Both the position numbers and the translations under genes were made by a program. The notes under the pieces are model-generated. The model worked only from the letters and a program-made list of their open reading frames with translations. It searched no databases and was not told the DNA's origin. From contig OX597820.1 in assembly GCA_951406725.2 (NCBI GenBank), forward strand, positions 119,102,001-119,166,000: a stretch of DNA of 64,000 bases, in the 5' to 3' direction. This document shows positions 1-64,000 of this stretch, in pieces (positions within the stretch are counted from its first letter, which is position 1; each line of letters opens with the position of its first letter). Source of the stretch: Octopus vulgaris (taxonomy: Eukaryota).

Positions 1-7
1 CTCGATG

Positions 8-232
8 AAATGCTGAACGTCATTTCGCCGGTCACAACGTTCTGAGTTCAAATTCCGCCGAGGTCGACTTTGCCTTTCATCCTTTCGGGATCGATTAAAT
101 AAGTACCAGTTACGCACTGGAGTCGATATAATCGACTTAATCCGTTTGTCTGTCTTTGTTTGTCCTCTCTGTGTTTAGTCCCGTATGGGTAGTAAAGAAA
201 TAGGTATTTCGTCTGCCGCTATGTTCTGAGTT
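8..232 (+). mobile_element. SINE family A, 5'-truncated copy
   Basis: Contains gagttcaaattccgccgaggtcgactttgcctttcatcctttcggg, shared with the copies at 325, 1328, 24545, 26278 and 59655; followed by (AAT)n. Confidence 0.8.
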
Positions 233-236
233 CTGA

Positions 237-320
<84 letters not shown>

Positions 321-324
321 GAAA

Positions 325-707
325 GGCGGTGAGGTGGTAGGATCGTTAGTATGCCAGGCGAAATGCTTAGCAGTATTTCGCCTGCTGGCACGTTCTGAGT
401 TCAAATTCCGCCGAGGTCGACTTTGCCTTTCATCCTTTCGGGGTCGATTAAATAAGTACCATGTACGCACTGGGATCGATATAATCAACTTAATCCGTTT
501 GTCTGTCCTTGTTTGTCCTTTCTGTGTTTAGCCCTTTGTGAGTAGTAACGAGATAGGCATTTCGCCTGCCGTTACGTTCTAAGTTCCAATTCTACCGAGA
601 TCCTCTTTGTCGTTTATCTTTCGGGGACGATATGATAGGTACCAGCTGATGTAATCGATTTATCCCCTACCCCCAAATTCCTGCCCTTTTGGCAAAATTT
701 GAGAACC
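325..707 (+). mobile_element. tRNA-derived SINE family A with internally duplicated body
   Basis: Pol III-like head (ggcggtgaggtggtaggatcgttag...gagttcaaattcc); body repeated in degenerate form from ~555. Confidence 0.85.
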
Positions 708-1327
708 GATATTATTATTATTAATATTATTATTGTTATTATTATCATCATGTTTTCAACTATAGGCTCACAAACTGAAATTTGGGGGTGAAAGTGCTTG
801 TCGTCTACATGGATCTCAGTGATCAATTGTTACTTATTTTATCAACCCTTAAATGATGAAAGACAAAGTCCACCTCGGCTGAATTCGAACTCGGAACGCT
901 ATATTGTTTCTATGCTTTTGTCCTTTTATTCGCAGTGGGCATCCCCATTCTTCTGCTCATCGTTATGAAAATACTACTACCCCTCTTCCTTCTCCACCTC
1001 CTCTTCTTCATAATCATTATTAATTATTAATTGATACATTATCAATTAGCATTAATAGCATAGCCTGGTAAAAAACGGGATTACATGGAAGAATGCGAGC
1101 AAGAGAAACAATATTCTTAATATTATAAACCTAGAAAAGTACAGGACTTGTTATTTACACTTGGAAAAGTTCAGGACAACTTATTATATCTCGTAAAGTA
1201 CAGAACAAGACATTTTTTCTGAAGATATTGCAGCTAAGGATAAAATTTGACTATTAAAAATTATTTGATTTTAATTTACAAAGTAACGTTATAATTTTTA
1301 AAAAACGTACCATCATTTTCTTAGAAT

Positions 1328-1552
1328 ATTTATTTCTTTATTGCCCCTAAACGCAGAGGGGACAAACAAGGACAGACAAAGGGCTTAAGTCGGTTACATC
1401 GACCCAGTGCGTAACTGGTACTTAAATTCTCGACCCCGAAAGGATGAAAGGCAAAGTTGACCTCGGCGGAATTTGAACTCAGAACGTAACGGCAGCCGAA
1501 ATACTGCTAAGCATTTCGCCCGACGTGGTAACGATTCTTCCAGCTCGCCGCC
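1328..1552 (-). mobile_element. SINE family A
   Basis: Reverse complement of the 325 copy, including the head ggcggcgagctgg. Confidence 0.85.
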
Positions 1553-1720
1553 CTTCATTTTGTTAGAATATTGACACACTAGAATACTTAGAAGTACCAA
1601 AATAGCTAAAGTTTTATGCAAAATAGAATAGTATATATGGTAGGCAAATTCATTATGTAAAAAATTTGAGGGTGAAAGTGCTTGTTGACTAAGTCGACCT
1701 CAGTTATCAATTGTGACTGA

Positions 1721-2131
1721 GGATCTTTTCGGTTTGAACGGCAGTTTTTAACATAATTTCTAGGTAACTAAAAAATGTTAAACTTCGTATACTGGTAGAA
1801 TATGTTTATAAAACATCCTTTTTCTCTTGACTTTATTGAGAAAATTCTATAGTCTGTAAGATATTTGTTGTTTTTCATCAATTTCTGTAATTTCAACCAA
1901 TCACTGACGTCTATTGAGGTAAAAAATCATTCTGTGCCGTATTGTCCCTCGTTTAAGAAACAGATTGGGTTTATTTACATTTGTGAAGAAAAAAAGATAA
2001 CCTTCCCCCCACCCCTAACCCTAACCCTAAAACAGATTGAAATGCAATAGATCGATACTAGGATCATAATTATAGGTGACAATCTCATATGACACCACTA
2101 GAAAAAACTGCCGTTCAAACCGAAAAGATCC
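1721..2131. mobile_element. Non-autonomous DNA transposon (MITE), Merlin-like
   Basis: 29-bp TIRs GGATCTTTTCGGTTTGAACGGCAGTTTTT; 8-bp TSD gtgactga/gttactta; paralogous empty site at 829-836; GG termini with 8-bp TSD fit Merlin. Confidence 0.75.
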
Positions 2132-3312
2132 GTTACTTATTTTATCAACCCATAAATGATGAAAGACAAAATTCACCTCGGCTGAATTCGAACTCGGAAC
2201 GCTATATTGTTTCTATGCTTTTGTCCTTTTTGTCGCAGTCGGCATCCCCATTCCTCTGCTCATCGTTATGAAAATACTCCTCCGCCTCTTCCTTCTCCTC
2301 ATCCTCATAATCATCATCATCATCACCATCATCGTCATCGTCCATCTTCTTTTGATCACTTTGTAATAATGTACATGTTCTCATTCCAACGCCATTAACT
2401 TTTATTCATAGAGTATTTTGTATTCCTTCACCTATTTTGAAAGAGCGCCGTGCAAAGTTATATAAATGGTGAAGAATAACGAAAATAGCCGCGATTGTGT
2501 CTTACAATAGAATGATCGTTTCTATTTTGTTATCACTTTTGAAACCTGCCGTTTGGGAAGCTTTAACGATAAATTGGTGAATATTTTATACAAGTGAAGT
2601 ACAATTTCAATACATTGCGGAAATTCTTGCTCGATTTTCAGGAAGTCTCTATCTATGGAATTCCGAGAAAATCAAGCCGTAGTTACAAAATATCGGCAGC
2701 TAATAACCGAGGGTCAGTTTCATCGTTGTTCTAGATGCGTTGCAGGTTTAACTATGATGCGGTGAGGGATAGTATGGAAAGTCAAAAACGGTTTCAACCA
2801 AACCCCTAGGCTCCTACCACCACCACTACTATTACCAGCAGCTGAACCACCACCGCCACCGGCACCACGTTCCACCCTCTTCTACCAGCGCCAGCACCAA
2901 CTCCACCTTGTGAGCATGTTCACAATGCCCCGAAGACTAAGTAGTACGGATCTATCAGCAGGGTATCGTTCGCCTTTCCTTCGATCATTTCCCTTGGCAT
3001 TGACCTGTACTCACTAATTATGACAAGCCGCAGTGAGAAGCAACGCCCAGCACTGCATGGTGGCTTGTCCAAGCCACTTTGCCACGAACACAATGGATAG
3101 TCACATTTCCTTTGAGGCATATCACACCACGTGCCGCATGCTACACTGACAGCTGAAAAGAACAGCGTACAAAATGTGTTGGTCAATGTTTATATTATAA
3201 AAACCGCCATGGATCTGTGAGAGAAATGCCTGAGAAAGAAATAATAATTCAACTTTTGCAACCGTTTGTGAAAAGCAATGTGGATATTACGCGGACGTGA
3301 CACATATGCGCA

Positions 3313-3327
3313 CGTGTGTGTGTGTTG

Positions 3328-3376
<49 letters not shown>

Positions 3377-3480
3377 TGTGTGTGTGTGTGTGTGTTGCTG
3401 TGCTTTCAATATATGTGAACTGGTATCTCTTAAAATTGCACGAATGTGTATGTGTGTGTGTGTGTGTGTGTTTGTGTGTG

Positions 3481-3523
<43 letters not shown>

Positions 3524-3630
3524 TGTGTCTATGTGTGTTTGTGTATGTGTGTGTGTATGTGTGTGTTTGTGTGTGTGTGTATGTGTGTGTGTATGTGTAT
3601 GTGTGTGTGTGTGTTGTATGTCTGTGTACG

Positions 3631-3661
<31 letters not shown>

Positions 3662-3780
3662 TTTTGTGTGTGTGTGTGTGCTAGTATGTGTGTGTGTGTG
3701 CATGTGCATGTGTATGTGTGTGTGTGTGTGCATGTGCATGTGTATGTGTGTGTGTGTGTGTGTGTTTGTGTGTGTGTGTT
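3313..3780. repeat. Imperfect (TG)n microsatellite
   Basis: Directly visible. Confidence 0.95.
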
Positions 3781-4114
3781 TACATCTATGTTTCTGCGAG
3801 TGACTTTTGGTGCATTGATTCTGTAACTGTACAAGTGTGTTGTTGTTGTTGTTGTATCGGGAGATGAGATTAAGTATTGTTGTTGTATGCATCAATTTAA
3901 GTCATTATTGTGAAAAGATGTCACTTACTGATGCTTGTCTTTAAACCTTATTATTTGATGGAGATATTGTTTAGAAGCATCACAGAGGCCATCCGATCTA
4001 TTCGCACGAACTAAAATGGTTCGGCGAATAAAAGAAGGCTCTGCGTTTTGATGCTGGCACTTTGGATGATTCTTACTTACAAAAATAAGGATGCAAACAC
4101 AAACGCATACATAC

Positions 4115-4161
<47 letters not shown>

Positions 4162-4409
4162 CACATACACACATAGGTGTGTCTGTGAGTATGAGTGAGC
4201 GTGTGTATTTGAGAGTATATCATAATATCTTCGTCTGTATTGCCTCTCCTAATATATATTGCATAATATATATATATATATATACACGGATATATAGATA
4301 TAATATATGCATGTATATGTATGGGTATGTATGTGCAAACAGCTTTATGGATAAGCGGTACTCCGTCCTGAATAAAATATGTGTACGAAGACACACACAT
4401 ATACCTTGC

Positions 4410-4410
4410 A

Positions 4411-4507
<97 letters not shown>

Positions 4508-4574
4508 GTCTAACTAGTTATCTATCTATATATCTATCCATCTATGTATGTATGTATATATGTATGTATGTATG

Positions 4575-4610
<36 letters not shown>

Positions 4611-4718
4611 CATCTATGTATGTGTGTATGTATGTATGTATGTAGGTATGTATGTATGTATGTACGTATCTATTTATCTATCTGTCTATTTAAATATATG
4701 TATTGATATATAAATATG

Positions 4719-4792
<74 letters not shown>
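4410..4792. repeat. Compound (TATC)n/(TATG)n/(TA)n microsatellite
   Basis: Directly visible. Confidence 0.95.
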
Positions 4793-4796
<4 letters not shown>

Positions 4797-5125
4797 GGCG
4801 CAGGTGATGGTGTGTAGTAAGAAGCTTCCTCTCCAGCCACATGGTTCCGGGTTCAGTCCCACTGTGTGGCACCTTACGTAAGTGCCTTCTACGATAGCTT
4901 CGGACTGTCCAAATACTTGTAATTGGATTTGGTAGACGGAAGCTGAAAGAAGCCAGTCGTATCGTATATATATGTATCTGTGTGTGTGTGTGTGTATTTG
5001 TGTACTTTTGTCCACCTAACATAGTGGTTTGGCAAAAGAAACGATAAAATAAGTACTAGGCTGCCAAAGAATAAATTCTGGGATCCATCTCTTCGATTAA
5101 CCCCTTCAAGGCTTTGCTCTAGCAT
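4797..5125 (+). mobile_element. tRNA-derived SINE family B, diverged
   Basis: Head ggcgcagg..tgtg..gtaag...ggttcagtcccactg and ggatttggtagacgg block shared with other B copies. Confidence 0.8.
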
Positions 5126-5196
5126 GTCAAATTTCTGAAAGAAATAAAAGATTATATGTGTGTCAGTGCTTATATATATAAAGTTATATATATGTA

Positions 5197-5404
5197 TAGT
5201 TAATCCGAACATGAAAACACAGAAAGAAAACACAACAACGCGAGGACGTGGAACCAGTATAGTATTATTGGACGCTCAGGAGAGGGAAAGAAGGAGGATT
5301 TAATGTTTCGAGCGGGGCTCTTCTTCAGAAACATAGGAAAAGGAAAGATCCCAGGAAGGGAAGACGGAGGAAAGAATATCGCCAACGATACACGCGCGGT
5401 CACA
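5197..5404 (-). mobile_element. ~205-bp non-autonomous PLE-terminus-like element (family F) with minimal HHR core
   Basis: Copies at 5859, 39694 and 63604; minus strand reads CTGAAGA-A-GAGC-CCC-GCTC-GAAAC. Confidence 0.7.
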
Positions 5405-5489
5405 TAGTGAATGATATATATATATATATATATATATTATTAGTGAATTGAAGAAATGGAGTTGAACGAAGATTGAACAGAAATCGTTT

Positions 5490-5583
5490 TATTGCATTCT
5501 ACACGTGTTTCGAAAGGCACAATTTACCAAATTCCGAATGAATAATGAGACCATATTGTGTCTTTCTCTTCAGGAAGAAATAG
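5490..5583 (-). ncRNA. Type I hammerhead ribozyme motif with long stem II
   Basis: Minus strand: TTC-CTGAAGA-GAAAGACACAAT...ATTGTGCCTTTC-GAAAC-ACGT-GTA-GAA; stem II 11 of 12 pairs; palindromic loop III; GUA site. Confidence 0.7.
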
Positions 5584-5659
5584 GAAATCCGTTGGAATAA
5601 ACAAAAACAGAACAGAGGCGGAGCAAAACAAAGGTAAAATGTTTTACCACAAATTAATA

Positions 5660-5842
5660 ATACAAAATAAGAAAATGGAGAAACACATCTTAATCAATGA
5701 TCAACTACCAGATAATACCCATTCACATAATTTATTAAACCACTAATGTTCATATGTAGTGGTTTAATAAATTATGTGATTGGGTATTATCTGGTAGTTG
5801 ATTATTGATTAAGGTGTATTTCTCCATTTTCTTATTTTGTAT
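5660..5842. repeat. Near-perfect inverted repeat (~85-bp arms)
   Basis: atacaaaataagaaaatggagaaa...aaaccacta mirrored by tagtggttt...tttctccattttcttattttgtat. Confidence 0.9.
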
Positions 5843-5858
5843 ATATATAGTTATATAT

Positions 5859-6068
5859 AGTTAATCCAAACATGAAAACACAAAGAGAAAACACAACAAC
5901 GCGAGGAAGTGGAACAAATATAGTATTATTGGACACTCAGGAAAAAAGGAAAGAAGGAGGGTTTAAAGTTTCGAGCGGAGCTCTTCGTCAGAAACATAGG
6001 AAAAGGAAAGATCCAGAGAAGGGAAGACGGAGGAAAGCAAATCGCCAACGGTACACACGCGGTCACAT
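5859..6068 (-). mobile_element. Family F element copy
   Basis: Similar to 5197-5404; core CTGACGA-A-GAGC-TCC-GCTC-GAAAC at 5968-5991. Confidence 0.7.
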
Positions 6069-6634
6069 TTTATATATATATATACACACACATATATATA
6101 CATATATATAGACATATAGCTGTGGTTTCCACACTCCGCCGGCACCAGTCTTCACATGCATAGGCAGGAAAACCTTATCTCACCAGGATTTGGAAGCCGT
6201 TGGCTACTCTCAGCATATTTTCGCCGGTCTGTGGGAAGCTGTTTCGCAGGCCATGGCTACAGTTACATGCAGACAGCTTTGAGGTGCTGCAGGTGAGAGT
6301 TGCATGTCAGGTGAGGACCAAAGCAGACGAACCTCTCCAAAGAGCATCACATGTCTCCTCTCAGAGATACTACATCACTCAGACACCACACGCATCTCAT
6401 GCATTGCTCTCTTATACATACATACATACATACATACATACATACATACATACATACATAGTGCATACATACATACATACATGCATACATACATACATAC
6501 ATACATACATACATACATACATACATACATAGTGCAAATATATATACATACATGCATACATACATACATACATACATACATACATACATACATACATACA
6601 TACATACATACATACATAGTGCAAATATATATGG

Positions 6635-7165
6635 GTGAGACCCATATTGGAGTACGGGATTCAAGCCTCTTCTCGTTATTACCTCAAAGACACACAGCAT
6701 CTCGAAAGAGTCCAGAAGCTGGCTACCCGCATGGTTCTTGGTCTCAAGAATTTGTCTTATGAAGAAAGGCGAAGACGTTCGACCTTTATTCTCTAGAAAA
6801 ACGACGACGCCGTGGTGATTTCATTCTTGCTCACAACATCATAAGCGGAAAGTGTAACCTCTCGAAGGAGCTGTTCTTCACTCCTGCTCCAGAGCGTCGG
6901 CTGTGGGGTCATTCCGAAAAGCTCTATCTGCGACGATTTCATCTCAATCGAAGGAGAGGGGCTTTCTCCGTCCGGGTTGCGGATCCGTGGAATAAGCTGC
7001 CGGACAAGATGGTGAAGATGCCGACGACCGCTCGGTTCAAAGTCTCCCTTGACCACAAGTGGCCTGAACTCTTTACATGAACACCACCCTGTACATAACT
7101 CCATGTCCCCTTACATGGCACTGCTTTTTTGCTTTTTGAACCAAAAATTTAACTAACTAACTAAC
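6635..7165 (+). mobile_element. CR1-clade LINE 3' fragment (end of ORF2, 3' UTR, (AACT)n tail)
   Basis: Translates with a frameshift to RPILEYG...HLERVQKLATRMVLGLKNLSYEER..LYSLEKRRRRGD...GHSEKL...FSVRVADPWNKLP...FKVSLD, a typical CR1 C-terminus; stop at 7078-7080. Confidence 0.9.
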
Positions 7166-7771
7166 ATATATAAATGTGTAAGCGTTCTCAACACACACCA
7201 CATACAAGTATATCTTATTAAACAAGTAATTTCTTACTTGTTTCAAATTCAACAGATAAATGCATGCTGTTGCTTTGATAAAATATTGGGCAGTGCCGGG
7301 TAAAGACGGTAGTATGGTATATATTTTCTCCTCAAAACTCCTCATTAGGAAAATCATAGCAAGCCGAACGCGTAAATGAAACTTGCACGCATTCTTTCCT
7401 ATGCTGGCGCAACGAACATTAAGTGAAAAAAAAGAAATCCACCAGCAGAAAACAAATAAATCACACAATATTCGGCCATTTTAAATCAGCTAATGGTGGA
7501 GGATTTCAATAAAGACTTACGTCTCAAATTCGGATTAAAATCTATTAAAAGTAAATGGAAATTATTAACACAATAGATTATTTGCTATTATAATGGAAGA
7601 CGTTACCATGGAAATTGAAAATTCAAGTCAATATTAATAGATATAATATGGAGATTAATTTCATTCGATGCAGGAACGAACATACTTTTGTCTTGAAATG
7701 CATCGCCTCTCCTTCCTTCTCAGAGTCTCTCACGTTCCTTGCTCTCTATCTATGTTTACGTACCAAAATCA

Positions 7772-7808
<37 letters not shown>

Positions 7809-7854
7809 GCACAAACTCACATCCACATATATATATACATAAATACATATATAC

Positions 7855-7886
<32 letters not shown>

Positions 7887-8371
7887 CGATATGCATGCAT
7901 CTTTCCGAATAGTGCGTGTGTGTGCACATGCATAATATACGGTTATATATATATATATATACACTTTTCTACGTGTATTTTATATTTTCTTTTCGTAACA
8001 TATTTCTACTATATATATATATACCTACATGAACATGCACGCAAACATACATGCATGCATATAACACACATACATACATACAAACATACATACATACATA
8101 CATACATACATACAAACATACATACATACATACATAGATGCATACATACGTACGTACGTACGTACATACACTCATACATACAATGCACAAATCCTTATCT
8201 ATGCTGATATCTTTTCTGGGTTTGGTGAATTGAAATAATTTGAAGATGAACATTAACATTAAAAGTCTTGCTGCAGAAGGAGAGCATTTGAAAGTTTTGG
8301 AGCTTCCTCGAGATCCAGCAATAATATAAACATGCATAAATAAATATATACATATATATATATATATAAAG

Positions 8372-8402
<31 letters not shown>

Positions 8403-8416
8403 CACATATATAATAC

Positions 8417-8458
<42 letters not shown>

Positions 8459-8578
8459 GAAAACGTGAGAGGGGGTGAGAAATTATACATACGTAAAATT
8501 CCGTCTTCTCTCGCTCTCTTTCTTGTAGCATTTTACCTTTAATCTCTGATTATCCTTCCTTCAGTGTACCTTGACCCA

Positions 8579-8629
<51 letters not shown>

Positions 8630-9074
8630 CGGTTGCCAACACTCCGTTCCATCTGATCCAGTCCTTTCTCATGGGTCAGCATTGTGATTCAAATTCTGCT
8701 CACTCCTCTCACTCACTAAGCATTTACACTGATAGTTGTTCCTAAGAGAGCCATCATCTGAACGGATGTCATTTTTGCCGGTTAGATATAGAAAAAGGCG
8801 AGCAATAACACACAGTTTAAGAGGTGTATAGGCACAGAATGAAGAGTGAGAATAAAGCTGAATTTCTTTTTGAAATACTGAATGTGTCAGGCAATCAATG
8901 GCGCAAGAAGTGTTTATCTACTTATACATACATGAAATACATACACATATGCATTCATGCGTACATTCATACATACATGCCTGCGTACATACATACATTC
9001 ATATATGTATACATACAGACATATATAATACATACAGACGTAGGAGTGGCTGTGTGGTAAGTAGCTTGCTTACT

Positions 9075-10310
9075 TCCGGTTACCCAGGATGCAACACTGT
9101 TGGTCTGGACTGTTATAGTGACAAGATGTGAGTTTTTTGGGGCTCCGTGAATGGAAAAAAAGCAAAAAGAAAAATTATATAGCGAGCAAAATACTGGGTT
9201 CTCATCACCGTAACGGTAAATTAAGAATTTTGGCTTCAAAATTCTTTTTGTAAATTCTAGTCGGCATATCTCGTCAGAAAAGGTACATTTTTACCGATCT
9301 TCAAGAATAAGCCTTTTGGATTACCTTTTTGGATTACCTTTTTGGAGTATTATACAAAGGATTCCCTGTCTGTGCTATTTGTGAGGTTTTTCTTTTACTT
9401 TTCCCTTTTCTTTCTAAATTTTGGTTCATTCTTTTCATTACTTTAATTTCAGTTTCCTCCCCTCCTCTTTTATTTTGTTTTATTTTTATTCGGTTTAATT
9501 TTTTGTCAGACTGTCTTTTGAACGACTTTTGAAATGTTTTTTGATATGGCAGAGAAGGAACCTAAAAAGAAAAACTCTGTCTTAGAGTGGGAAATTAATT
9601 CGCCTAAGCAGTGGTTAAAAGATATGGAGGAGAAGTCGGTGGTGCTTAGAACTTATTCTAAAGTTCTTAATTCCATCACCGTCTTCCCAAAACAAAGTTA
9701 TAGAAAACGAACTTAAAGACCAATTGTCCACTTTAAAATATATATCCCGCGGTGTCAAACATGCAACCGTATGGTTGCTGTTTGACAACGGGGAAAAGGC
9801 TCGCCAGTTTGCGAGTCAGCCTTTAGAAGGCAAGCAAAGTCTGTTCCTTCCGTCATATTGCGGGAGGAAATTAATAAGAGACTGGGTATGTGGGTTGCCC
9901 CCAGGCACCGAATCGGATTGGATTGAAGATACCATCCGACGGGGACTGGGAGGGGGGTGGCAGGCCCAGGCTCTTAAATGTAAGGGTATTGCCGGCGGTC
10001 AATTGGGAAGGGTCAAAAGCAATTTTGACCCTGTGGACCCCATCGGCCGCAACAGATCTGGTTTTTCCAGATTTTTTTTAAATGGATGGCTTCAGGTATC
10101 CGGTAATACTTGAGGGACGTCCCCCCAAGTGTCACTCGTGCCTGCAGGCCACATTGAAAGGAACTGCCCCAGGACCATGGTATGGGCCTGGAATAGTCAC
10201 TGGATGCCACCTCCCCTACCCTGTCAAAGGGAGAGGTGGATTAAAAAGGAAGAAGGTGGGCAACAATGGTTGCCCGCCGAAGGAACCTAATGCTTTGGGA
10301 GGTGGGGGAT
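9075..10310 (+). mobile_element. 5' part of an L1/Tx1-like LINE: 5' UTR and frameshifted ORF1
   Basis: Joined ORF pieces 9546-10310 end in YPVILEGRPPKCHSC..H, resembling an ORF1 zinc knuckle; follows a SINE B head at ~9036-9072. Confidence 0.6.
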
Positions 10311-10816
10311 AGACTCTATATATATATATATATATGAGTGTGTGTGTGTGTGTGTGTGTTTGTGTTTGTGTGCGTAGACATTACTTATGTGTGTGTTTGC
10401 GTGTGTAGACATTGCTTGTGTGTGTGTGTTTGTGGTGTGTGTACTGTTGTGAGTGTATGCATACACGGACATTATGAATTGCCATAAATAATGATACAAC
10501 TTCAGGTAGAACATGATACATTTTCTTCCATCAATAATACAATTCAATCACCAGTGAGATATTAACACCAATTTTCTTTCCTCAACAACACACACAGACA
10601 CACACACACAAACACACACAAGCGTACACACATAAGTGCAAAAACATGCACACGCATACAGAGGTACACTCGAGAATATATGTGTTTGGTCTGCGTGAGA
10701 TCGTCCATTTTTATTTATACCACACAAAATACACGTCACAGTATAAGCTGACTCTCCGGAAACTATTCAATATTTTGAGCAGTCCACCGCTGCTAAACTT
10801 TCAGTAGTAGTCTTTG

Positions 10817-10864
<48 letters not shown>

Positions 10865-10970
10865 TCACTCTCGCTCTCTCTCTCTCTCTCACTCTCTCAT
10901 ATTTCTTTCGCTGTTAATCACTGTTTTTGCACACACACATATTTATTGAAATCTCTCTCTCTCTCTCTCC

Positions 10971-11035
<65 letters not shown>

Positions 11036-11442
11036 GATCTATATATATATATATATATATATAGGCATATGTATATATATATGTATATGTCTGTATGAAT
11101 ATATATATATGTATATGCATATATATATATGTATATGTATGTATATATACATATATATATATGTATATGTATGTATATATGTATATATATATGTATATAT
11201 ACTTATAGGAGATTGTAAGAATGTAGGTATATATGCAATACGTGTGTATTTGTGAATGAGTGTGGGTGTAAAATACACAAAGCCGTACAAACACACGCGC
11301 GCACATGCACACGCACACACAGATTCATACTTATACATGTACATGTATATAAATCTATAAAATAAATATATATACATACATTATATATATATATATGTGT
11401 TTATATATATATTATATACTTATCATACACACACATACATAG

Positions 11443-11485
<43 letters not shown>

Positions 11486-11567
11486 CATATATATATATGT
11501 ATATATGTGTATGTATATGTATGTGTATATCTATCTATCTATATATATATATCTATATACATACATA

Positions 11568-11612
<45 letters not shown>

Positions 11613-11613
11613 T

Positions 11614-11659
<46 letters not shown>

Positions 11660-12034
11660 CATATTATATATAAAGTGAGGTAGATGAACAATGAGAAATA
11701 AAGTGAGTAAGAGATAAGAGGAAAGTGTTGTAAGAGGTAAATACATCTATATATATATACGAATGGTTTTTAAAATTTTATCAATGTTCCATTACTGAAA
11801 TTTGGGAATTCTTTTTCAAAGTCTTAATATTTTTTTTATTGATTGAACCGATAGTGGTATATTCTGCCTGGGGCTGTATTTCAAAGTCTTTGGATCTTCA
11901 GACACATTGCTTTTTTTCTAAGAAAGAACTTTATTGACACACACACACAGACACACACAGACACAGACACACAGACACAGACACACACACACACACACGT
12001 ACATTGATCTATATGTGTGTACATATATATTTAT

Positions 12035-12066
<32 letters not shown>

Positions 12067-12290
12067 GCATACTTAGCAGTGTGAATATATATATATATAC
12101 ACACATGTATATATATAAATACACACATATCTCTCTCTTTATCTATCTATAATTACTTATATGTGTGTGTGTGTATACGCATTTATATCAACATACGCAC
12201 ACACACATATATATATATAAGTAATACGTATTACGTGGTAATGTAGTAAGACGTTTGCATTCTAACTTACTTCTTCCTGTTTCAGTTATT

Positions 12291-12333
<43 letters not shown>

Positions 12334-12808
12334 GCATATACGAAAATAACGCTGGCTACACAAAGAACGAGAGGAATAAATGGAAACAAGACAAGTAACA
12401 TTAAAATACGACCCTTCATCAGTTGTTGGCTCTCCTTCTACTCCTTATTTCGAGCAACAAACGACAAGATAAGATAGCGAAGACTACTGCTCCCGTGAAC
12501 CAAAATAGAATTTGGGATTTTCAAATGAAATTTGGTAACACATCAGGACATACAACAAACCAAACCAAACAAATACAAGGAGGGAGGGCCGTTAGGCTCA
12601 GACGAGTTAACTTAGGGAACACTGGAAGAAGATTTTTTGGTAAGAGAAATGATAGGCGACGTGACAGATAGGAATGCGTCTGGACTGCACAACAAACTGA
12701 AGGGGAAGAAAGATGATCACGTGAGAAAACGTTTTCTGACGTCCTGTACACATATATGCATACCTATATACATACATATACATGTATGTACATGTGTGTG
12801 TGCTTATA

Positions 12809-12851
<43 letters not shown>

Positions 12852-13065
12852 TATATTATATAGATATATATATGTTATTTATATTATATATATATATATT
12901 ATTTATAATAGAAATATTAAAATTACTAAGTCTCTCTAAAAGAGAACAACGGCAGCGTTCCCGGAAAATAATAGTTATCGCCATACTAATATGGCATTCT
13001 TATAAAAATAAGAATAAAACCTTCGAACAGAGATTGTCAGAAGCGACACCTACTGGTCTGGCTAC

Positions 13066-13107
13066 GCTGCATTGAAAAGGGGCAATACCCCGAAACGCGT
13101 CTGTAGC
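13066..13107 (+). ncRNA. Minimal type I hammerhead ribozyme, U3-A8 core variant (copy 1)
   Basis: GCTGCA-TTGAAAA-GGGG-CAATA-CCCC-GAAAC-GC-GTC-TGTAGC: 6-bp stem I, 4-bp stem II, palindromic ACGCGT stem III, GUC site. Confidence 0.75.
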
Positions 13108-13428
13108 TGCCGGTCAAGTAGTGTGGAGCGACTGACCTCCCTTGTTCGAAGGTTATATGGATACAGTTTGTGTATCAAATAGCTAACTTAAGGCGATGGC
13201 CTCATGGAGCTAATAAGCGGACAGCTTTATTCTTATTTTTATAAGAATGCCATATTAGTATGGCGATAACTATTATTTTCCGGGAACGCTGCTGTTGTTC
13301 TCTTTTAGAGAGACTTAGTAATTTTAATATTTCTATTATTGAAAACAAGTGGATGTATTCCACCGAAGCTAGGTAAATAAAACCTTCGAACAGAGATTGT
13401 CAGAAGCGACACCTACTGGTCTGGCTAC

Positions 13429-13470
13429 GCTGCATTGAAAAGGGGCAATACCCCGAAACGCGTCTGTAGC
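13429..13470 (+). ncRNA. Minimal type I hammerhead ribozyme, U3-A8 core variant (copy 2)
   Basis: Identical to 13066-13107. Confidence 0.75.
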
Positions 13471-13645
13471 TGCCGGTCAAGTAGTATGGAGCGACTGACC
13501 TCCCTTGTTCGAAGGTTATATGGATACAGTTTGTGTATCAAATAGCTAACTTAAGGCGATGGCTTCATGGAGCTAATAAGCGGACAGCTTTATTCTTATT
13601 TTTATAAGAATGCCATATTAGTATGGCGATAACTATTATATTATT

Positions 13646-14100
<455 letters not shown>

Positions 14101-14125
14101 CATTGGACAGGGGTCTTTTTGCTCG

Positions 14126-14170
<45 letters not shown>

Positions 14171-14429
14171 GTGTGTGTTACTGTGTATGTATGTGTCTGT
14201 CTGTGTATGCGCTTGTCGGCAACATCGCCTCACAAACGGTGTTGGTTCGTTTACGTACCGCTAACTTGACTCTATGGCAACAAGTAACCTATATAAGAAG
14301 TACCACGCTTAGAAAAAAGCAATTGGGTGGATTTGCTTAACGCAATCTTTCAACGCATTCTGATGACTTATACAATTAAAAGAAAACAGAAAATTAATAC
14401 ATTGATACACACATATGTATATACATATC

Positions 14430-14513
<84 letters not shown>

Positions 14514-16097
14514 GTGTATCTGTGTGTCTGTATGCCTGTCAATGTATATCTATCTATCTATTTGTATGTGTATATGTATGTGTCTGTGTGTGCGCGTATG
14601 TAAAATAAAAGGATATAAAGGAAGAGTCTAAAGTATGGTGCGCATATTTTCATTGCATAGTTATTTATTAAGTATTGCACAATATTATATGACATTTCAT
14701 TTATTACGTAACTATCCCATTTCATCAGGTGCTGCCAAAGAAGTTACTTATATACATTTATACACAGGTATATCTCCACGTTTTGATTTTAAACAGTACT
14801 GTTTACTAGGATAGAGATGTCACTCTTCTTCTAGCAAGCTTGTTGAAGTCCTGGGACACACTCTGCCAGAGCAAATATGCGGCTATTTTCTCATAATCAA
14901 ATACATTTCATTCAGGTCAAATTCATGTCTCCCATTTTATGAAAGATATATTTGGCAACTGAAAGAATTGGTCATCAAAATCTACGGGATACTTTTCTTA
15001 TGTTAATGTTGTTATACAACTAAGTCGCCAAGCTGTCTTTACTAAGCAGGTATCATAATACTGTAACGTCCATCCTGCTTATCCAGTTTGTCCTTACACT
15101 AACTCTGTGGTGACGTATTAAATTGTCCTTGACGTAGTGTTAATATTGATGTCATTTACCACAAAGCAACATGAATTTTAGGGGACAATTTTATATTAAA
15201 GTTGTGCAACATCCTTTTCGAAAAGGAAAAGGGAAATATCATAGCGACAATTTAGATTTAATATATCGGTGTCCTCTATTGCAGAAACAATCCAATATTC
15301 TGGGGTAAATATAGTTTCAAGGCAATTGAAGTACCTTTCGACAATAATAATCCCAAGAGAATTGAATAGGAAATTTCATCCGGCCGTAAAATTGTACATG
15401 GTATAAATATACCCTAGAATGTAGATATATTGCATGTACATATGTAATACTGAGAGAGGCTTTAATATATATCAACGAAAGACTTTAAGGACGGAGCGTT
15501 GTGGATAACGTAATCGTAAAGCACGTGGTAAATCATACCCTAATACAAACCACAGCAGATCGATAAATGCTTGAGCAAAGAACTTTCGCCATGAGAAAAC
15601 TGCAAATTGGGAGATTGATGAATCCGATAGAGTTCACAAGAAACCGAGGCTTCTGTAGTCTGTTTCTTGGAATAAAATATAAAGCATTTCTATACTAAGT
15701 ATGGAAAGTATTATATAAAATGATGGAATCCACAACAGAGAAAACGGGGAAGTTAACAAGCGTAGTGTAGAGAAGGTGGAGTGATCTCTTTGCAGTGAAA
15801 AAATATGGGACCCAATTGGCAGAGAGGAAGAAGGGATCAAGCAAGTGCAAGAAGAAAATGGAACAACTGAGGATGGAGAAGAACAGCTTAAGAAAGCAAT
15901 GGAACGGCGTACATTCTGTCCTGATGATACCATAACCTGATACTCTCCGTTATTCAGTTCTTTCAAATGATAGCACTGGCGTCTGAAAGCTGTTTGCAAA
16001 TGACATAGATATGTCCTATATTTCTACACTTGCAGAATAAAATAGCTTTGTTTCTTCTCTCGCGCTCTCTCACTATACATATATATATATATATAGT

Positions 16098-16431
16098 GTG
16101 ACCCCCTTAGGTCAGACACTGACCATGGGTTTGCACCTAGAGAGTTACTCTCTGAGGCACAAGTCTGGGCAAGGTTGTTTCATGGAAGACCAGCAGTCGC
16201 CCATGCATACCGGCCTCCCCTCTCCACGTCACCGATGTTGTCCAAGGGAAAGGCAAGGGCCGATACAACTTGGCACCTGTGACGTCGCAACTCATTTCTA
16301 CAGCTGAGTGAACTGGAGCAACGTGAAATAAAGTGTCTTGCTCAAGAACACAACACGCAGCCCAGTCCGGGATTCGAGCTCACAACCTCACGATCGTAAG
16401 TTCGACGCTCTAACCACTGAGCCACGCGCCT

Positions 16432-16435
<4 letters not shown>
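16098..16435 (-). mobile_element. tRNA-derived CORE-like SINE (family E)
   Basis: Minus strand head ggcgcgtggctcagtggttagagc...gctcgaatccc followed by CORE-like ttgagcaagacacttta...cactcagctgta. Confidence 0.8.
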
Positions 16436-16468
<33 letters not shown>

Positions 16469-16469
16469 T

Positions 16470-16502
<33 letters not shown>

Positions 16503-16690
16503 GTGTTGATGTTGATACAAACAGGAAAATACAATGTGAAAATGTTTTTATTATATATATATGGGAAGAATGGGAGATCTCACGCGTCTGTATAAATTCG
16601 GAGCTACTGGATTTCGGATATAGGCTATTCGATGGCACTTGGTCGAATACATCTTTTAATTATTAGAGCTCTCAAATTTATAATTGAGAT

Positions 16691-16764
16691 ACTATACTGA
16701 AGACGGACATAAGTGAGTAAAAATAAAATTCTACATCTCTTTAATCCAGAAACGCGTATATAGT
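16691..16764 (+). ncRNA. Type I hammerhead ribozyme motif with expanded loop II
   Basis: ACTATA-CTGAAGA-CGGA...TCCA-GAAAC-GC-GTA-TATAGT; perfect 6-bp stem I; C-A mismatch at the base of stem II. Confidence 0.6.
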
Positions 16765-17271
16765 TGATCAAAGCCGGGTGGATTAGCTATTTTTTCTCTT
16801 TACCTGCGTGAGTTTGGAGTATTGCTGTCTGGGAGAAACCTTATGGTAGTGGAATAGTATTTAACTGCATTTTCTAAATTTCGGTATGTGGTGAAGCAAT
16901 TATGCTGAATCCTAATTATAATTATATATATATATACAATTATATATAAGGGCAAAAGAAAAAAATTTCCATGCCAGTATGCTGAGAAATAGACTTTAAT
17001 CGTCAATCACCACATGCAATATACATCACTATAAATACACTCGTGTTAAATCTTATTTAAAATTGTTCGTAATTTTCACATTAAAAGGTATTTTAATATG
17101 ATGACCACTTGAAATTTTTGGGAAAAATTTATCCTATATTAGAAATAAATATATATATATATATTTAAAATGAAGGTAAGACATTAGATATTAATTTAAT
17201 TAACATCGATTTCACACCAGTGGTCTAGCATATAAAAATACTGACGGTTCAGTAAAATTGTATTATATACA

Positions 17272-17741
17272 TATTAGAGGGAAACCACTATGGGGACACC
17301 CTTATGTTAGAAATGCATCCGCTATGGTCTTACAACTAAGAAAAGTTCGCAAGAAAAATTTAGCAAATCAACCAAAACGTAATCGAGTAAGACAAAAGAA
17401 AAAAAGCAATAAAAATATGGATTATTCACATACATGCTTCACTATTAACATATTACGTAATTTTACTTACATAAATGTCTGTAGATCATCGGTGTGACCG
17501 TCCAGATGAATATAATTTGTAGGACTGCGTACTAGGACGTTCGCACTAAGTCAGACTTGTAAAAGAGTCCTACCCATTACACTCGTGCTTACTATTTCAA
17601 ATGTCCATATTTTTATTGCTTTTTATTTTGTCTTGCTCGATTACGTTTTGCTAAATTTTTCTCGAGAACATTTCTTAGTGGTAAGACCATAGCGGATCTA
17701 TTTCTAGCATAAGGGTGTCCACATAGTGGTTACCCTCTAAT
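17272..17741. repeat. Diverged inverted repeat (~145-bp arms, ~180-bp spacer)
   Basis: 17272-17422 mirrors 17604-17741. Confidence 0.85.
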
Positions 17742-17761
17742 ATGTATATATATATATATAA

Positions 17762-17816
<55 letters not shown>

Positions 17817-18050
17817 AAGAAAGAGAGAAAACTCTACACAATAGATAGGTCTGAAACAAATAGCAGCCAAATGTGATGGTTACACTATACAGGCAGTGTT
17901 ATGGACATCAATACCGAACACTAAATGTCTGATGTTACGACAGAGAGTCAAAACACTCAACTTTTGATTGTATCTGACGAAAACAAAGCTTTCTGCAGGT
18001 CAAGCAATATTCAGGAATGAATGGCATTTTACATTGTATCTATCTATCTA

Positions 18051-18272
18051 TCTTCCTAAGTTATCCTTGTCTACTGTCCTACACAGTATCCTATCTAGAT
18101 ACGATCTCGACGACCCACTGCGCGTGCTCCATGTCCACGTTGGTGCATTTGGGTGGTCGAGTCGGTACCTGTCAGACAGTTGGAATCGTCTGAGCAGGTC
18201 TCTGAGGCATTTGCATCCCCTTCTGTTTTTGTCTCTCCCCACATAGTCTAGATGCGTGTCCAAGGTAGCATT
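18051..18272 (-). mobile_element. L1/Tx1-like LINE APE endonuclease fragment
   Basis: NATLDTHLD...DRYRLDHPNAPTWTW...SYLDRIL matches APE motifs (NA.LD, TW, S.LDRI). Confidence 0.75.
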
Positions 18273-18295
18273 GTCTGCCTGTCTGTCTGTCTATG

Positions 18296-18355
<60 letters not shown>

Positions 18356-18534
18356 CATCCATCCATCCATCCATCTATTTATCTATCTATCTCTTTCGTA
18401 TTGTATCTAAATTAACTATTGCTTAACCATTTTCTCCGATGAAGGGATATAGTAAATATCCTGGAACCAGCTGTAAGACCTATTTATGAATGTTCTAAAA
18501 TCTTCACAGCCTTGGTTTTTCATCTAATTCTGAA

Positions 18535-18596
<62 letters not shown>

Positions 18597-18659
18597 TAAA
18601 TAAATGGAGTTGAACGAAGATGTTATTAAAATTCTTTTACTTTCGATATATGTTTCGAC

Positions 18660-18690
<31 letters not shown>

Positions 18691-19247
18691 ATGAACGAGA
18701 AAGGGAAAATGAGAGACAGACTGAGAGAGAAAATGACTGACACGAAGGCCGAGTTCGGTTTTTGTGTCGTGCATGGTATATGTAAATGAAGCTCTTTCTT
18801 AAAATTTGTCTCCGCTTTCGAGATATGATTAAGTTTCTTATATTTTAGCATAGCAAGTTAAATAATTAATTCCTTATAATTGTTTTATAGACATTTGCAT
18901 TTTTAAACAAACACACACATACACACTTGTATACCAATATACATGGGTATATATGGGTATATATATATGTATATATATGCGTGTCAGTTAGTGCTTCCAT
19001 GTATATGTATATATGGGTATATATATATGTATATATATGCGTGTCAGTTAGTGCTTCCATGTATATGTATATATATATATATATATGTATATATATGTAT
19101 GTATATGTATATGTATATGCGCACACACATACAGATATATATATGTATGTACATGCTTGTGTATTATCGAGTGTGAATGCGCATGTGTTTGTTCGAATGT
19201 TTATATGTGTGTCTCTGGTTGCATCCTCAGTTATTTCAGTTCCATAT

Positions 19248-19406
<159 letters not shown>

Positions 19407-19506
19407 TGTAGTTAATGCTATAGAATTAACCGACAGCTATATTCAGAGGTGTGAAATATTACAGCGCCATCGGCGGTTATTAGTAAATATTTGTATATAA
19501 GCTCAA

Positions 19507-19576
<70 letters not shown>

Positions 19577-20758
19577 GGTATTTATAAACCCATATGTATT
19601 CTTATGTAAGCTCATATATACCTATACGTCTATACACAAATATACATATACATTCATAAATATACACATATACGTATATACATATATATATATATAAATA
19701 TATATGTATGTATGTATATATACACATATACGTATATACATACATATGTATATAAATATGTATGTATATATATATAATATGTGTCTGTGCGTGCATATAT
19801 AAACTTGTACCTATACACACACACATGCACACATAATATGTATATAATAAGTATAAGTGTATATGTGTATGATAACACCTGTGCGTATGCGTTTATATAG
19901 GTGTGTATGTGTGTATGTATGTGTTGTTACACCTCTGTGTGTAAGCGTGTTTCTAAGTGCATGGCGTTATTTACAGTGCTTCTAATGCTTCAGTGAACAC
20001 GTTATTGCAATTTCGATAGAAACGTAGTCTCTTATGTGATAATTTAATATTTCATATATCCCGTATTATTATCACTTGCATTTCGTTTCAATTATTATTG
20101 AATTATTGCTCAGCTGAGAGTAAATCTAATTGATAATTTCTAAGGTTATCTAAACGTATTATTCCTATATTTCACCATACACGGAAGAACTACATTCAAG
20201 TTACCAGATGCTCAAAATCAAGAGGAATCTCTATTAAGAGTTGGAATTATTACAGACCATACTTCCGGTTCGGCCGGTTGATTTAACTTTTCTGAATTGT
20301 TTTCATTTACACCTGTAAGTCTTAGTAATTCATATTGGGCACCGTGCCTCTCCTGGCTTATTCTGTGTTCGATCCTAATACGTGGTACTGAGAGAGAACT
20401 GTACCAAGGGTACCTTGCTAGAGGGAAGCTGTGCGAAAAACACTCGTATGTGTACCTCTGTGTTTGTGTTAGTATTTCTGTGTTTCTATGTATGTATGTA
20501 TGTATGTGTATAATGCCATTATTTATGCCTTTTCTTGTGAAAACATACCACATTAATATGGTGATACGACCCTGAATTTACAAAGTTGACTGGTGATAGA
20601 ATTCCACTTCAGACCTTAAGATACAATTACTTGGAGTTCAATACCATTCACCAAACATTTTGTTAGCCTGGTGTATTTGTAACAGCCCAGAGCTTAAGAA
20701 GCAATTTGTACAAATTAACAGCCCCTCATCGATAACCAACCAAATAAATAAATAAATA

Positions 20759-20854
<96 letters not shown>

Positions 20855-20856
<2 letters not shown>

Positions 20857-21100
20857 CTTATAAGGAAGGGCTAAAGAAAATTATTTCAATGCCAATATGC
20901 TGATAACAGACTATTAAATCGGCAATTTCCACATATAATTTACTCGCTACAGAAAAAACCGACGAACTGAAGTCGGGCAAGCCGGCCGTTAGAATCTTTT
21001 AAAAATTCTATATGAAATTATATGTGGAAATTGACGATTTAATAGTCTGTTGTCAGCATATTGATATTGAAATAATTTTCTTTAGCCCTTATTTATAAGT
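20855..21100. repeat. Inverted repeat (~85-bp arms), related to sequence at 16945-17140
   Basis: aagggctaaagaaaattatttcaat...ccacatataattt mirrored at 21015-21100. Confidence 0.85.
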
Positions 21101-21197
21101 TGTTTATAATTTTAACCGTAAAGGTATTTTAATATGCTGCCACATTTTTTGATGAAATTTTTTTCTGTAGAGGAAAAAAACTTCATCCTATATTAGT

Positions 21198-21301
<104 letters not shown>

Positions 21302-21580
21302 TATATACATATGTGTGCGTGCCTTCAAAATCCACATTCTTTATCTCTCTCCAACTATTTAGGGCCACGTAACGACGCTCGAGCTTTTATACGGACTATC
21401 TACTCCTTCCGCCTTTTCCTCCTCTCTGGAAGTTTTTTTCCTTTTTCCGACGAAGAGCCGTGATCGAAACATCTTTTCCACTCCTGTCCGTCAAGCTAAT
21501 ATATTCACTGTAGACGTCTACTTGACTTTTGTTTCTGTCTGTGCTTTTTAAAAATTTTCTATTTGTGTGTGTGTGTGTGG

Positions 21581-21660
<80 letters not shown>

Positions 21661-22043
21661 ATGTGTTTTCGGTTGCTTGTTTTGGTGAAAGTGTGGACTG
21701 CGGTTGCTCTCATGCTGCGGTATCACTTTGAATTTTGCTTTGTAGATAAGAGCAAACCTGCAATTTACTTTGAGTCTGATACGTATTTCATCGCTCATTT
21801 TCCTCAACAGCCAACTTAGAAGGACATAAAGACACTAACACCCGATGTTAAACGGACAGAGGCAAAGATGAGCAGAATGATGCTCTCTCCTATACACAGA
21901 TAGACACACCGGCAATTTCGATTTGTCTGCTTGGTTCTTCGCCAGTTTTCTCGTCTGATATTTTGTGCGCCATTATTTATAGCCATCTCGGTAAACTAAT
22001 GACTTGTAAGTAAATGTAACCGACCAAACCTGCGGAAACCTGT

Positions 22044-22461
22044 TATGTATGTATGTGTGTATGTGTGTATGTGTGTATGTATGTGTGTATGTGTATGTGT
22101 GTATGTATGTGTATCTGTATGTATGTGTGTATGTATGTATGTATGTATGTATGTACGTGTGTATGTATGTGTGTATGTATGTGTGTATGTATGTATGTGT
22201 GTATGGATGTATGTATGTATGTATGTATGTATGTATGTATGTATGTATGTATGTATGTATGAATATATGTATGTATGTATGCATGTATGTATGAATGTTT
22301 GTATATATGTATGTGTGTATGTATGTATGTATGTATGTGTGTATGTATGTATGTGTGTATGTATGTATGTATGTATGTATGTATGTGTGTGTATGTATGT
22401 ATGTGTATGTATATATGTATGTATGTGTGTGTGTATGTATGTGTATGTATGTATGTATGTA
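22044..22461. repeat. (TATG)n/(TG)n compound microsatellite
   Basis: Directly visible. Confidence 0.95.
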
Positions 22462-23154
22462 TTCATGCCGATATGTTTCCATGTATTCTCTCTCTTTTCT
22501 CTTTTTTATATAATATGTGTGCAGGTATGTCCGTGTGCATATGTGAATGGGTATTCCCGTTCATGTGTGCGTGTGTCATGTGTTTCCCTCTTAACGTTGC
22601 GGCAACTGATATAGGAATCTTTAGTATTCTATAACTTTGCGTTTTAGCAGAAAAGAATATCTAACCAGTATACAGAAGTTACGCTTATTCTAGGTGATAC
22701 AGTAGCATGACCGCATTCGAAATACTAAAATAAAAACTATATGTATGTATATGTATATTTGTATGTTTGTATGTATGTATTATGTATTTATGTATGTCTA
22801 TCTGTCTATCTATCTATTTTACCCCACCGCAAAAAATTTTTTATTTAATTCGTTTTACGGGAAGGATTGTTTCAACGTAGTCGTGTTCTGCCCTTACCTT
22901 CGAAACACGCAATGAGTCGAAACAGGGGCAGCTGAAGAAGGGGAATCTTCCTTGTATTGTTTGTCTTGTACTCTGTTTCTTCGTTGTTAAAAAAGTCCGT
23001 TTCCTTGTTTTGTTTTTATGTTTTTGTTTCTCCTTGTGTTCTACGTTTATTTGTGGTGTCCTGTAACCATATATGCATGTATATATACATATAGATGTAC
23101 GTATGTACATATATGTATGTATGTATGCGTATGTTTTAATTATGAAATTTTTAT

Positions 23155-23193
<39 letters not shown>

Positions 23194-23917
23194 ATACATA
23201 TAGATACTGGACGAAGTAGTCCTCAATATACAAACATAACTGCCAAGCTGCAATGCGACTATTACTAGTAAAGTGTTACAAAACCATGGCGTTAGAAAAG
23301 ATAATTTACTGCTTTAAGCAGTAAAGAGGCCGGATGTTTGGAATTAGAACAGTTTTGATCAAAGATGTGTTTAGTTAAACTTTGATATGTGCCTGAAAAT
23401 TGCATTTGTATGTTTGTTCTTTATAATCTTACAGAAATACAAACAACAGCGTAAACATTCTTAGTAGTAGACATAAATATGTGATAGCCGGCCCTTACTA
23501 ATACTGGCATTCAAAGCCTTAACTCTGAGGACAGTTAAAGAATCTACCCGATCAATCCATATTAATTTTTGCTTCTCTATGAAGAGTTTTCATTTGACGT
23601 TTACAATCTGAGTTGCCTGAAATTTGGCTGCATCGTTGTAGCTTGCTGTAGCATTTAAACGATATAACAGGTAATTTACGAATCGGACTAGATTCCAATA
23701 ATGTGCTTTATACACAAATCGGTCTGCCCAATGCATTTAAATCCCTTAGGGATTGTGGATTTATAATCTGTCGCTCTATGGCTACTTAAATACGTAATCA
23801 TTGAACTGTGAATAGTGCTGGCTAAAAACTCTCGCTACATTCTCTAGTACAGGACTTCAACGGAATAGAACACTCTTTATACTCCGGCAATTTAGAAGCT
23901 CACCATCTCATATATTC

Positions 23918-24318
23918 CTTTTTACTCTTTTTACTTGTTTCAGTCATTTGACTGCGGCCATGCTGGAGCACCGCCTTTAGTCGAGCAAATCGACCCCGGG
24001 ACTTATTCTTTGTAAGCCCAGTACTTATTCTATCGGTCTCTTTTGCCGAACCGCTAAGTGACAGGGACGTAAACACACCATCAAGCAATGCTAGGGGGAC
24101 AAACACAGACACACAAACATATACACACACACATATATATATATATACATATATACGACAGGCTTCTTTCAGTTTCCGTCTACCAAATCTACTCACAAGG
24201 CATTGGTCGCCCCGGGGCTATAGCAGAAGACACTTGCCCAAGATGCCATGCAGTGGGACTGAACCCGGAACCATGTGGTTGGTTAGCAAGCTACTTACCA
24301 CACAGCCACTCCTGCGCC
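23918..24318 (-). mobile_element. SINE family B, full length
   Basis: tRNA-like head, CORE-like cttgggcaagt, internal TA/TG tract, (GTAAAAGA)n-like tail. Confidence 0.9.
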
Positions 24319-24544
24319 TATATATTTACTTCTACAGATACATCCACTCATACACACACATTCACACACATACACGCAAACAAGCAGCCGGACGTTTCTC
24401 AATGAACTTCTGAGGTTCTTCTGTCACGACTTGCTACTCTCTTTGTAACATTTCCTTTGAACATTTCCCCTTTTCTCTATTTTTCATTTTCTCTCACGCG
24501 TTGAAAGCTGGATATTTTAAATTTCACATTTACTAAGAACAGAA

Positions 24545-24949
24545 TATTCTTTTCTACTCTAGGCGCAAGGCCGGAAATTTTCGGGAAGGCGGGATAGTCG
24601 ATTAGATCGACACCAGTACGCAACTGGTACTTACTTAATTTATCGACCCCGAAAGGATGAAAGACATAGTCGACCTCGGCGGAAATTGAACTCAGAACGT
24701 TAAGCTAGACGAAATACTTATTTCTTTACTTCCCACAAGGGGCTAAACGCAGGGGAGACAAACAAGGACAGACAGACGGATTAAGTCGATTATATCGACC
24801 CCAGTGCACAACTGGTACTTAATTTATCGACCCCGAAAGGGTGAAAGGCAAAGTCGACCTCGGCGGAATTTGAACTCAGAACGTTAAGACAGACGAAATA
24901 CCGCTAAGCGTTTCACCCGGCGCGCTAACGATTCTGCCAGCTCGCCGTC
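24545..24949 (-). mobile_element. SINE family A, full length with two body modules
   Basis: Head at 24949; body repeated twice. Confidence 0.9.
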
Positions 24950-25851
24950 TTATAAGAACAGAATATTGACAAACCAACAAGTGCAGAACTATGTGGTCGC
25001 TGGGTTTATTCGCCTCAAGTTTTCACTGAAATCATAACTGCCATTTCGAAAAAGCCATGCAGTCTAAATGTGGAATATAAGTTGGCGAGAATTTGAATGT
25101 GTTCACCATAGATCTGTTCTATTCGGGTAGATTTGATACATAAAAAACCCCCAACAGATTGTGTCATATAACTCTTTGAGGTTCGTCTGTTCATATGCAC
25201 TATTAAAAGCACACAAATTCCTACATTTGGGATTTAGTAATTTACTTCCCATTCACGAAACCATTCTATACAATCTGATACCCGCTAAACCTTCTTTCAT
25301 ACCTTGTCATACAACGTCATAATCCAAACCACTCAGATCACACACAGAGCAAATGTAAATACATAGGTAGTCCAACTTAGTTTGGGACGTTGATAAAATA
25401 ACCACTATTTATTGTATTGCCACTGCTTATGCTTATAGCAGTGAGTCGTCCCCATTATTTCCTATACAACTGACGCAAGTTAGTGTCTACCAAAAGAAAT
25501 ATAATTATCTCGACAGAGAGCACTGGCATAGACAAGACTCCGTCTTCCGACTGTTTGGCTAGTAGTGCATCATAATATCGATTTAGTTAATTAGATTGTG
25601 AGGCCGCCACAGCGTGTTAAAATAATGATTGTTGGAATATTTTATTTCATGGAGTTTCTCTGAACACAATGTCTACGCCATACATCTAATATAGAAACTT
25701 CCGAGGAATAATTAACCAATTATATTCGTAAAATCGATTCAGAACGTAGATTATATAAATACATTTGAAATATAATTTTAACCTTCGCACGGAATGCATA
25801 CGTACAAACATGCATAACCCCCATGCACGCACATACACAGACACACAAATT

Positions 25852-26157
25852 GCACTCCGTCGGTTACGACAAAGAGGATTCTGGCTGATCTGATCAACGT
25901 AACAGTCTGTTCGTGAAAGAAATGTGCAACTGGCTGAGTACTCCAGCAAATGGCTGAAAATTGCATTTGACGTAGTTCTTAGGAAGATCAAGCGTGACAC
26001 CTTTGTGTTACGAGTGCAACTACTTTTTGCCAGCTGAGTGGACTGGAGCAATGAGAAATGAAGTGTCTTGCTCAAGGACACAACGCGCTGTCAGACATCG
26101 ATTCACCACACGACAATCTTGAGTAGAATACTCTTAACCATACAGCTATGCGCCTTC
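25852..26157 (-). mobile_element. Diverged SINE with family E-type CORE head and family D-type tail
   Basis: ccttgagcaagacacttc..cactcagctg as in family E, followed by gaactacgt...gtcgtaaccgacggagtgc as in family D. Confidence 0.7.
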
Positions 26158-26277
26158 AAGATGGTACTCCAGTATGACCGCAGTCCCATGAGTGAAACAC
26201 GTAAAACATAAAATGCATGTTCCTAACTTCAATGTGTTCTTTGGATTGAAGATTTGTTTCAACAATTTGAAATCTGT

Positions 26278-26463
26278 GAGTTGGTAGGAACGTAGCCATG
26301 CCGGACGAAATGCTTTGCGGTATTTCGTCTGCCTCCACGTTCTGAGTTCAAAATCCGCCGAGATCGACTTTGCCTTTCATCCTTTCGGGGTCGATTAAAT
26401 AAGTACCAGTTACGCACTGGGGTCGATATAATCGACTTAATCCGTTTGTCTGTCCTTGTTTGT
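26278..26463 (+). mobile_element. SINE family A, 3'-truncated
   Basis: Family A body sequence. Confidence 0.85.
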
Positions 26464-26486
26464 AGGTACATCCATATATACATATA

Positions 26487-26575
<89 letters not shown>

Positions 26576-26612
26576 ATACATATACGCACACACAAACAAA
26601 CACATATATATA

Positions 26613-26781
26613 GGCGTAGGAGTGGTTGTGTGGTAAGTAGCTTGCTTACCAACCGCATGGTTCCGGGTTCAGTCCCACTGCGTGGCACCTTGCGTAAGTG
26701 TCTTCTACTATAGCATCGGGCCGACCAAAGCCTTGTGAGTGGATTTGGTAGACGGAAACTGAACGAAGACCGTCGTATATA

Positions 26782-26812
<31 letters not shown>

Positions 26813-27047
26813 GTATGTGTATGTGTTTGTGTGTCTGTGTTTGTCCCCCCCCCCAACATCGCTTGACAACCGATGCTGGTGTGTTTACGTCTCCGTAACT
26901 TAGCGGTTCGGCAAAAGAGACCGATAGAATAAGTACTAGGCTTACAAAGAATACATCCTGGGGTCGATTTGCTCGAATAAAAGGTGGTCCTCCAGCATGG
27001 CCACAGTCAAATGACTGAAACAAGTAAAAGAGTAAAAGAGAGTAAAG
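26613..27047 (+). mobile_element. SINE family B, full length
   Basis: Same layout as the other B copies. Confidence 0.9.
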
Positions 27048-27364
27048 ACTATATACACACATATATATATATACATATATATGTATGCATATATATGTAT
27101 GCATATATACATATATATTTATATGCATATCTATCTATCTATCTATCTGACTGTCTGTCTGTAAGTATGTATGTATGTATTTATAAACCTTATATAGATA
27201 GCCGTATGCTATGTTTACCGCAAAGGAAACCATAATTTTCACTAAATATGACTAGGGAGTTAGAAACACATACAATGCTAGAAATAATGTTGTAGTAGAA
27301 GCATATAATTACATACATATACACTGACAGGGAATATAATCCTCCGAAAACAACGATTGCGAAT

Positions 27365-27415
27365 TCCATATACTGTCGTCAGTTTCGGCAATCTCCGTTG
27401 CCTCATCAGTACGGA
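27365..27415 (-). ncRNA. Canonical type I hammerhead ribozyme
   Basis: Minus strand TCCGTA-CTGATGA-GGCAA-CGGAGA-TTGCC-GAA-ACTG-ACGA-CAGT-A-TATGGA: intact core, stems I/II/III of 6/5/4 bp, GUA site. Confidence 0.85.
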
Positions 27416-27532
27416 TCAGCACGACTTGGAACTTAATTCTCTATCGATAAATAGATAGATAGATACGTACATATACGCACATTCTCCCGAGCACATACAA
27501 ATACACAGACACCCGCTCACACTTACGCACAC

Positions 27533-27843
27533 GGTGGAGGCACATGGCCTAGATGGTTAGAGCAGCGGACTCGTGGTCGAGGGATCGCCGGTTCAAATCT
27601 CAGACCGGGCGATGTGTGTGTTTATGAGCGAAAACACCTAAACTCCACGCGGCTCCAGCAGAAGTTAATGGCGAGCTTCTGCTGACTCTTTCGCTACAAC
27701 TTTCTCTCACTCTTTCCTCCTGCATCTTGCAGCTCACCTGCGACGGACCGGCGTCCCGTCCAGGTGGGGAAACTGCAGGCCAAGAAACCGGGAAACCGGC
27801 CCTTATGAGCCAGGCATGGCTCGAGAAGGAACAAAAACAAAAC
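27533..27843 (+). mobile_element. tRNA-derived SINE family C
   Basis: A/B-box-like head tggcctag.tggttagagc...ggttcaaatc; second copy at 36355; (AACAA)-like tail. Confidence 0.85.
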
Positions 27844-28246
27844 ACTTACGCACACACTCACTCACGCACACACATGCATGCGTAAATATACATTGCTAAA
27901 GCTTTCGTATGAAGGATTATACTAGAACTTCAAAGTAATTCTTTCCAGGACATTTTAGTAAATTGTTTTCCTCTATTTCGAGTATATGTCACCCATGTTA
28001 CGAATTAATTTAAATTAAATGCATCCCATATTGACTTTAACATTCCTATTTATTTAGCTGTGTTTCAACCGTTAGCCAAACATTTTACAAAGACCAATTA
28101 TTATCTTTAAACTTAAAATTCCCAAACCAACATCTTTTCATTGATATTTATCGATTAACTAATTATTTTAACCTATTATAATATTCTATCAGATCACCCC
28201 ATTGCATAACCATTAGTCTAACTTTAAATGTTATTATTCGTTTATT

Positions 28247-28660
28247 GGCGCAGGAGTGGCTGTGTGGCAAGTAGCTTGCTTACCAGCCACATGGTTCCGG
28301 ATTCATTCCCACTGCGTGGCACCTTGGACAAATGTCTTCTACTATAGCCTCAGGCCGACCAAAACCTTTGGTAGACGGACACTGAAAGAAGCCCGTCGTA
28401 TATATGTATATATATATATGTATGTATGTGTGCATATGTTTGTGTGTCCGTGTTTGTCCCCCCGACATCGCTTGACAACCGATGCTGCTGTGTTTACGTC
28501 CCCGTAACTTAGCGGTTCGGCAAAAATACCGATAGAATAAGTACTAGGCTTCTAAAGAATAAGTCCTGGGGGTCGATTTGCTCGACTAAAGGCGGTGCCC
28601 CAGCATGGCCGCAGTCAAATGACTGAAACAAGTAGAAGAGGGTAAAAGAGATAAAAGAGA
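28247..28660 (+). mobile_element. SINE family B
   Basis: Same layout as the other B copies. Confidence 0.9.
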
Positions 28661-29248
28661 GAATCTAATTTCAAAAGTACAATCTCCTGAACGTTCGAAA
28701 ACTAGATCTCAAAATTTGCGTAACGTAATGACAGCCATAAAACCCTTTAAACTAACTAACAACGTACCGTTATAGATGCTGATTTTTTAATTTAATCTGA
28801 AGATGATTACGTTTAGCTGGTCTACACAAATGTGCTTTTCATTTTCACTGATATATACATTCACCATTCCTCCAAACTCTCAAATTAAATTTCCATATTC
28901 TTATGTTATCTCCCGTAACTATTTTACTGTTTTATCAATCATCTGTTCCACACAGTAATCTCTGCATAGTTTCTGTAACTACCATGACCCATCATTTAGT
29001 GTTAACTTCTTCATTCCTTACCCGCTCTCATCATAGATTACATTCTGATCACTGCCATTCATTGATACCATCTCGATTGTATGTCGCCCCTCTTGTTGAG
29101 AGACCGCATGACTAAGCTCAAACAAAATGCAACAGCAACTATATATGTCCAAAGTCTGCTTTTCCTATTCTCAGCTTAAATGTAGCATCACCAGCGATAT
29201 TTCGAAGTAAACTGAGCAATCCTATTTCTACACGAAGTCAAAAACTAT

Positions 29249-29671
29249 ACTCTTTACACTTTTACTTGTTTCAGTCATGTGTCTGTGACCATGCTGGAGC
29301 ACCGCCTTTAGTCGAGCAAATCGACCCCAGGACTTATTCTTTGTGAGCCTTGTACTTATTCTATCGGTCTCTTTTGCCGAACCGCTAAGTTACGGGGACG
29401 TAAACACACCAGCATCGGTTGTCAAGCGATATTGGAGGGACAAACAAAGACACACAAACATATACACACACATACATATATATATACATATATATATATA
29501 CATATATATGACGGGCTTCTTTCAGTTTCCGTCTACCAAATCCACTCACAATGCTTTGGTAGGCCCGAGGCTATAGTAGAAGACACTTGCCGAAGGAGAC
29601 ATGCAGTGGGACTGAACCCGGAACCATGTGGTTGGTAAGCAAGCTACTTACCACACAGCCACTCCTACGCC
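29249..29671 (-). mobile_element. SINE family B
   Basis: Same layout as the other B copies. Confidence 0.9.
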
Positions 29672-29812
29672 TAGCTGCACTTTGACTAAATTTTCTTTAG
29701 TTTGGTAGCGCTGCCTTCAGTGCTCACGTGCTAAAAGGTGCTACTGTTCCTGTTACGTGAACAATGTTTGACTTGATCAATCCAGGACCCTTTCTTGTGT
29801 TACTGGGTAAAC

Positions 29813-29978
29813 ATGGCCGCTTCGTTAGCAATGTGTAGTGAGGAAAAAGAGAGATGAGTGATCCGATTTCTCTGGTCCTAAAATGTGACTGGGGTTGAAA
29901 TTCATCGCAGGCTTTCAGTACAATTCGGGGACATCGATAGAATGTGTATGAGTGAATCTAGCATTTTAAAAATAGCCA
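29813..29978 (+). pseudogene. Mariner transposase N-terminal fragment
   Basis: MAASLAMCSEEKER*VIRFLWS*NVTGVEIHRRLSVQFGD...VYE*I*HFKN resembles the mariner HTH region; contains stops. Confidence 0.7.
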
Positions 29979-31236
29979 TATTAATATATATATATATGAG
30001 TACAGGTTCTGTTTCTCACGAATAAATGGGGCCAATTTATACGGGAAATAAAAAGAAAATGATTTGAAATCTTTATCAATGCATCAGAGAGTAAAGAAAG
30101 GCATAATATTTACATTTCTATTAAAACATGTTACCGGTTTCAATCGTAATTTTACGAAGATTTACTCATAAATTGTTGCATTCTGACACACATACTCACA
30201 AACACGCAAACACAACACATCTATAAAGATGTATATACAAAACATATATATGTGTGTGTGTCTGTGTATGTATGTACGTATGTATGTGTGTGTACATATA
30301 CATCTAGAGAAAGCCGTAACATATGTACTATGGAAAAGTCTATCAAAATTGTTTTGTAAGTTTTGTAGATATTAAAAGTTATATATATCAGTGGGAAAAC
30401 TCAGGCTCTTGGAATTTCGAAAAACAATATAAAATGACGCATATTTCGAACGAGTTTGATTAATTCACATTTCTATGAACTCTAATTTATCTGGTTGTAT
30501 ATTTGTATTTTTAATTTTAATTGCATTTACTGGTTTTCTGTGTGCTAGTAGGGAAGTGTGTTTGTTTGTATCGGTAAGATGTATCTGTTCATATGGACAA
30601 AAGGTTTGTTTAGGAAATTAGAAAATAATCTGGATAAATTGAATTTGTCAGCCATTGTGGTGGGTAGCGTGGTGTTGCAATTAGGAAGAGGGTAGAAGGG
30701 CAGATAATTAGGGATTTTGCGAGTACCAAAATTATGAATGCTTCGTTTTTTATTTTAGCGGCGCTAAGGATTAGAAGCCGGAACAAAGATTAAAATATGC
30801 AAGGAGTGGTGTAGCGGTTATAAGGTTTGTTTGTGAGAAAAGAATTTTAAGTTGGGTATGTTTATTTTAAAGACAATTAAGGTCATATAGTCTGAAGGAA
30901 AAGGGTAAAGTGGTTGGGAACTCACGTTTGTTAGATTTCAAGTGGAGTTTTTTTTTAAAAAGAATGAAACTAAATTAGTTTCATTATGAGGGGGAAATGT
31001 GGTGTAGAGAAAGCAATGTTGAGAACAATATGTTGGTGGGTATTTGGTATGCACGAAGAGAGAAACGGAGTTAAGGGTTAAATATGTCTACATAACGGGT
31101 GCGCTAACAATGCCAAAATATAACAATATCTGTGTAACTCTTGATGTATGTGGCTGCGTATCTCTCTGCCTGTCTGTCTGCTTCTCTGGTTGTTTCTCTC
31201 TTTCTCTTTGTGTGTGCGTATGCATGTATGTGTATG

Positions 31237-31313
<77 letters not shown>

Positions 31314-31315
<2 letters not shown>

Positions 31316-31529
31316 CCTATGTATATTGTATGAGCGTACATATTTATGCGTGTATGTATGCATGTATACATGTGTATATATATATATATGTGTGTGTGTG
31401 AATCATATTATATATATATATATATAATATGATACACACACACATATATATATATATACATATATATGCACATGTATAGATGCATACATACACGCATAAA
31501 TATGTACGCTCATACAATATACATAGGCT
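31314..31529. repeat. Near-perfect palindrome centred on a (TA)n tract
   Basis: agcctatgtatattgtatgagcgtacatatttatgcg... mirrored by ...cgcataaatatgtacgctcatacaatatacataggct. Confidence 0.9.
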
Positions 31530-32366
31530 TGTGTGTGTGTGTGTGTGTGGAGAGAGAGAGAAAGCGAGAGATAGAGACAGAGAAGGAGAGAGAGATAGAG
31601 AGAGAAGGAGAGAGAGAACAGCTACTTACAGATATTGCTATTTGTGCAATTTAAAACAAAGTTATAAGTCAGTAGACTAGAGAAAAAGTAAAAATACAAA
31701 CAAAAAACAAAGAAAAAGACTGGTGGAAAATGTAGAGATGAAGAAGAAGAGAGAGAGAGAGAGGGAGGAGTTTAAGAAAGAGAAGAAGAATATTTTAAAC
31801 AAGAAACCTATGTAAAGAGAGTGGGAGAGGGGACAGAGGTAGGGGGCAGTAGTGAAAGCAATAGGCGAGAAAGAGGGATGGGGAGAGGTGGGACTCAGTG
31901 AGGCAGCGAGAGAGTGAATAATGGCGGAAGAATTTAATATACATTTGAGAGAGAGAGAGAGAGAGAGAGAGGGAAAGAGAGAAAATGAGGAAAAGGAAAA
32001 GAGAAAGAGAGAGGTGGTGAGATCGAGAAATGGAGAAATATGAGAGTATTTCTAAGAGCTGTTATAGAATAAAATTAAAAACCAAAAAAAGAAGAAGACA
32101 AGTTTTAAATGAACAGTTTTGATGATTAAGGTAAAGTTTTATTTTCGAGTCACGTATGAAAATGACACTTCATGATATTTCTGGAAGTAAAACTAACGCC
32201 GAAAACCCCGTCTCTAGCTGCAGGCATCGTTAAAATGACTGCAACCAATTTTACGAATCAATCAGAGATGGCTGATTACCTGCTCAATTTGGACTAACTT
32301 CATGGACACACACGCACGCACGCACGCACATGTGAATGTGTGGGGAGTGTTTGTGTGTGTATGTGT

Positions 32367-32409
<43 letters not shown>

Positions 32410-32495
32410 GTAGTAGTTGTACTTATGTGTGTGAGTTTACGAATATGCATATTCAGTGTGTGACGTTGTATAAATGTCTACTTCTGTTGGAGATG

Positions 32496-32604
<109 letters not shown>

Positions 32605-32730
32605 CGTGCGCGTGTGTGTGTAGGTGTGGTAGTAGCACTTATGTGTTTGAGTTAGCGAATATGCATATTCAGTGTGTGACGTTGTATAAATGTCTACTTC
32701 TCTTGGCGAAGGTGTGTGTATAAATATATA

Positions 32731-32797
<67 letters not shown>

Positions 32798-32999
32798 AAA
32801 CAGACTTACCGCCTCTGATGACTCGTATGTGGGTGTATATATTTCCCAATATATGTGAGTAGCGGTGTGTAAATAATTGTATATTTGAGAATGCGCGGGA
32901 GTTCGAATATATTTAGCCGAATGTGTATTGTGGATAAGTGTGTATACGTGTGTTTCTGTGTGTCTCTGTGTGCGTGCGAGTGAAAGTGCATGTGCGTAT

Positions 33000-33920
33000 G
33001 TATATGTGTGAGTGACGAGTGTGTAAGTCTGACTATGTACGTCTTTCTATGTGTAAATCATTTGTGTGTATATATATATATATGTATATATATGTCTATA
33101 AGCATGCGAACGTTGTATGATTGTTTGTATATATGTGTGTGAGTGACGAGTGTGTAAGTGTGACTATGTACGTCTTTCTATGTGTAAATTATTTGTGTGT
33201 ATATATATGTATATATATATATGTCTATAAGCATGCGAACGTTGTATGATTGTTTGTATATATGTGTGTGAGTGACGAGTGTGTAAGTCTGACTATGTAC
33301 GTCTTTCTATGTGTAAATTATTTGTGTGTATATATATGTATATATATATGTCTATAAGCATGCGAACGTTGTATGATTGTTTGTATATATGTGTGTGAGT
33401 GACGAGTGTGTAAGTGTGACTATGTACGTCTTTTTATGTGTAAATTATTTGTGTGTATATATATATATATGTATATATATGTCTATAAGCATGCGAACGT
33501 TGTATGATTGTTTGTATATATGTGTGTGAGTGACGAGTGTGTAAGTCTGACTATGTACGTCTTTCTATGTGTAAATTATTTGTGTGTATATATATATATA
33601 TGTATATATATATGTCTATAAGCATGCGAACGTTGTATGATTGTTTGTATATATGTGTGTGAGTGACGAGTGTGTAAGTGTGACTATGTACGTCTTTCTA
33701 TGTGTAAATTATTTGTGTGTATATATATGTATATATATATGTCTATAAGCATGCGAACGTTGTATGATTGTTTGTATATATGTGTGTGAGTGACGAGTGT
33801 GTAAGTGTGACTATGTACGTCTTTCTATGTGTAAATCATTTGTGTGTATATATATATATATATGTATATATATGACTATAAGCATGCGAACGTTGTATGA
33901 TTATTTGTATATATGTGTGT
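33000..33920. repeat. Minisatellite, 7 units of 127-133 bp
   Basis: gagtgacgag recurs at 33010, 33141, 33270, 33397, 33528, 33661 and 33788; length varies at an internal (TA)n. Confidence 0.95.
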
Positions 33921-34058
33921 AAGTTGTGAGTTTGAATGTTGTTACCGTTACAGAACACGTATGACTAAGTTAACATGAAGATATGTGTCGTTGAATGTAG
34001 ATGCACGAGTGAGTGGAGGTACGATCTGGCAAGGAATATATCACCGCGCATACGCATT

Positions 34059-34096
<38 letters not shown>

Positions 34097-34367
34097 AGTA
34101 GATGTGTGTGAGTGAGAGACAGATAAAGAGAATTGCATACGGATATACTCTTGATGTGTTAATGACAATATATATATATATATATATATATTTGTGCGTG
34201 CGTTTATGTGTCTATGTAACTATGTAAATGCTTGTGTTTAAGTGTATGTGTGTGTGTGTGTGTACAAGTGTGTATGTATGTGTTTGTAAGTGTGTTGCAC
34301 ACAAATATATTCTTGTATTTTAGCCAACTTCGCTTCTGGCTATTACCAGTATTTCAAATTCATTTAT

Positions 34368-34411
<44 letters not shown>

Positions 34412-34474
34412 GTATATATATGATGAGTGTATATAGTAACGTCCCGTGAATGTATCTAATATAGTGTTTCAGTC

Positions 34475-34601
<127 letters not shown>

Positions 34602-34602
34602 C

Positions 34603-34643
<41 letters not shown>

Positions 34644-35639
34644 GCGCGCGCGAGAGAGAGAGAGAGATACCATATATTATTGATGTGTATCTATAGTAAC
34701 GTCCCAGTTGAATCTATGTAATATATACATATATGAAAAGACGTTACCACACTCGCAGACACACAGACAAGCACAAAGAGGAAAAGCATGTAATTGTTAT
34801 TTGTCTTGTGGTCGTGGTTGTTTAGCCCTAAAGAAAGTCTGATTCAGTAGATTTGTGATTAAAAACCTTCCCGTTATGACCATCCCGACTTTTCCTATAG
34901 TTGTACGAAACTTAATTCTGTGTTACTTATTGATTTTGTTTTTTCTAAGATCGAAAATGTTATTTAGTGGTGATTTATCTGGTTGTTTTCTGTAGGTGAG
35001 GCAAAGACATAGCAGTCACATCTGCCCCAAATCCCACAATCACATTCTTAAAAATGATGTCTGTTTTGCTAGTGATGACTTGGTTCGTAGAAGCTCAGGA
35101 AAATAAATATGGCCAGAATAGTTTTGATCGCAAAGCTTCTAGACTGGAATTTACTAACAGTTAATCACCAAAATTTACACCAACAAGCAAAGACACTTAG
35201 ATATAAGTGCCAAGTCGATCTACATAAATTACCAGGTATAGCTACCTCGAATTACACCTTGACTTACAGAAGAAAGAAAACTTTGTAAAGCTGTCCTGTT
35301 TTTGAAAAAAAGTATGAGAAAATTGTCTATTCTAGAATAGCTTTCATCATATGGTTACACAATTACGAATGATATAATTATGACAACATTAACAATTACA
35401 ACAACAATACTGAATCAAGAGCAGTAACGATAATTCTTTATTATGATCATAAAAATCGATACAAAGATAGGACACTACTGGACAAAACACAATTACAAAA
35501 ATGTTATGTAGTTCGTATGATATTTAAAAATTTGGAATAATAAATATAACACTAGACTTTAAATTTATCCTTTTTTTAAATTAGAAAATAAATAAAACAG
35601 AACATAATTTTACCCGGGAGCCTGAAAGGCCCAGCAACT

Positions 35640-35904
35640 ATTTAGCGCGCGTCTACGATGAGTCTACGATTTAAAAAAAAATTTACCATCATTTTTTTCC
35701 ATTTTGATGCATTTTTTTCGCAATTATATAAGGGAAGTAACTCTCTAAAAATGTCTACGATTAGTCAACGATTAAAAAAAAATTTACCATAATTTTTTTC
35801 CATTTTTAACGCATTCTTTGCTATTTTTTGGCTATAACTCTCTAAAAATGCTTATATAGTTATTTCCCTTACAAACCCGAGCAACGCCGGGCGATACTGC
35901 TAGT
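35640..35904 (+). mobile_element. Helitron-like 3' end
   Basis: GC-rich hairpin cccgagcaacgccggg shortly before CTAGT; internal subrepeats upstream; left boundary uncertain. Confidence 0.65.
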
Positions 35905-36354
35905 CTCTAATATATAAGGGGAATATCTATTATCAAAGATCTTTTCAAAGATCTTCAAGTCTCTCTCTTTTTCTTTCTCACACTTCCCCCTCTTTCTCTC
36001 TCTTCTCACTGACCAACTGTACGGCTTCTGCAATGCCAAATCCATTGGAAATTTACTCTCTCATGATGATCACCAGTTGGCTTTCACTTTAGAAAAGCTT
36101 TACGTCTGTAATAACGTTGATCACGACATTAGCTGAACGTTCGATCGAGTCTGACAAATCTTGAAAGAAAATGTCCCATCTACTGGTTGCAACCATCTTC
36201 CATCTTGCTGACGTCACCTTTCTATCTTATGATAGTGACACGTGTTGGGCGTGATCCCACTGCCACACTCTCATTCAACTATAATGTTTCCAGCTTTCTG
36301 TTCAGACACTCAGACCTATATTTGTTATAAAATGACTGAATTGCCACTACATCG

Positions 36355-36658
36355 TTTTTGTTCCTTCTCGAGCCATGCATGGCTCATAACGGCCGGTTTC
36401 CCGGTTTCTTGGCGTATAGGTTCCCCACCTGGACGGGACGCCGGTCCATCGTAGATGAGCTGCAAGATGCAGGAGGAAAGAGTAAGAGAAAGTTGTGGCG
36501 GAAGAGTCAGCAGAAGTTTCGCCATTACCTTCTGCCGGAGCCGCATGGAGCTTAGGTGTTTCGCTCATAAACACACACATCGTCCGGTGTGAGATTCGAA
36601 CCCGCGATTTCTCGACCGCGAATCCGCTGCTCTAACCACTAGGCCGTATGCCTCCACC
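36355..36658 (-). mobile_element. SINE family C
   Basis: Reverse complement of 27533-27843. Confidence 0.85.
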
Positions 36659-37569
36659 CACTACATCCAACAAAGTCCACTAATATGTAACGGAAGAAAA
36701 TAATTTACGTCTTCAGGACTCACCACTTTTAGGTTACTGCCCTATTATTATATGTTTTACAAACATTCTCGACGTTTCAGTGCCCCGTGTGTCTTAAGCC
36801 TCATGGAATTTCGATGGTCATCTTGCAAGCACAGTGATCTAGTGAATGCATGGAATTCCAGTGTTCATCGTTCTTTACGTTGACACCCTGAATTCTCTTC
36901 TGAAGAAGCGTAAAGTTGTTGCAAAACGAATTATGCATACAAAGACTTGTGCCAGTTTCGCTTCCTTTTTACAGGGCACAGAAAAAACTCCGCTAATTTT
37001 CGTGAATCATAAGTACCTCAACTCTTTCCGATTGCATTTTTGGAAAAATTCTTGAATCAAAAAAAAAAAACAACATTTCCACGAGAAAGAGTCCCGAAAA
37101 GCTTCATCCAATAACTGATACTTGTACAAGTTCAGAATCCTCGTCTGACCACGTTGGAGAAACTGTTGTGTGAGAAGTGGTGTTATTGTAGACGGTGACA
37201 TTATATTATGAGATTATTTAAATAATAAAAACTTTGCATTAGAAATACAAGATAAATATGTATACATTCTTATATATCTTGAACAATCTATTTCTAAAAC
37301 TGTTTGATTTTTGCGTGATGTCTGCGCTGGTGTTTTGTTCACTGTAGCGAGGCAGATCTGGACGGCATTTCGTATTGAATTCTAGTTGGCGATGATGTCT
37401 CATTTCAAAGATCTTTTTCCCTATGAATACGAATTAGAAATATAAATACAAATAAATATCATGATAAATAAGAAATGCCGTCGCGAAATCCACCAAAGCA
37501 CAGTGTAAATAATCTATGACAATAATATTGGTAACGATAATAATGATGATGATGATGATGATGATGATC

Positions 37570-37642
<73 letters not shown>

Positions 37643-37689
37643 CAATGATAATAATAAAGGTTAAACAAGTGGAAAATAAAAATGATGAA

Positions 37690-38336
37690 TGGAAAATACT
37701 TGAGAGAAATCAAAGGGTAAGACAAGTCCAACACCGGGAGGTGGCTAAGAAAAAGTGATCTGAAATGATGCTCTGAGGCATTGATATGCAGCACCTAGAA
37801 ACATGCTCTGAGAACTAATTACACCAAGTTCCAAATAGATAAGAATAGCAAATTGCCCCTTTGCAGGATGTGTGGCAGCGAAAATGAAACAGTCTCTGGA
37901 TCAAAAGGAATACAGGATTGCAAAAAGAAGCATGATAACGATGCTAAGTTTGTTCACTGGAAATTGTATGACAAGTACGATACTGAAACAACTGAGAAAT
38001 GGTTCGAATACAAAATAGAAGGCGTCACCGGGGATATTGAGTATAAGATCTTATGGGCTTTTAAAATCCAGTGTGACTCAGGAATGGATGCTCGGAGACC
38101 AACAGCGCTGTAGTGGTTAAAAGGAAACCAAGCAGTCCTATATTTAAGAGGTGAAGAATTGTGTACATTTTTTTACATTATTTACATTTGACGGATATTT
38201 ATTCTCATCTTGTCCTCATCTGATTTACCCTTCAAAACTTCATCAGGTGTCTTGGGCAAATTTCGAACCTGGGTTCTCATTCCTAAGGTATTTTTCGATA
38301 TTGTTGTTGTTGCTGTTGTTGTTGTTGTTGTTGTTG

Positions 38337-38406
<70 letters not shown>

Positions 38407-38546
38407 CATTATTATTATTATTCAGGTCATTGCTTGGAATCGAACTCGGAATCTTGGGGTTAGTAGCCGTGCTCTTAACCACTACACTATATGCCAGTGG
38501 ACATATCATCATCATCAACAACAGCAACAACAACAACAACAACAAC

Positions 38547-38611
<65 letters not shown>

Positions 38612-39020
38612 CATCGAAAATACATTAGGAAGGAGAACTCAGGTTCGAAATTGCTCCAAGACACCCGATGAAGGCTGGAGGGTATATCAACTGAAACGTT
38701 GTGTTAACAAAAAACAAAATGAGGACAAATATCTGTCCAATTTAAATAATGTAAATAAGGAAACTAAGATCATCGATATATTCATACCTGTGTATGTAGG
38801 AGGTGATGACAAAAACCTGGAAAAGATTGAGAAACATAAAGACGAAATTGCATGAATGTGTAAGAAAATATCTTCCATCCCTTTGGTTGCAGGGTCGCTA
38901 GGATCACCAACCTTAGGTTTCAGGAATATGTCGGAGAAATTGGAATCGACTTGAATGTAGAAGATGCTCAGAAAATTACTCTGTTAGGGAGAGCGACGAT
39001 TTCGAATTTGAAATTGGTAT
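37690..39020 (+). mobile_element. R4/Dong-like non-LTR retrotransposon C-terminal fragment (zinc knuckle and restriction-like endonuclease), interrupted at 38133-38756
   Basis: LRTNY...CRMCGSENETVS...KHD...VHWKL...KILWAFKIQCD..ARRP | IIDIFIP...EKIEK; contains stops and frameshifts. Confidence 0.8.
38133..38756 (-). mobile_element. Composite element G: tRNA-like head, (AAT)n, HHR-bearing PLE-like tail, plus an inverted tail copy
   Basis: Head at 38421-38495 (-); inverted tail at ~38505-38756; 12-bp TSD aaggaaaccaag/aaggaaactaag. Confidence 0.8.
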
Positions 39021-39652
39021 TTTAGTGTTAAGTGTAGTGCAAAGGGACCCTCTGAGACCCGTGACAAAAGATTGGGCTTAAAGATTATTTTTATAGAGCT
39101 CACCTGAACTAGAATTTGCTGTGTAACAGGACCCCCTTATAAATTTGCAGTACAGGTCATGGCTTCCGACACGTGGTGATAATATATTCTGCACTATCTA
39201 AATTCAGCAAAGAGAATCAAGCTGACTAGAGAACCAAAATTTGGAAACTAAACGGTGTAGTTATTGTAGCAAAATACGAACTGGAGAATTGGTTATTCAC
39301 AAACTTGGCGATGCCGTTTGGAGCTTTATATTCTCTATTTGTTAGTTCAACATGACCAGCTGCTACGCTTAATTGAGACGCACAGACAGCCATAAAAACA
39401 GAAGGGTGATAAATGGAAGAAACAAAACATTGGAGTTAATCACTCTTAAAAATATTGATATCATGACTCAATGATCTATAAAAAACACAGCGATAGATAT
39501 ATCTCATTTGTTCTTACATAGTCAACAAACACAGGTTTTCTCACTTTGCTTCCGTTCTTATACATACATACATGTATGTATGTATATATATAAACATAGA
39601 TACATACATAGATACATATATATACATATACATACATACATACATACATACA

Positions 39653-39686
<34 letters not shown>

Positions 39687-39693
39687 AATATAA

Positions 39694-39902
39694 AGTTAAT
39701 CCAAACATGAAAACACAAAGAGAAAACACTACAACGCGAGGACGTGGAACAAATATAATATTATTGGACGCTCAGGAAGGAAGGAAAGAAGGAGGGTTTA
39801 ACGTTTCGAGCGGAGTTCTTCGTCGGAAACATAGGAAAAGGAAAGATCCAAAGAAGGGAACACGGAGGAAAAAATCGCCAACGGTACACACGCGGTCACA
39901 TT

Positions 39903-39903
<1 letters not shown>
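39694..39903 (-). mobile_element. Family F element copy
   Basis: Similar to 5197 and 5859; GAAACGTTAAAC intact but core and stem II mutated. Confidence 0.75.
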
Positions 39904-39985
<82 letters not shown>

Positions 39986-40640
39986 GATGTACTTGCATAG
40001 CGAGTAACTTGATCTGAGATCGTGTGCGAAAAGAAAAACTATTGCAGCGTGGAAGTTGTTTGTAAGCCATTCAAGAAATCACAAAAACCGTTAGCTTCAC
40101 TTCAACGCTAAAAATTCATTTGCGTCAAAATATATTCTCCGCTTTGAAACTGCGACCTCTTCACTGGCAACATTTGTGCTGCACGAGATGCAAATAAAAA
40201 GTCTCTTATTGAACGTTATGTATATTGTATAAACTCCAAATAACTACAAGTTGGTATATTCTTCTTCTAGGACACCTAGACCGGAAGTGAATTTTACCCT
40301 AAAAGCGATTTTAGTTTCCACTTCAATGAACTATATTTCCCGAATTAGATGTGTAGTTAGTATACTTCACATGTGTGTCTATGACCATGAATAATTGACC
40401 CACCTTTTTCTCAGACACTTTGTTTCACATTAATGGCATTTTAGGCACTGGACTTTTTCTATATTTTAGTAATGCCATATGTCAAGAATTTAGAGTTTTG
40501 AGTGGTATTTAATAAGTACACATTATTTCTTTCGTCTCTAGTAAGACAGTAGCTGGATTGTATTTTTACGTGTAATTGCAAAGAGTATTTTGGAAAAAAG
40601 TGGCGATCAGACAGAATATTTAAGACGCCCGATCAAATGC

Positions 40641-40686
40641 TTACTAGCATTTCGTTTGACTACAAAGTCAAACGAAATGCTAGTAA
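40641..40686. repeat. Perfect hairpin, 21-bp stem and 4-nt loop
   Basis: ttactagcatttcgtttgact-acaa-agtcaaacgaaatgctagtaa. Confidence 0.95.
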
Positions 40687-40777
40687 TTTACTTTATCTGT
40701 AAAATAAATAAATACGTGAACGAATAAATAAATAAGTAACTAAGGCAGCTGTATCACCTCCTGATGCATGAATACAG

Positions 40778-40823
<46 letters not shown>

Positions 40824-41139
40824 ATGTATTATGTATATATATGTATGTATATGTATATATATATATATGTATCTATGTATGTATCTATGTTTGTATATTC
40901 CGATTTCAAATTCCGCTGCGGTTGACTTTGTCCTTTATGCTTTCGGGGGTTGATGACATAAGTACCACCTGAGCACTGGAATCGATGTAGTCGACTTACC
41001 ACCGCCTCCGAAATCGCCGTGGTCAAATTTTGAAAGCTGAGAAGTCATGCGTGAAATGTAGAAGACATATCTTAATTCTTCCAGTTAAAATATTTAATCA
41101 TTGAGAAAGTTCTCTAATTAGAAATTACTGGGGATATGC

Positions 41140-41359
41140 TCTTACTCTTTTACTCTTTTACTTGTTTCAGTCATTTGACTGTGGCCATGCTGGAGCACCG
41201 CCTCTAGTCGAGCAAATCGACCCCGGGACGTATTCTTTCTAAGCCTAGTACTTATTCTGTAGATCTCTTATGCCGGAACCGCTAAATTGCAGGGACGTAA
41301 ACACACCAGCATCGGTTTGTCGGGGGACAAACACAGACACACAAACATATACAGACTCA

Positions 41360-41394
<35 letters not shown>

Positions 41395-41636
41395 GTTTAT
41401 TGGCTAAACTGGCAAAATGACCATTCCGAAATATAACAATATATATATATATATACATGCAAATACATATATACGACGGGCTTCTTTCCGTTTCCGTCTA
41501 CCAAATCCACTCACAAGGCTTTGGTTGGCCTGAGGCTATAGTAGGAGACACTTGTCCAAGGTGCCACGCAGTGGGACTGAACCCAGAGCTATGTGGTTCG
41601 TAAGCAAGCTACGTACCACACAGCCACTACTACGCC
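41140..41636 (-). mobile_element. SINE family B with extra sequence in its internal microsatellite
   Basis: Same layout as the other B copies. Confidence 0.85.
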
Positions 41637-41930
41637 TATATGGCTAAAATATTTTTGAGATAAGTAAAGGAAAAAGACGGGAGGTTTAGTGCTTACAGAT
41701 AAAGAAAATTTACGTCTTGATGTTTCCACCGGAAAAGTTTTCATTCTCAGGTATTTCACAATTCTTTGGGAGAGAGAATGATGAAAAAGAATGTCTCGAA
41801 ACCTTACAATAGACATAAAAATACAGCTGGGGATGAGGTATTGAATGTAGAGTCAAGGGATCATACGATGAGAAAAAGATGTGCACAGTTCAGACGAGAG
41901 CGAAAAGATACCGACGTTTATTGAAGTGTA

Positions 41931-42309
41931 AGCACTCCGTCGGTTACGACGACGAGGGTTCCGGTTGATCCGATCAACGGAACAGCCTGCTCGTGAAATT
42001 AACGTGTAAGTAGCTGAACACTCCACAGACACGTGCACCCTTAACGTAGTTCTGGGGGATATTCAGCGTGACACAGAGAGTGACAAGGCCGGCCCTTTGA
42101 AATACAGGTACAACAGAAACAGGAAGTAAGAGTGAGAGAAAGTTGTGGTGAAAGAGTACAGCAGGGCTCACCACCATCCCTGCCGGAGCCTCGTGGACCT
42201 TTAGGTGTTTTCGCTCAATAAACACTCACAACGCCCGGTCTGGGAATCGAAACCGCGATCCTACGACCGCGAGTCCGCTGCCCTAACCACTGGGCCATTG
42301 TGCCTCCAC
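41931..42309 (-). mobile_element. tRNA-derived SINE family D
   Basis: Head shared with family C, distinct tail ending gtcgtaaccgacggagtgc; further copies at 54721 and 60483. Confidence 0.9.
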
Positions 42310-43825
42310 GTTTATCGAAGTAGTGAATGTACCACACCATTAATTGAAAGGGAAGATCTGTTAGAGAGTTTAAAGTCTTCTGGAACTGCTTAAAGTACTC
42401 TTGAACGGGAAGCGTATAAACCTGACCAAGCACACCTTTACACATCGAATCGAAATTGTTATTCAAACAAATTGCTCTACGTCTAATTAGAAATCCACTC
42501 GGGGCTAAGACACGTATCACACGCACACGCGCACGCCACACGGAAGCACATAACTTTTTGTGTGTCTCGCTCCTATACGTTCCTTTCTCTGTCTGTCTGT
42601 CTGTCTCTCATTAACCACGTTCTATATACCTATCGGTAAATTTATTTTTATCTTCTTACGGAAGCTGATGAAGATTTTTTTTTCTGAATTTCGTTTACAT
42701 TGCTTTCTCTGAGAGTCGTATTTTCATTTTCGTTATTCGACGAGAAGAAGTGTTTGTTTGCTTTTAATTAATATTGTATTTCTTAACAAAATTATATATT
42801 GTTATCGACAATATATTTTAAATAAATAAATACGTGTACGAATAAATAAATGAGTAAGTAACTAAGGCAGCTGTATCACCTCCTGAAGCATGAATATACT
42901 TTTCACTTCCACCTCTTTCAGTATACGTGTCACCAAACGTTCTACAAAATATTTATTCTTAGCTTAATTTTACAAAAGTTGCCTCTTGGATCTAATTATT
43001 AATGTATAATTCTGAACTTTGAACATTTAACGTACGTAAATTTCACGAATAGATATATGTAATTTAATTTTTCTTTAAATTTGTTTGTAGATTCCAGAAG
43101 ATTTTAAAGTTTTTGTAAAATTGGGGTATATAAAACTGATAAACATATCTATTCCTGCCTCTCTGCTGACAAAAGAATGGTGAATATATGCAAATTTATG
43201 CATCGAGATTTGCAAGAAATCTGGATCCTTGCCCCAGCGAAATATAAAAATGTATTTTATATTTACTTTGATATATGTACCTTCGAAAATTTTCCTGCTA
43301 TTCCTTTTAATCTGTGATTTATTTATTCATATATTGACCATGCAAAACTTTAATATTCAAATTTATTAGAACTTTGGTTAAACTGTTTACGTTGAATTTT
43401 AGTCGTTATAACTTTAGGATATTACTTTCCAATATATATATAATTCATTCTGCGTGTTGAATATTCTGGCGTAGAAATTTAACGCATATACACATGGTCT
43501 AAGAAATTTTGTGAATTTTCTACTCATCCAAAGAGATTCAGAAGGATATAAAAATTAAAGAAACTATGTTGGTATAAGCATGTGCTCATGGACTGTTGTT
43601 TAGTTTAATGCACGGAAGCGACAGGTTTAGAAATAAGGATAACAACCTCTGTATATGAGCAAACAATCCTCTCACAAGGGACACATTTTAATCTACAGGT
43701 GAATATCATTTCTGCACATATAAAGATATGTATGTATGTATGTGTGTATGTATGTATGTATGTATGTATGTATGTATGTATGTATGTATGTATGTATGTA
43801 TGTATGTATGTATGCATGTATGTAA

Positions 43826-44085
43826 AGGGAAAGTTTACGAAAATGAACAAAAGACGAAGGCAGGTGGAGTACAAACAAACAAATGTATTAGTATAGCACT
43901 CAGGAATAGAAAAATTCTTTTACGTTTCTAGCCTACGCTCTTCGACAGAAAGATACACAGAAAAAAAGGAGAGAAACAAGGAGAGAAAAAATGCGTGTAG
44001 GAGCTAACGATCTATCATGTCGTCCTGACTTCGGACAGTGGTCAGACGCGAGAGGGACAGTAGGGGAAATAACAGGGTCAAGTGA
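43826..44085 (-). mobile_element. PLE terminal-repeat-like element (family H) with variant HHR core
   Basis: Minus strand TCTTT-CTGTCGA-AGAGC-GTAG-GCTA-GAAAC-GTA-AAAGA; similar to 55610-55818, 56895-57050 and 60283-60430. Confidence 0.65.
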
Positions 44086-44204
44086 TTTCCAATATGTATG
44101 TATGTATGTATGTATGTATATATGTATGTATGCGCAGATTTGTATGTTTTATGAATGTATGCCCATGCATATAGTTGCATACCTAGACAAGGTCATATAT
44201 ATTT

Positions 44205-44785
44205 AAATGATAAACGTCTGGAAAATTTTACAGATTTTTACAGTTCCGGTGATGGATTGGATCTATAGTCTTCGAATTAGCTTTCCCCTTACTGGTTCTA
44301 AGAAGCCTAATTTATCAAGATTGGTATTTAGTGCTACGTATTCCAGGGTCCCAATAATTACAGGTATAAATCTTGATAGAGTAACTGCAGATTTCTCAAT
44401 AGTTCACCATAGATGTTCTCATTTTCACTGATTTTCAGCTTTATGTTGGCATCCGCTGGGCAACAAATTTCCACAACAGTGCACAGTTTCTCTTCTCTTT
44501 CCCAAATCATTATATAATGTCTGTTGTGCTTACGTTTTATTGAGGTCTTCACTGGTACAGTCCACCAGTATTCCTTCTAATTATGAGTGGCTATGGCTTG
44601 AAACTTGAAAATAAAGATAAAAATGAAACTGGGGATGAGATATTGAATGTTGAGTCAGCGGGGTCATACAATGCGAAAAAGATGTGCACAGTGTGTGTTC
44701 TTTTTTCTTTGTTCTCTGGATTATCCTTCCGACGGATTTAGTTATAGTGTCCTAGCTACATCATGTAACCGGAATGGAAGAAATG
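44205..44785 (-). mobile_element. RLE-type (R4-like) LINE 3' fragment
   Basis: HDVARTL..IRRKDNPE...EYWW...HNR.YIMIW...CTVVEICCPADANIKLK...YGELLRNLQ...FIPVIIG; ~100-bp insert near 44600-44695 also seen at ~41815-41890. Confidence 0.75.
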
Positions 44786-44789
44786 TGAC

Positions 44790-45450
44790 TTTTTGTGACG
44801 AAATGACTTCCTTAATTCACTCAAAACCATCAGAACGTACTCTTTGTTCACCGTGTGGCAAGTGGGAACTCAGTGGATCTAGATGAGGGACCTGCTGCCA
44901 CAGAAGTGGATGAATATGAGCTTCCCTGCTGACTTGCTTTGCATGGTCTTCTTGGATCTTGGGATCACAGACACTTCCATTAAACACTTTGCCCCTTGGT
45001 CTCTCGACCACTAGAGTAAATCTGGCTTTCGTCACAGGTCACTCGAGACTCAAGTACTCTTGGATTTGAGGAAATGAGCTCAAACATCTCTCTCTTCTCA
45101 ATCAATGCATCTTTCCTGCTCTTCATCTCTTCATCACACAAATCTTGCACAGATCTTCAAAAATATTCAAAAACTCTCTGCGTATTGTCTTTACAGACAT
45201 ACGACAATCTTCAATAAGACAATAGCGAATGTTCTCAACTCATTCTGTTGTTCTCACCTTCCTCTCTCTCGCTTACATCGCTTATCGTCTCTCATCTATC
45301 TACCATTCTTGAATCTCTTGTGCCAGTGTAGAACAGATGCTCAGCGCATTCAAATTAATAAATAAGCATTTCACAGATTTCGCCAGTATTTTTGTCCAGT
45401 TTAACACAAAAATGTATTATACAGAGGTCTTCGAAAATGTCGTCTGGTTC
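44790..45450 (-). pseudogene. Mariner transposase fragment
   Basis: WHKRFKNGR...VTCDESQIY..ETKGQS..W...PRSKK..QSKSAGKL...VP..HTVNKEY..VL.ELR; contains the first catalytic Asp motif; many stops. Confidence 0.8.
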
Positions 45451-45895
45451 CGACTGACTTCTTCGAAGAAGTCATCAGTAACAAGCGGTACTTATCACAT
45501 TTTGTCCAAAGTGCTATTACCGCCATATTCCTCAATTTCTAATAAAAGTCAGTTGCCAGGTCAGCTTATTCAATGCATAGTCATGATATATTAAAAGTAC
45601 AATCTAGAAGAGTTATAGTGTACCCCCCCCCCCCCAAAGTCTTAAAGCTTCTAGAACCCACCCCGTATTTACATGTGTATGCATATTTATATAAATGGAG
45701 ACTGTGTAAGATAAATCTATGATAAAGTCTGTAAAACTAGATACAAAAGACACACACACACATATGAACGAGAAATATTATAAAATGATGTTCAATTTGA
45801 AGTTTTATTATTCTTATGTAAATTTTGCAAGCAGGATTTGCTCGCGTAAGGTTGATATGGAATAATATTTCATAATTTCCTATGTATGGAATTAC

Positions 45896-45972
<77 letters not shown>

Positions 45973-46589
45973 CGAGTGTGTGTTTGCGTGTGTGCACGCA
46001 TTTGTTTGTCTTTTGGGAGAAATAAGAAATAATTTTTATTTACTTTTAGCATTTCTGATATTTCTGATATTTTCCTTGCATATTGTCAATAAGAATTAAA
46101 ATTTTCTAATTTTATTTTTCACTCTCAACCGGAAATATCTTTTTCTCAACAAAACTTCCTTTGTTGTTGCAGTATTAAGTGTTAGACAGATGCAAACTCC
46201 CACAACACAGACACAGACACACACACATACGTACGCACGCACCCACGTACGTACACCACACCCTATTAACTTACACCTGTATTATCGCCCATTTTTTTTT
46301 CGTTGCGTAATCGAATTTCCTTTCTTTTTCAAATTCAAATATGAAAGCAATCCTGCTGTATCCATTCCACAAATAAGAACTCTGTGCATGGTTTTCCGTT
46401 ACTGATACATTCACACATTCACACACTGATGCTACGCACGCACGCACACACACACAGATACACACACACATACACACACATTACCTTAATATGCTCAAAC
46501 GTAAACACATATAAACACATACACAGACACAGACACTCGTACACATATATTTACACACATACTTACGAATTCCACTGTGCACGCATGTG

Positions 46590-46631
<42 letters not shown>

Positions 46632-46678
46632 TAAATGAAAGAATGGAGTCGAAAGAAGATTTTAACAAAATTCCTTTA

Positions 46679-46761
46679 CTCTCAACACAAGTTTCGAAGA
46701 CTGCATACTCTTAATTCCGAAGGAATAAAGGGTGCATTATGCCATCTTCTCATCAGGAAAG
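46679..46761 (-). ncRNA. Type I hammerhead ribozyme motif, long stem II family (second copy)
   Basis: Minus strand CTTTC-CTGATGA-GAAGATGGCATA...TATGCAGTCTTC-GAAAC-TTGT-GTT-GAGAG. Confidence 0.7.
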
Positions 46762-47008
46762 ACATGGAACCTCTATCAGCCTCAAGACGAACAAAAACTT
46801 TTTGATGACTGCCTACATGGTGTTCACAGTGATAATGTTCGACTCCATTCTTTCATTTATTCATATAAAAAAGACACACAAATTTCCACACAAGAACACG
46901 GAGTTTCTACCCTTGGCATGTAGCTTCAACCGTGTTTTCTGACGTGAATTTGCTACCCAGGTATCGATTAACCGAATTATCCATACTAGGATAATTCATT
47001 CACCTACT

Positions 47009-47225
<217 letters not shown>

Positions 47226-48303
47226 CACAAAGACAATTAAGAGAAAAACTTGCACTGGAAAAAATGAAGACAGAAATAGAACTCCCTTAAGCTTAGAGCA
47301 ATAAGCAATGAACAAAAAGTTAAAAACATAGATGAGGAGATTTACAACGGATTAAAGAAACTTACGGACGGTCCCCGCTTGGAAAGTGTTTTTAAACTAT
47401 GGAAAACAACTTGCGTGGATGAAGAAACTAACTCCTTACAACGTTGGGAAAAACAAGCCAATTTCTTTAATAACTACGAAACTCAGTTTAACATAGAAAG
47501 CGCATCGGATAACCCCTTCCTGAAGAAAAATAAACCAAAAACAGACACAGAAATGATCCCACGTGTATTAAACACAAACCACAGACGGTCTAGGGGACGC
47601 AACTCAACCTTCTTTAACTCTCTTATTCCCCCAAATAACTATCAAACAACTACCCATAATTCAACCCACAGGAGTAAATCTAGACTTAATCTTCAAAGTA
47701 TCCCACATACAAACCAAAGTTAAGTTTTGGTGAACCAATTCCTACCAGGAAGAACTTACCTCCGAGACTTAACCCCCAACACAGCCACTTCAAGCAGTCA
47801 ACGAGACAAAACATGACTAGACAACATAACCTCTCCCTCCAACCATATCACAATATTAAAAATTAATTAAACCCAAACTACATTAGCCACAGACGATATA
47901 ACAACCCTCAGTACAACCATAATCCAGTACACTACCTTTCTGTGTAGTTCTTTCATTAATAGCACCACCTTAATGGCACATTTGCCACGAGCGGATTTGG
48001 TAGTTCTGGAACCTCGACTGGAAGAGAATCAGGTATCAAAAACATTTCTTCAACTTGGCACTCGATCGTCATATGTGGGACTAGAGGCAGTGGCGGTAAA
48101 ATACAGCTATCGAAAACCATAATTCACTCTGATAAAACAGTTTTGATTCAAATAATACAGTAAAGAAACGAAAAATTTCTCTCTGACAACCTAATAAGAT
48201 AGGCGCAAGAACAACGAATATCTGAACGTTGTGTGGAAGCCCGATGAAAAGCTAAAGATTTACATCAAAGAAGCTTTTGAGTTAATATTAAGATTAAAGT
48301 AGA

Positions 48304-48481
48304 ATGTACATTATTTACATTATTTACATTTGACGGATATTTGTCCTCATCTTCTTTTTTGTTAACACAACCTTTTGGTTAATATACTCTCTAGCCTTCA
48401 TCAGGTGTCTTGGGGAAATTTCGTACCTGGATTCCCATTCCTAAGGTATTTTTCTATCTTCTTCTTCTTCTTCTTCTTCTT

Positions 48482-48576
<95 letters not shown>

Positions 48577-48592
48577 CATTTTATTATTATTA

Positions 48593-48629
<37 letters not shown>

Positions 48630-48672
48630 CATTTTATTATTATTATTATTATTATTATTATCATTATCATCA

Positions 48673-48711
<39 letters not shown>

Positions 48712-48713
48712 CA

Positions 48714-48761
<48 letters not shown>

Positions 48762-48762
48762 C

Positions 48763-48793
<31 letters not shown>

Positions 48794-48921
48794 TCACTGT
48801 CTGAAATCGAACTCGGAATGCTGGGGTGAGTAGCTCGCGCTCTTGACCACTACGCCATATCCGTCAAATGTAAAAAGTGTAAATACTATACATAATTCCT
48901 CATCTCTTAGATATAGAATTG
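48304..48921 (-). mobile_element. Composite element G, second copy
   Basis: tRNA-like head at ~48788-48860 (-), (AAT/AAG)n, same tail, short inverted 3' end at ~48858-48921; TSD aaagtagaatgt/aaagtagactgt. Confidence 0.8.
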
Positions 48922-49081
48922 AAAGTAGACTGTGTTTTGTTGTCAATAGCTAATTGGTGGAACTGGAGGGGCACGCAACCATTTCTGTAAGATAATTAAC
49001 AAATTATTTTTATGGATACCGACATGTCCCAGAAACTATCAAAACTGGGGTCTGCAAATAAATGATTGTTATTTATTTATT

Positions 49082-49271
49082 TTTTTACTTGTTTCAGTCA
49101 TTTGATTGTGACCATGCTGGGGTATCTCCTTTAGTCGAGCAAATCGACCCCAGGACTTATTCTTTGTAAGCCTAGTACTTATTCTATCGGTCTCTTTCGC
49201 CGAACCGCTAAGATACGGGGACGTAAACATACCAGCATCGGTTGTCAAGCGTTGTTGGGGGGACAAACACA

Positions 49272-49319
<48 letters not shown>

Positions 49320-49490
49320 CATATATACGACAGGCTTCTTTCAGTTTCCGTCTACCAAATCTACTCACAAGGCTTTGGTCGGCCCGAGGCTATAGCAGAA
49401 GACACTTGTCCAAGGTGTCACGCAGTGAGACTGAATCCGGAACCATGTGGTTGGTAAGCAAGCTACTTACCACACAGTCACTCCTATGCC
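49082..49490 (-). mobile_element. SINE family B
   Basis: Same layout as the other B copies. Confidence 0.9.
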
Positions 49491-50843
49491 TATTGTTAAG
49501 GAATTCTTAGAAAACATCTAGAAATATTGAATATGGGTGTCTATTTTAAGCGTATTGCATAGCCCACACCCTTCCTAAGACACTTTCTAAGGAATATCAC
49601 AGATATCTTTTAAAATGAATAAGTGCAGCAACTCACCCAACAGATATATTTTAGGGTGATTACGAAAAAACACTCTGCTCTATTAAGTAATGCAACACAT
49701 GTGTGTATATAATCAATATTATCGCAAACAAGAATTCATATCATACAAGCAAGTCACCCACACAGCGCTAGTTAACACGATCACCAATCGACATAAAGCC
49801 ATAGAACAACACTCACACATACCGTACGAAGCGTGCTCATTTCCTAACAAAAAGTAATAACTAGTATTTCCCATAAGTTACACAAATACGAAAACAAAAG
49901 TAAAACTAAACAACACCAGATGTGGTATCCGTCTCATGAAACCAGATAATTCATACCATTTTCATCCAGTGTATTGTGTATTTCTTTTAAAACATCTCTA
50001 GATTCTAACAGAAGAAACAGTATAAGTTAGATGTTGTTGATTGGCCAGTGAAGAATCAACGTGATGTTCCATTTTATTTGTAATTTCTATAAAATTACTA
50101 TTTGCCAATGTACACATCAGACGTTGGAAATTTTTATATAGGGCGAGAAAATTCGACATGTTATTGAAATAAACATGTTGCATGGATAAATACGTTGTAA
50201 TAATGAAAATGAAACTCTAAAATGTAATAAAAATAACACAGTAGGCAAAAAGCTGACAACTGGAAAACTTTATAAGAGAAAAGAAAATGGCTGCATTTCT
50301 TGCTTCTGCTACGAGCGCCATTGAACTTGAAAATATATGGGAGATGCCATTGCACATCGTCGGGAAATGGGAGATAGAAGAAAAACATGACGTAGATATT
50401 TACTTGAGAAGCTATGTAAGAAACCTGTTATTATTAGTCATTTAGTCTGTACTCTCTTGCATAGGCTGAAGAAAGTTAATGTTTATCACCGGCACACGAC
50501 ATGTTATATTATCCTTCACTGCTTGTGGGCTTAACGGTCTGCTAAAGAAGACACCGAGATAAATGTGAAGACAGGGAAGAACAGACAAACAGACAGATAT
50601 ATAGTTAGATTGAGAAATGGATAGACACACACTAATTAAACAGTGTATAATATTATTCATATACTGAAACTTCACGTAGATTCACAGAAGAGCTCATACA
50701 CATACACATACATACATACATACATACATACATACATACACACATACATACATACATACATTACATACATACATACATTACATACATACATACATATATA
50801 CATACATACATAGATACATACGTACATACATACATATATACAC

Positions 50844-50876
<33 letters not shown>

Positions 50877-52366
50877 CATACATATATACACACATACATA
50901 CATATATACATACATGCATCGGTATCTACGCACATACATACATACACGTATACACATATTGTGATCACTGTATGCAAATACCACTATATGTGTGTGTGTG
51001 TGTGCATACATGTTTGTGTGCGTGTGTATGCATGTGTGCATGTGTATCTGTATGCATGTGCGCAACACTGTAACGAAGGTTTAGAAGAAAATAACGAGTG
51101 TGATAATGATAAATCGATAGCTAGGTTGATTGAATTTCTGATAAATGGATAGAAATATATATGGCAAGATATCTAGAAAGATAGATATACGATGCACTTG
51201 CGTACGCCCTACTCCTCCATCACACTGGGTACATGCATATATACACAAATATATATATACTCCATGCGTATACATGTATGTACATGCGTGCGTGTATGTC
51301 TGTGTGTCTCTGCGTAAACGTGTGACACTAAATCACAAACTTACCTGTTTAAGAAATGCCTATAATTCTGGTGTTTGTAACCGAAATATAATTAAATATG
51401 TGTTGTTCAATTTACGCTCCGAGAAAACGTCATCCAGAAAAATTAACGTGGCGTAGATTTTGGATCACGGAGTATTCTCATTTAGGTAGTATTAAAGCGA
51501 TAAATCTAAACAAAACCGTCGTTTTGCACGTTCGCAAATGACCAACATTGATAGGTATCATGTGGAAAATATCGTTGCCGATCATATCCCTTAATCACTG
51601 CAACGACCGTTTCCTTGAAAATTCGTTGTCTTTTCGAGCGGAAACTAAAAAGGAGAAGGGAAGTGGCGAGAGGAGATAGAATGCAGAGGTATACAGATTT
51701 TGGAACACTCTACAGGTTCTATTATCGTTATTAAAACAAATAACAGCAACCCAAACGCGAAATGAACCATCAAAATTTTGGCGTGAAACCAAACGCTATA
51801 AGAAGTGTGCTGCGAACGAAGCCTAAAAGCTCGGTAAGTACTTTATTGAATGGTTTAAACACCGAGAAAATGGGAGAGAGAGAACGATAGGATGCGTATG
51901 TGTTTGACAGAGAGGGAAGAGACAAAGAGAAAAAGAGGACAGTTTCTCATATCTATTAAATTTCGTTAATGATAGCCGTTCATAGGCGAGTGTATTAACG
52001 TCTCCATAGCAGAGAGAGAACATTGCAAGCGGCGGATTTAAAAATACCAATTATCAGTTTGTCTATGACAAGAAGGATTACTCGAGGCTGAAGAACAGAA
52101 TGATGCGATACACAAAATAAATGGGTACACACACACACACACACACGCACGCACAAACACACACACACACACACACGCACACACGCACGCACAAACAAAC
52201 ACACACACACATATATATATATATATATGTATATATTTGTGTTTATTTATCAAATGTTATACATATATATGTGTGAGGGTGTATATACACATATATAGAT
52301 ATTTTTATTAGGTATAAAGTAGATCTGGTATAACAATCCAGAGAAATGCATCTCAAAACATGTTTT

Positions 52367-52679
<313 letters not shown>

Positions 52680-52719
52680 GCACATATATACGTATATATA
52701 CAGTTGTGTATATATGTAT

Positions 52720-52750
52720 ACTAACAAGGAATCCCGGCGTTGCCCGGGTG
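52720..52750 (-). mobile_element. Helitron-like 3' terminus
   Basis: Minus strand cccgggcaacgccggg hairpin followed by TTAGT, similar to 35876-35904. Confidence 0.55.
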
Positions 52751-52977
52751 TTATGAGCTAAAACCACATTTGTTGCTTTCTTACGCATAGAATCAACTCA
52801 ATTGATATATATTGAATTGGATCACTGATATAAATGAAATTATTGTTTGTTTAAAAGTGATAGGGTGGGGGTATAATTTGCATGAGTTTGCATGAAAGTG
52901 CTTTCTTTTCTTAAGAAGGATCACAAAGTATGTATTGTTGCATCGTATAAAAGGCAGTTGATATGATTCTGCAACTA

Positions 52978-53041
<64 letters not shown>

Positions 53042-53069
53042 ATCATATGTATAGATAAGTGTGTGTGTA

Positions 53070-53100
<31 letters not shown>

Positions 53101-54720
53101 CATAACATAGATAATATATGTATATGCATATATACATACATATATGTACTCTCATATTTAAAATGTTTGGTTTTGTTCGATATTATTCTCTTCACTTGAT
53201 TCACTTTATTCTCAATGAAATTATAGAAGCATTAAATATCATTTCCCCTCCACGATAATGCCTAATTTCATTGGCCTTTGCTTACTATATTTCGAAGGAA
53301 TTCTCCCATTGGTTAATCTATTAATAAAGGAAATATTATGAACCCAATATCTTGCTTCGAAGTGTCTGACACAGTGCAGGAAGATAGATTTGTTAAAATA
53401 TGCAAAAATTTGTATTTGTAAATATTTTTCAAATATTTGGCTTAAAAAGGATTTCGATTTAGGGTAAGACTCTTTACGTTTATTTCTTGTTCATTTTTTC
53501 TCTCTAATCAAATTTCTTAATCCGCATTCATACACTTAATCCTGTTGCGTGTATCTTAACAACGGCAAGGATATATATCATATTCAATAAGCAAGCATTC
53601 TTATAAATTTCTTTAATCCATTTCACATCCGGGCATGGATTTACCAAGCCTCTAAGGTTTGCGTTCGCTTAAGCCCGTAACCTGTTTAGCAAGCATCATG
53701 ATGAAGTCTACATGAAGTACCAGTAATTTATAGTTCCACCGTCGCCGCTGTCACCGCAAAGAACACCACCACCACCACCACCATCTTTTTTCAGGTCAAC
53801 ATCAATGTAAATTTGATTTTGCGTAGTCTCCAGATAATGTTTTACTCTTATCTGTTTCTATTCTACTTTACGAAAAAGCACTTTACTATTAATGGTCATT
53901 TTACAAATGTATTGAAATTTTTATTAATCAACCTAATTTCTTTTTTGTAGTTGGAGTCGTCTTATTTCTGTTTTCGCCATTTAAAGTAAGAACGCCTCTT
54001 CGTTGGTAATGAAGATAGGAAACGCTATTTTATATTTGGCCCACTAACTTGACTGGCCAACAGCCACGAGAAAATTTAACGCAAGATAAATTTAGATGCT
54101 ATAATTGATATGATTTTTTGGAGTGAAAGATAGATTGGCAACATGTCCATTAATTTTCAAAATACATTTTTAAGGTAATTATATCTTATACCATGATAAT
54201 TACTATACCGTTTAAAGGTTGAAATTAGAAACGGTAGCATAGATTTTTTTGTGGCTGTGACAATGAGCCAAACCACGATGATTGCCTCGTTTTCTTCTTC
54301 CTACGCCGAGACATTCTTTTGTTACCTGTTATGGTATTTTTCAGAGAATTTCTATCATCATTCGAACAAATGATTATAAAGTCTATATCCTTTAACTATT
54401 TGTTCTGCATTTCCAGTCGGGCGAACAAAGAACAGAAGGGACTTTTAAAAATCTAGGTTTGTTAATTCTACCAATAATGCGAAATATAAACATTCTGAAA
54501 AGTGTCATAAGAGGTGAGGAGATTCGCGGAGACAATAAGAATATTGAGATTATAGGGCAGCCTTCATTTGTTGATTCCTCACCACCGTAAAAAAAAAAAA
54601 ATAGAACATCTTTATAATCAGTAAATAAAAATAAGATAAATTAAAATATAAAAGTTACTAAAACTCGAAGAAGATTTTGATTCTGTATTTCATTGGAAGG
54701 ACTTTGTTCATCATAGTAGG

Positions 54721-55089
54721 AGCACTCCGTCGGTTACGACGATGAGGGTCCCAGCTGATACGATCAACGGAACAGCTTGCTCGTGGAATTAACGTGCAAG
54801 TGACTGAGCATTCCACAGACACGTGTACCCCTAACGTAGTTCTCGGGGATATTCAGCGTGACACAGAGAGTGACAAGGCCGGCCCTTTGAAATACAGGTA
54901 CAACAGAAACAGGAAGTAAGAGTGAGAGAAAGTTGTGGTGAAAGAGTACAGCAGGGATCACCACCATCCCCTGCCAGAGCCTCGTGGAGCTTTAGGTGTT
55001 TTCGCTCAATAAACACTTACAACGCCCGGTCTGGGAATCGAAACCGCGATCCTATGACCGCGAGTCCGCTGCCCTAACCACTGGGCCAT
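54721..55089 (-). mobile_element. SINE family D
   Basis: Closely similar to 41931-42309. Confidence 0.9.
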
Positions 55090-55239
55090 AGATGATATAT
55101 AACATGCGAACACCATTTCTCACATCTCACGTCCTGTCAGTGAGGCGAAAAACGCGAGGCGCCTCTTGTTATGTCACACAGCACATAACTCTTTTTGCCA
55201 ATGTGCACATCTCTGTTTTTGTTTTAAACATGAATAGGC

Positions 55240-55395
55240 TTTCGAAGTGTTTCTTTCCTTTTCGTTTCAAACAGAAGTGGAAGAAAATCTGATTAAAAAA
55301 CTGCACAATGTCCCAGAAAAACACGTTAGAGGATCTGTTTAAGATATGGAATAACGAATGGATGATGTATATCAACAGTGGATGGAGTCTTACAA
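55240..55395 (+). pseudogene. Possible mariner transposase C-terminal remnant
   Basis: RFQTEVEENLIKKLHNVPEK... weakly resembles the mariner C-terminus. Confidence 0.35.
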
Positions 55396-55549
55396 TACGA
55401 GGTCTCATAATGATTCGCAACTGAAGTAGTAAGCATGTCCTTTAAGTTCTGTTTCTTTCATATAGTACATACACTCACACGCACACACACAAACACACAC
55501 ATACATACACAAATACGCATATACATACACACACACACATACACACACG

Positions 55550-55609
<60 letters not shown>

Positions 55610-55610
<1 letters not shown>

Positions 55611-55818
55611 TAGATCGCCATGATTGATCGTTAGCCACTACATACATTTTTTTCTCTCCATGTTTCTCTCTTTGTTTTTTTTCTGTGACCCTTTCTGTAG
55701 AAGAGCGTAGGCTCGAAACGTAACAGACTTTTTCTATTCCCTGAGCGTTATACTAATACATCTGTTTGTTTTGTACACCACCTGTCTTCGTCTTTTGTTT
55801 TTTTCGTAAACTCTCCCT
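55610..55818 (+). mobile_element. Family H PLE terminal-repeat-like element
   Basis: CTTT-CTGTAGA-AGAGC-GTAG-GCTC-GAAAC-GTA at 55691-55722. Confidence 0.65.
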
Positions 55819-55898
55819 ATATATATATATAATATGAAGGAATATTATTCCAAACTTACAGGGGAAAATTCAATTTAGAAATAATAAATCAAATTTCA

Positions 55899-55978
<80 letters not shown>

Positions 55979-56894
55979 GAGGGTGAACAATTTGATATTA
56001 ATTTAATAATACCATCAATTTAACACCAAGTGGCTTAGCATATAAAACTAGGGGATAATACAAATTTATACATAAATTATAAGTGTCAATCTAGTTTTTC
56101 GTTATATTTCACTATCCTTCCGTTAAATGTAATGTTATTTCTTCTTGGAAACATCTTTCTGTGGCTATACTAGTAACGGAGCTATTTTTAGCACTAGAGC
56201 TATTCACATAGTGGTAACTCTCTTATAATTTATATATATATATATGAATTAGAAAAATACCTCACCTTTTATCAATTCAATAATGAAAAATATATAAGTT
56301 CAAGATTCAAGTGACTCAAGTACTTAATTGGTAAAGCCTCGGGTCGGCTGATATAATGTATACTACGAGATCAGAGGACCGACTACCTACATACCGAAGT
56401 ACAGACAAATTGTTATTCCACTTGTATATACAGTTAAGTGCACCGAACAGTGTATATCTTGGGTCCTAATATTGTATGTAGGACCACACAGTGCACCAAC
56501 TGTACTGAACTTGATAAACTCCAGATCCGTGTTAATGGCAGGTTCCGAATCAGGTGAATAATAAATAACAACAAATCGTTAATTGTTATTTCACTACAGC
56601 TGTTTCCAACGAGTTTCTTTTATTATTGATGAATAGCGATATTACATCATGCGAAAATAATTGTTTTCATCGGGTCAATGCATGCGAAATACACATTAAA
56701 ACAAAGACATTCCAAAAATCACCAGTTTGTACCATTTCATAATTCCTTGACATGTAATAGTCAAAAGAATGGATTCGCTTGCTCATGTTAGTTAATATAG
56801 GAAAAACATTTCGATGACAGGAAGTGAGGTGGAGAGCATTTATAGCGTTGAATCATCTATAGTGTATGAACCATTATCCATCGTGAAATTTAAA

Positions 56895-58498
56895 GAAGAA
56901 CAAGAGACGAAGACAGGTGTATTAGTTTGATGCTCGGGAAGGTGAGAAAGTCTTCTACGTTTCGAGCCTACATTCTTCAGCAGAAAGGAACACGAGGAAA
57001 TAAACAGAGAAGGAATAAAAAAGATCTTGTGAATTTAGCGCTCAATCATGGAGACTGGTTAGAAAAAGGCAGTTGGATAGGAGAGCTGGGAAGAAGGGCA
57101 GATAATAAAGTACTGGTGATCCTAAAACTAAGGTGCGCTTGCGTATGTGTATGTGAGAGTGTGTGTGTATGTGTGGGTATGGGCTGGTGATTTTGACGTG
57201 TGTATGTGTGCGTGTAACTTGACGTGTGGATATGTGCACCTGTAATATGTGGGTGAATAGACGATGGTGTGGGTGTGGGAAGGTGGTCACTGCTAATGTG
57301 TGCTCCTGGAGGCGTTGGAATGAGAATGTGGTGGTGTTGTAACGAGGATGTAGGGGTGAGGTTGTGGGGTGAGGTGATGATGTGGGGTGAGTATGGAGGT
57401 GGAGGTGCCGGGGATAGGGGTAGGTATGTGTGGGGTGGATGGAGGCTGTATCAATGAAAGGAGAAGGTGCGTAGGAGTGAAGAGAGGAAGCAGGTGTCAG
57501 GGCAAAAGAGGGGAGAGCGAAGAGAAGAAGTAGGTATCAGATGAAGAGGGGAGGGGAGTTGAGCCCATATGGTACAAAGAAGCGAAGAGAGAAGATTAAT
57601 TCCGGTTCACGACAAAGGTGGGAGTCTGGATGGCCCCTGTGCAAAGATTGTCCGAATACAAACGGGTGTTGTAATTAATGAATGACCAGTTGAGCGGAAA
57701 TGACGCTAGACCGAGCGCCATTGCCGAGCCTAATGTCTCGGAGAGGCGCCGCGAAGCGATCAGCCAAGCGGCATCCCGTTTGACCGATGTACAGAGAAGG
57801 GCAGAAATAGCAGGAGATGAAGAAAATGAGGTTGGTAAAAGTGCAGGTAAAGGAGTCAATGATATGATAGGGAAGATGATGGGTGCCTGTGAGAAGGGTG
57901 GTGTTGGAGAGGCAGGGACAAGTGCGGCAGTGTGGGCGTGAGCAGTGGACCGAGCCAGCTTGGGAGATTAGGCTAGGGAAGAGACTGTGAACCAGGACTA
58001 TTGCTGGAATCGAACTGGAGTCACCGGAAGGCTCGCAGAATTGTGCGTTGGAGAAGGATGGAGGGGTTGTAGGTGAGAGGAAACGGGAGATGAGCAGCAG
58101 CAGGGCGTGTGCAAGGAGAGATCAGAGGCACAGCCCACGGAACGTGCTCTAGCAAGGGCGGTGTGGATAGTGGTGAGAGGATATCCACGAAGGTTGAAGT
58201 GGCGAGTTATGAGTTGAGACAGAGTCTCAAAGTCATGGTTGTCACTGCAGAACCTGCGCAGACGGAGGAATTAGGTTTAGGGGATGGAGAGCATGATGTG
58301 GGTAGGGTGGGGGGAGGAGAAGTTGAGGTATGAGTGTAAATCCGTGTTTGTGGTGGATGGAGGTAGGAGTTGCGTATGTTGACCGAAATGTCAAGAAAGG
58401 CGACGGAAGTGTTGGATATGGTGCAGGAGAAATGGAGGGCAGGATGGAAGGAATGGATAAAAAAGAGGAAGGAGTCTAGTTGTTGCAGGAAAAAAAGC
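56895..58498 (-). mobile_element. Penelope-like element (Neptune type), 5'-truncated and decayed: end of RT, CxxC linker, GIY-YIG endonuclease, terminal repeat
   Basis: VAFLDISV...HTYLNFSSPHP...FLRLRRFCS...RGYP; CRTC; DSFTCTFTNLIFFISCYFCPSLYIGQTGCRLADRF; terminal VPYGLN; family H repeat at ~56895-57050. Confidence 0.9.
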
Positions 58499-58523
58499 AA
58501 ATATATATATATACACATATATA

Positions 58524-58688
58524 GGCGCAGGAGTGGCTGTGTGATAAGTAGCTTGTTTACCAACCACATGGTTCCGGGTTCAGTCCCACTGGGTGGCACA
58601 TTGGGCAAGTGTCTTCTGCTATAGCCTCGGGCCGACCAAAGCCTTGTGAGTGGATTTGGTAGACGGAAACTGAAAGAAGCCCGTCGTA

Positions 58689-58726
<38 letters not shown>

Positions 58727-58948
58727 TATATGCGTGTGTGTGTTTGTGTGAGTGTGTTTGTCCCCCTAGCATTGCTTGACAACCGATGCTGGTGTGTTTA
58801 TGTCCCCGTTAATTAGCGGTTCGGCAAAAGAGACCGATAGAATAAGTACTGGGCTTACAAAAACATAAGTCCCGGGGTCAAGTTGCTCGATTAAAGGCGG
58901 TGCTCCAGCATGGCCGCAGTCAAATGACTGAAACAAGTAAAAGAGAGA
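58524..58948 (+). mobile_element. SINE family B
   Basis: Same layout as the other B copies; abuts the PLE. Confidence 0.9.
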
Positions 58949-59654
58949 GTATATGGCAGGAATATTTGGCAGACCCAGAAACAAACATCTGCCTTCGGTA
59001 TCAAACCTGAATCATTATAGTCGGTCATAAAAATCCATAAAAAGAATTAAATAGACAAGATGGTGACAAGGGTTGACGACATGTGTCAGTCTCTGATAAA
59101 CATATTAAGGATTTGCTTTTTGTTTTTCATTCGCAGATAATTTGCCCAGAGAAATAAACAACGGAATCTACAGATGTTTAACTCATAAGAAGCCCAGTGT
59201 TGCAAAGTAAGTGCTTGGGACTTGCAGCAAATTGAAACCTCATTCGCAGTTTCGTCTCCAGTGCCTTTCTGAGAAATATTAGCTTCATATATATAGATAG
59301 TGCGCCACTTAATTAGTCAGCGGTCACAATCAAACCATGACCAGTTGCTGTAAGAACTTTGCGCTACTCAACCTCCGCTACCGAATGCCATGGGAAAGAC
59401 AGTGTACGTGACACAGCTTTAGCCAGCAGACTGAAAAAAGAATGTACGCCACTCAAGGTTGCTCTCATTGCTGACACACATATTTATCACAGACACACAA
59501 AACCTGAGTATTTTGGCTCCAATATCTTTTTTTCTGTCGTTCACCGCAACGGACGCATTTTCGTTAACGCTAAAAAAATAATTTGTACTTGGAACTTGAT
59601 AAAACATCAACTGTTCTGCTAACTGACAAACATATATTGGTTTCAGTGGGGGAG

Positions 59655-59826
59655 GGAGTAAATCAATTACATCGACCCCACTGTTCAGCTGGTACTTATT
59701 TTGTCGACCCTGAAAGAATGAAAAACAAAATTAACCTCTGCGGTATTTGAGCTCAGAGTAGAAACTCGAATAAGATGACGCTAAGCACTTTCCCCGACGT
59801 GCTAACGATTCTGCCAGCTTACCACG
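59655..59826 (-). mobile_element. SINE family A, diverged
   Basis: Family A head and body. Confidence 0.7.
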
Positions 59827-60144
59827 ACATATCTGTGCATGGCCGAAGAACATCTGTACATTTTCTGTAAGCAAAATGCCAGCCACATTGTATCCATTGG
59901 CCGAGGTTAACTCGACACCAAATGAGTGTGCAGCAAATTTTACAAACATGCAACAACGCCTACACTTCAAATATGACTCAGACTTCAGAATGAACAAAAA
60001 TTCGTCTATGGTCGCTTCTCTATCACACTGTACTTTAGGAAAATGTAAACATACATACATACTACATGTATTTATATATACAAATATACATACACACACA
60101 CTTATGCATGTATACCCACAAGGGGCTAAACAAGGACAGACAGG

Positions 60145-60179
<35 letters not shown>

Positions 60180-60189
60180 GGCAGACGAA

Positions 60190-60233
<44 letters not shown>

Positions 60234-60282
60234 ATGTATATATATATGTATGTATGTATGTATGTATATATATATATATAAC

Positions 60283-60430
60283 GGGAAGGTTTACGAAAAT
60301 AAACAAAACACGAAGGCAGGTGGAGTACAAGCAAACAAATGTATTAGTATGGCGCTCAGGAATAGAAATAGAACAAGTCTTTTAAGTTTTGAGCCTACGC
60401 TCTTCGACAGAAAGATACACAGAAAAAAAC
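60283..60430 (-). mobile_element. Family H element copy
   Basis: Closely similar to 43826-43965. Confidence 0.7.
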
Positions 60431-60482
60431 AAATGTATATATATATATATATATCATCATCATCATCATCAACGTTGCATTC

Positions 60483-60842
60483 AGTCGGTTACGATGGCGA
60501 GGATTCCAGTTGATTCAGTCAACGGAACAGCCTGCTCGTGAAATTAACCTGCGATTGCTTGAGCACTCCACAGTCACGTGTACCCTTAACGTAGTTCTCG
60601 GGGAAATTCAGTGTGACAAGGCTGGCCCTTTGAAATATAGGTGCAACAGAAACAGGAAGAAAGAGTGGGAGAAAGTTATGGTGAAATAATACAGCAGAGT
60701 TAGTTACGACCCCCTGCCACAGCCTCGTGGACGTTTAGGTGTTTCCACCCAATAAACATTCACAATGCACGGTCTAGGAATCGAAACCGCTATCCTATGA
60801 CCATGAGTACGCTACCCTAACCACTGGCCATTGCGCCTCCAC
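60483..60842 (-). mobile_element. SINE family D, diverged
   Basis: Same layout as 41931-42309. Confidence 0.85.
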
Positions 60843-60982
60843 TATATATGTATGTGTGTGTACATAAGCATGAGTTAGCTTTGAGTTAGCTTTTACGTAT
60901 GCATGTGATGATCACCTGAATTTGTGTATTTGTTTCTCATTGGGTAGGGTGTTCGTCGTGTGGGTTTGCTGGTCGGTCTGTG

Positions 60983-61031
<49 letters not shown>

Positions 61032-61268
61032 ATTTGTGTGAACATGTGTGTGCACATGTGTGTGAATGTATTCTTGAGTAATCGTCACAGATCTAGCAAT
61101 ATATCGACTCCATTATTCATGGTAGATAAATAGTGACACGTAAATTGCTTTACGTCACTCAGTGACTCACTCTAAGACAAGCATATATATATATATATGT
61201 CTGTATGTATGTATATATATTTTTGTGTGTGTGTGTGATTTTGTATGCATTAAATATATGTATATATT

Positions 61269-61320
<52 letters not shown>

Positions 61321-62695
61321 TGTTTGTGTGTATATATATATGTGTATATATGTATATTTGTGTGCGTATATATGTATATACATGTATATATTTATATACA
61401 CAGACATATATATATATGTATATATATATGTATATATATATATGAATGTTTGCGTGTATATATGTATATTTGTGTGCGTATATATGTATATACATGTATA
61501 TATTTATATACACAGACATGCATGCGTGTATCTATGTGTATATACGTGTTTGTATTTTCTGTGTGTGTTTCTGTGCTTGTGGTGCATGTGCCAATTCCCA
61601 AGTGTATTGTGGCCACCTCATATAGATAATACATACAATTATATGTCATTTCTGGAAAACTAGTTGAACTGGATGCTGGTTGGAAGAGAAACAGAGAAAT
61701 AAGAACGAAAAGCCTGACAGAAGAAAAAAAGAACAGACACACAAGAATAAAAATAGAACACCTCACTGCCACCATCACCACCAGCAACAACAACCATCAC
61801 AACCATGGCACTGGCAAAAACAAAAAGAAAAGAAAAATGCAACAGTAGCATGAATGGAGGCGAGGGAAAACGTACATTAAAGAGAAAAGAAAACTGTAAC
61901 AAGCCAAAACTAAAGCCGACGGTATACATTAAAGAATTCCATCAGAAGGGACCGTTTTGTAGAGAAGCAAAACCTTTAATCTATCTGGAATCCTAACCCA
62001 CAAAGCATTAAGATAGTTAACTCAAGATTTCATAGAATTCCTTGTGTTATTCTTTGACCGTTATTGCTTTTGATTTGCAGTCGCGTCACCAAAATTCGTT
62101 TTTCCTGCCTACAGTCGCAAGTCGAATTTCCATTTTTTTTAAACATTTGTTTCTATTCTTTTTGCATTCCTCTCATGTGGTATATACGTCCACACTTTTT
62201 TTTATTTTTATTTTCATCTCTGTATTCGTTTTACATTGTCTTTAACATAGCGTTAGTTCCATTATATATACCTACATACGCACATGTATACACAGAAGAA
62301 GAGAGAGAGCGAGAGAGAATGTTATTGAAAGCGAATAGACACGATATAATGAAACCCAACATTTATACACGTACTTTATATTTATGTGTATATGTGTGTG
62401 CGCGTAAATAATCACACACCCTTGTGTATACACCCGTGCACTGTTACATACATCTTTCCAAGTGTATACATTTTCTTCCTTCCCTCCATTACGTCACTCA
62501 GCCAACCAGAAGCTTCGTTATAATAGTTATATATGTGCCGAAACTTACAGCCACAAACACACGACACCATTCTATATCCTTCCCATATTATACACGAGAA
62601 GCAAATATTCATGAATATATTCTCACGTTTAAACTTAGATTCATTATGCAATGTTTATATCTAACTCTTTTTTTCATAGCTTTCATGCTTCGTAT

Positions 62696-63097
62696 ACTCT
62701 CTTTACTCTTTTACTTGTTTCAGTCATTCGACTGCGGCTATGCTGGAGCACCGCCTTTTTAGTCGAGCAAATCGACCCCGGGACTTATTCTTTGTAAGCC
62801 CAGTACTTATTCTATCGGTCCCTTTTGCCGAACCGCTAAGTGACAGGGACGTAAACACACCAGCATCGGTTGTCAAGCAATGCTAGGGGGACAAACACAG
62901 ACACACAAACACACACACACATATACATATATATATATACGACTGGCTTCTTTTAGTTTCCGTCTACCAAATCCACTCACAAGGCATTGGTCGGCCCGGG
63001 GCTATAGCAGAAGACACTTGCCCAAGATGCCATGCAGTGGGACTGAACCTGGAACCATGTGGTTGGTTAGCAAGCTACTTACCACGCAGCCACTCCT
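62696..63097 (-). mobile_element. SINE family B
   Basis: Same layout as the other B copies. Confidence 0.9.
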
Positions 63098-63521
63098 GGA
63101 ATTAAGTAAATATTATTCAATCAAGAATTGTCTCCCTTACGTTAGTCAGATGGGAATATACAAAGGAAGAGATCGGAGAGGAAGATCGAAGATCGAAGTT
63201 AATAAATTTGTTTATCTCGTTTGAATTTCGTCAATCATATTGTTTAATTAACTGAATAATTAATTTGTTTTTTAGTAGCCTGTATCGCACGAGTGACTAC
63301 TGCTATCATCTTCAAATGAATGCCATCACGCTGTTCCGGTGGGCAGGGACTAACGTTGCCCTGAACGATACGAGAGCCCCTCGCAGTATGAAAATTTTCC
63401 CTTAGAGTGAACTAGGGAAATATGAACGTGAAGTGTTTTACTCAATAACATAAAGCACCGCCGGTTCGGGAATCGAAACCGTGGTCATGAATGCAACATA
63501 TTAACCACTAGGCCACACACA

Positions 63522-63593
<72 letters not shown>

Positions 63594-63603
63594 TAGTTAT
63601 ATG

Positions 63604-63729
63604 TAGTTAATCCAAACATGAAAACACAAAGAGTAAACACAACAACGTGAGGACGTGGAACAAGTATAGTTTTATTGGACGCTCAGGAAAGAAGGAAAGA
63701 AGGAGGGCTTAACGTTTCGAGCGGAGCTT
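63604..63729 (-). mobile_element. Family F element, truncated
   Basis: Matches the 5859 copy up to gagcggagct. Confidence 0.7.
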
Positions 63730-63736
63730 TAACTCA

Positions 63737-63960
63737 TTTTTACAGTTCCAGTTTTCTCCTTTCTGGTTTTGAGAAGCCTAACTTCTCAATATTGGTATTT
63801 AGACAATTGGTTAAATATCCTAGTAACCCAATAATTGTAGGTATAAACCTGAACTTATAATCTGGATTCAATAACTGCAGATTTCTCTGGGATAACTCCA
63901 ACATAAAACCTGCGGCTCAGTGGTTACTGATGATGTTGACTTGTTCTTCTTTTCGGATTA
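63737..63960 (-). mobile_element. RLE-type LINE 3' fragment related to 44205-44480
   Basis: RNLQLLNPDYKFRFIPTIIGLLGYL...LNTNIEKLGFS. Confidence 0.7.
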
Positions 63961-64000
63961 TGGCCCCTGTTGCTTAGTGAGTGGGATTGACTCAGTGCAC

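What the first reader, a model, noticed from the sequence alone, without database searches (positions are those of the whole stretch)
12905..13638. Tandem 363-nt structured unit carrying a hammerhead ribozyme with a compensated U3-A8 core (retrozyme or circular-RNA candidate)
Seen: two identical motifs 363 nt apart, GCTGCA-TTGAAAA-GGGG(CAATA)CCCC-GAAAC-GC-GTC-TGTAGC. Each lies inside a longer stem (aaccttcgaaca/tgttcgaaggtt), and the unit is preceded by a 114-bp inverted copy of its own 3' part. The units differ at only 2 positions, suggesting a young insertion. Established: C3 and G8 of the CUGANGA core form a Watson-Crick pair in the active hammerhead, so UUGAAAA is the double compensatory variant, which a strict CUGANGA search would miss. 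Minimal HHRs with palindromic stem III (here ACGCGT) act as dimers in PLEs and metazoan non-LTR retrozymes. Inference: a read-through transcript could form the dimer in cis, cleave after 13101 and 13464, and release a 363-nt monomer able to circularise.
Basis: partly seen in the sequence, partly recalled or inferred. Interest (0 to 1): 0.85.

Follow-up and report, generated by a model that had tools for sequence, protein, structure and literature searches.

The report
Ribozyme retroelement primed at two sites
This is one copy of a young family of about a thousand small, protein-free repeats carrying a variant hammerhead ribozyme fold, likely copied around the genome as RNA circles by a Penelope-type retrotransposon, and its two-armed insertions always end at one near and one far site, which would reveal how that enzyme primes.

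Summary
Two identical type I hammerhead motifs with a U3-A8 core lie 363 nt apart, behind a 114-bp inverted arm, inside (TA)n. The second unit is only 264 nt. The genome holds 830 exact copies of the core (plus 209 of an 81%-identical sister subfamily) and no C3-G8 version. Stems covary, and helix III stays palindromic (ACGCGT to ACATGT). This is a non-LTR retrozyme, a known kind; U3-A8 is already published for Schistosoma Penelope-like elements (PLEs), and the fold is canonical, not minimal. New here: (1) 100 of 105 arms end at two fixed CTATTAT sites; (2) 78 of 78 classifiable two-armed insertions have one end of each kind, and the arms share haplotype (428/441 sites); (3) a young, intact (TA)n-targeting Neptune-like PLE in the same genome has the same U3-A8 core and follows the same rule (6/6). 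Best reading: this PLE's enzyme primes both ends of a cut at two sites on one RNA, likely the circular monomer. Cleavage, circles and expression are untested.

The parts
12812..12904 (.). (TA)n-rich target, left flank
12905..13018 (-). inverted arm = unit positions 214-327; its 3' end (12905) is the far ('L', 327) initiation site
13013..13018 (.). 6-nt microhomology at the head-to-head junction of the two arms
   Evidence: overlap -6
13013..13375 (+). full 363-nt unit
13018..13154 (+). long hairpin that carries the ribozyme at its tip; compensatory changes within and between subfamilies
   Evidence: (12/136: C-G 114, T-A 50 of 172)
13066..13107 (+). type I hammerhead 1: U3 = 13072, A8 = 13077, helix II 13079-13091, palindromic helix III 13095-13100, predicted cleavage after 13101
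13102..13464 (+). predicted 363-nt monomer/circle (circular MFE -119.8 kcal/mol, z = -7.2 against 60 shuffles)
   Evidence: existence not shown
13270..13276 (+). near ('S', unit 264) 3'-end site CTATTAT in unit 1
13333..13339 (+). far ('L', unit 327) 3'-end site CTATTAT in unit 1
13376..13639 (+). second, partial unit (positions 1-264) ending at the S site
13429..13470 (+). type I hammerhead 2, identical to hammerhead 1; predicted cleavage after 13464
13640..13754 (.). (TA)n target, right flank

Best explanation
This is one insertion of a young family of 363-nt non-coding tandem repeats with a U3-A8 hammerhead fold (a non-LTR retrozyme) that is likely cut by paired ribozymes into monomers, likely ligated into circles, and likely copied back into (TA)n by the enzyme of a Neptune-like Penelope element. 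Steps: (1) shown: family size, tandem and inverted anatomy, (TA)n target, two fixed 3' ends, covarying structure. (2) inferred: read-through RNA folds two ribozymes together through the palindromic helix III and is cut after C17 (13101, 13464). (3) inferred from known retrozymes: the monomer is ligated into a circle. (4) inferred from insertion anatomy: the PLE RT-GIY-YIG protein cuts both strands of (TA)n and primes the two DNA ends at two different CTATTAT sites 63 nt apart on one RNA, each cDNA running on past the cleavage site for up to several units; the two cDNAs join head to head by microhomology.
For: 830 exact 28-nt U3-A8 cores, 0 C3-G8 versions, 836 with positions 3, 7, 8 and one loop base free; 209 subfamily-B cores. 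7 of 47 pairs change on both sides between and within subfamilies, including helix II G-C to A-U and the palindrome centre; 96.4% of cells paired against 31-43% when slid. 100 of 105 arms in 60 place-picked loci end at 260-269 or 321-329, 92 of these in (TA)n; 43 two-arm insertions. One S plus one L end in 57 of 57 (50 distinct junctions), 11 of 11 more, and 10 of 10 in subfamily B; single-arm insertions split 11 L / 10 S. Opposite arms agree at 428 of 441 diagnostic sites against 59% (max 74%) in 2000 permutations. Inherited non-CpG variants are carried by every unit of an insertion in 177 of 192 cases, which needs a repeated monomer-to-multimer step. 47 of 60 loci have an arm longer than one unit; 17 of 62 have both arms longer. 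Intact 781-aa RT + GIY-YIG ORFs with a CxxxxCxxC linker and an upstream ORF sit in (TA)n, carry a pLTR hammerhead with core TTGATAA and helix III ACATGT, the same as subfamily B (16 of 25 GIY-YIG loci), have two 3' ends 40 nt apart, and show S+L in 6 of 6 two-arm copies. The Anolis PLE protein cuts and extends both strands, starts internally at two sites, and is predicted to be a dimer (PMC11167929).
Against: No cleavage, circle or expression data. The 3-8 pair never varies in the alignment, so covariation does not test it. Outside the ribozyme core and the CTATTAT-like end, the unit has no BLAST-detectable homology to the 20 PLE loci fetched, and no single-arm 5' flank continues into a shared longer element (0 of 21), so the partner is inferred, not proven. 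For the Anolis PLE, ribozyme cleavage was not needed for insertion in vitro, uncleaved RNA was the main template, and no strand bias of start sites was seen (PMC11167929). 8 of 9 Xenopus retrozyme dimers did not cleave (bioRxiv 10.64898/2026.07.22.740005). 15 of 192 inherited-variant cases are mosaic. One composite (L019/L165) recurs in different flanks, so some insertions are copies of earlier composites. The four PLE loci L225-L237 were picked for having an L end.
Confidence: 0.68

Rival explanations
1. Same PLE-driven non-autonomous element, but the template is uncleaved multimeric read-through RNA; the ribozyme is slow, protein-dependent or acts at another step, and no circle is needed.
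For: Most arms cross the cleavage site (121 segments span positions 80-99 in the place-picked set). Uncleaved RNA was the main substrate for the Anolis PLE (PMC11167929). L019/L165 show that a whole composite can be recopied.
Against: Many haplotypes exist, yet inherited variants are fixed across all units of an insertion in 177 of 192 cases; linear copying of arrays should hand down mosaics and shorten arrays. Helix II and the palindrome are kept by compensatory change. Other animal retrozymes are seen as circles (PMC7229834).
Confidence: 0.2
2. The S+L rule comes from one priming event followed by fold-back copying of the cDNA, or endonuclease resolution of the intermediate, not from two primers on RNA.
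For: Would also give identical haplotypes and head-to-head junctions with microhomology (41 of 62 junctions overlap by 2 nt or more). PMC8557442 ascribes the one-ended tail to EN-mediated resolution. Arm lengths are weakly anticorrelated (rho -0.27, p = 0.04).
Against: In 13 of 57 insertions neither arm is contained in the other, close to the 16.5 expected for independent arms; fold-back predicts none. Either arm can be the longer (S longer in 31 of 57). Classic L1-style twin priming also fails: arms abut in only 3 of 57.
Confidence: 0.08
3. A DNA-level repeat (MITE with 114-bp terminal inverted repeats, or a satellite spread by recombination between (TA)n tracts) in which the hammerhead is a relic.
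For: In this one copy, 12905-13339 looks like a TIR element in TA; L019/L165 could be a DNA-level transfer.
Against: Inverted arms vary from 26 to over 1,500 nt with 50 distinct junctions in 57 insertions, 5' ends are scattered while 3' ends are fixed: this is the signature of target-primed reverse transcription. RNA structure covaries.
Confidence: 0.04

Closest known systems
Metazoan non-LTR retrozymes (Cervera & de la Pena 2020, PMC7229834; e.g. Mytilus 350-390 bp, axolotl 330/350 bp)
   Same: Non-coding tandem unit of 150-450 bp, GC under 50%, one canonical type I hammerhead per unit with short palindromic helix III, highly self-paired monomer, co-existing PLEs.
   Different: U3-A8 core fixed in all copies; strict (TA)n targeting; two fixed internal 3' ends; most insertions carry an inverted arm. 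None of these appears in the parts of that paper I read.
PLE insertions with pLTRs, inverted 5'-truncated copy and one-ended tail (Craig et al. 2021, PMC8557442; Neptune clade)
   Same: Partial tandems, adjacent inverted copy, tail at one end, (TA)n bias linked to the CX2-5CxxC linker.
   Different: No ORF; the 'tail' is 63 nt rather than 30-40; the tail-at-one-end pattern is here absolute in two-arm insertions (78 of 78) instead of 'often'.
Poseidon_Ac of Anolis (Frangieh et al. 2024, PMC11167929)
   Same: Internal initiation at two sites that define the tail, AT-rich target, both strands cut and extended, hammerhead upstream of the start sites.
   Different: There the start site is not homologous to the target and no strand difference was seen; here both sites end in TATTAT, which resembles (TA)n, and the two DNA ends always use different sites.
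U3-A8 minimal hammerheads of Schistosoma mansoni Cercyon PLEs (PMC4209133)
   Same: Same core covariation.
   Different: Those are minimal, heterogeneous, mostly single motifs; this is a canonical motif, homogeneous, in tandem units.
Xenopus retrozymes related to PLE pLTRs (Li et al. 2026, bioRxiv 10.64898/2026.07.22.740005)
   Same: PLE link for non-LTR retrozymes.
   Different: Their evidence is co-occurrence and pLTR homology with canonical-core descriptors; here the link is a shared rare core plus shared insertion anatomy, without long homology.

Membership tests
Type I hammerhead ribozyme | Core YUGANRA / GAAA / UH with a Watson-Crick 3-8 pair around helices I-III | tested here: met
   (UUGAAAA, GAAA, GUC); fixed in 830 of 836 cores; U3-A8 precedent in PMC4209133
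Type I hammerhead ribozyme | Helices kept by compensatory change | tested here: met
   7 of 47 pairs change on both sides; essentially a two-clade comparison; helix I first pair is lost in subfamily B
Type I hammerhead ribozyme | Self-cleavage after N17 | not testable with these tools
   indirect hint only: 29 of 79 5' ends in window 81-97 fall at 90-92 (hand count; p 4e-5), but 31 of 79 at 90-94 (p 0.04) once TA microhomology is allowed for
Non-LTR retrozyme | Short non-coding tandem repeats (150-450 bp), one type I hammerhead per unit | tested here: met
   363/362-nt units; 24 of 60 loci have two or more ribozymes in one arm; no ORF of 120 aa over the element
Non-LTR retrozyme | No LTR/PBS/PPT organisation; dispersed as a mobile family | tested here: met
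   copies on many chromosomes in unrelated flanks, variable 5' ends; PBS/PPT not searched for separately
Non-LTR retrozyme | Expressed as linear and circular monomers | tested here: inconclusive
   only assembled contigs of runs guessed to be RNA were available; a circle cannot be told from a tandem in contigs
PLE-mobilised element | Tandem plus inverted 5'-truncated copies, one-ended tail, microsatellite target | tested here: met
PLE-mobilised element | Sequence homology to the pLTR or 3' end of an autonomous PLE | tested here: inconclusive
   only the ribozyme core/helix III and a CTATTAT-like end are shared; no longer match in 20 PLE loci; 150 of 6136 GIY-YIG candidates were scored
Autonomous PLE (pLTR of a full element) | Unit flanks an RT-GIY-YIG ORF | tested here: not met
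   0 of 21 single-arm 5' flanks share sequence at the junction; 1 of 21 has a weak PLE fragment further off
MITE | Fixed terminal inverted repeats | tested here: not met
   arm lengths and junctions vary between insertions

The most novel reading that the evidence does not exclude
A Neptune-like PLE protein dimer loads one circular retrozyme RNA asymmetrically, one subunit at site 264 and the other at site 327, primes both ends of a double-strand cut in (TA)n, and both cDNAs roll round the same circle by strand displacement. The one-ended PLE tail and the tandem-plus-inverted architecture would then be the obligatory footprint of this two-site priming, and the shared U3-A8 core would mark the retrozyme as a captured, re-canonicalised pLTR ribozyme of that PLE lineage.
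Probability: 0.45. Interest if true: 0.78.

Novelty: new variant of a known kind. Interest (0 to 1): 0.6.

Why it matters
Two open questions become directly testable with one natural pair. Which enzyme moves animal retrozymes was left open between LINEs and PLEs (PMC7229834) and has since been argued from co-occurrence and pLTR homology (bioRxiv 2026); here a short RNA and an intact candidate partner ORF share target, end rule and a rare ribozyme core. How PLEs make tandem/inverted insertions with a one-ended tail is named as an open task in PMC8557442; the 78-of-78 rule with haplotype-matched, non-nested arms constrains that mechanism. It also shows that whole retrozyme families (over 1,000 cores here) are invisible to CUGANGA descriptors and to Rfam.

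Tried and rejected
Rfam scan: no hammerhead among 127 matches. Sequencing runs: no RNA holder listed; 20 of 24 rows hold half the words or more, under 8 organism codes, 14 of them guessed to be RNA. Contigs of 4 such runs (4 studies, 3 organism codes) cover the ribozyme without differences but cannot show strand, ends or a circle. Search for a C3-G8 ancestor: none with this helix II; a looser pattern gave 24 diverged canonical-core motifs, of which 15 were fetched and none is clearly homologous to the unit (one 43-nt hit, E 0.001). Purifying-selection test on the core (0.78% variation against 1.27% at 144-264) rejected as biased, since most loci were picked on an exact core match. Run-off at the cleavage site: suggestive but confounded by TA microhomology; the tally was by hand and one of 80 rows (an insertion, not a truncation) was dropped. 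My first subfamily-B unit straddled an inversion junction and was redone. The monomer active-fold energy was not valid (2-nt loop) and is not used. 5' ends scored as position 1 are partly an artefact of the unit boundary. Przybilski & Hammann 2007 on 3-8 exchanges is not held (title only). Only 6 two-arm PLE copies could be scored. Earlier scan notes: nothing found. Literature searches showed no report of a U3-A8 retrozyme family or of the strict one-of-each end rule; the library is limited to open-licence papers, and I read no supplements, which (PMC7229834, PMC4209133, the 2026 preprint) may list such families.

Full report
Observation. The 42-nt motif occurs at 13066-13107 and 13429-13470 with predicted cleavage after 13101 and 13464. 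The tandem is one full 363-nt unit (13013-13375) plus positions 1-264 of a second (13376-13639), with two differences; an inverted copy of positions 214-327 lies at 12905-13018, and (TA)n flanks both sides. The 139-nt hairpin that holds the ribozyme folds at z = -7.17. A descriptor found no such motif in 20 shuffled windows, and Rfam reported no hammerhead among 127 matches.

The ribozyme. Helix I has 6 bp and continues through an internal loop, helix II has 4 bp, and helix III is a short palindrome. That is the canonical metazoan type I architecture of PMC4209133 (parts 1-2 of 4 read), not the minimal one. A loop 1-loop 2 contact like that of the Schistosoma ribozyme is plausible (recalled, not tested). 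The window lies in a 2.8-Gb, 227-contig genome (the repeat content looks like an octopus to me, recalled and untested). It holds 830 exact 28-nt U3-A8 cores, 836 when positions 3, 7, 8 and one loop base are freed, and no C3-G8 version. A sister subfamily B (81% identical, 362-nt unit, 209 exact cores) keeps U3-A8 while changing the free position 7, the first pair of helix II (G-C to A-U) and the palindrome (ACGCGT to ACATGT). On 15 distinct sequences, 7 of 47 pairs change on both sides and 96.4% of cells pair, against 31-43% for slid structures; this is mostly one A-versus-B contrast, and the 3-8 pair itself never varies. Within A, pair 12/136 is C-G in 114 and T-A in 50 of 172 segments. The cis-dimer with a 6-bp helix III is the free MFE of 13018-13517, though the longer 13013-13638 folds as two monomer hairpins, so the two states are close. 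U3-A8 is published: about 1,300 motifs in S. mansoni PLE-type minimal hammerheads (PMC4209133).

Insertion anatomy. I took all 60 loci behind the first 100 listed cores (contigs C1-C2) and 24 best-scoring loci. In the 60, 100 of 105 arms end at unit position 260-269 (50) or 321-329 (50), both after CTATTAT, and 92 of the 100 run into (TA)n; 5' ends are scattered; 43 insertions have a head-to-head inverted arm. In the 84 loci there are 62 two-arm insertions; 57 have both ends classifiable and all 57 have one near (S) and one far (L) end, while single-arm insertions split 10 S / 11 L. These 57 have 50 distinct junctions; one pair, L019/L165, is the same composite in different flanks. The rule held in 11 of 11 further A insertions (4 unclassifiable) and 10 of 10 B insertions (4 unclassifiable; L103/L117 are duplicates). 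The two arms diverge by 1.49%, units of one arm by 1.19%, different loci by 2.93%, and the arms agree at 428 of 441 diagnostic sites against 59% after permutation. Neither arm is contained in the other in 13 of 57 cases (16.5 expected for independent arms), and they abut in only 3, which argues against fold-back and against classic twin priming. 41 of 62 junctions overlap by 2 nt or more. Inherited non-CpG variants are present in every unit of an insertion in 177 of 192 cases, whereas single-locus variants are mostly private (146 of 156): arrays are born homogeneous, as a rolling circle predicts, though homogeneous donor arrays are not excluded.

The likely partner. A GIY-YIG search (150 of 6136 candidates scored) found many 781-aa open frames with RT and GIY-YIG domains, a CxxxxCxxC linker and an upstream 479-aa ORF; the linker points to Neptune/Nematis by PMC8557442 (passages read); I built no tree. 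Their pLTRs carry a minimal hammerhead with core TTGATAA and helix III ACATGT, as in subfamily B (16 of 25 GIY-YIG loci). They insert in (TA)n, have two 3' ends 40 nt apart, the far one after a CTATTAT-like stretch, and show S+L in 6 of 6 two-arm copies (four were picked for an L end). No longer homology to the unit was found, and the unit is not the pLTR of a full element in 21 single-arm flanks.

Mechanism. Shown: family, structure, target, ends, the S+L rule, haplotype sharing. Inferred: dimer cleavage, ligation to a circle (as for coral, mussel and axolotl retrozymes in PMC7229834, parts 2-4 of 6 read), and two-site priming by a PLE dimer. The Anolis PLE cuts and extends both strands, starts internally at two sites that define the tail and is modelled as a dimer, but did not need ribozyme cleavage and showed no strand difference in start sites (PMC11167929, parts 1-2 of 4 read). 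In the 2026 preprint (parts 1-3 of 5 read) only 1 of 9 retrozyme dimers cleaved. A hand count gives 29 of 79 truncations at positions 90-92, just 3' of the cleavage site, but TA microhomology weakens this to 31 of 79 over 90-94 (p 0.04); I do not count it as proof of cleavage. PMC3884650 (passages) confirms the C3-G8 pair in the active fold.

Verdict. A real feature and a member, on every feature testable here, of the non-LTR retrozymes. The ribozyme variant alone would be modest. The strict one-of-each end rule with haplotype-matched arms, shared with a young PLE bearing the same rare core, was not found in my seven literature searches, although 'tail often at one end only' is in PMC8557442. 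New variant of a known kind; interest 0.6.

Noticed in passing
window 27365-27415 (-), core at 27409: A second, unrelated hammerhead-like motif with canonical CUGAUGA core, 5-bp helix II and longer helix III; the hammerhead fold is not the MFE of the 101-nt context. Possibly a PLE remnant.
   Followed up: partly
window 47228-47684 (+) and 57729-58016 (-): Fragments related to the upstream ORF (44-79% identity) and, weakly, to the RT-EN ORF of the Neptune-like PLE.
   Followed up: partly
window 12843-12901 and 13637-13698: An imperfect TTATTTATATTATA-type pattern recurs on both sides of the insertion (family D9); may be a target-site duplication of about 25 nt in low-complexity DNA.
   Followed up: no
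L019:1174-2620 and L165:1237-2682: The same two-arm composite (same junction and lengths, 98% identical) in unrelated flanks on two chromosomes: whole composites can be recopied.
   Followed up: partly
L079 and related loci (L076-L084): Young, intact two-ORF Neptune-like PLE family with a U3-A8 minimal hammerhead whose helix I is very weak and whose cleavage triplet differs among subfamilies.
   Followed up: partly
L085:4300-5000, L090: Another PLE family whose pLTR has a hammerhead-like stretch with an altered second core base.
   Followed up: no
L196-L210: 24 diverged canonical-core hammerhead-like motifs with palindromic helix III, each different: older PLE or retrozyme families.
   Followed up: partly
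window 13755-14000: The right flank continues into a repeat-like sequence beginning right after the (TA)n run; it looks like a Helitron-type start (recalled, untested).
   Followed up: no
window 32996-33924: Tandem array of about 7 copies of a 127-nt unit.
   Followed up: no

Follow-up and report, generated by a model that had tools for sequence, protein, structure and literature searches.

The 51-nt motif at positions 27365-27415 (minus strand) of the window, the 64,000-nucleotide (64-kb) stretch of Octopus vulgaris DNA that was analysed, is, judged from its letters, a real type I hammerhead motif with a genuine helix III, for which self-cleavage is predicted. As read from the contigs of public sequencing runs, it is one diverged copy within a many-copy repeat family, not a unique stand-alone ribozyme. 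Worded broadly, the locus is best read as a copy, solo and decaying, of either a non-LTR retrozyme or a Penelope-pLTR-type element. More narrowly, and with moderate confidence, we favour a solo decaying monomer of a non-autonomous, Penelope-mobilised retrozyme-type element that is predicted to cleave poorly in its native flanks. If so, the locus would be an ordinary worn insertion that marks a hammerhead repeat family.

Along the minus strand, from 27415 to 27365, the motif reads TCCGTA CTGATGA GGCAA CGGAGA TTGCC GAA ACTG ACGA CAGT A TATGGA. Its parts are given below.

27365-27415, minus: type I hammerhead (sequence; descriptor scan with 0/300 shuffles; 51-mer fold)
27415-27410 with 27370-27365, minus: strands of helix I
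27409-27403, minus: CUGAUGA box
27402-27387, minus: helix II
27386-27384, minus: GAA
27383-27372, minus: helix III
27371, minus: A17, with the predicted cut at 27371/27370

The core is intact and helix I is open. Helix I has 6 bp including one G-U pair (UCCGUA/UAUGGA), helix II has 5 bp and the 6-nt loop CGGAGA, and helix III has 4 bp and the 4-nt loop ACGA. The triplet is GUA, and cleavage is predicted between 27371 and 27370. Letters, coordinates, helix lengths, triplet and cut are all as the original prediction had given them, by sequence, descriptor and 51-mer fold. When both strands of the window were scanned with a strict type I descriptor, 27365-27415 was the sole match; the same descriptor found 0 sites on both strands of 300 block-wise dinucleotide shuffles. 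Self-BLAST of the window also bore out the claim that the motif is single-copy there.

At minimum energy (-11.0 kcal/mol) the 51-mer takes the hammerhead fold. Its stability is unremarkable (z -1.39), 20 of 200 shuffles being equally good. When the 71-mer was folded, stem I continued beyond the internal loop, as had been proposed, in an alternative 3-bp register. Rfam gave no match at gathering score over the whole 64 kb. Searched in E-value mode, 27200-27850 gave four weak matches, among which only Hammerhead_3 was relevant (16.9 bits, E 1.2, over the core), and HH9 and HH10 gave no match to the motif up to E 10. As the Hammerhead_3 model has a different topology, a weak or absent Rfam match is no evidence against the motif. 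The 3' A of loop II is present; the first base of loop I is A and the next is U, as against the loop I 5' U expected for the loop-loop contact. It may be noted that mussel retrozymes, as described in the available part of PMC7229834, also lack most of the loop I-loop II contact bases and still cleave.

The stretch was contained in 7 of 24 listed sequencing runs (5 studies, 4 organism labels, none listed as RNA). Four of these (X2, X4, X6 and X7), all assembled as contigs, were aligned to 27181-27525 at 80% likeness. Summed contig depth, which is not a copy number, was compared between a core bin (27385-27396) and a single-copy flank bin (27181-27192). It came to 27209 against 43 for X2, 2738 against 5.4 for X4 and 1366 against 4.6 for X7, so that the core stood 300-630 times above the flank in the three runs covering both; for X6 the core depth was 121 and the flank bin was uncovered. 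Uncovered stretches in X4, X6 and X7 were not counted as absent. One variant at core base 27376 was carried by 44, 33, 28 and 6 distinct contigs in the four runs, and at 27258 there were 58, 52, 30 and 4 distinct variant contigs (30-58 in X7, X4 and X2). Although depth gives no copy number, such counts at single positions far exceed what one diploid locus could supply, and hence the family is multi-copy. Long aligned paralogues diverge by 11-21 letters across 65-120 nt, and some paralogous contigs continue for 500-780 nt beyond the aligned piece.

The original prediction had regarded the ribozyme as stand-alone and part of no element. This part of it did not hold, as the motif sits in a multi-copy unit of ~240 bp, with dozens of variant contigs per run.

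27197-27440, minus: whole repeat unit, ~240 bp, boundaries approximate (loose ends by eye; microsatellites on both sides)
27227-27290, minus: the unit's second multi-copy block, which lies 80-145 nt downstream from the cut site (X2 depth 6713, against 43 in the flank)
27050-27196, no strand: TA-rich microsatellite bordering the unit on its 3' side
27441-27482, no strand: (TATC)n/TA-rich microsatellite bordering the unit on its 5' side, of very high repeat depth in the run contigs

The second block is linked to the core by one contig in each of three runs, among the joins listed. By eye, the loose ends found before 27227 are similar to 27197-27226, and 27416-27437 is matched by those behind 27415. 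Since the likeness thus reaches ~27197 and ~27437, between TA-rich microsatellites, the unit was put at ~240 bp. The only unit frame among those scanned (26981-27232, overlapping the unit end) had no Pfam match. A many-copy, small, non-coding repeat with a type I hammerhead is thus what was found, and its size lies within the 170-400 nt of animal retrozymes (PMC7229834, available part). At the locus the unit is solo, with no tandem array, and no joint from unit end back to unit start appeared among the joins listed in the four runs. A target-site duplication, which in retrozymes is >4 bp when present (PMC7229834), was not evident by eye; both unit ends abut microsatellites.

Two other fully paired versions of helix I occur in the family, UCCUUA/UAAGGA and UCUUAA/UUAAGA. 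Compared with the focal UCCGUA/UAUGGA, 1 and 3 of the 6 pairs are altered on both sides; the two arms, left and right, were matched by eye across table rows and not on single contigs. The covariation expected among relatives of a type I hammerhead was thus found for helix I; helices II and III had no both-side changes among the variants listed. Family copies have a 6-bp distal stem past the internal loop, and the commoner subfamily has an additional 7-bp complement beyond it, so that the family ribozyme would cap a long stem I. The family base at 27376 makes helix III and its loop a perfect 12-nt palindrome. This base accounts for 5105 of 5619 of the depth in X2, 555 of 612 in X4, 462 of 462 in X7 and 52 of 55 in X6, i.e., ~91% in both X2 and X4 and the whole of it in X7. 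Another set of loose ends points to a palindrome of 14 nt. According to the available part of PMC4209133, a palindromic loop III marks dimer-capable animal hammerheads. If the preferred reading is true, the family would comprise two or more covarying subfamilies, with a helix III that is palindromic throughout and unusually stable, and could act as monomer or dimer.

The focal copy departs from its family in the regions listed below.

27376-27379, minus: loop III, non-palindromic (ACGA) in the focal copy; family contigs carry the palindrome-making base
27356-27425, minus: distal stem I past the internal loop (window against run contigs, by eye)
27345-27360, minus: downstream decoy arm, which pairs with helix II and its loop in predicted folds of 81- to 101-mers
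27426-27433, minus: upstream decoy, whose predicted partner in folds of 27362-27440 and of blocked constructs is the 3' strand of helix I

In the family register, the focal distal stem retains 5 of 6 pairs (two of them wobbles) and has one mismatch, and pair 3 of helix I is also a wobble. By eye, from the loose ends behind 27415, the focal copy appears to lack ~10 nt of the family upstream arm, and it is there that the upstream decoy is located. The bases 27360 and 27358 are locus-specific, the family differing at both; with them, the downstream arm is predicted to form a perfect helix of 6 bp with the 3' strand of helix II. In the folds, the hammerhead had a predicted share of 0.056 for 51 nt and 0.042 for 71 nt, which fell to 0.00012 for 27340-27440 (101 nt) and to 0.00001 for 27200-27445 (246 nt). 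Native flanks had no advantage over shuffled flanks: at six flank lengths, 141-260 of 300 shuffles did better. Blocking the downstream decoy in silico did not restore the hammerhead fold, because the upstream decoy takes over.

Secondary-structure energies omit loop-loop and tertiary contacts and Mg2+, and the folds had no known-active hammerhead as a control; they thus lower the expectation of activity for the focal copy and do not exclude it. The motif had been expected to work as a monomer. For the isolated 51-71-mer this may stand, and we think it likely that it would cleave in vitro, while 27340-27440 folds otherwise in silico and efficient cleavage in the native flanks is doubtful. A dominant alternative fold, the outcome named beforehand as speaking against the ribozyme, is what was predicted for 27340-27440, with a hammerhead share of 0.0001 and the hammerhead fold 5.6 kcal/mol above the minimum. 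In the available part of bioRxiv 10.64898/2026.07.22.740005, self-cleavage is reported for just 1 of 9 genomic dimers assayed. A locus contig of X6, a run guessed to be RNA, covers 27289-27444 at depth 3.6 and spans the cut site, a contig being unable to show RNA ends.

The preferred reading, that of a solo retrozyme monomer, would run as follows, its steps being drawn from animal retrozymes as described in PMC7229834 (available part). Tandem source copies would be transcribed, their hammerheads would excise monomers from the transcript, a host ligase would circularise these, and Penelope machinery would insert copies, of which the focal copy may be one. After insertion it would have lost both the palindrome of loop III and its upstream arm, so that the downstream arm could mispair with helix II. 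It has no second hammerhead nearby and would be unable to release a monomer circle. Solo retrozyme monomers are common and dispersed, and in Xenopus retrozymes are related to Penelope pLTRs (bioRxiv 10.64898/2026.07.22.740005, available part). Because the focal unit has no detectable sequence in common with the minimal-hammerhead units of the window described below, its tie to Penelope machinery is put forward by analogy. Retrozyme expression yields linear as well as circular RNA that is highly self-paired (PMC7229834). The focal unit had no excess of self-pairing over shuffles (z +0.45 and +0.85), and a rod-like fold of the ~240-bp unit was rejected, as it did not rise above them.

The window is ~36% GC non-coding DNA, rich in microsatellites and short repeats, and its repeats have a cephalopod look. 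The original prediction had mentioned minimal motifs elsewhere in it, and three were confirmed (5328 and 5991, minus; 55695, plus).

5190-5420, minus: minimal hammerhead-like unit, motif at 5328
5860-6065, minus: minimal hammerhead-like unit, motif at 5991
55610-55820, plus: minimal hammerhead-like unit, motif at 55695, one core base changed
57550-58500, minus: broken Penelope-like frame with an RT-thumb-like part, a CxxxxCxxC linker and a GIY-YIG-like part, by eye

The three minimal units are 200-250 bp long, lie between (TA)n tracts and have an extra A before a 4-bp helix II; they are likely solo Penelope pLTRs. The last 64 residues of the broken frame matched, with a score of 0.94 and 205 shared features, a cluster in which 20% of members have the GIY-YIG family; the frame is bounded at 58501 by a SINE-like insertion. 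From these units and this frame, it is likely that Penelope-like elements exist in the genome. When the focal unit was compared with the three minimal units, no shared sequence was detectable, as 39-66 of 200 shuffles reached the score.

These neighbours bear on the strongest rival, in which an autonomous Penelope-like element with a canonical hammerhead in its pLTR was inserted in 5'-truncated form and left the focal copy as a solo pLTR, the family having no tandem circle-forming arrays of its own. Its microsatellite flanks and layout do resemble those of the three minimal units, and the upstream loose ends extend for a median of 71-172 nt (X7, X4, X2). Two opposite-strand joints at 27415 (X2 and X4, among the joins listed) agree with the inverted truncated pLTRs typical of Penelope-like elements (PMC8557442, available part), but they rest on a single contig each. 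One terminal repeat is retained in most insertions, as far as the available part of bioRxiv 10.64898/2026.07.22.740005 goes. Animal Penelope pLTR motifs, however, are mostly minimal, in that an additional base precedes helix II and helix III is slight or absent, according to the part of PMC4209133 available. The three other window motifs have this character; the focal motif does not, as it has no extra base before helix II and has a full helix III. Moreover, no RT frame adjoins the unit, and no RT plus GIY-YIG frame attached to it was found at the locus. We consider this rival unlikely.

A copy derived from the family could also have been taken over by a host transcript as a domesticated element that cleaves itself in cis, for which the intronic amniote RECK hammerheads are a precedent (PMC6155905, available part). 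The fully intact core agrees with this, as do the both-side changes that preserve pairing at helix I pair 3 (27412/27368) and at the distal pair 27421/27360. These two focal pairs differ from the family on both sides yet pair as wobbles. Together with the intact core they speak against simple decay in the preferred reading, as pure neutral decay would not predict them well, and their retention could reflect an older subfamily origin or selection. The orthologous locus was found in organisms B and C and partly in D, with 0, 1 and 1 differences (X2, X4 and X7; X7 up to 27359 only). The flanks are, however, as alike as the motif among these organisms, so that constraint on the motif cannot be measured from the orthologues. 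One X6 contig of low depth (3.6), from another sample, seems to have the family base at 27412 alone, which would put a U-U mismatch into helix I and is possibly an error. For host genes, 251 stop-free frames of at least 55 aa passed a complexity filter; the longest 150 were taken and 18 repeat-derived ones dropped. As 0 of the 132 frames scanned in the window reached the Pfam cut-off, no host gene was found, although short exons would escape such a search. The native flanks also do not favour the hammerhead fold. Domestication is improbable on these grounds. A variant, slightly less probable still, has a mobile hammerhead caught in mid-domestication, in which loss of the palindrome (and with it dimer pairing), retention of helix I and gain of two decoys would have made a monomer-only, fold-gated self-cleavage switch of a host transcript, an invertebrate counterpart of the amniote RECK ribozyme.

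A chance match to the hammerhead pattern, with which the ordinary fold energy (z -1.39) and the silence of Rfam at gathering score would agree, was rejected as having almost no probability, since 0 of 300 shuffles match the descriptor, family depth in the sequencing-run contigs is highest on the catalytic core, and stem I covaries.

Metazoan non-LTR retrozymes measure 220-245 bp in the coral Acropora millepora and 350-390 bp in the mussel Mytilus galloprovincialis (PMC7229834, available part, for this comparison). Like them, the focal family is a small, non-coding, many-copy repeat of <50% GC with a canonical type I hammerhead, and occurs alongside Penelope-like elements with minimal motifs. 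They differ in having tandem arrays, circular RNA, self-cleavage and, when present, target-site duplications, none of which was seen for the focal copy; it is solo, and its helix III has 4 bp against the usual 1-2 bp. It also resembles the solo retrozyme monomers, which are dispersed single units of hammerhead repeat families and have been proposed as offspring that do not transpose and are related to Penelope pLTRs (bioRxiv 10.64898/2026.07.22.740005); that study covers 31 vertebrates and 4 invertebrates, its available part making no mention of molluscs or cephalopods. With Penelope pLTR hammerheads it shares type I topology, the palindromic loop III of its family, microsatellite flanks and many solo copies, and differs from them in having no extra base before helix II, a full helix III and no adjoining RT/GIY-YIG frame (PMC4209133 and PMC8557442, available parts). 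As in Schistosoma mansoni Sm-alpha, the motif is type I and its loop II, a hexaloop ending in a 3' A and having a C:A opposition (CGGAGA focal, CAAAUA Sm-alpha), faces the stem I internal loop. Unlike in Sm-alpha, the base after the 6-bp helix I is A, not a U pairing with the loop II adenine, and the opposite strand does not end in a pyrimidine (PMC2632901, available part). A lone canonical type I motif at its locus is shared with the amniote ultraconserved intronic hammerheads (RECK and others), from which it differs by its many paralogues, by the absence of an HH9/HH10 match to E 10 and by the lack of a host gene in our search (PMC6155905, available part).

Multi-copy type I hammerheads are already known in molluscs, including squid, and the focal family adds to a known kind. 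They number ~5000 in the mussel and 1508 in the coral (PMC7229834), and for the giant squid genome 235 Rfam Hammerhead_1 loci are listed without analysis in the part of PMC6962438 available. No description of a cephalopod retrozyme family was found in the mostly open-access literature searched, and the supplement of PMC7229834 may already list one. The family could serve for testing whether invertebrate retrozymes originate from Penelope pLTRs, an origin for which Xenopus is the only case shown, as far as the available part of bioRxiv 10.64898/2026.07.22.740005 goes.

Searched with the exact 28-nt core pattern, metagenome and viral contigs gave 0 loci. A looser pattern gave 0 in viral contigs and 14 loci in metagenomes, which were rejected as relatives because 0 of 14 share the focal loop II or helix III. 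Six of these (L001, L004, L006, L008, L011 and L013) have a common hammerhead-like core followed by an A/T-rich inverted repeat, and are unrelated to the focal family.

Some further features of the window were noted. A decayed minimal hammerhead-like motif lies near 56965-56990, downstream of the broken Penelope-like frame, and a near-perfect inverted repeat of ~190 bp (5660-5850) lies between two of the minimal-hammerhead units. Looser hammerhead-like matches at 5497-5576 and 46679-46761 (both minus) have loop II of 45 and 42 nt and a helix III of 2 bp, and are alike by eye. At 32996-33924 a 127-bp unit is repeated in tandem (7.1 copies, 94% matches), and no hammerhead core was found within this array. 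Frames 6763-7080 and 37799-38113 (both plus), which have no Pfam match, resemble what we take to be C-terminal ends of LINE reverse transcriptases. A SINE-like repeat (27533-27838) lies 120 bp upstream of the hammerhead in the hammerhead sense, a shared orientation not being implied, and has copies at 36354-36658, 42120-42309, 54910-55089 and 60653-60858; an ARAGORN search returned 0 tRNAs. Two related repeats, 38138-38758 and 48305-48916, have long (AAT)n/(TTA)n tracts, and the first has a CUGAUGA box at 38246 (minus).
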